Of a stretch of 64,000 nt of DNA, positions 1 to 64,000 are shown one piece after another. The stretch covers positions 32,079 through 96,078 of the forward strand of contig CAYOCJ010000001.1 in assembly GCA_964402565.1 (NCBI GenBank), written 5' to 3'. Source of the stretch: an uncultured Gammaproteobacteria bacterium (GTDB lineage: Bacteria; Patescibacteriota; Patescibacteriia; UBA1558; 2-01-FULL-52-15). Made by a program: the position numbers and the translations under genes. Each line of letters starts with the position of its first letter. The first letter of the stretch is position 1. Below the pieces are notes generated by a model. That model was not told the origin of the DNA and ran no database searches. It saw only the letters and a list, made by a program, of their open reading frames with translations.

Positions 1-251
1 TAACGCCGCCCTCAGCAACATCGATCATACAGCGGTTGGTCCGGAGCGGGCGTTTGAAGCGCATCGTGGATCCTACGGATCGGCGCAAGGTAAGGCTGAC
101 TGTATCACAAACAGGTAAGAGTATGATCGACGATGCATATACCCATATGGCATTGCACATGCGTCAGCTTTTTAGTGTGTTGAATGAACGAGAACGCGAA
201 GAATTAACTCGCATTTTAACTAAGATAACTGCGCGGAGGGCGCCACGATAA
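1..251 (+). CDS. MarR-family transcriptional regulator, C-terminal part (5' end lies outside window)
   Basis: Translation ...LVRSGRLKRIVDPTDRRKVRLTVSQTGKSMID... matches the MarR wing/recognition region (DRR..V.LT..G). Sits directly upstream of the HlyD/MFS efflux genes. Confidence 0.5.
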   Translation, partial: TPPSATSIIQRLVRSGRLKRIVDPTDRRKVRLTVSQTGKSMIDDAYTHMALHMRQLFSVLNEREREELTRILTKITARRAPR

Positions 252-261
252 TGAAAGGCCT

Positions 262-1809
262 ATGAAAAAATTTCTACCTACTATCATTGCCGGAGTTGCG
301 ATGGTGCTGATCATTTGGTTCTCAGCATCTATGCTGCTTCCGAAAAAAGTAGCCTATAGCTACGAAACAGTAACAACGCATGATCTACAAAGCGCGGTCA
401 GTCTCGACGGCAAGGTAACCCCGGCTCACAGCGTTGATCTTGCGTTTGAGCGCAACGGACGTGTCCGCAGCGTTTCTGTGGATGTCGATGCCAAGGTGAA
501 AGCCGGCGAAGTGCTTGTAACGCTCGAGTCGGCCGATGTGAACGCGCAGCTTGAACAGGCACAAGCGTCGCTGGCTGCTCAGAAAGCACGTCTCCTGCAG
601 CTGCAGCATGGCGCACGCTCCGAGGATGTAGCAGTACAGGAAACTGGGGCGACGAATGCACAAGCGTCGCTCGATGTCAGCAAGCAAACCTTGATAAGCC
701 GTATTAAAGACGCCTTCACTGCTTCTGATGATGCGATCCGGGCAAAAGCAGATACGATGTTTCTGAATCCTCAGGGAGACCAGCCGCTGCTTGCCTTTGC
801 TACAGCAAACACACAGGATGCAGCCAACGTTACTTGGCAGCGCACGGTCTTTACAAAAGAATTGCCGGAATGGAATGCGTCACTTTCGACATTGACGGTC
901 AACGGAGATATCGATGCTGCTGGTACCAATGCCGGGAAGAAGCTAGATGAAGTGAGAGCATTCTTGGATACGCTTTCGATCATCGTTAACGGACTGACAC
1001 CAGGCGCGCAATTGCCTCAATCGACGATCGATATGTATAAGCTGAGCGTTTCTACGGCACGCAGCGGGATTACGACAGCGCAATCGAACTTGCTTACTGC
1101 AACGACAGGCTATGCGAATGCTCAGTCAGCGCTAAAGCTGGCGCAAGATCAGCTTACCTTGAAAAAGGCTGGCGCAACTTCAGATGATATTGCGATTCAG
1201 ACAGCGCAGGTAGCTCAGGCTCAGGCGGGCGTTGATGCGCTCAATGCACAGCTTGGGAAAACAGTACTGCGTGCTCCGATCAGCGGCACGGTGTCGGCGA
1301 AAAATGTCCAGGTCGGTGAGATCGTAGCACCGAATGCACCGGTCATTTCCATAATTTCTGACGCTACCTTCGAGATCGAAGGACAGCTTTCAGAAGCTGA
1401 CATAGCGCACGTCGCAGTAGGGCAGCACGCCACGGCATCGCTCGATGCATATGGCACGGGCTCTGCATTTGATGCAGTGGTAACCAAGCTTGATCCTGTA
1501 GAAACGACCATCAATGGCGTCGGTTCGTATAAGGTGACACTGCAATTCGTGCAGGCAAACGATCAGGTGAAGTCAGGCATGAGCGCGAATGTGAAGATCG
1601 TCACGGGCGAGCAGAAAGGCGTTATCGCGGTCCCGGAGCGATCGATATTCACGAATGATGCAAAGCATTATGTTCTTGTTGCAGCGGACAAGGCGCAGCC
1701 GGAGCAGAGAAGTGTCGAAATCGGCATCAAAGGAGCTGATGGCTATGTCGAGATCACCAGCGGCCTGAATGCCGGTGATCGCATAGTCTCATTTAACACT
1801 CGTAATTAA
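262..1809 (+). CDS. HlyD-family membrane fusion protein (efflux adaptor subunit)
   Basis: N-terminal TM anchor, long coiled-coil segment (AQLEQAQASLAAQKARLLQLQ...) and C-terminal beta-barrel-like region, typical of EmrA/HlyD adaptors. Operon context with an MFS pump. Confidence 0.65.
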   Translation: MKKFLPTIIAGVAMVLIIWFSASMLLPKKVAYSYETVTTHDLQSAVSLDGKVTPAHSVDLAFERNGRVRSVSVDVDAKVKAGEVLVTLESADVNAQLEQAQASLAAQKARLLQLQHGARSEDVAVQETGATNAQASLDVSKQTLISRIKDAFTASDDAIRAKADTMFLNPQGDQPLLAFATANTQDAANVTWQRTVFTKELPEWNASLSTLTVNGDIDAAGTNAGKKLDEVRAFLDTLSIIVNGLTPGAQLPQSTIDMYKLSVSTARSGITTAQSNLLTATTGYANAQSALKLAQDQLTLKKAGATSDDIAIQTAQVAQAQAGVDALNAQLGKTVLRAPISGTVSAKNVQVGEIVAPNAPVISIISDATFEIEGQLSEADIAHVAVGQHATASLDAYGTGSAFDAVVTKLDPVETTINGVGSYKVTLQFVQANDQVKSGMSANVKIVTGEQKGVIAVPERSIFTNDAKHYVLVAADKAQPEQRSVEIGIKGADGYVEITSGLNAGDRIVSFNTRN

Positions 1810-1817
1810 GCACAACT

Positions 1818-2543
1818 ATGGAATCAAACGCGCAACAAACTCAGGAGGTTCTGAAACAGGAAACGGAGATATTGAAAGAGGAAAAAGCAATTTTACAGGA
1901 GGTAAAGAAAGAACAGCGATCGCTGAAGTCGCTGACCAAAAATGTCTGGTTTCTGAATATCGCGGTAGTTGTCATTGTCGTCGGCGTTGTCGTTGGGCTC
2001 TTGTACTGGAATGTTTCTTCGAACAGGGTCTATACCGATAAAGCTTCCATCATGGCGCCGGAGATAGCATTGGCTCCAAAGTCGAGCGGCACGCTCGAAG
2101 AGCTCTATGTACACGAAGGCGATGCAATCCTCAAAGATACGACCGTGGCGCGCGTCGGCAATGAATTGATCAAAACCAGCGTTGATACGATCGTAGTCAG
2201 TGTGAAGGATGATGTCGGGAAGATCTTTAACCCGGGTGAAGCAGTGGTAACCGTTATCGATCCCAGCACATTGCGCGTGGTCGGAAGCGTCGGGGAAGAC
2301 AAAGGCCTGACAGATATTCGTGTCGGACAGCGCGCTGTCTTTACCGTTGACGCATTTGGAGGCAGGCAATTTGATGGTATTGTCGATGAGGTCAGTCCAA
2401 CTTCGCATCAGAGCGATATTGTGTTTAATATTTCTGACAAGCGAGAAACGCAGGATTTTGATGTGAAGGTTCGCTTCGACATCAATGCATATCCTGAGCT
2501 CAAGAATGGCATGTCTGCCAAGATCTGGGTCTACAAAAATTAA
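1818..2543 (+). CDS. HlyD/EmrA-like membrane fusion protein (short paralog)
   Basis: TM anchor, coiled-coil N-terminus, and a biotinyl/lipoyl-like plus beta-barrel C-terminal segment (AVFTVDAFGGRQFDGIVDEVSP). Tandem with the preceding adaptor. Confidence 0.55.
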   Translation: MESNAQQTQEVLKQETEILKEEKAILQEVKKEQRSLKSLTKNVWFLNIAVVVIVVGVVVGLLYWNVSSNRVYTDKASIMAPEIALAPKSSGTLEELYVHEGDAILKDTTVARVGNELIKTSVDTIVVSVKDDVGKIFNPGEAVVTVIDPSTLRVVGSVGEDKGLTDIRVGQRAVFTVDAFGGRQFDGIVDEVSPTSHQSDIVFNISDKRETQDFDVKVRFDINAYPELKNGMSAKIWVYKN

Positions 2544-2548
2544 AACCT

Positions 2549-4048
2549 ATGACTGAGGCTGCTCCACAAAAAAATGGCGCCAAATGGTTAGTGCTCCTGA
2601 CCGTCATTGTCGGTACTTTTTTGGGGCGGCTTGATCAAACCATCGTCAACCTGGCTTTGCCAAAGATGATCGATGATTTCGGCATTTCGGTCACGGCCGC
2701 AGGGTGGATCGCGACAGCATATATTCTTGCGAACGCTATCTTCGTCCCGATCTGGGGCAAGCTCGGCGACACTATCGGCCGAAAAAAAGTCTATGTGTTA
2801 GGCTTCATCGGTTTTATCATCGGCTCTGCGCTTGCTGGCTTTTCATGGAATTTAGGTTCTATGATCGTGTTTCGTGTTCTACAGGCCATTGCGAGTTCTG
2901 CGGATTATCCGACCGCGATGGCGATCCTTGCGGTGACCTTCAAAGAAGGCAAAGAACGCGCACAGGCACTGGGGATCTGGTCTTCATCTTTTGCCGCCGC
3001 TGCCGTATTCGGTCCGTTACTCGGCGGTCCGCTCATCGACAACTTTGGCTGGCGGTCCATCTTCTTGATCAATATTCCTGTCGGCCTGGTCGGCCTGCTC
3101 ATGGCCTTCGTGTATGTGAAAGAATCTGTTTCCGAGCGCAAGACGAAAGTATTTGACTGGTGGGGGGCGATTACGCTGGGTGCGGCGCTCGCAGCCTTAG
3201 TGCTGGTACTTGATAAAGGTCTTGATTGGGGATGGCTCTCGGTGAAAAGCATGATCACCTATGCTGCGACGGTTGTTTTCACCTACATTTTCATACGCGT
3301 GGAGAAACATCACCCAGAACCGATCGTCGATCTGAAATTTTTCCAAAACAGCACTTTCGTCAATACGATCATCAATAATTTTATCGTTTTCATGGGCATG
3401 ATCGGGAGTCTTTTCTTGATCCCGATCTTCGCGCAGACCTTTTTGGGCTATGATGCGACTGAAACCGGCTATCTTTTCATACCGATGGCCGCCGCGCTGA
3501 TGATCGGAGCGCCGATCGGCGGCCAGCTCGTGGGTAAGGTACAGGCGCGCTATGTCATTGCGGCGAGTACTTTTTTATCAGGCTGTGCAATGTATCTTTT
3601 CTCGCTTCTTGACCCAAGATCAAGTGCCCTGGATATCATAGTGCCTCTTGCATTCATGGCTTTCTCATTAGGATTCGGTATGGCACAGCGCACCACAACT
3701 ATCACGTCAGCAGTCCCTACGAATGAAGTTGGTGTTGCTTCATCTATTCTGGCGTTGGCGCGTAATATTGCCGGAGCATTCGGCATTGCGGTTTTTGGAA
3801 CGATTTTACATAATGCGATCGAACGCAATGTACTCGACATCGCCCGCCAGAGCACCTTGCATCTGACCGACCCGACACAATACGGTCAGGCCATCGGTCT
3901 GATGTCGCTCAAAGCACAGATCTCTTCGTATGGGACTGTGTATGCGGTTGCTGCGGCGATCATGATCGTCGGTGCAGTCAATGCATTCTGGATCAGATCG
4001 CCAAAGAAGCAGGAAAAAATTAAAGCCAGCGACTTGATGATGGAGTAA
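2549..4048 (+). CDS. MFS transporter, DHA2 (EmrB/QacA) drug-resistance family, 14-TMS type
   Basis: About 500 aa and highly hydrophobic. Motif GRLDQTIVNLALP...G.LGD.IGRKK is typical of the DHA2 family. Last gene of the marR-hlyD-hlyD-mfs unit. Confidence 0.8.
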   Translation: MTEAAPQKNGAKWLVLLTVIVGTFLGRLDQTIVNLALPKMIDDFGISVTAAGWIATAYILANAIFVPIWGKLGDTIGRKKVYVLGFIGFIIGSALAGFSWNLGSMIVFRVLQAIASSADYPTAMAILAVTFKEGKERAQALGIWSSSFAAAAVFGPLLGGPLIDNFGWRSIFLINIPVGLVGLLMAFVYVKESVSERKTKVFDWWGAITLGAALAALVLVLDKGLDWGWLSVKSMITYAATVVFTYIFIRVEKHHPEPIVDLKFFQNSTFVNTIINNFIVFMGMIGSLFLIPIFAQTFLGYDATETGYLFIPMAAALMIGAPIGGQLVGKVQARYVIAASTFLSGCAMYLFSLLDPRSSALDIIVPLAFMAFSLGFGMAQRTTTITSAVPTNEVGVASSILALARNIAGAFGIAVFGTILHNAIERNVLDIARQSTLHLTDPTQYGQAIGLMSLKAQISSYGTVYAVAAAIMIVGAVNAFWIRSPKKQEKIKASDLMME

Positions 4049-4063
4049 TGGTTACGAATAACT

Positions 4064-4193
4064 CAAAACTCACCTTTTAGAGGTGAGTCATTGTGACGGG
4101 TACTCCGTAGATCCGCAAGGAGCGAAGGAGGATGGGGTTGCTATCTGCGTGTCGGCAGGCAGGGATGAGAAGGTTGGGAAACTTTTAATTTAT
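4064..4193. repeat. Mosaic island repeat, copy D: hairpin module actcaccttttagaggtgagt plus the ggatgagaaggttgggaaacttttaa module
   Basis: The same hairpin core (cccacc tttag aggtggg variants) and the ggatgagaaggttgggaaactttta block recur at 7194-7268. The hairpin core recurs in all copies. Confidence 0.6.
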
Positions 4194-4312
4194 GTTATCC
4201 CTTGGAAGCGTATGGTCAATTGGAAGATGTAATATTCCCATCGATAATTTCAAGCACTGCAATCTCGAGGTCGCTTTTAAATATACTTTTTTGAAATTTC
4301 CATTTTACAATT

Positions 4313-4753
4313 CTACTGATCTAACGTATAAGGTAAAACTTCGCCACTTTTTTTATACTCTAAACCATTTTTCATACCAAGAGTAAACATAATTGCTGGG
4401 ATGACGATAAGTATAATTAGTACTATTATCCACCCGACTCTTTTTAATCGAGGATAGACAGCAGATAAAAAAATACCACTCAAAATAGCAAAGGGAGCGG
4501 AAAAAAATAAACTAATTCCTATTATATCACTGGTGCTCCAAGTGCCCCTCGTTATATGTCCATATGCAGCTAAGTCATGACCAACCATGCCAGCCGCAAT
4601 AAAATTGTTCCAAGAAACCCATGTATAGATGCTCCATAAAAAAGCACGTATAATCCGATCATTAAAAGCATTCTTAGGTGCTGGTTTTGATTGTGAATTA
4701 TATTCTTCCATATTTATTGTTAATTTAAGTATAGAAATTACATTATAGCACAA
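4313..4753 (-). CDS. hypothetical small integral membrane protein (island cargo)
   Basis: ORF with 3-4 predicted TM segments. Likely true start at the internal MEEYNSQ (about 4712). No recognisable family. Confidence 0.4.
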   Translation of the reverse strand: MCYNVISILKLTINMEEYNSQSKPAPKNAFNDRIIRAFLWSIYTWVSWNNFIAAGMVGHDLAAYGHITRGTWSTSDIIGISLFFSAPFAILSGIFLSAVYPRLKRVGWIIVLIILIVIPAIMFTLGMKNGLEYKKSGEVLPYTLDQ

Positions 4754-4880
4754 AACCCAGTTTTAGACTGAGGCTTTATGACGGGTGGCGTCGCCACGTT
4801 CTACGTGGCTTTACGGAGTGGCAAACTCCATTTGACGCTTTATTTACAACACAAAACCCACCTTTTAGAGGTGGGTCATC
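4748..4880. repeat. Mosaic island repeat, copy C (module order permuted relative to copies A and B)
   Basis: Contains gggtggcgtcgccacgttctacgtggctttacg followed by gcaaactccatttgacgctttatttacaacacaaaacccaccttttagaggtgggtca. These are the same blocks as in 6096-6200 and 8264-8365, but in the opposite order. Confidence 0.6.
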
Positions 4881-5009
4881 AATTAGGTTTTGATTTCAAA
4901 TGGGCGGTTTTCGGAAGTATTGATCTTGTATACGAAAAGGAAATAGATATAGCTTCGGAAACGATTATTCGTTTGCCGGAAATCACTTTTGCTAATCCTC
5001 CAAAGAAAA

Positions 5010-5061
5010 ACGCCGCGTGAGCTTGTAAGCTTTTGACGCGGCGTTAGGTTATTCTTTTTTT
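5010..5061. terminator. Intrinsic terminator-like hairpin (acgccgcg...cgcggcgt) flanked by an A-run and a T-run; plausibly bidirectional
   Basis: Stem of about 8 bp with an inner palindrome agcttgtaagct, followed by a T-run (ttattcttttttt). Confidence 0.4.
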
Positions 5062-5266
5062 AGGAGAGATGTGCGAATTTTTGGATACACATACTCTCCT
5101 GGTTGTTCCATGCACCATCCTTCTGGGGAGCCAGCTGGCGTAATCGGGTCTCTCAGCCAAGGGAAGAGTATTAAGAGACAATCCCTTAAGCCCTCCTTAT
5201 AGACGACAAGTCCACTATGAGCAGGGTTCAAGAATTTAAATTGTAAAACCGCTTTTCAAGAGGGTT

Positions 5267-5986
5267 TTACGAACTTTGTAGAATCTTCAACGTACTTATG
5301 AGTTGTTCAATTGTTGGATCGAAGCTTTGTTGAGGTTTGCGCATTTCGTCCATAAACCAAGCTTTCGCTGCATCAAGATCGCCGCTGTCACCTGAAAATG
5401 GTGTAAATCCTCCTTCGGTAATAATGAGGTTTGGGTACTGTTGATTTGCTAAAGGCACTAGATAGTTGTATCCAATGTCAACAGAAAGGATATTAGTTAG
5501 CACACAATACTGGAGTACTTTCAACCCATTCAAATCTATAACCTTCGGAACTGACACAGCTGCGATGGTACCTGAACTCTTCATGATAGCAGTTTTGAGA
5601 TCTTCAGTAGACTTTTTAAGATCAAGCGGTTTTGCTAGACTGTTGTTCGTATTGCTGTTAGGAGCCTCAATCGTAAGATAGGAATGGGATCCAACTTTAT
5701 CAACCGTATCCATTATCAGCCACAACCCCACTGTCCTACCTCCATTGTCTTTACTGACTAATCGGGTAATTGATACATTAGGCGGATGTCTAAACTCAAT
5801 GCCAAGTTCTTGATCCTGATACTTAGGCCATAAGGATGTATCTGTAATGTCAATCAGGTTTGCAGTATTTGTACCTGTTATCTCCGAGGGCTTCCATTTG
5901 TTTACACATATAAGCGCAACGAAAATAGACACTCCTATCACAAGAATGAAAAGTATGAATAAAAGTAGTTTTGCATTATATTTCAT
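5267..5986 (-). CDS. hypothetical membrane-anchored protein (island cargo)
   Basis: N-terminal TM helix (LLLFILFILVIGVSIFVALICV) then a soluble domain. No family recognised. Confidence 0.45.
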   Translation of the reverse strand: MKYNAKLLLFILFILVIGVSIFVALICVNKWKPSEITGTNTANLIDITDTSLWPKYQDQELGIEFRHPPNVSITRLVSKDNGGRTVGLWLIMDTVDKVGSHSYLTIEAPNSNTNNSLAKPLDLKKSTEDLKTAIMKSSGTIAAVSVPKVIDLNGLKVLQYCVLTNILSVDIGYNYLVPLANQQYPNLIITEGGFTPFSGDSGDLDAAKAWFMDEMRKPQQSFDPTIEQLISTLKILQSS

Positions 5987-5995
5987 ATGTACCCA

Positions 5996-6025
5996 ATTCT
6001 AACAGCACAAGATAAACTCTGTCCA
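5996..6025 (-). promoter_or_regulatory. sigma70-like promoter on the minus strand (TGGACA-N18-TAGAAT); the -10 ends about 10 nt before the ATG of the 5267..5986 gene, implying a leaderless mRNA
   Basis: Read on the minus strand: tggaca gagtttatcttgtgctgt tagaat tgggtacat ATG. The -35 hexamer lies inside the repeat module. Confidence 0.35.
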
Positions 6026-6235
6026 GCGTCGTCGCGACGGCTTTAATTTAGAGTTCAAAGTCCTTCTAGGGGTGCATATATTTTCTACTTTTTTGGCAAA
6101 CTCCATTTGACGCTTTATTTACAACACAAAACCCACCTTTTAGAGGTGGGTCATTGTGAAGGGTGGCGTGGCCACGTTCTACGTGGCTTTACGCCATGGG
6201 GCGGCTACCCGCCCGCCGGCAGGGATGAAAAACTG
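6021..6235. repeat. Mosaic island repeat, copy B (about 190 bp, nearly identical to copy A at 8191-8385)
   Basis: Only about 4 mismatches to 8197-8385 over roughly 188 bp. Contains the palindrome gtcgcgac, the hairpin cccacctttt agaggtggg, cgtggccacg, and gccatggggcggctac, which is identical to the 3' end of tRNA-His. Confidence 0.7.
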
Positions 6236-6244
6236 ACAAATCTA

Positions 6245-7189
6245 CTAGGCCACCGTATTTGAGTCGGCAGCTTGTATTTGTGGAGTTGATTTTTTGAGGC
6301 AGATCTTGCTGAAGAAGTAAAATAAGTAGATCGCTACAATATCCTGAATCACAAATGAGATTAGATCTATTGTTTTTGGCGCTGCTCCTGGTTTAGAGGG
6401 GTTTATCATGCCAACGATCGCTAAAAGTATACTGGCCAAGATAAGCATACTATAATATTTGGTGCTTAGTTTGACTACTTCTTGATTATTTTGTGTTGTG
6501 AAATGTTGATTGACAAAAAAGTGCGCCGAAGTCCATATTCCCAGCCACATAAGTAATGAATGCGTGATAAGTACAAAAGCTATTTGCAAGATTTTATTCT
6601 CAATTTGAATACCGTTCGTAAAAAAATCTACAGTAGAGCCTGGATGTATAACCCCTAGAGCTAGTAGAAGTCCTCCAAGTGCAAAATAGAAAATTGGGGA
6701 CACAAAACTCAAAAACATAAGCAATGAAAACACGTGAATGCTCGCAAGATATTTTGCAGGCTTTTTCTTGGATATCGAACCAGTTGGCGCATAGGGTTTT
6801 GCATAAGCCCGGTTAAAATAGATCGTAAAAAATAACGCAAGAATGATTACGAGTGCAATTGTTCCGACGCCCATTAGTAGGGAGGCTTTTTGTACATAAA
6901 CTCCTTGCTGAACATATCCAGACTTTGTTGCCATAAAAACAAAGAGACTAAAGATAGCAGCCACTAACAACTGCGTAATCGAAAAGAGCGTGAGAGAAAA
7001 ACGACTGCCTTGCACTGAGGTATAGAGTAACGACAGAAGAAGACAGGTGAAAAAGATACTTAATACTATCGCCGCGAGAACAACTTCACCACCGAAAGTT
7101 TTGAATAGAAGTCCATCGAGAAAGAGAAGGTAGGCACAATACAATACGATGAATATGGTATTTTTTTTCATGCATATAGTATAACACAA
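6245..7189 (-). CDS. hypothetical polytopic membrane protein (about 8 TM; island cargo)
   Basis: 314-aa ORF, strongly hydrophobic throughout. No conserved motif recognised. Confidence 0.45.
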   Translation of the reverse strand: MCYTICMKKNTIFIVLYCAYLLFLDGLLFKTFGGEVVLAAIVLSIFFTCLLLSLLYTSVQGSRFSLTLFSITQLLVAAIFSLFVFMATKSGYVQQGVYVQKASLLMGVGTIALVIILALFFTIYFNRAYAKPYAPTGSISKKKPAKYLASIHVFSLLMFLSFVSPIFYFALGGLLLALGVIHPGSTVDFFTNGIQIENKILQIAFVLITHSLLMWLGIWTSAHFFVNQHFTTQNNQEVVKLSTKYYSMLILASILLAIVGMINPSKPGAAPKTIDLISFVIQDIVAIYLFYFFSKICLKKSTPQIQAADSNTVA

Positions 7190-7193
7190 AACC

Positions 7194-7268
7194 CACCTTT
7201 GAAGGGTGGGAATTTGTGATGGGGCGGCTGGATGAGAAGGTTGGGAAACTTTTAAATTATTATAGTTT
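7194..7268. repeat. Mosaic island repeat, copy E (hairpin core plus the ggatgagaaggttgggaaactttta module)
   Basis: acacaaaacccacctttgaagggtggg then atggggcggct then gatgagaaggttgggaaacttttaaatt. Shares blocks with copies A, B and D. Confidence 0.55.
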
Positions 7269-7356
7269 TGTGCGACGATTGTTCAGCATAAATTATTCAT
7301 ATCGCCTGATCAAACCCGTTGACTAAGTACTCATCTGACATTTCAAATCCCATTGT

Positions 7357-7962
7357 TCATTTGAAATTAGAATTCATTACAGGCGAGAATTCCGCAAGTT
7401 TTGAGATATCGCCACTTATTTTTTCAAAAATACAAGCCCAGCTTCTTTGCAGAGAAGGAAGTGATCGCTCAACTTCTATGAGTTTTCCTGCCGCTTCCAT
7501 TCCGAAGATATGGATATATCCTGCTCCGGCAAGAATATTTACCAAAATATGCTCCTGCACTGCCAGCTCTTCTCCGCTGAATTGGTGGGCAATAGGATTC
7601 CATAGTTTCTCTGCGGTCGTATTATTCGCGAAGTAACCAAAAAAAGTATGACACAGCTCATGAAGCACAACGGAGGCGGCGTGATCCAAATCCTGATCAA
7701 TGAAAAAAGTCAGTGGATCATTGAACGGGATAATCCCTTGCTGGCGATGCACAGGATAGGCAAGCCAAAAATCAGCTAGCGTCAAACCTCTTGCAGCATA
7801 GAATGCAAACACTTTATCATTTATCTTTTTCCAATGTGTCCCGAACTCAGTCGCGAAGCGCCAGCCTTCGGTCACAGCATCTTTAGATAACAAAACACCA
7901 ACCTGGGAAGCAAGTGTGCGGTCATAGATAGGTGAATAGCGAAAGTATAATTGTGTTGCCAT
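7357..7962 (-). CDS. HExxH-motif protein, putative zinc-metallopeptidase-like (island cargo)
   Basis: Contains VVLHELCHTFFGY (HExxH) in a cytoplasmic-looking 201-aa protein. Family not identified. Confidence 0.4.
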   Translation of the reverse strand: MATQLYFRYSPIYDRTLASQVGVLLSKDAVTEGWRFATEFGTHWKKINDKVFAFYAARGLTLADFWLAYPVHRQQGIIPFNDPLTFFIDQDLDHAASVVLHELCHTFFGYFANNTTAEKLWNPIAHQFSGEELAVQEHILVNILAGAGYIHIFGMEAAGKLIEVERSLPSLQRSWACIFEKISGDISKLAEFSPVMNSNFK

Positions 7963-7985
7963 ACTGAAATGAGTTTACTGCATTA

Positions 7986-8111
7986 TTATAAAAATGAGTA
8001 GAGCCCGGGATTCCAGTGATGGAACCCCGGGCCCCGGCCGACGAACTCGAAACCATTGTCACTAACAGGATAACCGTAAGTGATGACCAACGGCCGCGAG
8101 GCTTTATTCAT
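7986..8111 (-). CDS. unannotated small ORF (41 aa, MNKASRPLVITYGYPVSDNGFEFVGRGPGFHHWNPGLYSFL) with a strong Shine-Dalgarno sequence, directly upstream of the HExxH gene
   Basis: GGAGAAAGGAG lies 6 nt upstream of the ATG. Below the 60-aa cutoff of the ORF track. GC-rich hairpin (gcccggg...cccgggc) inside its 3' half. Confidence 0.3.
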   Translation of the reverse strand: MNKASRPLVITYGYPVSDNGFEFVGRGPGFHHWNPGLYSFL

Positions 8112-8168
8112 AACTCACTCCTTTCTCCTCAGATTCGTGAAAGATGTCAAAAAACGATTTGACTTGTT

Positions 8169-8197
8169 ACCATAGAAGGACTTCGAGAATGCGTCAA
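8169..8197 (-). promoter_or_regulatory. sigma70-like promoter on the minus strand (TTGACG-N17-TATGGT) upstream of the small ORF and HExxH gene
   Basis: Minus-strand reading: ttgacg cattctcgaagtccttc tatggt. The -35 lies at the edge of repeat copy A, at the same relative position as the -35 in copy B. Confidence 0.3.
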
Positions 8198-8385
8198 GCG
8201 TCGTCGCGACGGCTTTAATTTAGAGTTCAAAGTCCTTCTAGGGGCGCATATATTTTCTACTTTTTTGGCAAACTCCATTTGACGCTTTATTTACAACACA
8301 AAACCCACCTTTTAGAGGTGAGTCATTGTGACGGGTGGCGTGGCCACGTTCTACGTGGCTTTACGCCATGGGGCGGCTACTGGGA
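8191..8385. repeat. Mosaic island repeat, copy A; overlaps the 3' end of tRNA-His
   Basis: About 98% identical to 6021-6213. In minus-strand orientation it supplies a hairpin plus T-run (cccacctctaaaaggtggg ttttgtgtt), i.e. a terminator immediately 3' of tRNA-His. Confidence 0.7.
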
Positions 8386-8443
8386 ATCGAACCCAGGCAT
8401 CTAGGACCACAACCCAGTGTTCTGCCATTAAACTATAGCCGCC
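8369..8443 (-). tRNA. tRNA-His (anticodon GTG) with a genomically encoded G-1 and encoded CCA
   Basis: Reverse complement gives G-GCGGCTA TA GTTT AATGGCA GAAC A CTGGG TTGTGGT CCTAG ATGC CTGGG TTCGATT CCCAG TAGCCGC C CCA. Cloverleaf is canonical, with the extra 5' G pairing C73. Confidence 0.85.
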
Positions 8444-8492
8444 ACGTAAAGGTTCCTACGGAACCCACGTGGCTGGCCAGTATATTTGCCGG

Positions 8493-8786
8493 CTACGTCG
8501 ATTCCTTAGTCTTCCTAGGTTTGTTTTGAAAGTGAAATTTTAATTGATGATCTAAGTATTTTTCCCCTCGTCCGCTTTTCAAGAACTTTTCTCTTCCTAG
8601 CGCATCATCTTTTATAGTATATGCTTCATAATAAATCAATTGCCATGGTTTTTTTGAGACCGTTGAATTGTTGAGCCCTGCATTGTGTTCTTGTAGCCGT
8701 TTTTCAATATTTTCTGTAAACCCTGTGTATAGAGAGTCATCTGCTTCACTTTGTAAAATGTACACAAAATACATAATCTTTTTCAT
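8493..8786 (-). CDS. GIY-YIG nuclease-superfamily protein (UPF0213/YhbQ-like)
   Basis: MKKIMYFVYILQSEADDSLYTGFTENIEKRLQEHN... shows the GIY-YIG motifs (YVYIL...LYTGfT...R..EHN). Start chosen at the internal Met because the longer ORF would run into tRNA-Arg. Confidence 0.65.
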   Translation of the reverse strand: MKKIMYFVYILQSEADDSLYTGFTENIEKRLQEHNAGLNNSTVSKKPWQLIYYEAYTIKDDALGREKFLKSGRGEKYLDHQLKFHFQNKPRKTKEST

Positions 8787-8823
8787 TTCTGGCTGCGCCA
8801 CGTGCTTGCGCAGCAAGTATACG

Positions 8824-8898
8824 TGGTGCCCCCGGAGGGAATCGAACCCCCATCTCAGGCTTAGAAGTCCCAAGCTCTATCCATTGAGCTACGGGGGC
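8824..8898 (-). tRNA. tRNA-Arg (anticodon TCT), encoded CCA; anticodon stem unusually weak
   Basis: Reverse complement: GCCCCCG TA GCTC AATGGATA GAGC T TGGGA CTTCTAA GCCTG AGAT GGGGG TTCGATT CCCTC CGGGGGC A CCA. The loop CTTCTAA is the canonical Arg-UCU loop. The stem TGGGA/GCCTG has only about 4 pairs including two G-U. Confidence 0.6.
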
Positions 8899-8943
8899 TC
8901 AATTTTAAAGCACGCATTACCATACCATCGGAAAACGCCATTG

Positions 8944-9333
8944 TCAATCCTTTTTAGCCGATTTTCTCGAGGTTTTCTGTAATTGTTGCAAGGTATCAAG
9001 TCCCAGCATTGCACATTTCTCTCGGGCGCCAGTTACTTTGATGCCGAGTAATTTTTCTATGCTTTTTTTATCAAGCTTTTTGATGCCGGCAAAAGATTTT
9101 CCTAAAGCATATTCTCCGATCATAGAAGCTGCCGCAGTGCTTACCGCGCATCCTTCACCGCTGAACGCAAGATCAACGATCTTTCCGCCTTTAATGATGG
9201 CCTGGAACTGCACCTGATCTCCGCAGCTGATATTCGCATGGCCTGCACTATGGGTAGCGTTCTTTAAAACGCCGAAATTCCGCGGGCTGCGGTAATGGTC
9301 GAGTATTTTATGGCGATAGAGTTCTTCTGACAT
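8944..9333 (-). CDS. sufU: SUF-system Fe-S cluster scaffold protein SufU/IscU-like (NifU family)
   Basis: ILDHYRSPRNFG...ISCGDQV...GEGCAVSTAAASM shows the NifU/IscU-type Cys motifs. Immediately downstream of sufS. Confidence 0.7.
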   Translation of the reverse strand: MSEELYRHKILDHYRSPRNFGVLKNATHSAGHANISCGDQVQFQAIIKGGKIVDLAFSGEGCAVSTAAASMIGEYALGKSFAGIKKLDKKSIEKLLGIKVTGAREKCAMLGLDTLQQLQKTSRKSAKKD

Positions 9334-10542
9334 CTAAGTGAATATTTTTTTTGCTTCTTTCAATGCAAGGACGAGTTCATCAACGTCTGCTTTCGTATTG
9401 TAACAGGCAAAACTAGCGCGAGCAGAAGCGGGAATTTTCAGGAATCGATGCAGCGGCATCGCACAATGATTGCCTGATCTGATGCAGACGCCGAATCGGT
9501 TGCAGATCTCAGCTACATCATGGGCATGTACGCCTTCGACATTAAAACTAATAATGCCATGCCGTTCTTTCGGTCCATACATTGTAACGTCTTTTATCTC
9601 TGAAAGTTTTTCATACGCGTATTCAGTAATTTCTTTCTCTGCTTTTGCAAGTTTTGTAATGCCATGGTCCATGAGAAAGTCTGCTGCTGCTCCAAGACCG
9701 ATGATGCCCGCGATATTCGGCGTTCCTGCTTCGAAGCGCGCCGGCGGACCCTGAAAGATAGTCCGCTCAGTCGATACATCGATGATCATGTCGCCGCCGG
9801 TTAGGAACGGCGGCATTTGTTCTAACAATTCTTTTTTTCCATACAGTATGCCGATGCCGGTCGGGCCGTACATTTTGTGTCCTGAGGCAACGAGAAAATC
9901 AATATTCAATTTCTGAACGTCGATCGGCACATGGGCTATGCTTTGTGCAGCATCGATGATCAATTTTGCTTTTGATCTTTTCCTGACGATGGACTCGATC
10001 TTCGCAATGTCATTTTCAACACCCAACACATTCGAGATATGCGCCACTGAGACCAGCTTGGTTTTGCGCGTGACCAGACGAGATAGTGTCGCATAGTTCA
10101 GCTCGCCGGTTTTCTGCAGGGGCACATAGGAAATTTTTATGTTCTTTCGTTTTGCTAATTCCTGCCATGGCACGACATTGGCATGATGCTCCATCATGGT
10201 GAGTAAAACGCCATCGCCCTTTTTGAGAAATTTTTCCGCCCAGGTATAGGTTAAGAGATTAATCGACATGGTGGTGCCCGAGGTGAAAATTATTTCACCG
10301 CTTTCGCGCGCATTGAGAAGCTTTCGCATCTTTTCTCGCGTTGCATCGCATGCATCAGTTGCGCGCTGGCTCAGCGTGTACATGCCGCGATGGATATTCG
10401 CGTTATACATCGTGTAGTAATCGCATTCTGCCTGGATCACTGAACGCGGCTTCTGAGTCGTTGCGCCATTATCGATATAGACCAGCCGTTTTTTGCCGGG
10501 CATTTTTTTTAATATGGGAAAATCCGCGATATAGGGATTCAT
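9334..10542 (-). CDS. sufS: cysteine desulfurase SufS (class V aminotransferase)
   Basis: IYIDNGATTQKP..., a PLP-lysine region ...SGHKMYGPTGIGILYGK, and the catalytic-Cys loop RSGNHCA. About 400 aa. Confidence 0.85.
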   Translation of the reverse strand: MNPYIADFPILKKMPGKKRLVYIDNGATTQKPRSVIQAECDYYTMYNANIHRGMYTLSQRATDACDATREKMRKLLNARESGEIIFTSGTTMSINLLTYTWAEKFLKKGDGVLLTMMEHHANVVPWQELAKRKNIKISYVPLQKTGELNYATLSRLVTRKTKLVSVAHISNVLGVENDIAKIESIVRKRSKAKLIIDAAQSIAHVPIDVQKLNIDFLVASGHKMYGPTGIGILYGKKELLEQMPPFLTGGDMIIDVSTERTIFQGPPARFEAGTPNIAGIIGLGAAADFLMDHGITKLAKAEKEITEYAYEKLSEIKDVTMYGPKERHGIISFNVEGVHAHDVAEICNRFGVCIRSGNHCAMPLHRFLKIPASARASFACYNTKADVDELVLALKEAKKIFT

Positions 10543-10546
10543 AGCA

Positions 10547-11236
10547 TTATGCTTTTTTCACCAGCACCCAGTTGTTCATATACATAAAGGGAATTGAAAT
10601 GACGCCGACGACCCATTTGACCGTTGCCTGCCCGATCATGAGCGGAAGGAGCGGCATGGTGCCGCCGAATGCAATGGCGATAAAAATGACAGTATCGACG
10701 GTAAGCGAGGGAATAGAGCTGAATACATTTCGCGCCCATAGATGCTTGTCATGAGTCGCTTTCTTGAACCAGGCAAAAATATACGCATCCATATTTTCTG
10801 AAACGAGGAATGCGATCCAGCTTGCGATCGTGATGCGCGGTATCGAAGAGAAGATCATTGACCACGCGCTTTGCAATGTCCAGAATGAGGCGGGCTGCAT
10901 CTGCACGCTGAGCCAGAAAAAAAGCGATGTGGCCACTTGCGAGACAAAAGCAAGTACGATCATTTGCTGTGTTGCCTGGCGTCCGAATTTTTCGTTCACA
11001 ATATCAGTCAGCAAAAATGTTATCGAGAAAATGATAACGCCGCTGGGACCTACGAAGGTGGCAAAACCAAAATCAAATGCAGCGATCTTGACTGCAAGGA
11101 TCTGAGCAATAAGAATGAATGTTACATAGAGCGCGATCAGCAGGTCCGGTTTTTCATATTTTCGTGCATAGAGGCTGCCGAGCAAGGTAAAGCATGCTAC
11201 GCCGCAGATCCAAATGAGGAGCAAGGTTGGGCTCAT
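10547..11236 (-). CDS. queuosine precursor transporter, YhhQ/DUF165 family
   Basis: About 6 TM segments. LTDIVNEKFGRQATQQMIVLAF resembles the YhhQ signature (hydrophobic-E-x-x-G region). Confidence 0.55.
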   Translation of the reverse strand: MSPTLLLIWICGVACFTLLGSLYARKYEKPDLLIALYVTFILIAQILAVKIAAFDFGFATFVGPSGVIIFSITFLLTDIVNEKFGRQATQQMIVLAFVSQVATSLFFWLSVQMQPASFWTLQSAWSMIFSSIPRITIASWIAFLVSENMDAYIFAWFKKATHDKHLWARNVFSSIPSLTVDTVIFIAIAFGGTMPLLPLMIGQATVKWVVGVISIPFMYMNNWVLVKKA

Positions 11237-11239
11237 GTT

Positions 11240-11944
11240 TTATGTTTGTTCGATTAAACTAGAAAGTTTTTTTCTCAAAGCTCTCTCTAGGATACCACGT
11301 TCATGCCCGTCAGGTAAGTGAGCCAGCTGTGAGACAATAAATGCATCGAGAAGTAAAGCGATGCTGTCAGATTTTCTGAAGCCGCGCGTTTGCAGATAAA
11401 ATAATTCTTCTTCAGAAAGACGGGCGATAGTCGCTGCATGTGAAGCTTTCACATCGTCAGCTTCAATTTCTAAATTTGGTATAGTCTCGGCTTTAGCCAA
11501 TGGAGAAAGTATAAGCACGCGTTCTTCGAGTCGCGCATCTGACTGCTGTGCTTTTTTCAAAATATGGATGGTGCCGTTCAATTTTCCGCGCGATGCATTG
11601 CCAAAGACGCCGCGGAGGATGATGCGGGACGTTGATCGTGGCTTTTGGTGTTCAGCAATGATATTCGCGATCAAATCATCTTTGCCTCCTCCAAGAACAA
11701 TGCCATGCACCATGACGGTGCTTCCGGCAGCAAGTTTGAAATGCACGGTTCTTTCTTTTGCCCTTGATAGCCCCAAGGCCATGATATAGATCACGCCTAT
11801 ATTTGGAGCTATAGAAATGGTGCTTTTTTTCAGTGGCGATTTCCAGTCCAGCAAGACCGATTGTTTAGCCACTTTGAGGCTTTTTGTCCTCACTGAGGTA
11901 ATAAGCATCTTTATAGTGTATATCATTAAGGCTAATATTGACAA
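11240..11944 (-). CDS. sufD: SufD-like Fe-S cluster assembly protein (short form)
   Basis: C-terminal ATIARLSEEELFYLQTRGF matches the SufB/SufD C-terminal motif. Start codon uncertain; an internal Met at about 11908 is possible. Confidence 0.5.
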   Translation of the reverse strand: MSILALMIYTIKMLITSVRTKSLKVAKQSVLLDWKSPLKKSTISIAPNIGVIYIMALGLSRAKERTVHFKLAAGSTVMVHGIVLGGGKDDLIANIIAEHQKPRSTSRIILRGVFGNASRGKLNGTIHILKKAQQSDARLEERVLILSPLAKAETIPNLEIEADDVKASHAATIARLSEEELFYLQTRGFRKSDSIALLLDAFIVSQLAHLPDGHERGILERALRKKLSSLIEQT

Positions 11945-11982
11945 AAATGGCTAAATATAGTATATTCCTCGGTTCTCGTTTT

Positions 11983-12002
11983 TTGAAAAATCGTGTGGTT
12001 TT
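11983..12002. repeat. 20-bp perfect direct repeat ttgaaaaatcgtgtggtttt (copy 1)
   Basis: Identical 20-mer recurs at 13031-13050. It is about 0.004 likely by chance in 64 kb. Sits in the sufD/STAS divergent intergenic region. Confidence 0.6.
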
Positions 12003-12150
12003 AGCCGCAGAGATTAGCGCTTTTTAACCAAATTGGAGCCGATATACAGCAATAGGCCAAAATGGTTGAGTTTTGATTTCTGCGGCTATAGAAAAGATTG
12101 TAGATTGCTCGGGCATTGTGCCTTGCAATTACGGACAAGTGTAAGCCGCG

Positions 12151-12693
12151 TTGGAGGCAGCGATGCCACAGAATAACAAGCAAGAGTATGAGGTACTTTT
12201 CAAGTTCTTCAGATTTTGGTTGGACATCTTCGATCGAGTCCGCAAGGGCTCGCTCGACCCCAGCGCTGTCGTGAAGGCAATACAGCCTCTTCTCGCTGCT
12301 CGGTACCAGACAGTGCCGGAGGCTCGTCTCGCAGCTACGCCGGTCATGTACGAAGAAGACGTCTGCATCATTCAGCTGAATGGCAAGATGACCTTGGATA
12401 CGGAAATAGTGTTCAACGACGCTATTGCGTATGCCTTGGTGCGAATCGAGTGCAAGAAGATCCTGCTTGACATGTCGGAGCTCTCTTATGTCGACAGCAC
12501 TGGTATCGGTGCTTTGGTAGTAGCTCACAAGAAAGCTCGCGATCTCAGTGCTGTGATCAAGTTGCTGAATCCAATCGGCAAAGTTGAGGACCTACTTCAG
12601 CTGACCAAACTCGTCGAAGTATTTCCGGTCTTCAAGGACCAAGCTGCGGCGCTCAAGTCGTTTAAAATACCCAATGTCCGTACGGACGCGTGA
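12151..12693 (+). CDS. STAS-domain protein (anti-sigma-factor-antagonist-like) with an N-terminal extension of about 70 aa
   Basis: C-terminal region ILLDMSELSYVDSTGIGALVVAHKKARDLSAVIKLLNP...LTKLVEVFPVF is a typical SpoIIAA/STAS fold signature. Confidence 0.55.
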   Translation: MEAAMPQNNKQEYEVLFKFFRFWLDIFDRVRKGSLDPSAVVKAIQPLLAARYQTVPEARLAATPVMYEEDVCIIQLNGKMTLDTEIVFNDAIAYALVRIECKKILLDMSELSYVDSTGIGALVVAHKKARDLSAVIKLLNPIGKVEDLLQLTKLVEVFPVFKDQAAALKSFKIPNVRTDA

Positions 12694-12923
12694 AGGAGAG
12701 ATCAATGCCTGAGATCAGAAGTCCGCATTGGAACGAGAAGGATGGTGTCTGCGAGAAGCATCTGCTTCCGCAGCTCCCGTGTCTGTCGTGTTTTGCCGAT
12801 CAAGACCCTGCCGTGGAGGTTCACTTCACGGAAATGGATCTCATCGTCGCCGAGGCCGAAGAGATCCCGCTGAGCAATCTGTTGCCGGTGGGTCAGGAGT
12901 GGCTGCTCAAGAACGTTGTCTGA
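12690..12923 (+). CDS. small hypothetical protein with a Cys cluster (C-x9-C-x2-C)
   Basis: Stop/start overlap with the STAS gene. Likely true start at MPEIRS (12705). Contains GVCEKHLLPQLPCLSCF. Confidence 0.3.
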   Translation: MKERSMPEIRSPHWNEKDGVCEKHLLPQLPCLSCFADQDPAVEVHFTEMDLIVAEAEEIPLSNLLPVGQEWLLKNVV

Positions 12924-12944
12924 AGTTCCACACGAAAAGAATTG

Positions 12945-12980
12945 CCTAAGTGCGGTCGCGTAAACGCGGCCGCACTTAGG
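12945..12980 (+). terminator. strong hairpin (16-bp stem cctaagtgcggtcgcg / cgcggccgcacttagg, loop taaa) after the first island sub-operon
   Basis: 15 of 16 positions pair. No classic T-run follows, so it may be an RNA stability or processing element rather than a pure terminator. Confidence 0.4.
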
Positions 12981-13030
12981 ACTCTTTCCTAGTCTCCCAC
13001 TGTTGTTGTGTGAGATTGAGAATTGGTTCA

Positions 13031-13050
13031 TTGAAAAATCGTGTGGTTTT
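13031..13050. repeat. 20-bp perfect direct repeat ttgaaaaatcgtgtggtttt (copy 2)
   Basis: Identical to 11983-12002. Lies about 30 nt upstream of the next plus-strand gene. Confidence 0.6.
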
Positions 13051-13081
13051 TCATTTCTCGCGGCAACGCGTGGAGATAGTC

Positions 13082-13438
13082 ATGCACATCCAAGCGATCG
13101 TTTTGATGCTGACTGGCTTCAGTATTCTGGGCAGCCTGGTAAATTATTTTTCCCTGCGGTCGCTGCGTCTCAGGGCCGGCAAGATCGGGAATGCTTCGCC
13201 GCCCATACCTCTCGCCGAGCGGCGTGTGCTGATTTTGAAGATGGCCGAACGCTTCTTCATCATTCCGGCGGTCTATAATGTGATCGTTGGCGTGATCGCT
13301 GCGCTGGCAATGACGCGCTACGATTCGATCTCAGGCGCGCTGCTACGCATCTGTGCCGGATTCGCGCTTTTCATGACCTTGATGATGATCTGGGGCTACT
13401 GGCAGCTTCGGGTTGCTTGCAAGCCGGATGAAAGCTGA
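13082..13438 (+). CDS. hypothetical small membrane protein (3 TM)
   Basis: Start chosen at MHIQAIVLMLTG... No family assigned. Confidence 0.35.
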   Translation: MHIQAIVLMLTGFSILGSLVNYFSLRSLRLRAGKIGNASPPIPLAERRVLILKMAERFFIIPAVYNVIVGVIAALAMTRYDSISGALLRICAGFALFMTLMMIWGYWQLRVACKPDES

Positions 13439-13445
13439 AAGGAGC

Positions 13446-13814
13446 ATGATGCCAACCGAACACCATCCGCTGCAATCGGCGATCCTCGTCCTTTGCATGC
13501 TTTCGTGGTTCACGATGGCGATAACGAATTGGATCATCACGACCTACCTTGATCTGGTGAGGAATGGTGATCTGACCATGCCGTTCGAAAAGTATCGAAT
13601 GACACGGATCGCCATGGTTCAGAATCTGTCGATCGCAGCCGCGGGGATCAACGTCGTGGTGGCTTTGCTTTCGATTTTCGCGTGCATCTTTCGCGAATAC
13701 CCCCTGGTTTCGCCAGCACCAATTGTCGCGGCCATAAGCCTTTGCGCCATGGCGGCGCAAAGGTACTTCATACGATGGGCTTTCAATCGGAATCCACGGA
13801 GGACGACATCGTGA
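13446..13814 (+). CDS. hypothetical small membrane protein (3 TM)
   Basis: Start at MMPTEHH, preceded by gaaaggagc. Paralogous in architecture to the preceding gene. Confidence 0.35.
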   Translation: MMPTEHHPLQSAILVLCMLSWFTMAITNWIITTYLDLVRNGDLTMPFEKYRMTRIAMVQNLSIAAAGINVVVALLSIFACIFREYPLVSPAPIVAAISLCAMAAQRYFIRWAFNRNPRRTTS

Positions 13815-13872
13815 GATCCATGAAACAAATGCTCAAGTTCATCTACTCGATGGAGTGAGAAGGAGATGATCC

Positions 13873-14100
13873 ATGTCTAAGCCGAGAGTGTTCAAAGTCT
13901 CCCGTAAAACATTTGAGATCATGCACGGCATTTGCTTGAATTGCGGGCAAACGCATTTGGGCAATGACAAGCTGGACGAAAGCCGCTTGGACTGCCTGAA
14001 ATGCGGCGCTCGTGCCGTTCGTGCTTTGCCTGAGGCTCTGCGCATGGGCCGCGTGAAGATCGTGGAACAGGAACCGGAATCCGAACTCACCGAAGATTAA
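13873..14100 (+). CDS. zinc-ribbon protein (CxxC-x15-CxxC)
   Basis: GICLNCGQTHLGNDKLDESRLDCLKCGARAV; 75 aa. Confidence 0.45.
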   Translation: MSKPRVFKVSRKTFEIMHGICLNCGQTHLGNDKLDESRLDCLKCGARAVRALPEALRMGRVKIVEQEPESELTED

Positions 14101-14111
14101 AGGAGGCGCCG

Positions 14112-14264
14112 ATGAGAAAATTCTTTTTTGCGATCGTTGCAGCCCTCAGTAAGGCTCTCCGGCAATTGCCTGTTCGCCAGAATCACGCGGTTGCCGCAGT
14201 CGGCGACCTCCCTGAGGACGATGTCTACAACTCCGACATGGAGCAACACAAGTTCGGGGTGTGA
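14112..14264 (+). CDS. unannotated small ORF (50 aa) with a signal-peptide-like N-terminus, translationally coupled to the zinc-ribbon gene
   Basis: AGGAGG begins immediately after the upstream stop codon, then ATG. Reads MRKFFFAIVAALSKALRQLP... Confidence 0.3.
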   Translation: MRKFFFAIVAALSKALRQLPVRQNHAVAAVGDLPEDDVYNSDMEQHKFGV

Positions 14265-14309
14265 TCGATCACTGAGCACCAGGTTGAGGCCTGAACCACA
14301 CGAAAAAGA

Positions 14310-14344
14310 GTCCGGAGCGCGCAGCTATGCCGCGCGCTCCGGAC
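14310..14344 (+). terminator. very strong hairpin (13-bp GC stem gtccggagcgcgc / gcgcgctccggac) ending the first island transcription unit
   Basis: Perfect 13-bp stem with a 9-nt loop. Followed by ccactctttgtcc (weak U-tract). Confidence 0.45.
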
Positions 14345-14404
14345 CCACTCTTTGTCCATCATCTTTGCGGAAACGCAAAAATGGTGTACAGAGATATGGG
14401 TTCT

Positions 14405-14447
14405 TTGACAAACCTGGCGCAAGCCAGCTTTCCTACCCGGACGGGTA
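14405..14447 (+). promoter_or_regulatory. TTGACA -35 element followed by the perfect palindrome tacccggacgggta (candidate operator) upstream of the second island sub-operon
   Basis: ttgaca aacctggcgcaagccagctttcc tacccggacgggta atgggcggatgcccaaggaggg then GTG start. No obvious -10 at canonical spacing, so the palindrome may overlap the -10 region. Confidence 0.3.
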
Positions 14448-14472
14448 ATGGGCGGATGCCCAAGGAGGGATC

Positions 14473-14928
14473 GTGCTCGATCGTTTCTTGTCTCAAAGTG
14501 ATCGGAACGCCAAAGCGCAGCTCAGGCTCTTCACGGAGTTCTGGTGGCTGTGGGCGATCAAACAACATTGGCGGCTGGGTTTCGATACCATGATGGTGTC
14601 GAATACTCAGAACGGCTTGTTCAGCGCTCTTTTGGGTACGTCAGATCCGACGACCGAGTTGTGGATCGTGAAGCGCCTCATGGATGCCATGGGCGTGGAA
14701 CGAGTTCCGTACAAACACGGCAAAACGGTCGGCGAGATGCTCTACGCATCTCTTGCCTCCACAGCACCAGGAGCCAAGGTGCTGTACGTGGTTGCGTGCT
14801 CTCCCTCGCGCCCTGAGGGAGCCAAAACCTATGTCATCTACCGTCCGAAAGAAGGCTCAGACGCTTTGGTCGAGGATCTCTTCGACTACCAACTGTCCCG
14901 CGAACGCGCGCACGAGGTGACCCAATGA
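14473..14928 (+). CDS. hypothetical protein (151 aa), GTG start after GGAGGG
   Basis: No motif recognised. Its last codon overlaps the start of the following STAS gene (ATGA). Confidence 0.4.
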   Translation: MLDRFLSQSDRNAKAQLRLFTEFWWLWAIKQHWRLGFDTMMVSNTQNGLFSALLGTSDPTTELWIVKRLMDAMGVERVPYKHGKTVGEMLYASLASTAPGAKVLYVVACSPSRPEGAKTYVIYRPKEGSDALVEDLFDYQLSRERAHEVTQ

Positions 14929-15353
14929 AAATGACGTACAAGAAAGTGAATAACATCGCCATTCTGAAGATCGAGGGCGACGTCATTATCGGCGTTGCGC
15001 CCAGACTCGACGTTCTCGGCGCTCTCCGTAGCAAGATGAGCGACTTCATCAACGGCGGTGTGAAAGCCGTGCTGTTGAATGTCAGCGAGCTTGGTACAGC
15101 CGATTCGGCATTCCTGGGCGAGGTTGCAGGTTCGCTCAGCATGTGCCAGAAGCAAGGTGTCGGGTTCGGACTCGTAGCCCCTGCGGGTCCCTTTGCCAGA
15201 CTCATCGACACTACCAGGTTCGTGACTCTTCTTCCTGTCTTTAAGGATGACGAAGAGGGGCTCGCGAGCTATGCGCTGCTCCCCGACAAGCAAGGCTCAT
15301 TCGGCCCGAGTGGCGACACGGATCCGGACGGATTTCACCATCTCGACGGTTAG
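14925..15353 (+). CDS. STAS-domain protein (second copy in island)
   Basis: IAILKIEGDVIIGVAPRL...AVLLNVSELGTADSAFLGEV...VTLLPVFKDDEEG shows the SpoIIAA-like pattern. Confidence 0.5.
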   Translation: MKMTYKKVNNIAILKIEGDVIIGVAPRLDVLGALRSKMSDFINGGVKAVLLNVSELGTADSAFLGEVAGSLSMCQKQGVGFGLVAPAGPFARLIDTTRFVTLLPVFKDDEEGLASYALLPDKQGSFGPSGDTDPDGFHHLDG

Positions 15354-15361
15354 GAGGAGGC

Positions 15362-15811
15362 ATGTCGCGCGGAACCAAGTCACAGAAAGGCGCCCCGACC
15401 GTGGCAGGTGAGCTGGATCAGATGCATCAGGGCTTCGAAGAAGACGACAAGGAGCTGAACGCTCTTTTCTTCGATCTTTGCGCTGATGAGAATGACTTTC
15501 CTCTTCGCGACGAGCCTGCGCATCGCAATGACCCAGGCAGTTGTTACGATGACGACTACGATTTTCCGGGCATCGAGGTCTTGCCTCGAGAGACGGAATC
15601 GCCGACGAATGAAGTGCCCGAGGTACGCGAATCTCTTTCGGGAGGAGGTGCTCCACCGAGCACCCCGTATTCTCGTTGGCGCGCGCTGAGGCTCGTGTTG
15701 TTCGTCTTCGTGCTTGACTGCTGGATCATCTGCAGCATCTTTTTCAACAACATGGCAGCGTTGCTCGGCATCGAAGGGTACACGCGTCAGCCGTATCGTT
15801 GGCCGGATTAG
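15362..15811 (+). CDS. hypothetical protein: acidic N-terminal region, C-terminal TM helix
   Basis: Asp/Glu-rich first 100 aa, then RALRLVLFVFVLDCWIICSIFF. Confidence 0.35.
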   Translation: MSRGTKSQKGAPTVAGELDQMHQGFEEDDKELNALFFDLCADENDFPLRDEPAHRNDPGSCYDDDYDFPGIEVLPRETESPTNEVPEVRESLSGGGAPPSTPYSRWRALRLVLFVFVLDCWIICSIFFNNMAALLGIEGYTRQPYRWPD

Positions 15812-15819
15812 GGAGCTAC

Positions 15820-16251
15820 ATGAAAAAACTCACCCTGATCTTGCCATTGGCTTTGCTGCTGGTCTTGCTAGCAGTTCCTTCGACGGCGATCACCGATCGC
15901 GCTGCTTTCTCAGCTGTGTTCGGTCTGAGTCCCCGAGGGTCTGATCGCGAGGTTGCGCAGCTTGCAGTGGACCTGGAGTTGAGCGAACTCGCACGAACCA
16001 CCTTTGAGCTATCGCAGCAGTATGCGCGCATGCAGATCGAGCAAAGAAGCTCCAAGGACGATGAGCTGCGCGCAGGGGTGTACCGCGCCAACATTGCCCG
16101 GCTGAAAGAAGCCGTTCGGCTAGCCCAGAAATACAACTTCGAGGTCCCGGTAGAGCTCTTCGAATTCATTCAAACGCTCGAGGAGTTCAACCAAATCCTC
16201 GGAAGGTATATTCAGAGACCGCTTCCGCAATCCCAAAAGGAGGGCGCTTGA
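15820..16251 (+). CDS. hypothetical secreted protein (signal peptide MKKLTLILPLALLLVLLAVPSTA)
   Basis: Start at the MKK preceded by GGGAG. Predicted helical mature part. Confidence 0.4.
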   Translation: MKKLTLILPLALLLVLLAVPSTAITDRAAFSAVFGLSPRGSDREVAQLAVDLELSELARTTFELSQQYARMQIEQRSSKDDELRAGVYRANIARLKEAVRLAQKYNFEVPVELFEFIQTLEEFNQILGRYIQRPLPQSQKEGA

Positions 16252-16697
16252 AGTATTTCTGCATCACGAAGGCGAAGGATCTCGCACTTCCTGACCGTGC
16301 GTGCATCGCGAAGCTTCTCACCGAGTTTGCGGGCCGTCCGATCGTGTTGACAGTCAGCGAGGTGAATAGCTTCTTCCGCAGCGGGCTGTTGTTCATGGCA
16401 GAGGACACCGATCTGCCGCGCGGTGAATCCATCATCGGCGTCGGTTCGCTGGTCATCAAGAACTTGCTCACGGGCAGGTCCGCGCGGATCGAAGATGTCT
16501 TTCTCCTCGAGCAGTACCGCGGGCGCGGCATCGGACGCGAGTTAGTCCAGCACATGATCGACGAAGCGCGGAGCCTCGGCGTTCGGCACATCGACCTCAC
16601 CAGCAGGCCGGAACGGGCTGCCGCGAACAAGCTGTATGTGCAGCTCGGCTTCGAGAAAGGCGTCACCAACGTCTATCGCCTGGACCTCAGGCGTTGA
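16248..16697 (+). CDS. GNAT-family N-acetyltransferase
   Basis: LEQYRGRGIGRELVQHMIDEARSLG...AANKLYVQLGFE matches acetyl-CoA binding motif A (Q/R-x-x-G-x-G/A) and motif B. Confidence 0.6.
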   Translation: MKYFCITKAKDLALPDRACIAKLLTEFAGRPIVLTVSEVNSFFRSGLLFMAEDTDLPRGESIIGVGSLVIKNLLTGRSARIEDVFLLEQYRGRGIGRELVQHMIDEARSLGVRHIDLTSRPERAAANKLYVQLGFEKGVTNVYRLDLRR

Positions 16698-16706
16698 AGG
16701 AGAGTT

Positions 16707-17003
16707 ATGACAGAAAAACGTGACAAGCGCTCTCTGTGGTGGCTGCTGAGGGTGTATTGGCTGGACGGAACTTTCGCTGACGCGCTTTCAACAGCGATGC
16801 TCGCATTCATCCTCATCACGATCTACAACGTGTGCTGGGCGATGTACTTCAATGCATTGTTCAGGGTTCTGGTGTTTCGTGAGTTGAAAGTTGCCGCTAC
16901 CATCCTCGCGCTGCTCGCTGTCTTCGGCATTCCGGCGCTTTTGAGGGCGCGGCGACAGTGGCGCCAGGACTACGATGTCTATCTGCGGCCGAAGCAGATC
17001 TAG
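16707..17003 (+). CDS. hypothetical small membrane protein (2 TM)
   Basis: Last gene of the island before the terminator. Confidence 0.35.
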   Translation: MTEKRDKRSLWWLLRVYWLDGTFADALSTAMLAFILITIYNVCWAMYFNALFRVLVFRELKVAATILALLAVFGIPALLRARRQWRQDYDVYLRPKQI

Positions 17004-17193
17004 ATGACCGACATGAGGAGCTACGCGGAAGGCTTTCCGTAGCCGACCGAAAGACCTTCAGAGGAAGCGAACACGTGTGACGCTTCTAACCGAAGGGTGT
17101 TCCTTTGATCACACGTATAAAAAGGAGATATGCCTTGAGGCAGAACGTATCGCTGATGCGGTGCTGTCGATCGGGCTTCTCGTAAACTGAAAC

Positions 17194-17246
17194 GACCTCG
17201 ATTCAAACTCTATCGAAACCGATAGGGGGCGAATCGAGGTCTTTTG
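17194..17246. terminator. bidirectional intrinsic terminator (gacctcgattc...gaatcgaggtc, then TTTTGCTTT)
   Basis: 11-bp stem. Sits between the convergent island operon (+) and the 17249..18106 gene (-). Confidence 0.6.
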
Positions 17247-17248
17247 CT

Positions 17249-18106
17249 TTATGCTGGTTGATCTTCCATTATCTTCCGTATGGCAGGCTCTTCCATGACC
17301 GCATGGCTTGCGCCATAGACAATGAAAATTCTTGATTTCGTTTTCAGATGCTCCTGGATCTTTTTTACAATATGCTCATCTCTAAATTTGCTCGATTCTG
17401 CACCGATGAGATTGATGCGAGTATAGGGGTATGATGCATCTTTCCACGGAATAGGATCATGTCGTTCTGCTGCATGTGTTGGGTCATCGACACTATAGTT
17501 ATTTGGCCAATACTTTTTTCCAATCTCTTCTAAGTGCCGCAATGAATAATCGAACCTTTCCCATTGTGTTCGTTCGACGAAATCCGACATTTGAACAGCG
17601 ACCTCAGTAGACAAGTCAGGTCTTTCGCTCATATGATGCTGTTGATCTACCTGCCGATAATAGTAGTGTGCGAAGATCTCATCCTTGCTGAATCCTTTAT
17701 CGATAAGATTTTGTAACTCATCTTTGAGTGGGGGTTCGGGAGAATCGACTTCCACTCCATGAGTTGCGGCGAGATGCGTAAGGAATCCTGATTCTCCTGC
17801 TTTCAAAATTGTGTCAGCACTTGAAAGTTTTTTTACGCGTTCGATGAATGCTGGTTCTCGTAAGCGTTCTGGATTAATGCCTTCCACCAGGACAAGATCA
17901 GGCGTCATCTGATCAAATTGAGCTTGGATGTCTGCAAATAATGGATCACCAGGATCATACGTATGTGATACGCCAAAATACGTTAGTTGTTTATCACCAT
18001 TTTCGATCGAATAATTATACGGCACATCGTGCTCGACCTGAGCATAGGCCTCAGCACTCATGATCAGATCCTTCGGATCTTGTGGTGGCAATTCTGGTGA
18101 TGACAT
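17249..18106 (-). CDS. hypothetical protein, possibly TraB/GumN/Tiki-superfamily
   Basis: N-terminal LTYFGVSHTYDP and C-terminal RIFIVYGASHAV resemble the two GxxH motifs of the TraB/GumN (Tiki) family. Weak call. Confidence 0.3.
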   Translation of the reverse strand: MSSPELPPQDPKDLIMSAEAYAQVEHDVPYNYSIENGDKQLTYFGVSHTYDPGDPLFADIQAQFDQMTPDLVLVEGINPERLREPAFIERVKKLSSADTILKAGESGFLTHLAATHGVEVDSPEPPLKDELQNLIDKGFSKDEIFAHYYYRQVDQQHHMSERPDLSTEVAVQMSDFVERTQWERFDYSLRHLEEIGKKYWPNNYSVDDPTHAAERHDPIPWKDASYPYTRINLIGAESSKFRDEHIVKKIQEHLKTKSRIFIVYGASHAVMEEPAIRKIMEDQPA

Positions 18107-18110
18107 ATGT

Positions 18111-19580
18111 TTATCCTACACTCCCTTCCATCTCCAACTCAATTAAACGATTCATCTCCACGGCGTACTCCATCGGCAATTCTTTCACGAGCGGCTCGAT
18201 AAATCCATTGACGAGCATGACTGATGCCTGCTCTTTCGTGAGACCGCGTGATTGTAAATAGAAGAGTTGTTCTTCTCCGATTTTTGAAACGGTCGCTTCA
18301 TGTTCGATGGTCGCATCATTCGTATTGATGCGCATGGTCGGATAGGTATCTGAACGAGACTGAGGATCGAGCAAGAGCGCATCGCAATTCACATTTATTT
18401 TTGCTCCGAGAGCTTTCGGGCCTACATGGACAAGGCCGCGGTAACTTGTCCTGCCGCCATACGCAGAAACAGATTTTGAAATAACGCGCGAGCTGGTCTG
18501 AGGAGCTACGTGAATGACCTTTGAGCCTGCGTCTTGATGTTGGTCTTTGCCTGCGAAGGCCATAGAGAGAATGTCTGCACGGGCGCCTTTACCAATGAGA
18601 TAGACCGAGGGGTATTTCATGGTAGCCTTCGCTCCGAAATTGAAATCGACCCATTCAACGATCGCGTTCTCATGTGCATGAGCCCGCTTCGTGACGAGGT
18701 TGTATACATTTTTTGACCAATTTTGGACCGTTGTATAGCGGACTCGGGCATTTTTGAGGGCCACGATCTCTACGACCGCGCTATGCAGTGACGAGGAGAC
18801 ATAGACCGGTGCTGAGCAGCCTTCCACATAATGTACGAAACTGCCCTCATCAGCGATGATGAGTGTACGCTCGAATTGCCCCATGTTTCGCGCATTGATC
18901 CTGAAATATGCCTGCAAGGGCAGATCGACATGAACGCCTTTTGGCACATAGACAAAGCTGCCGCCGGACCACATGGCTGAGTTCAATGCGGCGAATTTAT
19001 TGTCATTCGCTGAAACAACCGTGCCAAAATATTTTTTTACCAAAGCCGGATATTTTTTGCAGGCAGTTTCGACGTCTGTGAAGACAACGCCGGTTTTTTT
19101 CAGACGCTCATTGATATGGTGATAGACATTCTCTGAGTCATACTGGGCGCCGACCCCGGCCAGAAACTCTCGTTCGTATTCCGGTATCTTTAAGCGTTCA
19201 AACGTGTTTTTGATCGAGCTTGGCAGCTCTTCCCAGGTAGTTCCTTTTCGTTCCGCCGGCCGCACATAGTAATAGATATCATCGAAATCGATATCAGAAA
19301 GATCTGCGCCCCATGTAGGCACAGGCCGGGACAGAAAAAAGTCCAATGCTTTGTGACGGTTTTCCCGCACCCATGACGGTTCTTTCTTCTGATCTGAAAT
19401 GATGTCGACAACCGCATGCGAAGCGCCTTTCGGGCTTCGGAACAAGGACCGTTCAGGATCAGAGAAGCCATATTGGTAAGGCCGCTCGAACTTTTTCTTT
19501 ACCGCAACATTATTTTGCATCTCGTTTTGGTTTCGATTCGATGATATGTTCGTACCCTTTTTTCTCGATCGTACGCGCAA
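18111..19580 (-). CDS. sufB: Fe-S cluster assembly protein SufB
   Basis: C-terminal EEQLFYLQSRGLTKEQASVMLVNGF and overall length. The true start is probably the internal Met (MQNNVAVKK) near 19520, giving a short overlap with sufC. Confidence 0.85.
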   Translation of the reverse strand: MRVRSRKKGTNISSNRNQNEMQNNVAVKKKFERPYQYGFSDPERSLFRSPKGASHAVVDIISDQKKEPSWVRENRHKALDFFLSRPVPTWGADLSDIDFDDIYYYVRPAERKGTTWEELPSSIKNTFERLKIPEYEREFLAGVGAQYDSENVYHHINERLKKTGVVFTDVETACKKYPALVKKYFGTVVSANDNKFAALNSAMWSGGSFVYVPKGVHVDLPLQAYFRINARNMGQFERTLIIADEGSFVHYVEGCSAPVYVSSSLHSAVVEIVALKNARVRYTTVQNWSKNVYNLVTKRAHAHENAIVEWVDFNFGAKATMKYPSVYLIGKGARADILSMAFAGKDQHQDAGSKVIHVAPQTSSRVISKSVSAYGGRTSYRGLVHVGPKALGAKINVNCDALLLDPQSRSDTYPTMRINTNDATIEHEATVSKIGEEQLFYLQSRGLTKEQASVMLVNGFIEPLVKELPMEYAVEMNRLIELEMEGSVG

Positions 19581-20328
19581 GCTCTGCGCCGCCTGATTTC
19601 ACGATGCGCCCATGAGCGACTATATGTACTCTATTCGGCTTCAGGTATTTGAGAATGCGCTGGTAATGGGTAATGAGCAAAATAGCCATGCCTGCTTTAT
19701 GCGCTGTATTGATCGCCTGCGCTATTTTTTTTAATGCGTCAATATCAAGGCCTGAATCAGGTTCGTCGAGGATAGCAAGTTTCGGTTTCAGCGCGACCAT
19801 TTGCAAAATTTCTGCTTTCTTTTTTTCACCGCCAGAGAAGCCGTCATTGAGTCCGCGATAGAGCATAGCCGGATCCATGCCCAGCGATGACATCGCAGAT
19901 TCAAGGTCTACGCGCAGCTGCGCTTGCTGCTCGCGCTGTTCGAATTCTATTTTTGAAGCAAGCGTTGCATGCAGCACCTTGCTCCCGATCTTTGGATTCA
20001 GCGCTTCTTTTTTTGCGGCTGGAAGTATAGTGCTGAGTGAAATGCCCGGAATAGACAGAGGGTATTGGAAGCCCAGGAAAATTCCCAGCCGTGCACGCTC
20101 ATCGGTCGTACGTTTTTTTATATCCTTTCCCATGAAACGCAATGCATCGGCCGAGACGGTGTATTGCGGATGAGCGAGGAGTGCTTGTGAAACGGTGCTT
20201 TTGCCAGAACCGTTCGGGCCCATTAATACGTGTAGTTCACCTGGCGCAATGGCAAGAGAGAAATGGTCAATGATCTTTTTCTTGCCGATCCTGACTGAGA
20301 GATTTTGTATTGTTAAAAGTTGCACCAT
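19510..20328 (-). CDS. sufC: Fe-S cluster assembly ATPase SufC (ABC-type)
   Basis: Walker A GPNGSGKST, ABC signature FSGGEKKK, Walker B LAILDEPDSGLD. Confidence 0.85.
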   Translation of the reverse strand: MVQLLTIQNLSVRIGKKKIIDHFSLAIAPGELHVLMGPNGSGKSTVSQALLAHPQYTVSADALRFMGKDIKKRTTDERARLGIFLGFQYPLSIPGISLSTILPAAKKEALNPKIGSKVLHATLASKIEFEQREQQAQLRVDLESAMSSLGMDPAMLYRGLNDGFSGGEKKKAEILQMVALKPKLAILDEPDSGLDIDALKKIAQAINTAHKAGMAILLITHYQRILKYLKPNRVHIVAHGRIVKSGGAELARTIEKKGYEHIIESKPKRDAK

Positions 20329-20415
20329 ATTCGTCTCATATTGGGATTTGAGTGTATCCTAGGGTATGGGTTTGTCAATCTGAATATATGAGCCGTCGCG
20401 CATGCATTTTTTCGT

Positions 20416-20445
20416 TTGTGCGCGGTGTTCTTGGCATGTTACAAT
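20416..20445 (+). promoter_or_regulatory. sigma70-like promoter (TTGTGC-N18-TACAAT) ending about 10 nt before the ATG at 20455 (near-leaderless)
   Basis: ttgtgc gcggtgttcttggcatgt tacaat atagctact ATG. Confidence 0.3.
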
Positions 20446-20454
20446 ATAGCTACT

Positions 20455-21204
20455 ATGCCAAAAAAGCCTCAAGAGACCAAGAGTGTAAAGATCGCAAAGA
20501 ATATTTTGCTGGTTCTGCTCTGCGTATTCAGCGCCGCATCCGTCGTGTTCAGTTTATTCGTGCTATTTGGCGACTTGGGCGGCACGAGAGCAGTCTCGCC
20601 GGCTCAGGCGCGAGGATTATTTACTGTTTTTATCTTTGATCATATCAATGAGGTGCATCCGACAAAATTGCCCTCAGGCAGCACCTGGCAAGTGACCAAT
20701 CTTGAATTTCAGAATAAAAATTTAGCAATCGTCGACACCACTGACGGGCATACTAGATCAAAACTTGAATTTATTTTTGTTATTGAATATCCGAATGTCC
20801 GCATCCTGAAGGTCAATGACATCACCGGGCGCGATCTGGAGGATGCAAACCTGACTTTGGTCCGTTTTTTGACGGACATGCAGGGAGCTGATTACCTGAA
20901 CGCAGCAGCATTGTACGGCGGTTCTATCTCACGTCTGGTTCAATATGGTTCAGAGTCATCGTCGCTGCCGAAGCTGCTTGAAGAGTATTGCGCAAAAGCA
21001 ACTGTTGCAGCACACTGTTTGCCGTTCAAGATCACCGAAGCAAGAAAAAATGTAGAAACAGGCACCTATAATTTCACCGTAAAGTATACAGCCCCGGATA
21101 AAACATTATTTACATTGCCTGACGGCACCTCGCTATTCACTGCGAGCGTTGAAGCGAAAGATAGTTCGGTATTTCGAGTAGTCACATTGCCCTTCGATCA
21201 TTAA
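20455..21204 (+). CDS. hypothetical membrane-anchored protein
   Basis: MPKKPQETK..., then TM helix ILLVLLCVFSAASVVFSLFVLF, then a soluble domain. Confidence 0.45.
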   Translation: MPKKPQETKSVKIAKNILLVLLCVFSAASVVFSLFVLFGDLGGTRAVSPAQARGLFTVFIFDHINEVHPTKLPSGSTWQVTNLEFQNKNLAIVDTTDGHTRSKLEFIFVIEYPNVRILKVNDITGRDLEDANLTLVRFLTDMQGADYLNAAALYGGSISRLVQYGSESSSLPKLLEEYCAKATVAAHCLPFKITEARKNVETGTYNFTVKYTAPDKTLFTLPDGTSLFTASVEAKDSSVFRVVTLPFDH

Positions 21205-21205
21205 G

Positions 21206-22237
21206 TTATCTGCCGGTCGATTTGACGATAGCTCCTAAGCCGTATTCCTGCGGCGATAGGGGGCTTTCTTTTGTCATATTTTTTTCAGCTTTCATGTATT
21301 TCAAGCTGACACTGATCATGCTCCCCGTTAATTTCTGCAGCATCGCAGTCGGTTGATCATTGCTGGTGATGCGGTTTCGCGGGTCAACATCTTCGACAGC
21401 GCTGAGGATGTGCTCAAGCGTCGTTCGGCCAAATCCTGCCGTTGCTTCGAACTTTAAATCTCGCGGCAGATCAGGGATGCGCTCACGCAATTTATGTTTC
21501 TCTATTGCTTTTTCGATTTCTTCTGCGGGCCATATATCCTGGACATCGAGCCTTGCCATTTCCTCCTGGAGGGCGATCGAGACTTCGCTCCACAGCTTCT
21601 CCCAGTCCACGTCATTATCAGGATTACCTTTAGCCAGGATCATGAATTCATCGGCTGCACCCGCGCCGAGCCGCGCCACGGTAATGGCAATATGTTTTTC
21701 CCTGAGCTGCGCCAATGTTTCGCTTTGATTGAGCCAATTGGCGATTCGCTGCAAGTAGGCATCACCTGCAGGCCTGCCATAGTAGTCGTTCAATGCTTTC
21801 AGGCCGTTCAAGTCTATGGCGAACATGGCGATGTGATTATAGGTGTGCCGTTTTTCATTGATCAGCTCTTTGCGGATGATTTCTTCGGTGCTCTGTTTTA
21901 GAAAATCTTCATTACGGAGGCCGGTTTTATCGATGAAGGTGAGCTTTGAGGGGTCTTTCTCATTGCCGGCAACTTCATAGGATTGGGCGATTTCATACGA
22001 GGCCTTTCGCTCTGTCGCCGGAGGAAATGCATTCCCGCTATTATATCGATTGCGCGCCTCCATGATCTCTCGCGCGACCATCTCCTGAACGAAGTCAGGC
22101 AGCATCGTGCTTACGGTTTCATCCAGATCAACTGGCGGCCGGACGGCAGGTTCATATCGATCGCGAAATTGAACGATAACTTCATCACGCGTTAGCACTT
22201 GTTCGTTCCGTTCCATTGAGAATGATGCTTCTGGCAT
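21206..22237 (-). CDS. GGDEF-like (diguanylate-cyclase-fold) domain protein with a degenerate active-site motif
   Basis: IAMFAIDLNGLKALNDYYGRPAGDAYL fits the DxDxFKxxND..G..GD..L region. The signature is RLGAGAADEF instead of R.GG(D/E)EF. Confidence 0.45.
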   Translation of the reverse strand: MPEASFSMERNEQVLTRDEVIVQFRDRYEPAVRPPVDLDETVSTMLPDFVQEMVAREIMEARNRYNSGNAFPPATERKASYEIAQSYEVAGNEKDPSKLTFIDKTGLRNEDFLKQSTEEIIRKELINEKRHTYNHIAMFAIDLNGLKALNDYYGRPAGDAYLQRIANWLNQSETLAQLREKHIAITVARLGAGAADEFMILAKGNPDNDVDWEKLWSEVSIALQEEMARLDVQDIWPAEEIEKAIEKHKLRERIPDLPRDLKFEATAGFGRTTLEHILSAVEDVDPRNRITSNDQPTAMLQKLTGSMISVSLKYMKAEKNMTKESPLSPQEYGLGAIVKSTGR

Positions 22238-22279
22238 AGGAGTATTGTAATGTATTCGTGTTCGACGGACAATCCGGCC

Positions 22280-23044
22280 TTAAGGCTGCGAAGCAGCGCG
22301 GGCATGTTTGATACTGCGCGCGGTTATGGAATTTCCTTGTCCTGCTTTCCGACTTTTCTTTTGTACCAGGCGTTGAATAGAACGCGTGCTGATCCGCGAA
22401 GCTGCTGCTCTCTTTGTCTTGGCGCGGTCATGACTCGTAAAAAGGTAGGGAATCTGATCAGTACGCTGTTTCAGATATTCCGTGATATAGAAAAGGGTAT
22501 GGTTATTCAGCTGAAGCGTCCGTTCGCGCCTCCCGGCTACAAAAAGTTTCTTTTTTTTGGCATCAAAGTTTTTGACCAGCAGTTCTGTTATTTCCTGCAG
22601 GCGTATATCGCTTCCCCAGAGCAACTCGAGCATGGCACGATCTCTCGACACAAGGATAGAAGCCGCCTCAGACCTCTTTTGATCAGCGAGCAATGAGGCT
22701 ACTGCTCGCTCGGATGGGACAGCGGGGGCATGGTATCGAACTGGCTGCAGTTCAATGCGCCGGTAATCTATACGGCGTTCAGATTGCGGCAGCCATCGCA
22801 AGAAACTTCGCAATGCGATGAGGTGATAATTGATCGTTGTACTCTGCAATTTCGCTGATGCAAGCTCGCTTTGGAATTGTTGAACCTTCTTTCCTGTTAT
22901 ATCGGCGGTTGAGAGAATATGGTGACCTCGAAAAAATCTATTCAAATAATCTCGGTAATGAGCAATGGTCAAATCGGCGCTGCCCTTAGACCGTTTGAGG
23001 TAGCTTGCGAATTGACTGAGCGTTGCGTCTATGGAGCGTGCCAT
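22280..23044 (-). CDS. tyrosine recombinase XerC/XerD-like, apparently C-terminally truncated (ends just after the H-x-x-R box; catalytic Tyr region absent)
   Basis: N-terminal SAM-like core-binding domain (LSQFASYLKRSKGSADLTIAHYRDYL), catalytic Arg region (AMLELLWGSDIRLQEI), and ...ARSIKHARAASQP then stop. Confidence 0.45.
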   Translation of the reverse strand: MARSIDATLSQFASYLKRSKGSADLTIAHYRDYLNRFFRGHHILSTADITGKKVQQFQSELASAKLQSTTINYHLIALRSFLRWLPQSERRIDYRRIELQPVRYHAPAVPSERAVASLLADQKRSEAASILVSRDRAMLELLWGSDIRLQEITELLVKNFDAKKKKLFVAGRRERTLQLNNHTLFYITEYLKQRTDQIPYLFTSHDRAKTKRAAASRISTRSIQRLVQKKSRKAGQGNSITARSIKHARAASQP

Positions 23045-23145
23045 ACGTTTATTTTATGACACTTAAGAAGAAATGTCACTTAAGATCCAATCGAAAGGCA
23101 CGCAAGAGTAGAATATCGTCAACCTTTTGTTAATAAAAACATGGC

Positions 23146-23174
23146 ATTGACTTTTCAGGTGAACTATCGTAGTA
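23146..23174 (+). promoter_or_regulatory. sigma70-like promoter for rpsO (TTGACT-N17-TAGTAT)
   Basis: ttgact tttcaggtgaactatcg tagtat. About 100-nt leader before rpsO. Confidence 0.45.
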
Positions 23175-23274
23175 TCTTCTCGTTAACTCATTAATACCTT
23201 ACTTGGAAATTGGAGCATCTCGGCCTTTTTCTCGGTGAGGCATGTCAGCCAGCTGGCTGAAGAAAGGAAAGCCT

Positions 23275-23622
23275 ATGCTTTCAAAAGCACAGAAAGAGAA
23301 AGTAATTGAGAAGTTTCGAACCCATAAGAACGATACGGGTTCGGCAGAGGTCCAGATCGCGATCCTCACTGCAGAGATCAAGGATCTCTCGAAGCACTTG
23401 AAGGATCATAAGAAGGATTTTTCCTCACGCAGAGGCCTTATCCGCAAGGTTTCACAGCGGCGTAAATTGTTGCGTTACTTGCGAAAGGATAATGAAAAGA
23501 GCTTCACGAAACTGACGAAAGCCTTGAAGTTGAAGGCGCCGAAGCAAGGCGAGATGCCAGAGGCGATCGGCGAAGATGAATTAGCAGTACCGGAAGAAGA
23601 GAAAGTGACAGAAGAAGTATAA
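23275..23622 (+). CDS. rpsO: 30S ribosomal protein S15 with an acidic C-terminal extension of about 30 aa
   Basis: ...NDTGSAEVQIAILTAEIKDLSKHLKDHKKDFSSRRGLIRKVSQRRKLLRYL is a clear S15 signature. Confidence 0.85.
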   Translation: MLSKAQKEKVIEKFRTHKNDTGSAEVQIAILTAEIKDLSKHLKDHKKDFSSRRGLIRKVSQRRKLLRYLRKDNEKSFTKLTKALKLKAPKQGEMPEAIGEDELAVPEEEKVTEEV

Positions 23623-23676
23623 TTAGAACGAATCCCGCTTCGCGAGAGGCGGGATTAGTCGTTTATATAAGGATCT

Positions 23677-24180
23677 ATGATAGTAAAACACAAAGAACAG
23701 AGGGTCGGAGTCTTCGTGGATGTACAGAATATGTACTATTCTGCGAAGAATTTATATCAAGGCAAGGTGAATTTTGGCGCTCTTTTGACGCATGTGGTCG
23801 CCGGACGCAAATTGATACGCGCGACAGCCTACGTGATCCGCGGACCGCAATCAGAGGACGATCATTTTTTTACGGCACTTGAGAAGCAGGGCTACGAGAT
23901 CAAGGCAAAGGATCTGCAGGTATTTGCCGGCGGCACCAAAAAAGGGGACTGGGATGTAGGCATTGTCATTGATGCGATCAAGATGTCGCGTTCAGTAGAC
24001 GTGGTAGTGCTCATCTCAGGAGACGGTGACTATGTGCCGGCAGTAGAGTATTTGCAAAATCATGGTATTTTGGTGGAAGTCGCGGCATTCGGAGAGACTG
24101 CTTCGGGCACCTTGAAGGAAAAGGCAGATGATTTCATGGATATTTCTAAGCAGCCCAAAAAGTTCTTATTACATAATTAA
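23677..24180 (+). CDS. NYN/LabA-like domain protein (predicted PIN-like RNase fold, COG1432)
   Basis: RVGVFVDVQNMYYS...ATAYVI...VVLISGDGDYVPAVEYL shows the conserved acidic residues of the NYN domain. Confidence 0.6.
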   Translation: MIVKHKEQRVGVFVDVQNMYYSAKNLYQGKVNFGALLTHVVAGRKLIRATAYVIRGPQSEDDHFFTALEKQGYEIKAKDLQVFAGGTKKGDWDVGIVIDAIKMSRSVDVVVLISGDGDYVPAVEYLQNHGILVEVAAFGETASGTLKEKADDFMDISKQPKKFLLHN

Positions 24181-24340
24181 TTAAGTGCGGGCGAAACGTT
24201 TGGCATGGCTCCGGTGGTAGAGTACTTTGAGGAGCTTACAGCCTACTGCAATGACCTTTTTAGGTTTCAGTAAGCCATAAGCTACTCAAAAAACTGTATC
24301 ACCTCAGGCGAACGCATCGCTTTGCGAGAAAGATACAAGA

Positions 24341-26611
24341 ATGAAAGAAATTAAAAGGTTTGAACGCGATTTTGCTGGACGCAAACTCGTGATTGAGATC
24401 GGTAAGCTTGCAAAACAGGCTCACGGATCATGCACTGTTCGCTACGGCGATACGGTCGTTTTAGCGACAGCGGTCATTGCACCGAAAGAGCGTGACGGCG
24501 TTGATTATTTCCCCCTAATGGTCGACTATGAGGAGCGTCTTTACGCTGCAGGGAAGATCAAAGGCTCCCGCTTCATCAAGCGTGAAGGCCGTGCAACTGA
24601 TGAGGCTATTCTAACCGCACGGCTGATCGACAGAAGCATCCGGCCATTGTTCAAGGACACGGTACGAAAAGATGTGCAGGTGGTCGTGACCGTGCTTTCC
24701 ATTGATCAGGAGAATACTCCTGATTTTCCGGCTTTGATCGCAACGTCAGTAGCGCTTGGCATTTCGCCGATCCCGTGGAGCGGACCGCTCGCTGCAGTAT
24801 GCATCGGCCGTACAGATGGCCAGCTCGTAGTAAATCCAAGCTATGAGAGCCGCATGGTAAGCGATCTGGACCTGTTCGTCGCAGGAACTGCAGATGAGGT
24901 TGTCATGATCGAATCAGGAGCTCATGAGATCGCTGAAGACACGATGTTCGATGCGATCACGTTTGCGAGCAAACAGATCTCTGATGTATTGACCTTCGTG
25001 CAACAGGCCATCGACTCATGCGCAATGCCGAAAACAGTACATCCTGCATTGAGCGCGGATGAACAGAAGATACAAGATCTGGTCCAGTCGAAAGTAAAAG
25101 CATTTATAGCAACGAAGGATCTGACTAAGGTCTGGACGCATGATAAAGATACTACCAAGAGCAATACATTCGCCCTGAAAGATGAATTAGACGCTCTCCT
25201 TAAAGCAGACAATGAAGTTTCGAAAGATGCCAGAGCCAAAGGCGTTGCTCTTCTTGAGCTTGCGCTCGAAGACGCTGCCCGCGATCTGGTACTGAATACC
25301 AATAAGCGCGTTGACGGGCGGGCATTGGATGAGATTCGCGGCCTTTCGGCCGAAGTTGGGGTATTGCCGCGCACGCATGGCACTGGTCTATTCCAGCGGG
25401 GCGAAACACAGGTACTCTCGATCGTTACATTAGGCTCTCCTGGCATGGAGCAGACGCTTGATACGATGGAAGAGTCCGGCACGAAGCGCTACATGCACCA
25501 TTATAATTTCCCTCCTTTTTCGGTCGGTGAAGTAAAGCCTATGCGCGGACCATCGCGGCGAGATATCGGCCACGGTGCATTGGCAGAGAAAGCATTAGTA
25601 CCGCTGATTCCGAATAAAGAAAAATTCCCTTACACCATTCGCGTTGTTTCTGAGGTATTAGGTTCGAATGGTTCTTCATCTCAGGCTTCGGTGTGCGGAT
25701 CATCACTCGCGCTCATGGATGCAGGCGTGCCGATCAAGTCGGCATGTGCCGGGATAGCGATGGGATTGATAACGAATCCAAATGACAAAAAAGATTATCG
25801 TTTATTGACCGATATTCAGGGCATCGAAGATCATGCTGGCGATATGGATTTCAAGGTTGCCGGTACGTCACAGGGGATTACGGCGATTCAATTAGACATT
25901 AAACTCGGCGGCATTTCGCTGGAGATCTGCCAAAAAGCAATACAGCAAGCGCGCGTTGCCCGCATGCAAATTTTCAAAGTAATGGAACAGGCCATTGCAG
26001 CGCCTCGGGCAGAGCTGTCTGAGTATGCGCCGCGCATCCTTTCACTTTCCATTCCTGTCGATAAGATCCGCGAAGTTATCGGTTCGGGCGGCAAAGTAAT
26101 CAATGAGATTATTGATACCTGCGGCGTTGAGGCTATCGATATTGACGATGAAGGCTTCGTCGTCATCACCTCGCACAGCGCTGAAGGCGCCGAGAAGGCC
26201 CGCGATTGGGTCATGTCGATCGTGAAAGAAATCGAAGTGGGCGAAGTCTATGAGGGACCGGTGACCCAGATCATTGCAGACAGAAATTCTGGCGAAGAGA
26301 TCGGTGCTATCGTCGAGCTCGCGAAGGGCAAGGACGGCATGGTGCACATCTCTCAATTCCGACATGAGCGCGTCGCCCGAGTTTCAGATGTCGTGAAAAT
26401 AGGCGATATGCTGAAGGTCAAAGTGATGGAGGTTGATCCGGTTCGCGGACGCATTAGCCTGTCCGCAAAGGCATTACTGACGCCGCCGCCTTTCGATCCG
26501 AATGCTCCGCAGTATGAGGATTCGAGGCGTACGAATGGGTATCGCAATGCTCCGCGGCATCACGGCGCTACAAATAATCACGGCGGACCTCGCCGGGATT
26601 TTCGCAGATAG
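24341..26611 (+). CDS. pnp: polynucleotide phosphorylase (PNPase) with an RG-rich C-terminal tail
   Basis: Two RNase PH domains, KH (IPVDKIREVIGSGGKVINEI) and S1 domains. Classical rpsO-pnp linkage. Confidence 0.9.
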   Translation: MKEIKRFERDFAGRKLVIEIGKLAKQAHGSCTVRYGDTVVLATAVIAPKERDGVDYFPLMVDYEERLYAAGKIKGSRFIKREGRATDEAILTARLIDRSIRPLFKDTVRKDVQVVVTVLSIDQENTPDFPALIATSVALGISPIPWSGPLAAVCIGRTDGQLVVNPSYESRMVSDLDLFVAGTADEVVMIESGAHEIAEDTMFDAITFASKQISDVLTFVQQAIDSCAMPKTVHPALSADEQKIQDLVQSKVKAFIATKDLTKVWTHDKDTTKSNTFALKDELDALLKADNEVSKDARAKGVALLELALEDAARDLVLNTNKRVDGRALDEIRGLSAEVGVLPRTHGTGLFQRGETQVLSIVTLGSPGMEQTLDTMEESGTKRYMHHYNFPPFSVGEVKPMRGPSRRDIGHGALAEKALVPLIPNKEKFPYTIRVVSEVLGSNGSSSQASVCGSSLALMDAGVPIKSACAGIAMGLITNPNDKKDYRLLTDIQGIEDHAGDMDFKVAGTSQGITAIQLDIKLGGISLEICQKAIQQARVARMQIFKVMEQAIAAPRAELSEYAPRILSLSIPVDKIREVIGSGGKVINEIIDTCGVEAIDIDDEGFVVITSHSAEGAEKARDWVMSIVKEIEVGEVYEGPVTQIIADRNSGEEIGAIVELAKGKDGMVHISQFRHERVARVSDVVKIGDMLKVKVMEVDPVRGRISLSAKALLTPPPFDPNAPQYEDSRRTNGYRNAPRHHGATNNHGGPRRDFRR

Positions 26612-26636
26612 CATCTTACATACATAACTACATATC

Positions 26637-28088
26637 ATGGATCAAGCGAAGCTGAAGATCGCTTTGCGCTATGGATTGATAGGCCTGATCATTTTGGCCG
26701 CGGTTATAGGAACCGCTCTGAACGTAGCGCCGCATAAGAAACTTGCTTTGCCGGAACTTGCGCAGTATTTGCCGGCGTCTACGGTATTTGCGCTGCGGGC
26801 GGATCGGGAATCGGTTATGGGCATTTCTCATCATTCGATCTCAGATGCCGACTCATTGCGCGGCTGGCAGAATTCGTCCAGGGCTTATTGGCAGACCGTA
26901 GAACGTATTACGGGATTGCCCATGAGCACCATCATGATCGTCGTCACAGAAGATAAGGGCGTACTATGGCAAAGCGTTTTTTTCACGACAGAATCAGCCA
27001 TTAAGGATGAAGATGTCACTCGGCTTGCAGCTACGCCATTTGACGAGGCTGCCTGGTATCCGTTATCAACCGATACGCTGCATTTCCAGCGCATTGATGC
27101 GCATATCGGCGCTATCCTTTCGACGCATGACACCTTGGACTATACATCGCCATCAGCTGAAGCCGCACAATTATTGACATCTGATCCGATCGCATTATAT
27201 GTGAAGCATGATATCGGCCAGCAGATTGCGGACATGGTGGCTGCTGATACTTTGCTGCCCGGCATCAATCAACTTATTCATGAAGAAGACTCGTTGCAAT
27301 TTGGGTTATCAGTCAATGATCCAATGGTCCAGATCCATTGGTCGAATAAAAACCCGGGTTCAGCGCAGGCTATGCCATTGCGCGTACCGGAACAGGTAAC
27401 TGCAGCATTCAGCGGCGATCTGCAGCGTATCATCGACCCGACAACTCCTGAGACGCACCCATTTTCTGCGGCGGTCCAGGCTTTCGTGAACCAGCAGGCA
27501 AATGCAAATTCATTCGATCCGAAAATTTTTGAAAAAAAACTTTTCGCGGTAAAAGGAATGATCATTTTGGGCGATAACTGGCTTTTGACCGGAGATGATG
27601 GACTGCAAGTAGCTGAGCTTGTTTCGTATTTCATCGGAGCTCAGGCACCGAAGCGCGCAATTACGGCATTGCCAGACGGTACGCCGTATCGTGAGATCGT
27701 ACGCGGACTCCCCGTCCCTCAAATAGAAGAGCGCGAAGCATACAAGGCTTCAGTTTGGTCAGAAACAACCACGACGAGCACGAGCACGCCTGCTGTATCT
27801 GAACCCAGGAAACTGTATACATCAGAAAATAACGGGACGTGGTATATCAGCAATAGCCCTGAACTTCTGGACATGCAATTTTCAGACAAGCAGGGCTTGT
27901 TATTTGCTGATACCAAGACGATCACTGCTTGTATGAGTAAAAACGATGGAGATACGCTCCAGGATGAAGAGTTGTGGACGGTTTCGCTGCCGCCTGACCA
28001 AGGCTCGGATGCAAAGGGGATAACTATTAGCTCAATTTCACGAAAATCCGAGCAAAATCGTGAATTTCACGACCTGTGCATAGAATAA
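26637..28088 (+). CDS. hypothetical membrane-anchored protein (483 aa)
   Basis: Single N-terminal TM (LIGLIILAAVIGTALNV). No family recognised. Confidence 0.45.
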   Translation: MDQAKLKIALRYGLIGLIILAAVIGTALNVAPHKKLALPELAQYLPASTVFALRADRESVMGISHHSISDADSLRGWQNSSRAYWQTVERITGLPMSTIMIVVTEDKGVLWQSVFFTTESAIKDEDVTRLAATPFDEAAWYPLSTDTLHFQRIDAHIGAILSTHDTLDYTSPSAEAAQLLTSDPIALYVKHDIGQQIADMVAADTLLPGINQLIHEEDSLQFGLSVNDPMVQIHWSNKNPGSAQAMPLRVPEQVTAAFSGDLQRIIDPTTPETHPFSAAVQAFVNQQANANSFDPKIFEKKLFAVKGMIILGDNWLLTGDDGLQVAELVSYFIGAQAPKRAITALPDGTPYREIVRGLPVPQIEEREAYKASVWSETTTTSTSTPAVSEPRKLYTSENNGTWYISNSPELLDMQFSDKQGLLFADTKTITACMSKNDGDTLQDEELWTVSLPPDQGSDAKGITISSISRKSEQNREFHDLCIE

Positions 28089-28199
28089 ATTGGCTAATGT
28101 GGACAACTTGTGTGTAGCCTGAATATCTGGTGTTTCTAATTTTGGAACAGCTGTCAAGATCATTTTAGTTTTTTAGCTAATATTAGCTATATAAATGTA

Positions 28200-28228
28200 T
28201 TGACCAAGGGCGTTTTTTGTGATATACT
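28200..28228 (+). promoter_or_regulatory. near-consensus sigma70 promoter (TTGACC-N17-TATACT) not followed by any ORF
   Basis: ttgacc aagggcgttttttgtga tatact. Confidence 0.45.
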
Positions 28229-28235
28229 AGATGCA

Positions 28236-28657
28236 TAAGGATTAAAAAACCTTAGCTGATCTTAGAAAAGTTACCCTAAAGACACTTTTTGGAGTAATTT
28301 TTTTCTTTTTCACTGCCCGAATTGGGATAACCTAGCTATCCCACACAGGTAAAATAAAAATAAAATCATCAAATGGTTTATCCTCGCCTTAAAACGGAGA
28401 TACACCGATAAGAGTGGTGGAAAAGATGTAGCAAAGCTATCAGAGTTAGGAAAGGTAGCGCAATAAGTGTCGTTGTAAAATAAAATGTTATCAGCTGAAG
28501 TGCACCTGTTGAGGAGATGTGGCTACAGAAAGGTTTCTGTGACTACACCTCCTCGGCACACATTTCGGCGTAACTAGTTTACGACGACATGGGGGCCGAA
28601 GCATCCTGAAAATACATTACGTTTGAGGATCAGCATCGGCCTCTAATTTTTTTTGCT
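28236..28657 (+). ncRNA. candidate non-coding transcript (about 420 nt) bounded by the promoter and a hairpin plus U8 terminator; identity unknown
   Basis: No ORF of 60 aa or more on either strand across 28089-28786. Internal hairpins present (gggataacctagctatccc). Ends in ggccgaagcatcctgaaaatacattacgtttgaggatcagcatcggcc then ctctaatttttttt. Confidence 0.3.
28594..28657 (+). terminator. intrinsic terminator (long imperfect hairpin then TTTTTTTT)
   Basis: ggccga...tcggcc outer stem with atcctga/tgaggat inner stem, then a U8 tract. Confidence 0.45.
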
Positions 28658-28786
28658 AAAATTACGAAAAATCTTTGATGAATATATAGCTCGCGACCAA
28701 TCTCCAAAAGCCCGCATATGGGCTAGACGTAGCCTGTTTTCTGTAGTAGTATGTTTGTTAGTTATAAAACGATAATACGCATAGAT

Positions 28787-29155
28787 ATGAAGGTAGACAC
28801 AGCATTTCTCGAAGCACAAAAAAAGCTGCTTGAGGACCGCAAGGCTCAATTAATGAAAGAGTTGAAGATCGACGGCGTCAAAAATATTCATGCTGATAAT
28901 GAATATGACGCGACCTTTCCCGACTACGGTGAAAAGGAAGATGAGAATGCGGCTGAAGTCGCTGCTTTTGAAGAAAATCTGAGCATGGAAAAGAATCTGG
29001 AAGTATCTCTGTTCAATGTAAATAAAGCGTTAAAAAAAATTGCAGACGGAACCTACGGCATTTGCGAGAAGTGCGGGAAGATGATAGACCCTGCTCGCTT
29101 GAAAGCGTTTCCTTCTGCGACCGCTGACATGGATTGCAAGAAAAAGATCGGGTAG
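28787..29155 (+). CDS. DksA/TraR-family C4-type zinc-finger protein
   Basis: C-terminal GTYGICEKCGKMIDPARLKAFPSATADMDCKKK (CxxC-x17-C-x2-C pattern). Coiled-coil N-terminus. Confidence 0.6.
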   Translation: MKVDTAFLEAQKKLLEDRKAQLMKELKIDGVKNIHADNEYDATFPDYGEKEDENAAEVAAFEENLSMEKNLEVSLFNVNKALKKIADGTYGICEKCGKMIDPARLKAFPSATADMDCKKKIG

Positions 29156-29599
29156 ATGCGGAAGCAGATCATATTGCTGACAGGACTTTTCTTATTAGAT
29201 CGATTTATAAAAAACCGAATTTGGTTTTCCCCGCCTACGCCTACGGGCCAAGCGGGTTTTTTTCATGCAGTATTAAATAACAATATTGCCTTTTCTTTTC
29301 ACATTCCCGGGATCTCTGATGTTATATTAAGGCTCTCTTTGTGCATTATTGTTCTTTGTTTTATTTTTATCGTTGGACGGCTCATGATGAAGCATGATCC
29401 GAGCGCAATATGGTGGGGGTTCATAACCATAGGTGCGGTGAGTAATGTGCTTGATCGGCTGACCTTGGGCGGCGTATTGGATTATATCGATCTCAGCTAT
29501 TTCCCTATCTTTAATCTGAGCGATGTCTATATCACTATCGGCGTGATGCTACTTTTGTACAAAGAATTGCTTCAAAAAAAGAAATTCGCGACGCGTTAA
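29156..29599 (+). CDS. lspA: lipoprotein signal peptidase (signal peptidase II)
   Basis: 4 TM segments. NNIAFSF and VLDYIDLSYFPIFNLSDVYITIG match LspA conserved boxes (N-x-G-x-AF; FN-x-AD). Confidence 0.7.
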   Translation: MRKQIILLTGLFLLDRFIKNRIWFSPPTPTGQAGFFHAVLNNNIAFSFHIPGISDVILRLSLCIIVLCFIFIVGRLMMKHDPSAIWWGFITIGAVSNVLDRLTLGGVLDYIDLSYFPIFNLSDVYITIGVMLLLYKELLQKKKFATR

Positions 29600-29779
29600 A
29601 AACCAAAAACTCACCCAGGACACTAATCAATTGGGCGAGTTTCTGGCACAAAGAGCTGATCAATGAACAATGCAATTGTTTCATTTGATCTGAATTAGTA
29701 GACGCGGCACTAGCTGAGTTCTTACTCATATTCAGCCAATACGCATTTTATAGCTAACCTATGCTATACTTATGAAGCT

Positions 29780-30295
29780 ATGATCCGAGCATTTACTTCG
29801 CAATTCCAGGCTCCGTTCTGGTCTCGCATTCCTATTTTTGGCGTGCGCGTATACCCGAAAAAACCTCTGCAGAGAAAGGTATTTTGGATAAGTGCAGTTG
29901 CATATTCGATTGCCTACTTTTATGTGCTTGCAGTAGGCGTCGTGGTTTTTGTGCATTCGTTATGGGTGTGGCCGGGTTTGCAAAATGTTTTCACCACGAC
30001 GTTGTACGATATTTGTTATCGAAATTGGTGGCTGATGCTGGCCTTCGTTCTGCTCGAAGTGGGACTCATCTATGTGGCCGCAAAGAATACCAGATCAAAA
30101 ACGTTCAAAAAAAGACGCGAAACCATCGATTGGCATCGGCTATTGACTCAGCCAGTACTATTCGTAGCAGTGCTGTATCTGACGTTGAAATTGCTTTCCG
30201 GCGATTATACTGCCGAGCCGAACCTGACCCCTGTCCTGCTCTGCAGCTATGTAGTTTCCGTTGGGGGCTTGTATATAGTTGACAAGTATTCATGA
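29780..30295 (+). CDS. hypothetical integral membrane protein (4-5 TM)
   Basis: Hydrophobic 171-aa ORF. Confidence 0.4.
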   Translation: MIRAFTSQFQAPFWSRIPIFGVRVYPKKPLQRKVFWISAVAYSIAYFYVLAVGVVVFVHSLWVWPGLQNVFTTTLYDICYRNWWLMLAFVLLEVGLIYVAAKNTRSKTFKKRRETIDWHRLLTQPVLFVAVLYLTLKLLSGDYTAEPNLTPVLLCSYVVSVGGLYIVDKYS

Positions 30296-30405
30296 GCGCC
30301 GTAGTATTCATGTAGAAAAGCGATTCCCCCTCCTTGAAAAAGAGGGCAGACAACATTTGGTTTTTTTGTACATCGCTTTTCGTGATGTATTTTTTATTTA
30401 CTATT

Positions 30406-31917
30406 ATGGCATCAAAGGTTTTTTCTATCGCATTGCATGGATTGCGCTGTCAAAGCGTCGAAGTAGAGGCAGATGTCTCGCGTCACATGCCTGCATTTAT
30501 CCTGGTTGGCTTGCCAGATGCAGCGATACAGGAAGCTAAAGAACGCGTGCGCTCAGCACTTGAAAACAGCAATCTGCCGTTTCCGCGTACCAAGGTAACG
30601 GTCAATTTGGCGCCTGCGCATGTGAGAAAAGAAGGAACGCTCTATGACCTAGCGATCGCGGTGAGCATTTTGCTTGCGCAGGACTCTATCGATATGTCTG
30701 ATCAAGATCGTAATGCAGTTTTTCTGGGCGAGCTTTCGCTTGGCGGTAATGTACGTCCTGTGAAAGGCGTATTGGTAGCTGTATCGTTTCTGAGAGAGCA
30801 AGGCGTGAAGCGCGTCTATGTGCCGAGCGCCAATGCAAAAGAAGCATCGTATATTTCTGGTATTGAGATCATTCCGGTTACCACCCTGCGGCAATTGCTG
30901 AACCATTTGAACGGCTTTGAACCCATACAGCCGACAAAGCATATGTCAGTGCCGGCAGGAAAAATGAAATTTGGCACGTATGATTTTGCAGATATCAGCG
31001 GGCAATCAATTGCGAAGCGGGCTCTGGAGATCGCTGCTGCAGGCGGGCATAATGTGCTGTTGAACGGTATACCTGGCAGCGGGAAAACCATGCTGGCACG
31101 GAGCTTCATGTCGATCTTGCCGCCGCTCGTTGAAGATGAAATGCTTGAAGTTTCGAAAATATATAGCTATGCAGGCCTGCTTGCCAGCGGAGATTCGCTG
31201 ATCTATGAACGGCCGTTTCGTTCGCCGCACCATTCAGCATCGGTTGCCTCGATCGTCGGCGGCGGCACCTGGCCAAAGCCCGGCGAGATTACGCTTGCGC
31301 ATAGGGGAGTATTATTCATGGACGAGTTCCCTGAGTTTCCGCGCAATGTGCTTGAATCGCTCCGTCAGCCGCTGGAAGACAAGATCATTTCTGTCAGCAG
31401 GGTTTCAGGCAGTTTGCAGTTCCCTGCGCATTTTATTTTGATAGCAGCTCAAAATCCGTGTCCGTGCGGCGCATGGGGAGATGCAGAGAAAGAATGCGTG
31501 TGCAGTGATTTCCAAAGGAAAAATTATCAAAGAAAAATCTCAGGCCCTTTGCTGGACCGCATCGACCTGTACGTTCGCGTCTATCCGGCTGATCGCCAGA
31601 AATTGCTCATCGAGAATAAAGCTGAAAGCTCGGCCAGTATTTTGAGCCGAGTCGTCAAAGCAAGAAAGCGGCAACATACACGCTTCACATCGCCAATACT
31701 CCTGAACGGACATATGGATCATACATTGCTAAAAAAAGTTTGCATCCTCGATGCTGCTACCGAGAAAGTGCTCCTGCAGGCGTCAAAGAAATTGCAATTA
31801 TCTGCCAGGTCATTTTATAAAACGATCAAGATCGCGCGCACGATAGCTGACCTTGCTGAGCGAAAGGCTATTGATGAGGCAGATGTGCTCGAAGCGTTGC
31901 GGTATCGGCCGACCTAA
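30406..31917 (+). CDS. YifB/ComM-family Mg-chelatase-like AAA+ ATPase
   Basis: N-terminal Lon-like domain (VFSIALHGLRCQSVEVEADVS...), Walker A GIPGSGKT, C-terminal ChlI-like region. Confidence 0.8.
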   Translation: MASKVFSIALHGLRCQSVEVEADVSRHMPAFILVGLPDAAIQEAKERVRSALENSNLPFPRTKVTVNLAPAHVRKEGTLYDLAIAVSILLAQDSIDMSDQDRNAVFLGELSLGGNVRPVKGVLVAVSFLREQGVKRVYVPSANAKEASYISGIEIIPVTTLRQLLNHLNGFEPIQPTKHMSVPAGKMKFGTYDFADISGQSIAKRALEIAAAGGHNVLLNGIPGSGKTMLARSFMSILPPLVEDEMLEVSKIYSYAGLLASGDSLIYERPFRSPHHSASVASIVGGGTWPKPGEITLAHRGVLFMDEFPEFPRNVLESLRQPLEDKIISVSRVSGSLQFPAHFILIAAQNPCPCGAWGDAEKECVCSDFQRKNYQRKISGPLLDRIDLYVRVYPADRQKLLIENKAESSASILSRVVKARKRQHTRFTSPILLNGHMDHTLLKKVCILDAATEKVLLQASKKLQLSARSFYKTIKIARTIADLAERKAIDEADVLEALRYRPT

Positions 31918-31990
31918 CATCTTGTTTTTTGTAATGCGCTGTGATAGGTTGGTGCTTTGATGGTTCATTATTGCAATTAACTTTCAGGAA

Positions 31991-32473
31991 TTGGAGGTGA
32001 TGATGAGCGCAGTGCGGTTCGTTTGTGTCTGCATGCTGGCAGCGTGCCTTGCCTTGAGCAGCGTCGCTGCAAAGAAAGAGAAACAAGATCCTGAGACCTC
32101 CGAACCTCAGATCAACCCGCACCATTTGCCCGCCCCTGACGGGTCTACGATCTCCATCCCGAAGCGCATCGTTTTTCCAGATCCGCCGTATCCGGATAGC
32201 GACCAAGCGCGCCGTATGGGAGCCTATGTTACTTTGGGCATCGATATCGATGCGGATGGACGCGTCGCCGAAGCCATCGTGCTTCATTGCACGGTCCAGA
32301 ACCTAGGCTTCGAAGAAGCTGCGCGTTCCGGCGTACTCAGCTGGCAATTCGAACCGGCGGTGAAGTTGAAAAATGGCCTGCCCATCAAGGATACGCCTGC
32401 TCAGGCGGTGTTCATGACCATCCGGATCGTTTTTCCCCCGAAACAACTCATACTGCCTGCGCAGAGACAGTAA
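31991..32473 (+). CDS. secreted protein with a TonB C-terminal-like domain
   Basis: Signal peptide, Pro-rich segment, then PPYPDSDQARRMGAYVTLGIDIDADGRV...SGVLSWQFEP resembling the TonB_C fold motif (YP..A...G.V.l.f.id..G.v). Confidence 0.4.
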   Translation: MEVMMSAVRFVCVCMLAACLALSSVAAKKEKQDPETSEPQINPHHLPAPDGSTISIPKRIVFPDPPYPDSDQARRMGAYVTLGIDIDADGRVAEAIVLHCTVQNLGFEEAARSGVLSWQFEPAVKLKNGLPIKDTPAQAVFMTIRIVFPPKQLILPAQRQ

Positions 32474-32569
32474 TTCCTGCGAACATCTGCTAGCGACCCC
32501 GCCTTACGTATGGTATGGCGGGGTTTGTTTTTGTCTTATGGTATAAAAAACGGTATAGTGTGTTGTATG

Positions 32570-33325
32570 CATAAGCGAAATGTAAGAATAATAGCATTAT
32601 TGTTTGTTCTCGCGGTTACCGGCTGCACCCAGCAGAAAAAAACTGAAGTTCTGCCTACGCCTGAGCCCTATGCGGATTTTTCTAATACGAACGCACCTGC
32701 AGCATTACCGCAGCCAGCGCCTGCGCCAGTCCCAAGTCCAGCGCCAGCACCGCAGCCAAAACCATCAGCTTCCATTAACTTGGCTGTTCCGTTCAGACCG
32801 CAGGCGCCATTTGGAGATTGGAGCGAACCGTATGAGAATGCGTGTGAAGAGGCCTCGATCATCATGGTTGATTATTATTTGCGCGGAGCAAGTCTTTCGG
32901 CGCAGCAAATGAAAGATGCGATAGACGCGCAAGTAGCCTGGCAGCAGAAACATTTCGGCGGGCATGAAGATCTGCCGATCGCTAAAGTCAAAGAATTAGC
33001 AGCGTCACAGTATTCGTATAAGATTGAGATCATCAGTCCGTTGACCGTCGACGCTATTCGAATCGAATTGCAAAAAGGCTTGCCAGTGATCGTGCCAACT
33101 GCCGGCCGTGAACTGGGGAATCCATATTTTACAGCGCCGGGACCTATTTATCACATGCTCGTGATTAAGGGGTATACGGCAGATGGAAGATTTATTACTA
33201 ATGACCCTGGCACGAAACGCGGGGCGGATTATATATACTCTTCGGCTACATTGATGAATGCGATACATGATTGGACAGGGGAGGCTGCAGACGGCTCTGC
33301 TATCGGCATGGTGATGCATAAGTAG
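32570..33325 (+). CDS. lipoprotein with a C39-like (papain-fold) peptidase domain
   Basis: Lipobox LAVTGC. Pro/Ala-rich linker. ENACEEASIIMV (candidate catalytic Cys) and HMLVIKGY...NDPG (His) fit the Peptidase_C39_2 arrangement. Confidence 0.45.
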   Translation, partial: HKRNVRIIALLFVLAVTGCTQQKKTEVLPTPEPYADFSNTNAPAALPQPAPAPVPSPAPAPQPKPSASINLAVPFRPQAPFGDWSEPYENACEEASIIMVDYYLRGASLSAQQMKDAIDAQVAWQQKHFGGHEDLPIAKVKELAASQYSYKIEIISPLTVDAIRIELQKGLPVIVPTAGRELGNPYFTAPGPIYHMLVIKGYTADGRFITNDPGTKRGADYIYSSATLMNAIHDWTGEAADGSAIGMVMHK

Positions 33326-33342
33326 TGATAGTTTTGTCTAAA

Positions 33343-33386
33343 AAACGAGACGCCGCTGTGCTTTGCACAGCGGCGTTCTGATTTCT
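33343..33386. terminator. bidirectional intrinsic terminator (cgccgctgtgc ttt gcacagcggcg flanked by an A-run and a T-run)
   Basis: Between convergent genes 32570..33325 (+) and 33385..33966 (-). Confidence 0.5.
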
Positions 33387-33966
33387 AATCGGGCACCGGC
33401 ATTGCGGCTCTTTGTACGACGATATCCAGCGTCCCGAAAGACGCATTTTTGCAGAGGAATGAGCGGACGGCCTCAGTTTTGTCGCAGTTGCATTCCTTCA
33501 GCGCCTCTGCCAGATCGCCTTTCGCTACGAATTCACCAGGCAAATACCAGAGCTCGTCGAAGCGGCCAACGTCGTCGCGTCTCGACCTCAAACAGTAGAA
33601 TCCCCAGCTTTCCAGCTTTTCCACCTCTCTGGCGTAGTTCTCATCCGAGTAGTAGTAACCGCAAAGGTGTTTGATGTAAAAAGATGGGCAGGAGTGCGTG
33701 GGTTTCTCACTGAGGTCCAGGAGCTGCAGCTGCACGGAATCGGACGATGGGTTCGGCCTTCGCCAGAACGGCATCATGGTCCTGTCTTCACTCGGGGCAG
33801 GGAGCTCTGATTTTGTGTTCACCTTCTCGAGGCGGCCTTGGTCATTGACCCTGAGCCAGTACTGCCGTATTGAGAGGCCGACCAGGAGATCAACCTCTGC
33901 TCTGGTAAGCCCCTTGATCGTGACGCCTTGATCGCCGTAGGATGAGATCGAGATCGTTTCTGACAT
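33385..33966 (-). CDS. hypothetical protein (GC-rich gene, about 58% GC)
   Basis: Start at MSETISI, preceded by AAGGAGGG. Several Cys (CGYYY, CNCDK). No family recognised. Confidence 0.4.
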   Translation of the reverse strand: MSETISISSYGDQGVTIKGLTRAEVDLLVGLSIRQYWLRVNDQGRLEKVNTKSELPAPSEDRTMMPFWRRPNPSSDSVQLQLLDLSEKPTHSCPSFYIKHLCGYYYSDENYAREVEKLESWGFYCLRSRRDDVGRFDELWYLPGEFVAKGDLAEALKECNCDKTEAVRSFLCKNASFGTLDIVVQRAAMPVPD

Positions 33967-34083
33967 TGCCACCCTCCTTTGGGTAATGGGTTTACGGTAA
34001 AAGAACTGCTGCAAAAATGATATTACAGTAAGTTTTTATTTTGTAAAGTAATAAAAAAACGGGGCTTTCGCCCCGTTTCAAGT

Positions 34084-34374
34084 TTACGCTGCCATTTTTT
34101 TCTTCAGAGAATCTTTCAAATTTTTTCCTGCCTTGAATTTCGGAACCACGACCGCCGGTATCTGGATGCGCTCGTCCGGATTCTGAGGATTGACCCCCAT
34201 GCGCGCGCTTCGTTCGCGGGCTGAGAATGAACCGAATCCTGCTAAGGTGACTTCTTCACTCTTTTGCAATGACTCGATCACGGTTGCTTCGAATGATTCG
34301 ATGACCGTTTCCACATCCTTCCGTCCAATGGAAGTTTTGGAAGCAATGGTCTCGATGAGCGTTGCCTTATTCAT
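34084..34374 (-). CDS. hup: HU-family DNA-binding protein
   Basis: MNKATLIETIA...AGFGSFSARERSARMGVNPQNPDERIQIPA matches the HU/IHF signature (GFG.F......R.GRNP.TGE). Confidence 0.8.
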   Translation of the reverse strand: MNKATLIETIASKTSIGRKDVETVIESFEATVIESLQKSEEVTLAGFGSFSARERSARMGVNPQNPDERIQIPAVVVPKFKAGKNLKDSLKKKMAA

Positions 34375-34382
34375 AGACAGGA

Positions 34383-35195
34383 TTAGTTAATGGTTAGCTC
34401 TTCACTTAGCCTTTTTATAAGTGTACATTTGCCTGATTTGGTGTCAAGTTCGAGAAAAATCGCATTGATCCATGCCGGACCGGTCTCCGGATAATCGAAT
34501 GTACCTTTGTCGCCGGTCAGGAACCTTTTGATGATCGTTTCTTTGGCAACGCCCAGGACCGAAGCATTCGATCCGGTCATGCCAATATCGGTTACATAGC
34601 CCGTTCCTTCAGAAAGAATGCGCGTATCAGCAGTCGGAATATGCGTATGGGTGCCAAATACAGCGGATGCTCTGCCATTGAGGTGATAGCCAAGTGCGAC
34701 CTTCTCGCTTGTTGCATCTGCGTGAATTTCGACAAGCAGGTGTTTGGGCTTATTGAGTCTATCGTAGAGCGCATCGATGGCCGCAAATGGATTTTCAACA
34801 TCGTCTTTCATGCTGACCTGTCCGAGCAAGTCGACTAATACGATATTCACGTTACCGGCTTGTATCGTTTGGAAGCGGAAATCTTCCGGCGTACGAGGAT
34901 CGTTTGCCGGCAATGAGATCTTTGCTATAGCAGTGATAGGGTCGCTGACCGGGTTTTCTTTCTGCCAGATATGGTTGCCGCCGGTGAAGCCGGTTATGCC
35001 GAGTTCTTTCATTTCAGACAGCGTCTTTTCGGTTACTCCTTTGCCGTGCGCAAGGTTCTCGACATTCGCAATGATCACATCGGGTGAGTACTCTTTTTTC
35101 CATCGGGGAAGAACAGTTTTCACTACTTCGCGGCCAATCTTCGCGACAATGTCGCCAATAATGAGTACTTTGATTGTTTTTTTCGCGCCAAACAT
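34383..35195 (-). CDS. ymdB: YmdB-like metallophosphoesterase (TIGR00282 family, 2',3'-cNMP phosphodiesterase-like)
   Basis: IKVLIIGDIVAKIGREVV...VIANVENLAHGKG...GNHIW...HADATSEK...FGTHTHIPTAD. Confidence 0.75.
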   Translation of the reverse strand: MFGAKKTIKVLIIGDIVAKIGREVVKTVLPRWKKEYSPDVIIANVENLAHGKGVTEKTLSEMKELGITGFTGGNHIWQKENPVSDPITAIAKISLPANDPRTPEDFRFQTIQAGNVNIVLVDLLGQVSMKDDVENPFAAIDALYDRLNKPKHLLVEIHADATSEKVALGYHLNGRASAVFGTHTHIPTADTRILSEGTGYVTDIGMTGSNASVLGVAKETIIKRFLTGDKGTFDYPETGPAWINAIFLELDTKSGKCTLIKRLSEELTIN

Positions 35196-35360
35196 AGAAT
35201 AAGGAATAGAGTGGTGTTAGAGAGAGGGCAGGCACGTCAGTACTGTCATTCCGAAACGAAGTGAGGAATCTCACTAAAGTACGACTCTTGGGAGATCCCT
35301 CCCCGCCCAGGGCGGGTCGGGATGACGTGCCCCCTGGAGGAGTTCGTAATGACAAAGTTC

Positions 35361-36887
35361 TTAACGTGCGTATTCAGTTACGCGAAGTTCACGGATAAGG
35401 GTAACTTTTACTTCGCCAGGATATTTGAGTTCGGCCTCGATCTTATTTGCAATATCGCGTGCGAGCATCTTAGCAGAGTAATCATCTATCTTATCAGGAG
35501 TGACGAAGACCCTGATCTCGCGGCCTGCCTGGATAGCATAACTCTTTTCAATGCCTTCGAATGAATTTGCAACACCCTCGAGCTCTTCAAGGCGCTGAAT
35601 ATAATTTTCATAGGAATCTTTTCTTGCGCCGGGTCGGGAGCCGGAAATTGCGTCGGCGCATTTGACGATGATGCCTTCAATGGTCTTCGGATGATCTTCA
35701 TGGTGCGCGATAGCAATATAGGCCACTTCTTCAGGCAAGCCGAATTTTTTCATGAGGTCATAGCCTATCTCAGGATGGCCTCCCTGCACTTCATGGTCAA
35801 GTGCTTTACCGATGTCATGGAGCAAGCCGCCCTTTTTCGCAACGGCAGCATTTGCGCCCAGTTCATGCGCGAGCATGCCAGAAATATATGAGACTTCCAA
35901 TGCATGCTTGAGCTGATTTTGGCCATAGCTTGTTCTGTATTTGAGGCGGCCAAGGATCTGTACGAGTTTCGGATCAAGCCCGACTACGCCGGCTTCATAG
36001 GCAGCGTCTTCGCCTGCTTTGATGATGTCCATTGCAAGCTCTTTCTTCGCGCCAGCCACGACTTCTTCGATGCGGGCAGGATGGATGCGCCCGTCTACGA
36101 TGAGTTTATCCAGTACTCGCTTGGCTAAATGTCTCCGGATAGGGGAGAAGCCTGACACCATAATGGAGTCCGGCGTGTCATCAACGATGATCTCGACTCC
36201 GGTCAGGTTTTCGATGGTTTTGATATTTCTTCCTTCGCGGCCGATGATGCGACCCTTCATTTCTTCATTCGGGATGGTGACGATGGTGGTCGTACTTTCG
36301 GCGGTATGCGATGAGGCAATGCGCTGCATGGCAAGAGCGATCATATTTCTGGCTCTGTTTTCGAGCTCCTCGGAAGCCATATTTTCTTGTTTCTTGATGC
36401 GAACCAGCAATTCATCCTTCATCCGGTCTTCAACGTTCTTCATCAAGATCTCTTTTGCTTCTTTTTCGTCGAGATTAGCGATCGCTTCCAGTTTTTTCAT
36501 CTGGTCTTCTTTGATCTTCTTGATCTCTTCTTTCGCACCGGCAACTTTATCGATATCGTCGCTCAGTTTTTGCTGCTTGGATTCGAACTCGAGCAGTTTA
36601 TTATCGAAAAGCGATTCGCGCTTTTCGAGCCGCACCTGGAATTCCTGCATTTCACGGCGACGTTCGCGTTCTTCTGTCTTTGCCTCTTCGATGATCTGAG
36701 TGCCTTTGTTCTTTGCTTCGATCAAGGCTTCTTGCTGCTTTGTTTTAGCCTCTTCGATGATGACATGCGCCTTTTTATTGGCACGCTCAAGAGAATCCTT
36801 CAAGAGAAATTTTCTAATGAAGTATCCGACTGCAATTCCTGCGAGCAAGCCTCCGGTAAGGAGTGCCAGCGGAGTTAAATTGGACAT
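35361..36887 (-). CDS. rny: ribonuclease Y
   Basis: N-terminal TM, long coiled-coil, KH domain (IGREGRNIKTIENLTGV), HD domain (GLLHDIGKALDHEVQGGHPEIG...IAHHE). Confidence 0.85.
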   Translation of the reverse strand: MSNLTPLALLTGGLLAGIAVGYFIRKFLLKDSLERANKKAHVIIEEAKTKQQEALIEAKNKGTQIIEEAKTEERERRREMQEFQVRLEKRESLFDNKLLEFESKQQKLSDDIDKVAGAKEEIKKIKEDQMKKLEAIANLDEKEAKEILMKNVEDRMKDELLVRIKKQENMASEELENRARNMIALAMQRIASSHTAESTTTIVTIPNEEMKGRIIGREGRNIKTIENLTGVEIIVDDTPDSIMVSGFSPIRRHLAKRVLDKLIVDGRIHPARIEEVVAGAKKELAMDIIKAGEDAAYEAGVVGLDPKLVQILGRLKYRTSYGQNQLKHALEVSYISGMLAHELGANAAVAKKGGLLHDIGKALDHEVQGGHPEIGYDLMKKFGLPEEVAYIAIAHHEDHPKTIEGIIVKCADAISGSRPGARKDSYENYIQRLEELEGVANSFEGIEKSYAIQAGREIRVFVTPDKIDDYSAKMLARDIANKIEAELKYPGEVKVTLIRELRVTEYAR

Positions 36888-37254
36888 ACGGAAAGCTCCT
36901 ATCTGCCAGCGAGTAGGTGCTACGGTTTCTAATCTAGAGATGCCACATGCTCCGCCTCCTTGATGGAGCTCAGAGTTTAGTTTGAAATAGGCAGTACGCC
37001 TGCTTCGAGTACAGAATGATTGACTGTGCCGTTTAGGCCTGGGAATATTGCAATCATGCTCGTATGTGGCTTTCTCGTAGTAACCAGAACTTCCGTTTTT
37101 GAATCCGCCTTGGGCGGAAACTACTCGTGTCAGCTAACTAATAATAATGTAATGACATCCGAATGGATATCATCGATACCATAGCACAGCCTTTTTCAGA
37201 ACGCAAGTCAATGTAAGTTTTTCCTCCATTCCTATGCTTCGATTAACGTAAGAA

Positions 37255-37289
37255 GGCGGCTTTCGTTTCACGAAAGCCGCCTCTTTTTC
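37255..37289. terminator. intrinsic terminator downstream of clpP (ggcggctttcg tttcac gaaagccgcc TCTTTTTCG)
   Basis: 11-bp stem plus T-run. Confidence 0.5.
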
Positions 37290-37306
37290 GTTATCCCAGG
37301 GAGATG

Positions 37307-37882
37307 TTACTTGATGATCTTATCAATAAGCCCGTATTTCAGAGCCTCTTCGGCTGTCATATGGAAATCGCGATCAGTATCATGTTCGATTTTCGACAGC
37401 GATTGGCCGGTGTCCTTGGCAAGAATTTTGTTCAATCGATCTTTGATCTTGATGATCTGTTCGGCTTTAATCTTAATATCGACTGCCTGACCTTGTGCTC
37501 CGCCGATCACTTGGTGGATAAGCATTTCAGAATTCGGCAATGAATAGCGGCTGCCTTTGGCACCGCCGGCAAGAAGCACTGCGCCCATTGAGGCTGCAAG
37601 ACCGACGCAAATGGTCGAGACAGGAGCCTTGATGTGCTGTATGGTGTCGTAGATCGCGAGTCCATCGGTCACATTACCGCCAGGGGAGTTGATATAGAGT
37701 TTGATAGGTTTCTTGTCATCCTGGCTGGCCAAGAACAGAAGCTGCGCAATGATGCTGTTCGCAACGCCGGAATCAATGCCGTCGCCGAGGAAGATGATGC
37801 GATCTTTCAGCAAACGGGAATAAATATCATATGCGCGTTCGCCGAAGTTCGATTTTTCTATGACTGTTGGTATGAGATACAT
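37307..37882 (-). CDS. clpP: ATP-dependent Clp protease proteolytic subunit ClpP
   Basis: [24 protein letters not shown]...[14 protein letters not shown]...LIHQV with the Ser-His-Asp triad context. Confidence 0.85.
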
Positions 37883-37923
37883 AATGTTATTGTTTCGTTA
37901 GTACCGTAGAATGTACACCCTTT

Positions 37924-38895
37924 TTACACGATAGTCCAGTTTGACCCCTGCGCCTGCAATGAGCCGGCAATTTTAAACCCGGACGCCTTCCGATGGCCGC
38001 CTCCTCCAAGCGTCAACGCAAGGCTTCCGACATTGACATTGTCTTTCACGGTGCGCAATGAGCCTTTGATCATACCCTCCTTTTTCGCGTAGAGGAATAA
38101 AATGATATTTACGTTCGGGATCAGGCTCAAGTAATTGCTGATGCCCTCGACCGACTCAGGATCTGCGCCGATTTGCTCGATATCATCGTCGGTGATGAAA
38201 CTAATGATGCTGTTATAGTCGCGGTTATGTTTCAGCCGTGACATAATGAGCCCCCAGAGCTTCAGATCAGTAATGGATTTCGTATACAATGTTTTTCGTA
38301 TCGTGCTATAGAGGTCGGCGCCTGATTCTATGAGTTTTGAAACGATCGAGTATGCCTGATACGACGTTGCCGGGTTCGTTAATTTATCAGTGTCTGTAAT
38401 GAGGCCGTGCAGGAGGCTGTCTGCAATATGGCGATCGATCTCAATCTCCCAGTGAAAAAAGAGGCGCGCAAGGACTTCAGTTGTCGAACTTGCATTTCTG
38501 ACGACAAGATTGATATCCCCGTAATCTGGATTGGTCGCATGATGGTCGACATTGATAACCGTCGTTGCTGTGTTATCGCGCCGCATCATGAAGCCATCGA
38601 TGCCTGCATATTCGAGATCACCGGAGTCATTTACGATAATGAGATCAAATTGTTTATTGAATACTTCAGGATCTTGTTTGATCAAATAGCTTGAATAGAG
38701 ATGTTTCAGATAATCAGGCACCGGATCAAGACAGAAAGCCTCGACTTCTTTTCCTTGTTTCTCTAATACAGAGATCCATGCGCACACTGAGCCGAGCGTG
38801 TCTGCATCAGGTTTTTTGTGCGCAACAAGCAGGATGCGTTTTGCACCGGAAACAGCATTTTTAATTGCCTGCGCTTCGATCTGGTAATTTACCAT
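37924..38895 (-). CDS. nrnA: DHH/DHHA1-family phosphoesterase NrnA-like (oligoribonuclease / pAp phosphatase)
   Basis: ILLVAHKKPDADTLGSV, NDSGDLEY, NVDHHATN (DHH motif), GGGHRKASG (DHHA1 GGGH). Confidence 0.7.
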   Translation of the reverse strand: MVNYQIEAQAIKNAVSGAKRILLVAHKKPDADTLGSVCAWISVLEKQGKEVEAFCLDPVPDYLKHLYSSYLIKQDPEVFNKQFDLIIVNDSGDLEYAGIDGFMMRRDNTATTVINVDHHATNPDYGDINLVVRNASSTTEVLARLFFHWEIEIDRHIADSLLHGLITDTDKLTNPATSYQAYSIVSKLIESGADLYSTIRKTLYTKSITDLKLWGLIMSRLKHNRDYNSIISFITDDDIEQIGADPESVEGISNYLSLIPNVNIILFLYAKKEGMIKGSLRTVKDNVNVGSLALTLGGGGHRKASGFKIAGSLQAQGSNWTIV

Positions 38896-39038
38896 AGCCA
38901 GCCACTATAAATAAAAAGCGCCGCCATGTCAATTGACACTCTGTATTCTTTTATTTAGGGTGCTACTATACGTTCTTTACCATTGATTTTCCTAGGAGAA
39001 ACCATTAAACGTAGCGGCGAGCCGCAAGGAGGATTCAC

Positions 39039-39719
39039 TTGGACATCATCGAAATCTTCAAGAACATGGGTCTGATCGGCTGGGTTGTGGTCATCATTCT
39101 GGGCCTTCTCTCCGTGATCGCTTCATCCATGATGTTGAAGAAGGCTGTGCTGTTCCATAAGGCACGGGCCGAATCGACCGCGTTCATCCCGCTTTTCGAT
39201 GTCGCTCTGAAAAAAAACGATCTCCAGCAAGCCGCCGACATCGCCCGGAAATACAAGAAATCGCATCTGGCACAGATCATGCTTGCGGGCGTTACCGAGT
39301 ATCAGAACGAGCGCGATGAACTGCGAGGCGACGAGCTCGTTGCCGCGATCGATCGAGCCGTGTCGAATGAAACCGAGCTCATGCACGCCAAGATGCACCA
39401 TGGTCTGAACCATCTGGCCACGATCGCATCGACCTCCCCATTCGTGGGGCTTTTCGGCACCGTTATGGGCATCATTCACGCCTTTCAGGGCATCGCACAC
39501 TCAGGCTCCGGCGGCCTCTCCAGCGTCTCGGCTGGCATCGCCGAGGCATTGATCACCACCGCGATAGGCATTTTGGTAGCGGTGATGGCTCTGGCGTGGT
39601 TTAACCATTACACGTCGAGGCTCAATCGTTTCCAGGTGGAGATGAACACGACCGCCAAACAGATGGTGGGTTTCTTCAAGAAAAAGATCGCCAAGGATTC
39701 GCGGCCTGAAGCTGCGTGA
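39039..39719 (+). CDS. MotA/TolQ/ExbB-family proton-channel protein
   Basis: 3 TM segments. LATIASTSPFVGLFGTVMGIIHAF matches the ExbB/TolQ conserved segment. Confidence 0.7.
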   Translation: MDIIEIFKNMGLIGWVVVIILGLLSVIASSMMLKKAVLFHKARAESTAFIPLFDVALKKNDLQQAADIARKYKKSHLAQIMLAGVTEYQNERDELRGDELVAAIDRAVSNETELMHAKMHHGLNHLATIASTSPFVGLFGTVMGIIHAFQGIAHSGSGGLSSVSAGIAEALITTAIGILVAVMALAWFNHYTSRLNRFQVEMNTTAKQMVGFFKKKIAKDSRPEAA

Positions 39720-39746
39720 AGCAGGGCCTGCGAGACCAAAAAGGAG

Positions 39747-40040
39747 GTGCGCATGTGGTGGACTGATGACATTCATACCGCGATCGCGATCGGTGAGAAC
39801 GACAACGCCTATCAGGCGCGGATCTTCTGGTTCTGGGTCTGCATCGCAGGCTTGTTCGCCGAGTGTCTTCTGATCGTCGGTCACTTCACTGCCGGCTGGC
39901 AGTCTATCTCGGCTGCGGAGATCATTCTCATTCCGCTGTGCCTTGCTCTGCTGAAGCTCTTCTACTCGCACCTTGATCTTCTGCATTCGCGCGAGCGCTT
40001 GTATAGACAAGCAGCAAGCGACAAGACGCTTCGCACCTGA
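39747..40040 (+). CDS. hypothetical small membrane protein (not ExbD-like)
   Basis: 2 TM segments. Occupies the position where exbD/tolR would be expected but lacks its signature. Confidence 0.3.
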   Translation: MRMWWTDDIHTAIAIGENDNAYQARIFWFWVCIAGLFAECLLIVGHFTAGWQSISAAEIILIPLCLALLKLFYSHLDLLHSRERLYRQAASDKTLRT

Positions 40041-40062
40041 AAACGTTCGGTTAAACCGAAAC

Positions 40063-40097
40063 ACTCCCCGTGGACACCCGCGGGGAGTTTTCTTTTT
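40063..40097. terminator. intrinsic terminator (actccccg tggacaccc cggggagt then TTTCTTTTT)
   Basis: Between exbB-region genes (+) and rbfA (-). Confidence 0.55.
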
Positions 40098-40112
40098 AGG
40101 TTACTGCGCCTG

Positions 40113-40439
40113 TTATCTACTTAAAGCTTCATCAACCGCAGCGTATTTCCGGTTCGTGAGGTCAAGCTCCCAATGTATCTGCGGTGAAAATTTCATGGTG
40201 AGTTTTTTGTTCAGCATATGCTGAACATCTTTTTTCATGCGGCGAAGCGCCTCCATGCCGGAACCCGTTTTATTATCCGGTAAAATAGAAACAAAAATAT
40301 TAGCATGCTTCAGATCAGGAGCAACCTCTGCGCGCATGATCGTGATCATACAATCGCGCGGCGGTTCTAAGTCGCGTGCCAGAATCTGACTAATTTCACG
40401 AACAAGGAGTTCGTTGACCTGTTCGGTGCGTTGAGACAT
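40113..40439 (-). CDS. rbfA: ribosome-binding factor A
   Basis: KH-like fold signature ...VNELLVREISQIL...ITIMRAEVAPDLKHANIFVSI... Typical infB-rbfA linkage. Confidence 0.8.
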   Translation of the reverse strand: MSQRTEQVNELLVREISQILARDLEPPRDCMITIMRAEVAPDLKHANIFVSILPDNKTGSGMEALRRMKKDVQHMLNKKLTMKFSPQIHWELDLTNRKYAAVDEALSR

Positions 40440-40457
40440 AGTACAATGCTAAGCAAG

Positions 40458-41057
40458 TTAAGATGAAGATTTTCTTCCCATTCTAAACTCAAATTCTTTT
40501 ACAAAAACAGGAATATAATTTTTTACTTCTTGCCCATATGCGTCATAAGCAATCTTTCCAAAACGTTTTGTTTTCCATTCAGCATAATAGTTATCGATAT
40601 GTTCAGGCGGGACATTAGCTAAATAGACCTCATCATCCATAAGCTCTGGATGATTTTTTTTATCTTTTATTAAATCTTCAAAGTAATCATGATCAGGGTC
40701 AAAATCATCAATATCCCCATAATCCTCATGGTCATCGTACCCATGACCACCTGTTTTTAATTTCTTGTCTAATTGACGCGACATCCAATATATTTGTTGG
40801 TGTAACAATTTTTCGTCTTCATTCAATGTGTATTTCCCGTGAGTGATCGCATATTCTTCCTCTTGGGTTAAAACAGGATGCAAAATAAGAGCATCGCCTA
40901 TAGCACGCAGCTCCTCTTGTTTCATACGAATGGATTCCTGTAATACGGTGTCGTCAGGATTACTCTTTACTTGCTCGACCAATGCTTTATATTCCTCGAA
41001 TAGGGCATCAATTTTATTTCGCTCAGGGCTTTCTTCGTGGGGTCGTTCGTACCTCAT
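40458..41057 (-). CDS. hypothetical acidic protein (199 aa) inserted between infB and rbfA
   Basis: Low GC, Asp/Glu/His-rich (GHGYDDHEDYGDIDDFDPDHDYFED). No family recognised. Confidence 0.45.
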   Translation of the reverse strand: MRYERPHEESPERNKIDALFEEYKALVEQVKSNPDDTVLQESIRMKQEELRAIGDALILHPVLTQEEEYAITHGKYTLNEDEKLLHQQIYWMSRQLDKKLKTGGHGYDDHEDYGDIDDFDPDHDYFEDLIKDKKNHPELMDDEVYLANVPPEHIDNYYAEWKTKRFGKIAYDAYGQEVKNYIPVFVKEFEFRMGRKSSS

Positions 41058-41079
41058 ACCTTTTTACTTATTACCTTTG

Positions 41080-43056
41080 TTACTTCTCAATAAAGAATTC
41101 GAAAATATCATTGACCTGGACTATGGGGTCGCAGGCTACTTCCATACCTACCTCCGAAGGAGCGACTGCCTCAGCTACATTTTCTTTGCTGCTCTGCAAA
41201 TTCGTGAGATTGCCATAGGTCATGATCTCTTCTCCACGAAGGACCTTCACCTTGCACCCTTTTTTTACCAAGCCTTCAATGACTCTGCCGCCGCAGATGA
41301 CGCTTTTGTTCGTCGTTTTAAAAATTGCCAATACTTTCAATTTGCCGATAAGCTGGCGAGTCAAAGTCGGCTTCTTGATCAGATCGAGCTGCTTCTCGAT
41401 CTTTTCGATCACATGGTAAATGACATCTTCATAGAGAATATGCACTTTTCGTTCGTCTGCGAAAGCGGTCATTTTCTTATTTTCCTTCAGGTGAAAACTG
41501 ATAATACTGCCGCCTGTTGCCTGTGCGGTCAGGATATCTGCTTCAGTGACGAAACCGAGACCTTTCTTGATGATACGCACCTGCGCTTCCGGGCCCGAGA
41601 GTTTGGTCAGGGATTCTTCGATAGCTTCGAGCGAGCCCAATACATCGGCTTTGATCAATACATTCACCGAAGGAACATTTTTTTCGCTATTTTCGTCCTG
41701 TCCGTTTTTGCTCACTGATGCACGCCTCGTTACGACGACTTTTTCTTGTTCTTTGAGGCGCTTATTGAACTCTTTACGATCTTGCTCTACGACAAGGATA
41801 TCGCCAACAGCAGGCAATTGCTTCAATCCGAGTATTTTTACCGGCATACCGGGAGTAGCATGCGGAACGTCAGCGCCGGTCCAGTCCTTCAATGCTTTCA
41901 CCTTGCCGGCAGCATGGCCGACAACGAGCAAGTCATTGATCTTGAGGCTGCCTGCTTGGATCAGAACTGTAGCTACTGGTCCTTCTCCTTTGTCGATATG
42001 CGACTCGATAATTGTGCCGATAGCATTACCCGAAGCGTCGGCTTTAAGTTCTTCGAGGTCAGCAACCAGCAGGATCATTTCCAGCAATTCAGGAATACCC
42101 GTTCCTTTCAAAGCTGAGATAGGAGCGCAAATGACCTTGCCGCCCCAGTCTTCCGGCTGCAAGTTTATTTCTGCAAGTTCTTTCTTGACCTTATCAATAT
42201 CAGCAGTTTCTTTATCTATTTTATTGATAGCGACGATGAACGGGAGATTTTCTTTTTGGATGATGGCAATGCTTTCTAACGTTTGAGGCTTCAAACCATC
42301 GTCAGCTGCTACCACCAGTACTGCGAGGTCGGCGATCTGTCCGCCGCGAGAACGCATGGCTTTGAACGCTTCGTGCCCTGGCGTATCAAGGAAGGTTATG
42401 ATCCTTTTTTTCCCCTTGCTGACCGCTTCGGTTTGATAGGCTCCGATATGCTGGGTGATGCCGCCTGATTCCCCGGCCATGATGTTCGTTTTCCGAATGG
42501 CGTCGAGCAATTTTGTCTTGCCATGATCGACATGGCCCATGATCACGACTACCGGCGGACGGGGATTGACGCCGCTTCGCTCTGAGAGCAAGCCTTCGAG
42601 CATTTCTTTTTTACTGACTTCCGCTGTCTCAGCAGCTGCCTGGCTTTTGGTAACTGTAAAGCCGAGATCTTCGCTGATGATGCTTGCGGTTTCAAAGTCG
42701 AGCCGTTCGTTCAGCGATGCCATGATGCCATTGCGCATCATTTCGCCCATGATCTTGGCAATAGGCAGCTGGAGTTTTTCAGCTAAGTCTTTCACGATCA
42801 CGGTTTCAGGAAGTTCGACAGTACGGGATTTCTTGTCAACGGATGATTCTTTACCGCGGATCTCTCTGACTTCTTGTTCGCGCGCTTTCACTGCCTGGAT
42901 CTTCTGAAATTGCCGGACTGCGAAAATGATCTTATTGACCTGCGAATCATCAACCTTGATCGCGCGCCTGCCAATTGCAAAACCAACTTGCGGAAGCAAG
43001 TCGAGAAGTTCATTTGGAGTAAGTTTCAATTCCTGAGCTAATTTGCTGATGTTCAT
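41080..43056 (-). CDS. infB: translation initiation factor IF-2
   Basis: G-domain [25 protein letters not shown], plus C-terminal beta-barrels. Start placed at the internal Met ([18 protein letters not shown]); the longer ORF uses an alternative TTG. Confidence 0.9.
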
Positions 43057-43204
43057 GTTTTTTCCTTTCAGACGCTGCTCAACTGTACTGTCTAAACCTC
43101 TAAATGTCAAGGAAATAAGCCATTTTTAAATAAATCCATGGTTACGATTCGGGTATGTTTGACATGCCGGGATGTTTCAGGTATGTTAACTTGATTTTCT
43201 AAGT

Positions 43205-44323
43205 ATGCTGATCCAAGAGAAAACAGATATTCAAACTATTGTAGGTAACTCGCGGAGGGTGCTGGTACTTGCGAAGGATAATCCAGGGTACGATGAGGGG
43301 GCTTCTGCCCTCGCTTTATTTTTATGGCTCAAGCGCCAGAGCAAAGAACGCGTTGACCTTTTCATACCGGAAAGCGCTATGGGCCGCCTTCGGTTTTTAC
43401 CGGACATAGCAGAAGCGCGGACACAGATCCAGGCAGCAGATCAATTCGTCATACAGATCAGCGTAGCGAAAACAAAAGCCAAGGAGCTGAGTTATGATGT
43501 GAAGGATAATATCCTCGAGATCAGGATCAAACCTGAGGGCGGCAATTTTACGCAGAAGGACGTTTCATTCGCTGAAAGTTCTTTCGGATATGACCTTATC
43601 ATCACCATTGGCGCAGCTGAGCTGGCTTCGCTTGGCGATGTATTCGAGAAGAACAGAGAACTTTTCTTCAATACACCCATCATTAATATCGACCGGCAGA
43701 CGAGAAATGTCCGCTTCGGCCAGATCAATGCCGTACATCTCAACTCCACATCACTCTCTGAGATGGTCTACACCTTGATCGGGCCTGACATCACTCCGGA
43801 TATAGCACAGTGTTTGCTTACTGGCCTCATAGCTGCAACTAATAGTTTCCAAACTCCGCAAGTAACTCCGGAAACGCTGAAGCTCGCAAGCGATATGATC
43901 GTCGCCGGCGCAAAGCAGCAAGAGATAGTTACGCATCTTTATCGCACCAAGGATTTGGATAAACTGAAGATTTGGGGGAGAGTATTATCCCGATTGCAGC
44001 AAGTAGATAAGCGAATCGTCTACTCCGATCTAAGGAAAGAAGATGTCGAAGGAGGCAATATTGATCTTGCAGGGCTTGTCGATGATTTGGTTCTGGCCAG
44101 CCCTGAGGCTGACGTGGTGTTGTTTTTCTTCGAGCAATCTGCGGCCGAGACTGCCGTGTATGCCTATGCACGCGAAAATTATGATCTACAAATTCTCTTG
44201 CAGCCATTCAAACCGAACGGAAGCCGGCGTGAAGTAACCTGTGTATTTTCGGGCGATCGTGGAGTTGCTGAAGCTGCATTTCTCACACAACTGAAAGAGC
44301 AGATGAAGCTGATCCAGCGCTAG
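43205..44323 (+). CDS. DHH-family phosphoesterase-like protein with degenerate motifs (NrnA paralog?)
   Basis: Architecture and length similar to NrnA (RRVLVLAKDNPGYDEGASALAL), but the DHH triplet position reads NIDRQTRN. Probably non-catalytic. Confidence 0.35.
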   Translation: MLIQEKTDIQTIVGNSRRVLVLAKDNPGYDEGASALALFLWLKRQSKERVDLFIPESAMGRLRFLPDIAEARTQIQAADQFVIQISVAKTKAKELSYDVKDNILEIRIKPEGGNFTQKDVSFAESSFGYDLIITIGAAELASLGDVFEKNRELFFNTPIINIDRQTRNVRFGQINAVHLNSTSLSEMVYTLIGPDITPDIAQCLLTGLIAATNSFQTPQVTPETLKLASDMIVAGAKQQEIVTHLYRTKDLDKLKIWGRVLSRLQQVDKRIVYSDLRKEDVEGGNIDLAGLVDDLVLASPEADVVLFFFEQSAAETAVYAYARENYDLQILLQPFKPNGSRREVTCVFSGDRGVAEAAFLTQLKEQMKLIQR

Positions 44324-44330
44324 TCGTTCG

Positions 44331-44678
44331 TTATACGGCCCGCGAAAGACTGCTCACTAAAAAGCCAGCGATCGAATAGGACATGAGTATGATCAGCATG
44401 CCCACAATACTTGCGCCAATGATTCCTTTCGCACGTGCGATCTTGTCTTCGTTGCCTCCTGAAGTCATCCAAAGTAATCCAGCATACAAGATCGCAATAA
44501 TGAGGAATAGTCCGAGATAACCGACAAGTATTCCTACAATATTTCCGAGGATCGTCGGGAGCGGTCGATTACTGAAGCCAGCAAAATTTGCCGGCACTTC
44601 AATAGAGACCTGAGCATACGTAGTATGCGCTGCCAGCGCGAATGTGGATAGCACGATACATAATGACTTTTTGGCCAT
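44331..44678 (-). CDS. small membrane protein resembling TrbC/VirB2-type (T4SS) pilin
   Basis: Signal peptide, two hydrophobic helices separated by SGGNEDKIARAKGIIGASIVGMLIIL, which resembles the VirB2/TrbC pilin core. Confidence 0.35.
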   Translation of the reverse strand: MAKKSLCIVLSTFALAAHTTYAQVSIEVPANFAGFSNRPLPTILGNIVGILVGYLGLFLIIAILYAGLLWMTSGGNEDKIARAKGIIGASIVGMLIILMSYSIAGFLVSSLSRAV

Positions 44679-44769
44679 ATACCTATACGACGTGATCTCT
44701 TGTTTTTCCTGTCGCTGCTGTTCGTTGACTACTATCCAGTAAATTTGGCATACTTGGTTTGTCTTATAT

Positions 44770-44846
44770 GCGCCTGTAGCTCAATTGGTTAGAGCATTCG
44801 GCTTATATCCGAACGGTTCCTGGTTCGAGTCCAGGCAGGCGCACCA
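44770..44846 (+). tRNA. tRNA-Ile with anticodon TAT (UAU), encoded CCA
   Basis: GCGCCTG TA GCTC AATTGGTTA GAGC A TTCGG CTTATAT CCGAA CGGTT CCTGG TTCGAGT CCAGG CAGGCGC A CCA. Cloverleaf is canonical. Confidence 0.8.
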
Positions 44847-44857
44847 TTTTTACTTAT

Positions 44858-45499
44858 ATGCCACTTGCCGCTACTCATATTCGTTTCGCCGTTGATGTGA
44901 TGGATGCTGTTCCGGTTACTGATCTAGATGCATATGTTTCAGGAACGATCTATCCGGATAGCCGATACATAACCGGATTACAGCGTTCACTGACCCATTC
45001 TGCAGAGTTGATACCTGGTTTTTTGAGAGGGGCCGATGACTTTAAAAAAGGCTGGGCCGTACATTTGGTGTGCGACCGGGAAATGAAACGGCTCGCTTAC
45101 GAAAACTTTCCAGAGTTCTTTGCGCATGAAGATGTACAGGGAACAAATGATGCCTGGGTTTCTATAACAGCGGTCAAAGTGCTTCAGGACGTAGAGGTAT
45201 TGAAGGACTTCAGCATTATTCCGTATCTTTCCGGTTTAGATCATGTAGAAAATCCGAATTACGAAGATCTGACGGCAATGACGAGGTATAACAACATTTT
45301 TAAAAAAGCGTACTCGACTGCGAGTGCCAATACACCTGAAATGCGTTATGACGTTTGGACTCTGCTCGGCCTTGACGCAGCAATAAAAGAAAAAATACAG
45401 CATCGTGTGGAGGTGTTTCGATCTGATACATCGATCATGGAACGCATCAGCGGCCTCTATGTGAAGATGCTTTCTGCAGCCGAATCATCATTGCAATAG
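44858..45499 (+). CDS. hypothetical protein (213 aa)
   Basis: No confident family. N-terminal AATHIRFA...D...H pattern faintly reminiscent of zinc phospholipase C / S1-P1 nuclease N-termini. Confidence 0.35.
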   Translation: MPLAATHIRFAVDVMDAVPVTDLDAYVSGTIYPDSRYITGLQRSLTHSAELIPGFLRGADDFKKGWAVHLVCDREMKRLAYENFPEFFAHEDVQGTNDAWVSITAVKVLQDVEVLKDFSIIPYLSGLDHVENPNYEDLTAMTRYNNIFKKAYSTASANTPEMRYDVWTLLGLDAAIKEKIQHRVEVFRSDTSIMERISGLYVKMLSAAESSLQ

Positions 45500-45503
45500 C
45501 AAT

Positions 45504-46001
45504 ATGCAAACCCCTAAACGAAAGCAAGGAAAATATTCTCATCTGAAAGCTGACCCGAATCTCACACAGGCGAAGTATCAAGCGCTGAAGAAATTGCTGC
45601 TCAAGCTGAGGTCAGATCAAAAAAAAGCTTCGAAAGAAGTGGCGCGGCTTGCTGAGTTTGGTGATTTTTCAGAAAACCATGCATATCAAATGGAGAAAGG
45701 GAGATTGCGCGGCATTAATCAGCGCATCATCGAAACAGAGGATCTAGTAGGCAGAGCAACTATCATTAAGCCGGATAAAAAAAGGAACGTTGTTCAACTG
45801 GGCAGCGTAGTAACTGTCGTAGTTGACGGAGGTGCACATAGGTATCATATTTTAGGTTCATCTGAGACCAGTCCGGAGAAGGGTGTGATCTCACATCATT
45901 CGCCCCTGGGCTCCGCATTGCTCGGACATGTTGTCGGGGATATACTATCGGTTGAATCTATAGATTCTGTGAAAACCTATACCATCCTTAAGATATCTTA
46001 A
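45504..46001 (+). CDS. greA: transcription elongation factor GreA
   Basis: Coiled-coil N-terminus with acidic tip (FGDFSENHAYQ), C-terminal FKBP-like domain (VQLGSVVTVV...GVISHHSPLGSALLGHVVGD). Confidence 0.75.
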   Translation: MQTPKRKQGKYSHLKADPNLTQAKYQALKKLLLKLRSDQKKASKEVARLAEFGDFSENHAYQMEKGRLRGINQRIIETEDLVGRATIIKPDKKRNVVQLGSVVTVVVDGGAHRYHILGSSETSPEKGVISHHSPLGSALLGHVVGDILSVESIDSVKTYTILKIS

Positions 46002-46022
46002 ACAAATACGTCATCCTATACT

Positions 46023-46811
46023 ATGAAAATGCCCAAATCATTTCCTCCGGTGATCATCATCCTTCTCGTCGCCTGCGCCATTGGCGTCGCGACTTTTATT
46101 GTTGGACAGCCGCCATTATCAAATACCAATCCAACACCATGTGCTCAGGAAGCAAAAGTGTGTCCTGACGGAAGCACGGTCGGGCGCACGGGGCCGCATT
46201 GCACGTTCGCTGATTGTCCTGAGCCTCAACGTTTGAACCTCTACGAGAATGAATATTTCCAGGTGCAGATGCCTGACGGATGGAACGCAAGCGAAGCGAC
46301 CCAAACGGTTTATGATGGCAATGTAGAAACGCATCCGTTGAATCCTGCAGCCGTGAACATCAGAAAAGGAAAATATATTTTATACATCAACGCACATATG
46401 CAGCAGGCGAGCGGGGTTGAAGGCGGCAGATACGCAGAAATCGCCATGGGGGCTCCGAGCGCAGATGCAGTCGTGATCTACCAGCCAAGCGAGCCATGCG
46501 GAACCAGCGAGAAATCACCGGTACTCATGGACCATCAGCGCGTTGACTGGTTTGTCAGTAAGCGTGATGCAAAAGAGTGGTGCGCGACGCCAAAGGATGA
46601 TTCGACCCGCTGGTACTTTTCATATGTAACGCATACCGGAGGGTATATCAACTATTATACGCCGGACACGCCGCCGGGGTATGTGATCACTATGGCATAT
46701 GATTCGAAAGATATAGCTGCACTGCCGAAAAAGGAGAGCGTCGAGCTTCAGCAGGCGCTGTCTGACATGTCTCGCATCGTCAATACCTTGGTGTTAAAGA
46801 AAAAGAGTTAA
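46023..46811 (+). CDS. hypothetical membrane-anchored/secreted Cys-rich protein
   Basis: N-terminal TM. CAQEAKVCPDGSTVGRTGPHCTFADCPEP. Confidence 0.4.
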   Translation: MKMPKSFPPVIIILLVACAIGVATFIVGQPPLSNTNPTPCAQEAKVCPDGSTVGRTGPHCTFADCPEPQRLNLYENEYFQVQMPDGWNASEATQTVYDGNVETHPLNPAAVNIRKGKYILYINAHMQQASGVEGGRYAEIAMGAPSADAVVIYQPSEPCGTSEKSPVLMDHQRVDWFVSKRDAKEWCATPKDDSTRWYFSYVTHTGGYINYYTPDTPPGYVITMAYDSKDIAALPKKESVELQQALSDMSRIVNTLVLKKKS

Positions 46812-46919
46812 TGCCGCTACATCTCTGACAGAGGCGCATTTCCGGTAGTTGACATTTTTTGAAAATAAGTTAAGATACTTACATAGTAAGTTTCTAATCT
46901 ATTTAACGTCTGCTACTGT

Positions 46920-47354
46920 ATGACACCGAGGAAGCAACTCATAGACGAGATAATGGCAAATTTTCAGGCCATGAAGAATAAAATGCACGCACAAGTAGGC
47001 GCGCATAGTTCAAAGCTGGGAATCACGCATTCGCAGCTCTTTGTGCTGGCTATTATAGAAAAGAATCAAAATATCGGCATCAAGGAAATTTCCCGCAAAC
47101 TGAACATTACCTCGAGCGCTTCGACGCAGCTCGTCGACGGCTTGGTTGCGAAAGGCTATGTTATTAGAAAATCCAGTTCGAAAGACCGCCGGGCTCTCCA
47201 CCTTTCATTGTCGCCGCAAGGACGCTCGCATATCGCTGACATGAAAAAAAAGCGCATGAAGATGATGATGAAGTTCTTCGATCCGCTGAACGATGAAGAG
47301 TTGGCAACCTACTTAGCTTTGTATAAAAAAATAGTAACGAGCATTAAAAAATAA
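46920..47354 (+). CDS. MarR-family transcriptional regulator
   Basis: LGITHSQLFVLAIIEKNQNIGIKEISRKLNITSSASTQLVDGLVAKGYVIRKSSSKDRRA is a winged-HTH MarR signature. Confidence 0.7.
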   Translation: MTPRKQLIDEIMANFQAMKNKMHAQVGAHSSKLGITHSQLFVLAIIEKNQNIGIKEISRKLNITSSASTQLVDGLVAKGYVIRKSSSKDRRALHLSLSPQGRSHIADMKKKRMKMMMKFFDPLNDEELATYLALYKKIVTSIKK

Positions 47355-47355
47355 T

Positions 47356-48144
47356 ATGATCGAAGTAAAGAATCTGACAAAAAAATTCGGCGATTTCGTC
47401 GCCGTGGACGATGTTTCTTTCTCAGTGAAGGAAGGGGAGACATTCGCCTTTCTCGGGCCGAACGGCGCCGGCAAATCAACCACTATCAAGATGCTGACGA
47501 CCCTTCTGCGTCCTTCATCGGGAACAATGACGCTGAATGGGCATGATCCCGTACAGCATCCTGAGCTCGCGCGAAGGACATTCGGCATCGTGTTCCAGGA
47601 CCCGAGCCTTGACGATGAGCTTACCGCGGCCGAGAATATGGCATTTCACGGCATACTCTATGACGTGCCTGACAAGCTGCGGAAAGAACGGACCGAGCAG
47701 CTTTTGAAATTTGTCGAGCTTTTCGACCGCAAAGATTCTCTGGTGAAAGAGTATTCAGGCGGCATGAAGCGCAGACTCGAAATTGCCCGCGGTTTGCTGC
47801 ACCATCCGAAGATTATGTTCCTCGATGAGCCGACCCTGGGACTTGATCCGCAGACTCGGAACGGCATGTGGCAGTATTTGAAAGATCTGAACAAGAACGA
47901 AAAGACCACTGTCTTCTTCACGACACATTATATGGAAGAAGCGGCAAAGGTTGCTGACCGGATCGCTATCATTGACCATGGCAAGATCATTGCATTGGGC
48001 ACCGTAGAGGAGCTGCTGAAGCAGACATCCACGAATTCCCTTGAAGAAGCTTTTTTGTCGCTGACTGGTTCGTCTATTCGTGAGGAATCAGCAAGCTCTG
48101 CTGATCAATTCAGGAATGTCGCTAAAATGTGGGGTCGCAGATAA
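47356..48144 (+). CDS. ABC transporter ATP-binding protein (ABC-2/DrrA-like exporter)
   Basis: Walker A GPNGAGKST, signature YSGGMKRRL, Walker B MFLDEPTLGLD. Confidence 0.8.
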   Translation: MIEVKNLTKKFGDFVAVDDVSFSVKEGETFAFLGPNGAGKSTTIKMLTTLLRPSSGTMTLNGHDPVQHPELARRTFGIVFQDPSLDDELTAAENMAFHGILYDVPDKLRKERTEQLLKFVELFDRKDSLVKEYSGGMKRRLEIARGLLHHPKIMFLDEPTLGLDPQTRNGMWQYLKDLNKNEKTTVFFTTHYMEEAAKVADRIAIIDHGKIIALGTVEELLKQTSTNSLEEAFLSLTGSSIREESASSADQFRNVAKMWGRR

Positions 48145-48902
48145 TACTAACACCTATGAAAAAAATATATATTCTTTGGCTCCGTCAACTGAAGCGCTAT
48201 ATCCGTTCGAAATCGCGCATTATCGGATCGTTGGCGCAACCGCTGCTATTCTTGCTTGCGCTCGGCTATGGATTCGGCTCAGTGTTCCAGAAAGCAGGGC
48301 AGGGAAATTACGTTAATTTTCTTGCGCCAGGTATCATCGGAATGAGCATTTTGTTTACGTCGATTTTTACCGGTATTGAGATTATTTGGGACAGGCAATT
48401 CGGCTTCCTGAAAGAAATGATGGTAGCGCCGATGTCGCGTCTGAATATCATGATCGGCAGAACCTTGGGAGGAGCTACCGTTGCGACCATACAAGGTTTG
48501 CTTGTTCTTATTATCTCGATCCTATTCGGTTTCCGTCCGGACAATTGGGGAGGGATTGCGCCGCTGATACTCGTCATGTTCCTGGTTGCTTTGCTCTTCA
48601 CCGCATTAGGCACCATGATAGCATCGCTGTTGAATGATATGCAGGGTTTTCAGCTCATCATGAACTTCCTTGTCATGCCGATGTTCTTCCTCTCTGGCTC
48701 GCTATTTCCATTGACTAACCTGCCTACGGCTCTGGCGATCATTACTCGCATTGATCCGCTTTCATACGGCATCGATGCATTCCGTTATTTCCTGATCAAT
48801 TCGAGCCACTACGGCTTAGGAGTTGATATCACATTTCTCGCAGGCATAACTGCAGTATTCATGTGGCTTGGCAGCTACTTCTTCAAGAAGATTCAAATTT
48901 AA
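48129..48902 (+). CDS. ABC-2 family transporter permease
   Basis: 6 TM segments. Gene overlaps the ATPase gene. Confidence 0.65.
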   Translation: MGSQIILTPMKKIYILWLRQLKRYIRSKSRIIGSLAQPLLFLLALGYGFGSVFQKAGQGNYVNFLAPGIIGMSILFTSIFTGIEIIWDRQFGFLKEMMVAPMSRLNIMIGRTLGGATVATIQGLLVLIISILFGFRPDNWGGIAPLILVMFLVALLFTALGTMIASLLNDMQGFQLIMNFLVMPMFFLSGSLFPLTNLPTALAIITRIDPLSYGIDAFRYFLINSSHYGLGVDITFLAGITAVFMWLGSYFFKKIQI

Positions 48903-48905
48903 TGT

Positions 48906-49523
48906 ATGGATTACAAAACCTTAGCCAGCACAGGATCAATAGCCAAGACTATTGAGGCGCTCAAAGAACATGGTGTGGAGGCCGAAGTCGTTGATACCGG
49001 CGCAGAAGCGCTCGAGAAGATCAAACAGCTGATCCCGCAGGGTGCTTCAGTTATGAATGGTGCTTCAAAGACTTTGGAAGAGATAGGGTATATCGAGTAT
49101 TTGCAATCGGGCGAACACGGATGGAAAAATCTGAAAGCCGATATTCTCGCGGAAAAAGATATTGCGAAGCAGACAGCACTTCGCAAACAAGCAACGCTCT
49201 CAGAATATTATCTTGGCAGCGTGCATGCGCTGTCTGAGACAGGTGAATTCATCGTCGCCTCGAATACCGGAAGTCAATTGCCGCAGATCGTATTTAATTC
49301 GCCGAATCTTATCCTGGTTGTCGGCACGCAAAAGATCGTGCCGAGCCTCGATGCTGGTATGAAGCGCCTGGAGGAATACGTAGTACCGCTCGAAGATGCG
49401 AATATATTTCAAAAATTTGGCACGCATACCATGCTTTCGAAAGTCCTGATATTTAAACGCGAGAATACGCGGCTTGGCAGGAAGGTGCACATGATACTGG
49501 TGCATGAGACATTAGGTTTTTAA
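48906..49523 (+). CDS. LUD-domain (LutC/YkgG-like) protein
   Basis: Length about 205 aa, with GSVHALSETGEFIVASNTGSQ...LILVVGTQKIVPSLD consistent with the LUD domain. Confidence 0.35.
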   Translation: MDYKTLASTGSIAKTIEALKEHGVEAEVVDTGAEALEKIKQLIPQGASVMNGASKTLEEIGYIEYLQSGEHGWKNLKADILAEKDIAKQTALRKQATLSEYYLGSVHALSETGEFIVASNTGSQLPQIVFNSPNLILVVGTQKIVPSLDAGMKRLEEYVVPLEDANIFQKFGTHTMLSKVLIFKRENTRLGRKVHMILVHETLGF

Positions 49524-49684
49524 GCATACCTTTTGAAGAGCGGCCGCCGGAGGAGGCCGCTCTTTTTATACAGAAGCATGCTGTCTTGCTAAGTTTTTTG
49601 ATGCAGGGTAGGGTGTTCTGACGGCATGCTGTTCTCCTTGCTTGCCTTCACATAACGTACTTTTTCAATTCCAAGGAGGAATTC

Positions 49685-50341
49685 ATGAGGGCCCGGTCGG
49701 TCATGCTCATCGCGATCGCGTTGGTGACGCTGGGTTTCTCACAGCGTGCTGAAGCAGCACAATGCTACGGAGGATTTACCATCGGCATGGCAACTGCCGG
49801 ACATGTGCCGACCAAGCAACAGCGCGAGTTCTTGGCACACGATCATGTCGAAGGAACGTTCGATGTGGAACGCGATAGCAAACCATACGGTTTCTTCGTT
49901 GGTTGTGAGCTTCCGCATGGCTTTGCTATCGAAGGCACGCACCAGCGCGAAATTCACGCGCAAATCGACACGCACGCAGCGTTAGTATTCCGTTCGCTTT
50001 TTGACGGTAACCTCTGGGTGCTTGCTGTTCCATTCACGATCACCGAACGGGTGAATGTGGAGACCTACAGCGCTTCGATGCTCTGGCATTTCCCCCCGCA
50101 GAATCAGACTCGCGGCTTTGTCCGCGCCGGCATCGGGTACGCCTTCGGTGAATTGAACGCTGCGCTCATCGTCGACGGGACTGATCTGGTGGATTATCAC
50201 CGGGAGCGAAGCAAGCCATATCCGTATCTGGGACTCGGATTCGAGATGCGGAGCCAAGGCGGGTGGCTGATGCGCACTGAATTTCAGGAATACCCCTGTC
50301 AGGTGCACATGCTGCAGTTTTCGATCGGACACCGTTTCTAA
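49685..50341 (+). CDS. outer-membrane beta-barrel protein (OmpA/OmpW-like small barrel), GC-rich gene
   Basis: Signal peptide (AEA-AQ), alternating hydrophobic beta-strand patterns (GIGYAFG, GLGFEMR), C-terminal aromatic residue (F). Confidence 0.45.
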   Translation: MRARSVMLIAIALVTLGFSQRAEAAQCYGGFTIGMATAGHVPTKQQREFLAHDHVEGTFDVERDSKPYGFFVGCELPHGFAIEGTHQREIHAQIDTHAALVFRSLFDGNLWVLAVPFTITERVNVETYSASMLWHFPPQNQTRGFVRAGIGYAFGELNAALIVDGTDLVDYHRERSKPYPYLGLGFEMRSQGGWLMRTEFQEYPCQVHMLQFSIGHRF

Positions 50342-50357
50342 TCAGGAGGAAATTTAC

Positions 50358-50390
50358 GCCGCGCTGGCTTTCAGCGCGGCGTTTCCTTTT
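50358..50390 (+). terminator. intrinsic terminator (cgccgcgctg gctttc cagcgcggcg TTTCCTTTT)
   Basis: 10-bp GC stem plus T-run. Confidence 0.55.
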
Positions 50391-50425
50391 CTTGCAAAGT
50401 TCATTGCAGGGAGTATATTTGACTC

Positions 50426-50968
50426 ATGCACAGGATCGACATGCAACAAACTGAAAACCCTCAGCTCGCTAATGGAAAGGTTCGCAGACGCACCACGACA
50501 CGGCGGATCATTCGCAGTCTGAAGGCGCAGGCTGATTCAAAGCGGACTGTCTATGAGAAAATAAGCGATTGGATAAATCTTGCCTTTGGCAGCTTTACAT
50601 TTTTGATGGTCAATGCGATCTGGTTCTTGATTTGGATATTGTGGAATATCGGGGCAGTTCCGGGTGCGGTCGGGTTTGATCCATTTCCGTTCGGGCTTCT
50701 GACTATGATCGTCTCGCTCGAAGCCATCATTTTATCCATCTTTGTTTTGATTTCACAAAACCGCGCTTCCCGCGTGAATGATCTCCGTGAAGAGACGGAC
50801 CTGCAGATCGATGTCATTACTGAACAAGAATTAACCAAGCTCATGTCCATCGTCACTCTGCTTGCAGAGAAGCAGGGCATCGACTTGTCCGGCGACACGA
50901 CGCTGCAAGAAATGCTCAAGCCTCTGGATACGAAAAAGATCGAGAACGCTCTCGAAAGGCAAGTGTAA
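50426..50968 (+). CDS. DUF1003-family membrane protein
   Basis: Two TM helices with FDPFPFGLLTMIVSLEAIILSIFVLISQNR followed by a coiled region, which is the DUF1003/COG4420 pattern. Confidence 0.45.
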   Translation: MHRIDMQQTENPQLANGKVRRRTTTRRIIRSLKAQADSKRTVYEKISDWINLAFGSFTFLMVNAIWFLIWILWNIGAVPGAVGFDPFPFGLLTMIVSLEAIILSIFVLISQNRASRVNDLREETDLQIDVITEQELTKLMSIVTLLAEKQGIDLSGDTTLQEMLKPLDTKKIENALERQV

Positions 50969-50982
50969 AAAGGAATATTTTT

Positions 50983-51870
50983 TTGTGTTATACTAATGCT
51001 ATGAAAAAAATTTCATATATTATTCTTGGCATGGCTGTCATTATCTTGGCCGTTGTCATTACCATGGTTAATCAGACTGCGCAGGAGATCAAAAAAGCAA
51101 TTCCGACCGATGATAACGAACCCTCGCCATACAATGCTACGTATATTATCGATGATAGCCCGGTGGCCTTGGTCAGCGGGAAAGCTGAAGAAGCAATCAA
51201 CGACTCATCTTCGAAGAAGATCACCACGGTATTTGATGCTCAAAAGAAAGCCGATGTGAATGCAGATGGCAAAGACGATGTAGTGGTCATTCTAACGCAG
51301 ACGAATGGAGGCAGCGGGACTTTTTATTATGCCGCTGTCGCTCTGGGAACCGACGCCGGGTATGATGGCACAACAGCCGTATTGCTCGGTGATCGTATTG
51401 CTCCGCAAACGATAGATATCCACGACAGTATCATCGCAGTGAACTATGCTGATCATAAAGAAGGAGCCCCTATGACCGATCAGCCGACAGAGGATATTAC
51501 CAAGTATTTAAAAGTAAGCGGTAAGACCTTGGTGCCCTTCTTTTCGAGCAATCCGATGATCCACGTGGGAGTTCCGTCAGCATTCCAGACCATAGCATCT
51601 CCGCTCACGGTGAGCGGTGAAGCGAGGGGAAGCTGGTATTTCGAGGCTAGTTTCCCGGTGCAAGTGCTGGATATGAATGGAAATGTGCTAGCTTCAACAC
51701 CGGCTCAGGCACAAGGAGATTGGATGACTGATAATTTTGTGCCCTTTACTGCAACATTGTCATTCACCGGAGTCTCAGGTCAGAATGGAACAGTCGTATT
51801 TAAAAAAGACAACCCGTCAGGTCTGCCTCAGAACGAAGGATCGGTAAGTATTCCGATAAAATTTCAGTAA
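50983..51870 (+). CDS. hypothetical secreted/membrane-anchored protein
   Basis: N-terminal TM; beta-rich soluble part. Confidence 0.4.
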   Translation: MCYTNAMKKISYIILGMAVIILAVVITMVNQTAQEIKKAIPTDDNEPSPYNATYIIDDSPVALVSGKAEEAINDSSSKKITTVFDAQKKADVNADGKDDVVVILTQTNGGSGTFYYAAVALGTDAGYDGTTAVLLGDRIAPQTIDIHDSIIAVNYADHKEGAPMTDQPTEDITKYLKVSGKTLVPFFSSNPMIHVGVPSAFQTIASPLTVSGEARGSWYFEASFPVQVLDMNGNVLASTPAQAQGDWMTDNFVPFTATLSFTGVSGQNGTVVFKKDNPSGLPQNEGSVSIPIKFQ

Positions 51871-51934
51871 TTGATGCGGCCAGAGAGATAAAATGAAAAT
51901 TTTTTTGTCATCTCGACAAAAATAATGTATACTG

Positions 51935-53176
51935 GTGAAGATGCAAAAAAGCACACTCTTTTTTCTTTTTATTTTCGCTAATATTGCGCTTCTCGCTCCG
52001 GTACATGCGCAAGAATCAGCAACATCTACGCCAACTTCGACCGAACCGTTGACGTCTACTTCTACTGCACCCCTGATAACTCTTCCGATATCGACTCCGA
52101 CATCGACTGAGCCTTTGCTTATTCAAAAAATAGAGCAGGCAAAAGAATTATTGAAGGATGACAAGCTGGATTATACGGTGATTTCGAAGTATAAGATAAT
52201 AAAAAAGAAAAAAGTACTGGCAGGATTCACGACAGATCATGAAAGCATCATTGTGGCGGTATATGATCCGGCCACAGATACGATCAGTAAGGTAAAAGGC
52301 GAACAGCATATCACGAAATTCACCTTCAATGATCCTGCGGTCTCGATCCAGGCATTGCGTTTCAATGGAGTGAATACTCCTTTCAAGGTCTCGAAGCCGG
52401 CGGGGGGCATCGTGGTTGCTCTGAAATATCTCATCACGCCGAAACTAGCACCGTCGAAAAAATCTTTGCTTGGCGAGTTGCGCGAAGTCGTCTATACGCC
52501 TTTTTCAGAGTCGTTCAACACACAAGAGTTTTATGATTACGGAAATGATTATATCAATGGCGTGATCAAGCAATCGATAGACCAGCTGCATGATATGCGT
52601 TCACAGCGTTCTTCAGGCTTATCAGTTGCAGCTGCCGTGAATCCTGCGCTTATCAAGTCATTGATCTACTCTGAACATATGGATCAGGGAGAACTGGTGA
52701 AAAATCCTGACACGCAAGGTTTGATCAACCGCCTGAATGTATTGTTCGCTATTAATGACGGCGACACGTTCCGGTATAGCGCGAGCAATGCAAATGCAAA
52801 AGGCATAGCACAATTCATTCCTTCAACCTACAAGTCTTTGGTGAAGAAATATCCTGAGGCGCATCTGATTCCTGATTTTGATGCAGGCATGGAAGATCAC
52901 GTAAATTCTTTGACTGCGGCGTTCTTGCTATTCGACGACTACACGGCAGGCGTGAAACGGGGCTTAGGCGATGCATTCATTGATAGCGAGGCTCCGTATT
53001 ATGGAGCAGCGGCTTATAATGGCGGTATTACAAGAGTCGTTCGGGCAGTCAAACAATTCGGCGACAAGTGGAGCCAGGCCGGCAATAAGCCGAAAGCGAA
53101 GGCTTTGAAAGCAGAAACTATAGGCTATGTAGCCAAAATTCGGAAGCTGTTCTCGGTTTTCGATGCAGAGATGTAG
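51935..53176 (+). CDS. secreted protein with a lytic-transglycosylase-like (SLT) domain and a Thr/Pro-rich repeat linker
   Basis: Signal peptide, tandem TPTSTEPL repeats, and AKGIAQFIPSTY resembling the SLT G-[LIM]-[MA]-Q motif. Confidence 0.4.
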   Translation: MKMQKSTLFFLFIFANIALLAPVHAQESATSTPTSTEPLTSTSTAPLITLPISTPTSTEPLLIQKIEQAKELLKDDKLDYTVISKYKIIKKKKVLAGFTTDHESIIVAVYDPATDTISKVKGEQHITKFTFNDPAVSIQALRFNGVNTPFKVSKPAGGIVVALKYLITPKLAPSKKSLLGELREVVYTPFSESFNTQEFYDYGNDYINGVIKQSIDQLHDMRSQRSSGLSVAAAVNPALIKSLIYSEHMDQGELVKNPDTQGLINRLNVLFAINDGDTFRYSASNANAKGIAQFIPSTYKSLVKKYPEAHLIPDFDAGMEDHVNSLTAAFLLFDDYTAGVKRGLGDAFIDSEAPYYGAAAYNGGITRVVRAVKQFGDKWSQAGNKPKAKALKAETIGYVAKIRKLFSVFDAEM

Positions 53177-53245
53177 CATGTTGTTATAAATCATTCTTTC
53201 AAGTAGGATTACTGTAGTAATCAATTTTTAGCTGAACTCAAATCA

Positions 53246-54637
53246 ATGGCTAGTTTCTATACGTTAGGTATCGCACCGAAATTTTTGGATATTTTAAAGG
53301 ATCTTCAATTTATTACGCCGACTCCTATTCAGGAGCAGGCAATACCCATTGCCATAGAAGGCAATGACATCATAGGCATCGCGCAGACCGGTACCGGCAA
53401 GACGCTGGCATTTGGCATACCCATGATACAGCGCCTGGCGCGCGCAGGAGGCAAGGGTCTGGTTGTTTTGCCGACGCGGGAACTGGCTTTGCAGGTGGAT
53501 GAAGTATTTCGTACGCTCGGCAGTACGCTGGGTTTGCGGACATCTGTTCTGATCGGAGGCGCTCCGATGGGAAGACAATTGCAGGAACTGAAGAAAACCC
53601 CGCATGTGATCATTGCAACTCCGGGCCGCTTATTGGACCATGTAGAGCACAGATCAGTGGATCTGGGCGCCATGACCATCGTTGTGCTTGATGAAGCAGA
53701 CCGGATGCTGGATATGGGATTTGCTCCGCAGATCAAAAAAATATTAGCCGGCCTTCCTAAAGTGCGGCATATGATGCTTTTTTCGGCGACGATGCCGCAG
53801 GATATCGTGCAGATAGCGACTAAGCATATGAAACTTCCGTTACGGGTAGAGATCGCACCGGCAGGGACTACCGCTGAGCGCGTACAGCAAGAATTATTCA
53901 TGGTCGCTAAAGAAGATAAGATCCGTTTGCTTGATACATTATTGAACCACTATCGCGGCACGGTCCTTATCTTTTCCCGCACCAAGCATGGTGCGAAGAA
54001 AATTTGCAGAGCAGTGATTGCCATGGGGCATCCTGCAACCGAGCTGCATTCGAATCGGTCGCTTTCGCAACGCAAAGAAGCGCTCGGAGGATTTAAGTCA
54101 GGAAAATATCGCATCATGGTTGCAACTGACATCGCAGCACGAGGCATCGACGTCGAAGGCATCGAACTAGTCATTAATTTCGATATTCCGGATGATCCTG
54201 GGGATTATGTGCATCGCATCGGACGGACAGCGCGAGCCGGGCGCGAAGGCAAAGCTATAAGTTTTGTTACGCCTGATCAACGAGGCAAGCTTCGAGATAT
54301 CGAACGGCTGACCCGAATGACGCTGAAAATTTCTCAATCACCAGAGCTTGCTCCGCGCCGTGCGCCAACTGTTGCAGCCAGACCCCAGAGACAAGGGCGC
54401 GCTCATCGCCCGAATCAACATGGCCATCCTAAACCGACGTTCCGCAGCATGGAACCATCAAGGCAAGTCCGTTTCGGTGGCCGTGGCAATGAGCGCAGGC
54501 TTGACGAGGAGCGCATTGGCATATTGCAATCACCGCATGAAAGCGAAGATGATAAATTTTTCAGCAGACCCCGGCCTTCGAGGCCGTATCGCGACCCGAA
54601 ACGGGGGCATAGAGGAAGAGGCAGGTCTTCGCGATAA
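53246..54637 (+). CDS. DEAD-box ATP-dependent RNA helicase with a basic RG-rich C-terminal tail
   Basis: Q-motif, AQTGTGKT, PTRELA, DEAD (VLDEADRML), SAT, HRIGRTARAG. Confidence 0.85.
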   Translation: MASFYTLGIAPKFLDILKDLQFITPTPIQEQAIPIAIEGNDIIGIAQTGTGKTLAFGIPMIQRLARAGGKGLVVLPTRELALQVDEVFRTLGSTLGLRTSVLIGGAPMGRQLQELKKTPHVIIATPGRLLDHVEHRSVDLGAMTIVVLDEADRMLDMGFAPQIKKILAGLPKVRHMMLFSATMPQDIVQIATKHMKLPLRVEIAPAGTTAERVQQELFMVAKEDKIRLLDTLLNHYRGTVLIFSRTKHGAKKICRAVIAMGHPATELHSNRSLSQRKEALGGFKSGKYRIMVATDIAARGIDVEGIELVINFDIPDDPGDYVHRIGRTARAGREGKAISFVTPDQRGKLRDIERLTRMTLKISQSPELAPRRAPTVAARPQRQGRAHRPNQHGHPKPTFRSMEPSRQVRFGGRGNERRLDEERIGILQSPHESEDDKFFSRPRPSRPYRDPKRGHRGRGRSSR

Positions 54638-54681
54638 TGTACTCGTCTCATTGTTATTTTGCGCACGCCGTAGTATAGTAG

Positions 54682-55812
54682 ATGCGAAATATGAGCAAGG
54701 TAAATTGGAAAAATTTCAACTGGCCTGTCGGCGGCTTTATCATCATTTATCAGTCGCTTTTTTTAGTTAGTTTGCCCTTTTATTTCTACTTTTTCCGGCC
54801 GTCTCTTGCTTTGATCCTATGGTCTGTGCTCTTGCTCATGGTCACGGTCTCAAGCATTGGCGTCTATCATCGTTGCTACTCGCACAAAGGCTATAGCCTC
54901 AATAAATTGGCAGAGCCGTTTTTCTTGTTTTTTGCGACGGCAGCTTTTCAGGGAAGCGCGCTGTGGTGGTCGCATGATCACAGGAAACACCATCATTTTG
55001 TCGATACGGAAAATGACCCCTATGCTATCAACAAAGGATTTTGGCATGCCCATGTGCTGTGGCTGCTCGAACGTTCTGAACCGAAAGAAATGCAGCGCTA
55101 TGTGCCGGATCTGTTGAAGAATAAATTGCTCGTCTTTCAGCATAAGTATTATATTCAATTGGCTATTGCAACGAATGTGGTCCTGTGGCTTATCGGCGGT
55201 GCGATCTTGCACGACTATGTCGGAACGTTCATCATTGCATGGTGGGGGAGATTATTCATCTCGCACCATGTGACCTGGTTCATCAATTCGCTGGCGCATT
55301 ACTGGGGCGAGAGGACCTATTCGAAAGAGCATTCAGCTGTCGACAATTATATGATGGCGTTCTTTACAGGAGGCGAAGGATACCACAACTACCATCATAC
55401 GTTCCCGGCCGATTATCGGAACGGCATCCGGTGGTATCATTTCGATCCGAACAAGTGGCTCGTCTGGACCTTGAGCAAGGTCGGGCTTGCATCAGGCCTT
55501 TTGAAATATCCGGAGCATGCGATACAGGAAAAACTGCTTCTTGCTGACAAAAAGTTATTTCTTGATAAGTTGTCAGAACGCGCATATGCGCGCAAGGCAG
55601 AATTAGAAGAGAGCGTTCAAAACCTCGCTGTATCCATTCAGGAAAAATTGCATCACATGCGCGAACTTGCTGATCAGAAGCATGAGGCATTCAAATCACG
55701 CAGAAAAGAATTAGCAAAAGAGCTGCGCATCGTCCGGAAAAGCATTCGCGCAGAATGGCGGCAATGGCATGCGGTAGGCCGCACGATAGTTTATCCCCGC
55801 ATCGTACGATAA
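54682..55812 (+). CDS. membrane fatty-acid desaturase (acyl-CoA/acyl-lipid delta-9-like)
   Basis: Three His boxes: HRCYSH, HRKHHHF, HNYHHTF. Four TM segments. Start may be the internal MSKVNWK. Confidence 0.7.
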   Translation: MRNMSKVNWKNFNWPVGGFIIIYQSLFLVSLPFYFYFFRPSLALILWSVLLLMVTVSSIGVYHRCYSHKGYSLNKLAEPFFLFFATAAFQGSALWWSHDHRKHHHFVDTENDPYAINKGFWHAHVLWLLERSEPKEMQRYVPDLLKNKLLVFQHKYYIQLAIATNVVLWLIGGAILHDYVGTFIIAWWGRLFISHHVTWFINSLAHYWGERTYSKEHSAVDNYMMAFFTGGEGYHNYHHTFPADYRNGIRWYHFDPNKWLVWTLSKVGLASGLLKYPEHAIQEKLLLADKKLFLDKLSERAYARKAELEESVQNLAVSIQEKLHHMRELADQKHEAFKSRRKELAKELRIVRKSIRAEWRQWHAVGRTIVYPRIVR

Positions 55813-55816
55813 CACT

Positions 55817-56020
55817 ATGGGCATCTTACACGATCTAGAGCAGGCGATTGGTTTTACCGGAAGCGACTCTGATAGTTACCATGATTCTGGTTTGGATGAT
55901 ATTACACATGGGATCGTACATGGCATTAAAGATATTGCTCCTGCTGCGTTCACGCTAGGCATTTTGGTCGGCGGTTTGAAAATCATGAGCGACAGTCTTT
56001 CCGGGAAGAAAAAGCGATAA
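55817..56020 (+). CDS. hypothetical small protein (67 aa) with a C-terminal TM segment
   Basis: Immediately downstream of the desaturase. Followed by a terminator. Confidence 0.3.
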   Translation: MGILHDLEQAIGFTGSDSDSYHDSGLDDITHGIVHGIKDIAPAAFTLGILVGGLKIMSDSLSGKKKR

Positions 56021-56032
56021 TAGTTCGTATTC

Positions 56033-56058
56033 AAAAACTCGACTCGCGGCGAGTTTTT
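56033..56058. terminator. bidirectional terminator (aaaaactcg ... cgagttttt)
   Basis: 9-bp stem with an A-run and T-run on either side. Confidence 0.45.
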
Positions 56059-56131
56059 TGTTACGCCTGCATCGGTTTATCGTTTTTGGTAAAGTAAGAT
56101 ATACTATATGCATCATTAATGAAGACCATAT

Positions 56132-58432
56132 ATGCGCAATAGAATAGCAATATACTTTTATTCAATTTTCGCAGCGATCTTTGTGATCAGCTTCGGATAT
56201 TTCTTTTTGCAGCAGCATCTGACGCCTGCGCAGAATACAAATACGCCAGGCACTGTCATTCCCGGAAATACTACTATTCCTAATGAACCATCCGGGGGTA
56301 CGGCGCTCGCGAAGTTTAATAGCTACGACCAGTTCAAGAAGTTTTTGGCTGACAATATGACAACTGCCGGATATGGTTCAGGCCCGGTCATGCGAAATAT
56401 GATGGGAGAGGCAGCGCCAGGCGTTGCGCTTGATCTGCCAAAAGAGTTCGCCGGCTTTTCTGGCCAATCCGTATCACAGGGCACTGATACTTCGCAGGCG
56501 CCTGATTATTCGCAGACCAATGTACAGATCGCAGGCGTAGACGAAGCAGACATTATCAAGAGTGACGGAACGTATCTATACATTGTTTCGAGAAATCATG
56601 TGCACATTGTTGCCGCAACGCCAGCTGCTGATGCGAAGATCCTTAGTACATTGAATTTTGATGATTACCCCCAAGAAATATATATCAGCGACGATCATAC
56701 GCGGCTGGCCGTATATGGTTCGCAAAACCAGATCTATCCGATGGGCGCGAATATTAAAATGATGCCGATCCGTAATTCAGGCCAGACATTCTTCAAGGTC
56801 TATGACATCACTGACAAAACGCAGCCAAAAGAAATACGAAAACTGAGCTTCGAGGGTTATGCGACCGATTCCCGCATGGTCGGGAACTATGTCTACTTTA
56901 TAACATCCAAAAACCAATACGATTGGTATAACGGCCCGTTCCCGCTGCCGCGCATCATGGATAATGACAAGCTGGTTGGAGGCGAGCCTGATGCTGCAGG
57001 CTACCGCTTCCCTGACGTCTACTATTTCCCATTCCCGTACCAGAGTTCTAACTTAACGACCGTTTCGTCCATCAATATCATGGATCCGAGCGTCGAGCTG
57101 TCGACCCAGAATTATGTGCTCGAGAATGGACAGCAGCTCTTCGTATCACCTGATAATATTTACATTACCTATACGAAGAATTTAGATTCCCAGGAGATCG
57201 AATATGATGTAATGAAATCGGTCTTCACTGATAAACTTACTGCAGAGGAGCGTGCACACGTACAGGAGATCGAAGCAGCGCCTAATTATATTCTCACAAA
57301 ATACGAACGACAGTCGAAAGCACAGGCTATATTCCAGATGCATCTTATGGCGTTGAATGAAAATGATCAAAAAGCCCTTGAGACTCAATTTGAGACTGCG
57401 GTAAAACAAAAGTATGCGGAGCTTGCGGATCAATTCGAAGTTACGAACATCTATAAGATTGGATTTAAGGACGGCGTTCTGACCTATCGCGGCAATGCCA
57501 GCGTTCCCGGCAGCGTGATCAATCAATTCGCTATGGACGAATCGAATGGCTATTTCAGGATCGCTACGACAAAAAATCCGGTGTGGATCCCGTATGGTGA
57601 AAACGATCAAAATCAAAAACCGTATAATAATCTGTATGTCCTTGATCCGGATATGAAGCGCGTTGGCGCTGTCGAGCATTTGGCAGAGGGCGAGAGGATA
57701 TATTCTGTGCGTTTCATGCAGGGCAGGGCGTATATGGTCACCTTCCAGCAGGTCGATCCGCTCTTCGTGATCGATCTATCTGATCCTGCGGCACCGCGCG
57801 TATTAGGCGAATTGAAAGTACCGGGATATTCAAGTTATTTGCATCCTATGGATGATACGACGCTTATCGGGCTGGGCAAAGAAACTGAAACGAATCAGTT
57901 CGGCTCTACGGTTCCGAAGGGAGTTAAGATCTCAATTTTTGATGTAGCTGATGTGGCGCATCCGGTAGAAAAAGCGAGTTATAGCTTCAATACGAATTCA
58001 TCTGATTCTCCGGCGCTCTATGACCATAAAGCATTTTTGTTCTCAGGCAGCAAGAATTTGCTCGTGATACCCCTGCAAGTATGGTCAGCCGGCGGATCAG
58101 CGCCGAAAGGCTTGTCGGATAACTTCATGGGCGCAGCAGTATTTACTGTGACGAAGGATAGCATCGCTTTGAAAGGTTTTGTGAAGCATGCCAGCGAGGT
58201 TCAGAATGGCTATTCCTATGATCAATACGTACAGCGCAGTCTGTATATCGGAGACGTACTCTATACCTTGTCAGATGCGTATTTGAAAGCGAGCGGTCTT
58301 TCTGATCTTTCCGAGATCAAATCGATCGCATTCCCTGCTGAGGACATAAAGCCGGTTCCGATACCTCTTGATGCAGGTGCAGCGCCAGGTGCAACATCCG
58401 GCAGCGCTCCTGCGGCAAAACCCGCCCAATAA
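56132..58432 (+). CDS. secreted beta-propeller-domain protein (COG4880/PF09826-like), N-terminally membrane-anchored
   Basis: TM anchor, then GVDEADIIKSDGTYLYIV... and repeated beta-strand blades. 766 aa. Confidence 0.45.
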   Translation: MRNRIAIYFYSIFAAIFVISFGYFFLQQHLTPAQNTNTPGTVIPGNTTIPNEPSGGTALAKFNSYDQFKKFLADNMTTAGYGSGPVMRNMMGEAAPGVALDLPKEFAGFSGQSVSQGTDTSQAPDYSQTNVQIAGVDEADIIKSDGTYLYIVSRNHVHIVAATPAADAKILSTLNFDDYPQEIYISDDHTRLAVYGSQNQIYPMGANIKMMPIRNSGQTFFKVYDITDKTQPKEIRKLSFEGYATDSRMVGNYVYFITSKNQYDWYNGPFPLPRIMDNDKLVGGEPDAAGYRFPDVYYFPFPYQSSNLTTVSSINIMDPSVELSTQNYVLENGQQLFVSPDNIYITYTKNLDSQEIEYDVMKSVFTDKLTAEERAHVQEIEAAPNYILTKYERQSKAQAIFQMHLMALNENDQKALETQFETAVKQKYAELADQFEVTNIYKIGFKDGVLTYRGNASVPGSVINQFAMDESNGYFRIATTKNPVWIPYGENDQNQKPYNNLYVLDPDMKRVGAVEHLAEGERIYSVRFMQGRAYMVTFQQVDPLFVIDLSDPAAPRVLGELKVPGYSSYLHPMDDTTLIGLGKETETNQFGSTVPKGVKISIFDVADVAHPVEKASYSFNTNSSDSPALYDHKAFLFSGSKNLLVIPLQVWSAGGSAPKGLSDNFMGAAVFTVTKDSIALKGFVKHASEVQNGYSYDQYVQRSLYIGDVLYTLSDAYLKASGLSDLSEIKSIAFPAEDIKPVPIPLDAGAAPGATSGSAPAAKPAQ

Positions 58433-58727
58433 TCTTGCAAAAAACGTTTAAGCCTCCTTCAATGTTCTTGGGGAGGCTTTTAACGATTGATGAGCCAGCG
58501 AATGAACGCGACTTCAGCGATCTTGATGAGGATGAGAACGAGTATTGCTTTCCAGGTCAGAGACAAAATCCTGCGTACAACGTACTCCTTCGTTTTTTTC
58601 AGCATGATTTCCTCCTAAAGAACGTTCATGGTATAGACTACGGTATTTCGCCTGAGGTGTCGAGGGTTGCGCTCTTGCGAAAAGACAGGTAGTATGGTGC
58701 TCATGCTTTTCGTGGAGTGATTTTTTT

Positions 58728-58804
58728 CGGGGTGTGGCGCAGTTGGCTAGCGCGCAGCGTTCGGGACGCTGAGGTCGCCCGTTCAAGTCGGGTCACCCCG
58801 ACCA
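58728..58804 (+). tRNA. tRNA-Pro (anticodon CGG), encoded CCA
   Basis: CGGGGTG TG GCGC AGTTGGCTA GCGC G CAGCG TTCGGGA CGCTG AGGTC GCCCG TTCAAGT CGGGT CACCCCG A CCA. Confidence 0.8.
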
Positions 58805-58818
58805 CCAGTACTATCGTT

Positions 58819-59379
58819 ATGCAAAAAACCAAGAACGTAAATATTAAATTTTTAAAATCAGCTTTGACCGACCATATGGTCGGCGCCTGGTTCCGCAGCT
58901 CGCGTTTTGTCATCAATAAGATTTTACGGCAGCTGAAGCCCGGGTATCGGTATATCGTAGAGTACGGCGCTGGTGACGGCGTTATCACGCAGCAGCTTTT
59001 GAAGCAATTACCGAAGGACGGCAAGGTCATCGCTTTGGAGATCAATCAGCTATTACTCGCTGAATTGCGCACCATCAAAGACCCTCGTTTGATCGTCCTT
59101 GATGCAAGCGTCGTAGATATGTCGAAAGATTTTTCCAGACTCGGTTTGCCTCATATCGACGCCGTGATCTCAGGCATTCCATTTACTTTTTTCCCTCCGC
59201 CGGTCAGGAAAGAGATCATGCAGAATACCTATAACGGCCTGATCGAAGGCGGACGGTTCATTGTCTACCAGTATTCATTGCTCATGTTCCCTCACTTGAA
59301 GCGCGCTTTCCCGAAGCGCCATTTCGTCTATGAACCGCGCAATGTCCTACCGTATTTCATAATGGTAGGGGAGAAGTAA
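58819..59379 (+). CDS. class I SAM-dependent methyltransferase, PmtA-like
   Basis: VGAWFRSSRFV (VGA..PSS-like) and motif I VEYGAGDGVITQQLL. Confidence 0.5.
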   Translation: MQKTKNVNIKFLKSALTDHMVGAWFRSSRFVINKILRQLKPGYRYIVEYGAGDGVITQQLLKQLPKDGKVIALEINQLLLAELRTIKDPRLIVLDASVVDMSKDFSRLGLPHIDAVISGIPFTFFPPPVRKEIMQNTYNGLIEGGRFIVYQYSLLMFPHLKRAFPKRHFVYEPRNVLPYFIMVGEK

Positions 59380-59384
59380 GGCGC

Positions 59385-60416
59385 ATGGCGAATCTCGATA
59401 GCTACAATTTTGACTTTCCGAAAAAATTGATAGCTCAAAAACCGGCTCGTCCGCGCGATGCGGCTCGGCTGCTTGTTTTTGACCGGAGAACAAGAAAAAC
59501 AACATTCGCCTCATTTCGAGATCTACCGAGCTATATCCCAAAAGGCTCCGTTTTAGTTTTAAATGAGACAAAAGTAATCCCGGCACGATTATATCTCCGC
59601 AAGCCAACAGGCGGCATGGTAGAAGTATTGTATCTTTCAAGCACAAAAAAAAGCATCAAAACACTGGCAAATAAAAAATTACAGACTGGCATGCGCTTGT
59701 ATGTAACTAAGTCGTTATTTTTTACCGTGACCGGCAAGCGGGATTCTATATATTCGCTGAAGCCGTCGTTCGCATTAGCGCGTCTTGATGCGATGTTAAA
59801 AAAATTCGGCCATACGCCATTGCCGCCCTATATCAAGCACACGCCTCTTTCAGAAAGGAAATTACGGGAAGAGTATCAGGCAATTTTTGCAAAAGAGAAA
59901 GGATCAGTTGCAGCTCCTACTGCTTCTTTGCATTTCACGAAACGGCTGCTGAATGATCTCAAGAAGCGTGGCGTAGACATTGTATTTGTGACGTTGCATG
60001 TCGGCCTCGGAACATTTGCTTCGGTCACTGAAGAGCAGATCAAAACAAAAAAGCTACATGTCGAGCAGTATCATATCCCGCGCGCGACCGCAGCATTTTT
60101 ACATCAGGCTAAAAAATCAGGAAGACCGATCATCGCAGTTGGCACGACCGTTGTGCGGACACTGGAGTCGTCAGCTTCATCAAAGCAAAGCGGCTTTATC
60201 AGCCAACTCTCCGGCTCAACTGACCTTTTCATACAAGAAGGGTACCGATTCAAGGTCGTCGATGGCATGATCACAAATTTTCATGTACCCAAGTCGAGTT
60301 TACTGATGCTTGTTTCGGCCTTTGCCGGACGCGAGACTGTTTTGGGATTATACGATCGGGCAATTAAAAAAAATTTTCGATTATTTTCATTTGGCGATGG
60401 AATGTTTATTAGCTAA
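59385..60416 (+). CDS. queA: S-adenosylmethionine:tRNA ribosyltransferase-isomerase QueA
   Basis: LDSYNFDFPKKLIAQKPARPRDAARLLV...VLNETKVIPARL...TASLHFT...VTLHVGLGTF. Confidence 0.85.
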   Translation: MANLDSYNFDFPKKLIAQKPARPRDAARLLVFDRRTRKTTFASFRDLPSYIPKGSVLVLNETKVIPARLYLRKPTGGMVEVLYLSSTKKSIKTLANKKLQTGMRLYVTKSLFFTVTGKRDSIYSLKPSFALARLDAMLKKFGHTPLPPYIKHTPLSERKLREEYQAIFAKEKGSVAAPTASLHFTKRLLNDLKKRGVDIVFVTLHVGLGTFASVTEEQIKTKKLHVEQYHIPRATAAFLHQAKKSGRPIIAVGTTVVRTLESSASSKQSGFISQLSGSTDLFIQEGYRFKVVDGMITNFHVPKSSLLMLVSAFAGRETVLGLYDRAIKKNFRLFSFGDGMFIS

Positions 60417-60419
60417 AAA

Positions 60420-60700
60420 AACCAGGGTCGATACGCACACCTGATAGGCCTTCCGGCTTCAGTGTTCGCATCGACCCCTTTCAGCGCTCCGGTGCTTGCC
60501 TTTACTGCAGGTAGCCTGAAGGAGCGCCCTTCATTGTACTACAGGTTCAAGCTTCGCATGGTCCTCTAGGACCTCCTGCCGACTTTAGATCGGCGCTGGT
60601 TCGAGGGAACAACAGATGTTGCATTCAGCTTCAGGCCTATCAACAGGCTTTCCTGTTTCGCCGTAGGCACGCAATGCACAGAGCTGTTGATCACGCATGT
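60420..60700. other. GC-rich (~56%) highly structured non-coding spacer of about 280 bp; candidate structured RNA or decayed gene remnant
   Basis: No ORF of 60 aa or more on either strand. Multiple perfect or near-perfect hairpins (gggtcgat..atcgaccc; gcgctcc..ggagcgc; ggtcctctaggacc; aacaggctttcctgtt). Confidence 0.3.
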
Positions 60701-60728
60701 AGGCATTACAGTACGCTCTGCAAATTTT

Positions 60729-60758
60729 TTGTCAATCGGAAGTAAATACTGTTATACT
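60729..60758 (+). promoter_or_regulatory. sigma70-like promoter (TTGTCA-N17-TTATACT) ending about 8 nt before the ATG at 60766 (leaderless mRNA)
   Basis: ttgtca atcggaagtaaatactg ttatact ggggttt ATG. Confidence 0.4.
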
Positions 60759-60765
60759 GGGGTTT

Positions 60766-61449
60766 ATGCAATGCGTCATACTCGCAGCAGGAAAAGGAAC
60801 GCGGATGGGCGATTTGACGTCTACGTCGCCGAAACCGATGCTTTCTATCGCAGGGAAGCCTATTTTGGATTATAAAATTAGGAATCTCCCGGGTGAAATT
60901 ACCGAGGTAGTGCTGGTCGTTGGCTACAATCATGCGGTCGTGCGAGAATATTTTGGTGTGACATTTGCCGGTAAGAAGATAACATATATTCATCAAGAGG
61001 TGTTAAATGGTACTGGAGCAGCAGTGCACGCTGCACAACATGCTCTGCAAGAAAAGTTCATGGTTATCATGGGCGACGATCTGTATTTTCGAGATGATCT
61101 GACAGCGCTGATCAGACATGAACGTGCCTTGCTCGCATACCAATTGGATGTGGATGGGATTTTTGGCACGGTCAAAGTGGATGCAAAGCATCGTCTAAAA
61201 GATGTTATTGAGAGATCGGAGGCGCATCGCGGAGATCTGGTAAATACCGGGGCTTATATGCTGACAAAAGATTTTTTCAGGTTTCCTTTGGTCTCAGTGG
61301 GCAATAATGAGTTCGGTTTGCCTCAAACTATGGCGCTGATGGCAAAAAATCTTTCTATCGAAGTGGTTTTGGCATCACGATGGCTTCCGGTAACGAATCC
61401 CGCTGATCTGTCGAAAGCTGAAAGGTCATTCCATCTATTTTATACTTAA
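60766..61449 (+). CDS. sugar-phosphate nucleotidyltransferase (NTP_transferase domain)
   Basis: MQCVILAAGKGTRMGDLTSTSPKPMLSIAGKPILDY is the classic G-x-G-T-R glycine-rich loop. Confidence 0.7.
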   Translation: MQCVILAAGKGTRMGDLTSTSPKPMLSIAGKPILDYKIRNLPGEITEVVLVVGYNHAVVREYFGVTFAGKKITYIHQEVLNGTGAAVHAAQHALQEKFMVIMGDDLYFRDDLTALIRHERALLAYQLDVDGIFGTVKVDAKHRLKDVIERSEAHRGDLVNTGAYMLTKDFFRFPLVSVGNNEFGLPQTMALMAKNLSIEVVLASRWLPVTNPADLSKAERSFHLFYT

Positions 61450-61505
61450 AAGCATCACCGCTGAGCTTGTGCCGGCCACAATTCCGGACGTGATATACTA
61501 GGAAC

Positions 61506-62330
61506 ATGCAAAAAAAGCTGAGCGAGAAGCAAATTAATGATTTTCGCCGTACTGTTTACAGCCATTTTCGTAGACATGGACGCGATCTGCCATGGCGTCA
61601 TACGGAAGATCCCTACCAGATTTTAGTCTCTGAGATCATGCTTCAGCAAACGCAGGTAGATCGTACCATTCCTAAATTTAAAGAATTCATAAAGAAATTT
61701 CCAACCGTGCACTCACTAGCGCGGGCTTCAAAACAGCAGGTGCTCCAGGCATGGCAGGGCATGGGGTATAATCGGCGTGTACTGCATCTACAGGCTGCGG
61801 CTCAGGAAATACACTCGAAGTATAAAGGAAAAGTTCCGGATACGGTCGAAGCATTAGTCGCATTGCCTGGCATCGGGCCATACACTGCTCGCGCAATTCT
61901 TGCTTTTGCTTTTAATCAGCCAAATGTTTTGATCGAGACGAATGTACGGAGCCTGTATTTGCATCATTTTTTTCAAAATCGAAAAAAGGTTTCCGATGAG
62001 AGTCTGCTTCCGCTCATCGAACAAACACTGGATCGAAAGCATCCCCGGAAATGGTATTCAGCCTTGATGGACTACGGTTCGGATCTAAAAAAGAAGCAGC
62101 CTAATCCGTCGCGAAGAAGCAAACACCATGTGAAGCAGAGCAGGTTCGAAGGATCGGTCCGGCAGGCTCGCGGAGCTATTTTGCGAGAGCTGCTCAGTCA
62201 AAAAACTGTCTCTGAGATAAAGCTGCAACAAAAGACCAAGATCGAAAAAAAGAGGATTCGCCTGGCCCTGGAATCGCTCATGCATGACGAAATGATAGTG
62301 AAAAGGGGCGCATTCTTTCACCTGGCCTAA
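61506..62330 (+). CDS. HhH-GPD superfamily DNA glycosylase (MutY/EndoIII-like) lacking the C-terminal 4Fe-4S Cys cluster
   Basis: LPGIGPYTARAILAFAFNQPNVLIETNVRS shows the HhH motif plus catalytic Asp region. No C-x6-C-x2-C-x5-C motif. Confidence 0.6.
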   Translation: MQKKLSEKQINDFRRTVYSHFRRHGRDLPWRHTEDPYQILVSEIMLQQTQVDRTIPKFKEFIKKFPTVHSLARASKQQVLQAWQGMGYNRRVLHLQAAAQEIHSKYKGKVPDTVEALVALPGIGPYTARAILAFAFNQPNVLIETNVRSLYLHHFFQNRKKVSDESLLPLIEQTLDRKHPRKWYSALMDYGSDLKKKQPNPSRRSKHHVKQSRFEGSVRQARGAILRELLSQKTVSEIKLQQKTKIEKKRIRLALESLMHDEMIVKRGAFFHLA

Positions 62331-62441
62331 TGAAATATACGCACAATTTTGATGTATATATAGGATAGTGGCGAGATTTACTTGACGCTCAGATTTTAAA
62401 AAACTATACTAATACAACTAATTAAAAAGCTAACAATTCGT

Positions 62442-62945
62442 ATGAAAAATATGAAACGAGTATCGGTCCTGTTTTCAGTCTTAGCCGTTGCCTTGCTTAT
62501 CTCCGGATGCAAGCAACCTGCTCCAGCGCAACCAGACTCATCAAATATGAATGCTGATCAGCAGATGCAGCAAAATACCAACGATACGATGGATGAGAAT
62601 GCAAATATGCCGGCTCAGGATGACACTTCAGCAGCTCCGGCGCCAGCGCCAGCAGCAGCTCCACAGGGTCCGACCAAGACATTCAATGTCTCAATGGCGA
62701 ACTTCTCGTTCGACGTGAAGGAAATGAAGGTCAAGAAAGGCGATACTGTTACGGTTAATGTGAAGAACAATGAAGGGTTCCATGATTGGGTCATCGATGA
62801 CTTCAATACGCGGACCAAGCAGCTCAAGGCAGGTGAATCTGCAACAGTCACATTCGTAGCTGACAAGACCGGCACATTCGAATACTACTGCAGCGTCGGC
62901 CAGCACCGAAAGTTCGGCATGGTCGGTAAACTGATCGTTGAATAA
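62442..62945 (+). CDS. lipoprotein with a cupredoxin-like (type-1 copper) domain
   Basis: Lipobox LISGC. Ala/Pro linker. HDW...YYCSVGQH..FGMVGKL gives the His, Cys, His, Met ligand pattern. Confidence 0.55.
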   Translation: MKNMKRVSVLFSVLAVALLISGCKQPAPAQPDSSNMNADQQMQQNTNDTMDENANMPAQDDTSAAPAPAPAAAPQGPTKTFNVSMANFSFDVKEMKVKKGDTVTVNVKNNEGFHDWVIDDFNTRTKQLKAGESATVTFVADKTGTFEYYCSVGQHRKFGMVGKLIVE

Positions 62946-62954
62946 TTTCATCTT

Positions 62955-62985
62955 TCCGGCTTCCTGCATCCGCAGGAAGCCGGAA
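62955..62985 (+). terminator. perfect hairpin (ttccggcttcctgc atcc gcaggaagccggaa) after the cupredoxin gene
   Basis: 14-bp perfect stem; weak U-tract. Confidence 0.45.
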
Positions 62986-63036
62986 ATCAGTTTCATGACT
63001 CGCTAGGACAAGAATGATTGTCCTTTTTGTAAACCT

Positions 63037-63759
63037 ATGATCGACACCGGCATTATCGGCATCGGAATAGCGTTCAGCGCAGGGCTTGTTTCCTTTGTTG
63101 CACCCTGCATTTTACCTTTGATACCAGGCTTCCTTGCATATCTCGCGGGTACTTCAGTTGCAGGAGCAACTCAAAAAAGAAAGGATCTCTTCATCCACAG
63201 CTTGCTCTTCGTAGTAGGTTTTTCTTTTATTTTTTCTCTGCTCGGCGTTCTATTGAACACCGTTCTTCAAAATGTCGCCTATGGAGCGCAGGAATGGCTT
63301 TCGCGCATCGGTGGTTTGATCATCATTTTTTTCGGTTTGTATTTGACCGGCCTGGTACATATCGGATTGCTTGAAAAAACTCTTAAGATACAGGTCAAAG
63401 AAAAGAGCGGCCGTTCCCGATATATTACCTCGGTGCTTTTTGGCGCGGCATTTGCTGCGGGCTGGACGCCTTGCGTCGGCATCGCATTGGGTGCGATCTT
63501 AGGGTTAGCTGCTTCACAGCCAGGAACAGCATTTTATCTCCTGATGGCGTACTCAATTGGACTCGGCATCCCTTTTTTGATCGCTGGAATTTTTGCCGCA
63601 GAGCTGCAGAGAGTTCTGAAGCGGCTGGGTGATTTCGCTCACTATTTGAACATCGTATTTGGTGTTATACTGATCATATTGGGAATACTTATTTTCACGC
63701 AGAACCTCTCGAAGATCGCAAGCTGGGAGCTTCTGAACCAAATACTATTGTCTCGATAA
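63037..63759 (+). CDS. ccdA: cytochrome c biogenesis / thiol-disulfide transporter CcdA (DsbD-like)
   Basis: 6 TM segments, FVAPCILPLIPGFLAYLAG (first Cys) and AGWTPCVGIALG (second Cys). Confidence 0.8.
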   Translation: MIDTGIIGIGIAFSAGLVSFVAPCILPLIPGFLAYLAGTSVAGATQKRKDLFIHSLLFVVGFSFIFSLLGVLLNTVLQNVAYGAQEWLSRIGGLIIIFFGLYLTGLVHIGLLEKTLKIQVKEKSGRSRYITSVLFGAAFAAGWTPCVGIALGAILGLAASQPGTAFYLLMAYSIGLGIPFLIAGIFAAELQRVLKRLGDFAHYLNIVFGVILIILGILIFTQNLSKIASWELLNQILLSR

Positions 63760-63764
63760 TATAT

Positions 63765-64000
63765 GAACGAAAAGAACCGACTTATCTTGCTGGCCATAGT
63801 TGTTGCAGCTATCATTGGGGCGATCGTGTACTTGCAAAAACAACATGTGACACCAATCGGAAATGTAGCGGGGAGCCAGGACGCAGCAATTTCTCCAAAA
63901 AAAATATCTATGACCGCTGACGAGAAAGCAAAAAAATACGAAACAGCCAAGGAGATCAGTACGCCGGACGGCTTCATCAACACGGATAAGATCAGCATCG
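63765..64000 (+). CDS. membrane-anchored protein, 3' end outside window (possibly a thioredoxin-like CcdA partner)
   Basis: MNEKNRLILLAIVVAAIIGAIVYL... starts 6 nt after ccdA. Only 78 codons are visible, so the function is not determinable. Confidence 0.3.

Follow-up and report, generated by a model that had tools for sequence, protein, structure and literature searches.

Large, ornate RNA classes that have been kept across bacterial lineages are rare, and those that are known belong either to core machinery (RNase P, tmRNA, SRP and 6S) or to a set of long-standing puzzles (OLE, raiA, ROOL and GOLLD). In cobalamin riboswitches a multi-way junction is docked by a peripheral hairpin through loop-loop pairing. 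DnaA-regulated promoters and clusters of DnaA boxes are found outside oriC as well, as with sda and the box clusters of Bacillus subtilis and with datA and DARS in Escherichia coli. The raiA motif RNA (PMC10861870) and OLE (PMC3413148) are described as orphan large structured bacterial ncRNAs, and Ms1 is reported to reach about 300 nt (PMC9130861).

Here we report that an intergenic region within a 64,000-nucleotide stretch of DNA (hereafter the window) very probably holds a new conserved structured ncRNA gene. The best explanation for our observations, and on balance a probable one, is a free-standing structured RNA gene of about 380-420 nt that is present in several lineages of Patescibacteria (CPR), acts in trans and is controlled by DnaA. 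An earlier sequence-only reading of the window had noticed the transcription unit; the present analysis places it among its relatives, tests it against described RNA families and derives a fold for it.

Predicted extent of the RNA gene and its neighbours

The sequence-only reading proposed a near-consensus promoter, TTGACC-N17-TATACT, at positions 28200-28228, and our scan agrees: on the + strand the site scores 10/12 as a sigma70-type promoter and carries in addition the TG of an extended -10 element (TG-n-TATACT). Only two promoter-like sites, this one included, occur between 26500 and 30500, against 8.3 in shuffled sequence. The site is also supported by conservation, TTGAC and TGATATAMT being at least 85% conserved in nhmmer and MAFFT alignments of the loci. 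Taking the start from the -10 hexamer and the end from a run of eight T residues, the predicted transcript covers 28235-28654 of the + strand (about 420 nt); across the family, the median length from predicted start to T-run is 376 nt.

The 3' end had been placed at 28594-28657, which is essentially right: sequence and folding give a long hairpin at 28591-28644, here named P6, followed by TTTTTTTT at 28647-28654, so that the predicted terminator as a whole spans 28591-28654. This hairpin was absent from the output of our terminator scan because its loop exceeds the 8-nt limit of the tool. A terminator-like hairpin with a T-run lies between the RNA core and dksA in 68 of 73 loci, and the outer stem of P6 (GGCGCA/UGCGCC) covaries. 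The gap of about 130 nt that had been given between the unit and the dksA-like gene measures 132 nt, counted from the T-run to the ATG at 28787 that is common to the relatives. An own promoter and an own intrinsic terminator, both conserved, are the marks of an independent sigma70-transcribed RNA gene; with its ends predicted from sequence and conservation, the unit is a separately promoted and terminated RNA gene.

The gene lies in a syntenic block (window positions 23242-31917) with the order S15, NYN nuclease, PNPase, hypothetical gene, RNA, DksA/YteA-like gene, LspA, (hypothetical gene) and ComM-like Mg-chelatase ATPase. Its invariable downstream neighbour, distinct from the RNA itself, is the DksA/YteA-like C4 zinc-finger gene at 28787-29155 on the + strand, and the pairing of this gene with LspA mirrors the ylyA-lspA pair of Bacillus. 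Since the whole block is syntenic, adjacency to dksA carries little weight for or against a functional link.

Between PNPase and the RNA, the gene at 26637-28088 encodes a variable, membrane-anchored protein of 483 aa with an N-terminal hydrophobic helix. Considered as a candidate partner of the RNA, it was set aside: it has no Pfam or NCBIfam domain, and homology searches among 5.8 billion proteins returned only the protein itself and one relative. A gene of about this size occupies the same position in most loci, and the protein evolves fast (44% identity, against 90% for PNPase).

Conservation and distribution

The unit had been called an orphan. In the evolutionary sense this is wrong, as it is conserved in more than 90 loci. 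The DksA of the window has relatives with names such as Candidatus Komeilibacteria, which point to a Patescibacteria (CPR) bacterium as the source. Eighty loci were fetched via an alignment of DksA homologues, and iterative nhmmer placed the element 5' of dksA, in the orientation of that gene, in 71 of the 81 sources. A covariance model of a 158-position core of the RNA, R1, finds it in 73 of the 81 loci, with one copy in each and invariably on the strand of dksA; in the 64-kb window it gives a single match, at 28301-28460. Records positive for R1 are named as Komeili-, Nomura-, Falkow- and Uhrbacteria, several "Parcubacteria group" bins and unclassified Patescibacteria. Within the DksA-fetched set, R1 had no match in the single Saccharibacteria locus and in two Magasanikbacteria loci.

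One relative (L004, GCA_964422585.1), a second species, has the same gene order as the window and allows the RNA to be compared with its surroundings. Over the first 300 nt of the RNA the two agree at about 93% of positions and share a block of 64 identical nt. Identity is 77% for the DNA of the PNPase genes and 44% for the protein encoded between PNPase and the RNA. The RNA is more strongly conserved than the genes around it.

A sample anchored on DksA is biased towards dksA, and metagenome contigs were therefore searched with a DNA pattern derived from the RNA. This pattern recovers only about 40% of known members, and about 100 of the 120 matches listed were A-rich false positives. The full element, found by the pattern and confirmed by R1, is nevertheless present in at least about 22 metagenome contigs. 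Among the matches listed, a DksA homologue lies downstream on the same strand in all 18 contigs with at least 500 nt of downstream room; it is within 450 nt in 17 of these 18 RNA-anchored contigs and 1.8 kb away in one. Pattern matches also arose in viral contigs, none of which was confirmed by the covariance model.

Several irregularities were seen along the way. One locus (L049, about 2440-2960) has a small ORF as well as a duplication of about 60 nt between RNA and dksA, and another (L141, 7560-9330) has about 1.8 kb of extra sequence there, so the adjacency of RNA and dksA can be interrupted. Logan metagenome contigs from both related species break inside the RNA, three at their 3' ends (L001, L002 and L005) and one at its 5' end (L003), at the equivalent of window positions 28287-28292 or thereabouts, inside the 64-nt block common to both species. 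These breaks probably reflect a branch in the assembly graph, because the two species co-occur in samples and share identical sequence.

Fold of the RNA and its covariation

Internal hairpins had been noted in the transcribed stretch. Its + strand has a predicted folding energy of -140.5 kcal/mol, far better than that of shuffles (z = -9.4), as compared with z = -4.4 for the - strand of the same stretch. The helices first became visible in structure-blind MAFFT alignments. Covariation analysis, a check that the sequence-only reading had suggested, revealed base pairs kept by compensatory changes at levels above controls. In the structure-blind alignment, pairing is kept in 91.1% of pair cells, compared with 69.9% after shuffling (none of 500 reached the observed value) and 37-45% when partners are slid, and 23 of 25 pairs have changed on both sides. 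The corresponding values for the model-fitted alignment of 73 sequences are 88.7% of cells paired, against 66.1% in shuffles, with both sides changed in 38 of 40 pairs. Conserved G-U pairs are frequent and position-specific in the 73-sequence alignment, which identifies the + strand as the folded one.

From the 5' end, the first general element is P1 (28264-28304, + strand), a hairpin of 41 nt directly adjoining P2. In 55 loci the same place has a hairpin of 31-44 nt, and nearly all have a P1 hairpin of about 40 nt; compensatory changes affect 9 of its 10 RNAalifold pairs. There follows a three-way-junction domain (28305-28425), delimited by covariation and closed by P2, a 14-bp long-range helix joining 28305-28318 with 28412-28425 that is 90-94% paired and has changed on both sides in 13 of 14 pairs. 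Within the junction lie the hairpin Pc (28324-28342; 6/6 pairs changed on both sides), whose loop, ACCUAGC in the window (28330-28336), is a conserved 7-nt nCCUGAC in the family, and the hairpin P3/Pe (28375-28406), with AUCCUC/GGAGAU pairing and a conserved C-A mismatch. The two are separated by a near-invariant, single-stranded A-rich motif, AAAAUAAAAAUAAAA at 28351-28365 in the window and AAAACAAAAACAAAA in consensus; this is the core of an A-rich strand of about 30 nt, and its columns are invariant or more than 90% conserved in the MAFFT alignments.

On the 3' side of P2, covariation supports the hairpin Pf (28436-28459), the loop of which, GUUAGG at 28445-28450 in the window and GAGUCAGG in the family, pairs with CCUAGC (28331-28336) in the Pc loop as a 6-bp kissing-loop pseudoknot. 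This pairing is 98.6% kept in the structure-blind alignment, with 4 of 5 pairs changed on both sides, and 92.7% kept in the model-fitted alignment of 73 sequences, with 6 of 6 so changed. Single positions illustrate the exchange (UA in 50 sequences and CG in 16; GC in 50 and AU in 17), and the two loops change together as CCUAGC/GUUAGG (window), CCGAC/GUCGG, CCAAC/GUUGG, UCUAAC/GUUAGA and CUCAGC/GCUGAG. Covariation of this kind shows a conserved tertiary fold.

The remainder, up to the T-run, consists of exactly two domains, P5 and P6, in 63 of 71 loci. P5 (28467-28590), predicted by folding, is a long hairpin of irregular pairing; its tip varies, whereas an internal loop (CAAAAUCUUG in the family) is conserved.

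The extreme 5' end differs between lineages. A Komeilibacteria-like subgroup, to which the window copy belongs, has a small extra hairpin, AAGGAUUAAAAAACCUU at 28237-28253, with compensatory changes (L004, L007, L009 and L010); other lineages have a conserved 5' leader, GUUGAUAAAUAAG, instead.

Separate gene or leader of dksA

The sequence-only reading had offered two interpretations, an independent non-coding RNA and a long regulatory leader. The first is supported by the RNA's own promoter and terminator, by a promoter further downstream for dksA, by the strong covariation and by the lack of a conserved ORF; the second is disfavoured, and we regard it as improbable, although of the competing explanations it survives best. 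It would make the RNA a cis-acting, riboswitch-like leader or attenuator, in which the fold senses a ligand or protein and gates read-through of P6 into dksA-lspA. Much about the layout invites this interpretation. The RNA is encoded on the dksA strand, the distance from its start to the dksA ATG is about 390-580 nt in nearly all loci, and dksA lies downstream in 18/18 RNA-anchored contigs with room for it among the matches listed. A junction with a kissing loop, followed by a terminator, is moreover a typical aptamer-plus-platform design.

What lies between the terminator and dksA points to a separate gene. In the window this is a promoter-like site, TAGACG-N17-TAGTAT at 28724-28752 on the + strand, which is weak, a point in favour of a leader, and is conserved in L004. 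Across the family, a dksA promoter of the form CTTGAtt-N-TGCTAAtAT is found 3' of the terminator in a large subgroup, its strict extended -10 form in 29/73 loci; the remaining lineages inspected have other canonical forms, such sigma70-like sites before dksA being recognized by eye in L061, L085, L075, L072 and L079. Given a sigma70-type dksA promoter after the terminator, the RNA is most simply a separate gene and not a leader. A non-systematic look noticed no conserved anti-terminator pairing; in some sequences the hairpin of P6 can be a long one or, alternatively, a short one. The large P5 hairpin intervenes between the conserved core and the terminator, which does not suit a leader, and the genes on both sides of the RNA are equally syntenic. 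Read-through from the separate RNA gene could nevertheless contribute to the expression of dksA.

A short terminator-like hairpin, GGGCUAGACGUAGCC, followed by UUUUCU, was also seen at 28718-28737 in the window, where it overlaps the putative -35 region of dksA; it is not conserved in L004.

The upstream region and replication

Alignment of the region from -175 to +3 in 71 loci brought out a conserved DnaA box. A perfect TGTGGATAA, the complement of TTATCCACA, is present in 62/71 loci, and seven more, the window included, have it with one mismatch; the box starts at -136 to -134 in 52 loci. All 477 kb of the loci together contain only 73 perfect boxes. The predicted box of the window, TGTGGACAA at 28098-28106, lies about 135 bp 5' of the RNA start and 10 nt beyond the upstream gene's stop codon. 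Often there are further, weaker boxes spaced at 11 bp, and 23/71 loci have a one-mismatch box over the start site. A consensus DnaA box in the promoter region is, at the level of sequence, the signature of a DnaA regulon member.

The second conserved element is palindromic. Directly 5' of the -35 hexamer, the window has a perfect 16-bp palindrome, TAGCTAATATTAGCTA at 28175-28190, with the 12-bp family core GCTAAnnTTAGC; near -60, the form nCTWA-N2-4-TWAGY occurs in 50/71 loci, and a T-run is conserved along with the palindrome in the upstream alignment. The palindrome is probably an operator for a dimeric regulator. The simplest reading of the upstream region would be that DnaA and this second regulator control the RNA promoter. 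A further palindrome, TTGACAA-N2-TTGTCAA, was observed near -100 in a subset of loci (for example L041, L038 and L047).

Boxes of this kind could instead work at the DNA level, the locus being a replication-linked DnaA-site cluster (oriC-, datA- or DARS-like) for which strong transcription alongside is what counts, and its transcript a by-product, an R-loop or a primer-type RNA. We consider this quite unlikely, despite an AT-rich spacer and despite a box that is conserved, fixed in position and often accompanied by weaker 11-bp-spaced boxes, including one over the start site. The 64-kb window has 9 DnaA-box matches where 11.7 are expected; boxes are not clustered at the locus, which has just one, with one mismatch. 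GC skew keeps its positive sign across the locus, and neither dnaA nor dnaN is among the 10 large window ORFs scanned; with no box cluster, no change of skew and neither gene in the scanned ORFs, the locus is not the origin, and we reject oriC for this genome. Beyond this, compensatory changes that include G-U pairs, together with the pseudoknot, argue for selection on a folded RNA and against a replication element.

Known RNA families and coding potential

The sequence-only reading could not match the unit to the hallmarks of RNase P RNA, tmRNA or SRP RNA and had proposed an Rfam scan. Rfam 15 (4227 models, among them RNase P, tmRNA, SRP, 6S, OLE, raiA, ROOL, GOLLD and riboswitches) has no match at the locus at gathering thresholds, and in the whole window reports three tRNAs only; 20 related loci were likewise without a match at the RNA at these thresholds. 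With permissive filters and E<=10, scattered chance matches appear at the locus, no family recurring across 14 related loci. Rfam and ARAGORN thus confirm that the unit is not one of the universal RNAs already known. We also searched for a description of the RNA in the literature, the coverage of which was incomplete, and found none. Having failed the tests for known families and lacking a literature description, the RNA is rated as a new class. Its newness is at the level of family or class, in the sense of being outside Rfam, and its mechanism could still prove familiar.

It is very unlikely, more so than a replication element, that the RNA is a universal one (RNase P RNA, tmRNA, SRP RNA or 6S/Ms1) so far diverged in CPR that standard models miss it. 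There is precedent for such divergence: CPR RNase P RNAs are reported to be diverged and to need lowered thresholds, RF00010 finding them at low score (PMC8172020). The size, strong promoter and broad conservation of the present RNA do resemble those of housekeeping RNAs, and the 64-kb window has no such universal RNA at another site, so that none is excluded by duplication. Against this stands the lack of any such family at E<=10, either in the window region or in the 14 relatives, and a fold that is wrong for each: it lacks a 5'/3' closing stem, a P4-type pseudoknot with GGAAAGUCC, a tRNA-like end, an SRP helix 8 with its GNRA cap, and the rod of 6S type that opens into a central bubble.

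Individual candidates were rejected as follows. For tmRNA, ARAGORN finds four tRNAs and no tmRNA in the window. Bacterial RNase P RNA, the marks of which are a P1 closing stem and a long-range P4 pseudoknot with conserved GGAAAGUCC and ACAGAA-type regions, has no RF00010 or RF00011 match at E<=10, and the fold is without its closing stem. 6S and Ms1 would require a rod paired between the 5' and 3' ends, and the domains here (P1, the P2 junction, Pf, P5 and P6) are local. A repeat or mobile element was dismissed since self-BLAST of the intergenic region against the window finds only itself. A TnpB/IscB omega RNA is at odds with a single copy in the window, a fixed syntenic position, an upstream 483-aa protein without a Pfam or NCBIfam domain and no copies found in viral contigs. 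When an antisense target of the A-rich strand was sought within the window, the matches were the RNA itself and one weak site at 40651. As a separate observation, a tRNA-Ile with anticodon TAT, which is uncommon in bacteria, lies at 44770-44846.

The transcribed stretch had been described as free of ORFs of 60 aa or more, and it contains only ORFs of 30-37 aa on either strand. Among the relatives no ORF conserved in frame or length was found in the RNA stretch, short ORFs varying in frame, start, stop and length, and a search among them for a conserved small protein, which the sequence-only reading had raised as a counter-possibility, found none. That the 30-37 aa ORFs of the window copy mark a small-protein gene or a dual-function RNA is scarcely credible, for ORF similarity across relatives merely reflects nucleotide conservation, and substitutions are pairwise-compensatory and not three-periodic.

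Proposed role of the RNA

We propose that transcription of the RNA would start at a near-consensus extended -10 promoter and end at an intrinsic terminator, both belonging to the RNA alone, and that the junction and kissing loop would form a rigid scaffold displaying the unpaired, almost invariant AAAACAAAAACAAAA strand along with a small number of invariant nucleotides in loops; the loop motifs of P5 and of P6, CCAnAAA in the latter, may be presented to a partner as well. Thus displayed, the RNA would bind a protein or another RNA in trans, as a housekeeping or regulatory ribonucleoprotein RNA and not as a dksA leader. We infer this trans-acting mode from the invariance of the unpaired nucleotides and from analogy, and would give a trans-acting, protein-binding mode an even chance or slightly better.

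Synthesis would be controlled by DnaA through the box at -135 and often through a second box over the start site, and also by a dimeric regulator at the palindrome beside the -35 hexamer. The level of the RNA would thereby be tied to replication or growth status. A housekeeping or regulatory RNA under DnaA control is our best guess from these sequence features. Candidate partners, suggested by the neighbourhood alone, might be the DksA-like RNA-polymerase factor, PNPase and the NYN nuclease.

More tentatively, and in our view less probably than not by some way, the RNA may represent a Patescibacteria-specific class of housekeeping RNP RNA or ribozyme, wired to DnaA and acting on the neighbouring machinery of transcription and RNA turnover (DksA-like factor, PNPase and NYN nuclease). 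If so, it would be a CPR-specific functional counterpart of the 6S-type global regulators, or would have a wholly new activity. Patescibacteria have tiny genomes with little dispensable sequence, so that a 380-nt RNA which several classes keep together with its promoter, DnaA box and regulator site probably matters to their biology. The covariance model, the pseudoknotted secondary structure and the precise coordinates of promoter and terminator obtained here enable direct testing of the RNA.

Comparison with known systems

The Patescibacteria RNA most resembles raiA, OLE, ROOL and GOLLD. Like them, it is encoded by a gene that stands alone between a promoter and a terminator of its own, folds over several hundred nucleotides into many helices with long-range tertiary pairing, is conserved across a large clade and takes its name from a neighbour gene. 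It matches none of their Rfam models, however, and is distinguished by its occurrence in Patescibacteria, by an architecture of three-way junction, A-rich strand and single kissing loop, and by its upstream DnaA box.

With 6S and Ms1 it shares the character of a strongly promoted housekeeping-type ncRNA, and its position next to the gene for a DksA-like RNA-polymerase secondary-channel factor suggests a transcription-related role. Yet the rods of 6S and Ms1 are closed by pairing of their 5' and 3' ends and open into a central bubble, whereas in the present RNA local domains follow one another, with a three-way junction and a pseudoknot, without a closing stem and without an Rfam 6S match. Kissing-loop riboswitches of the cobalamin type likewise have a docked junction followed by an intrinsic terminator 5' of a same-strand gene; the present RNA differs in being much larger, in the separate downstream promoter, in that no anti-terminator was noticed and in having no Rfam riboswitch match.

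The upstream region, finally, recalls sda and datA/DARS, where one or more consensus DnaA boxes likewise lie in intergenic DNA away from the origin and 5' of a promoter. Here the product is instead a structured ncRNA, and the distance between box and promoter is conserved across whole bacterial classes.
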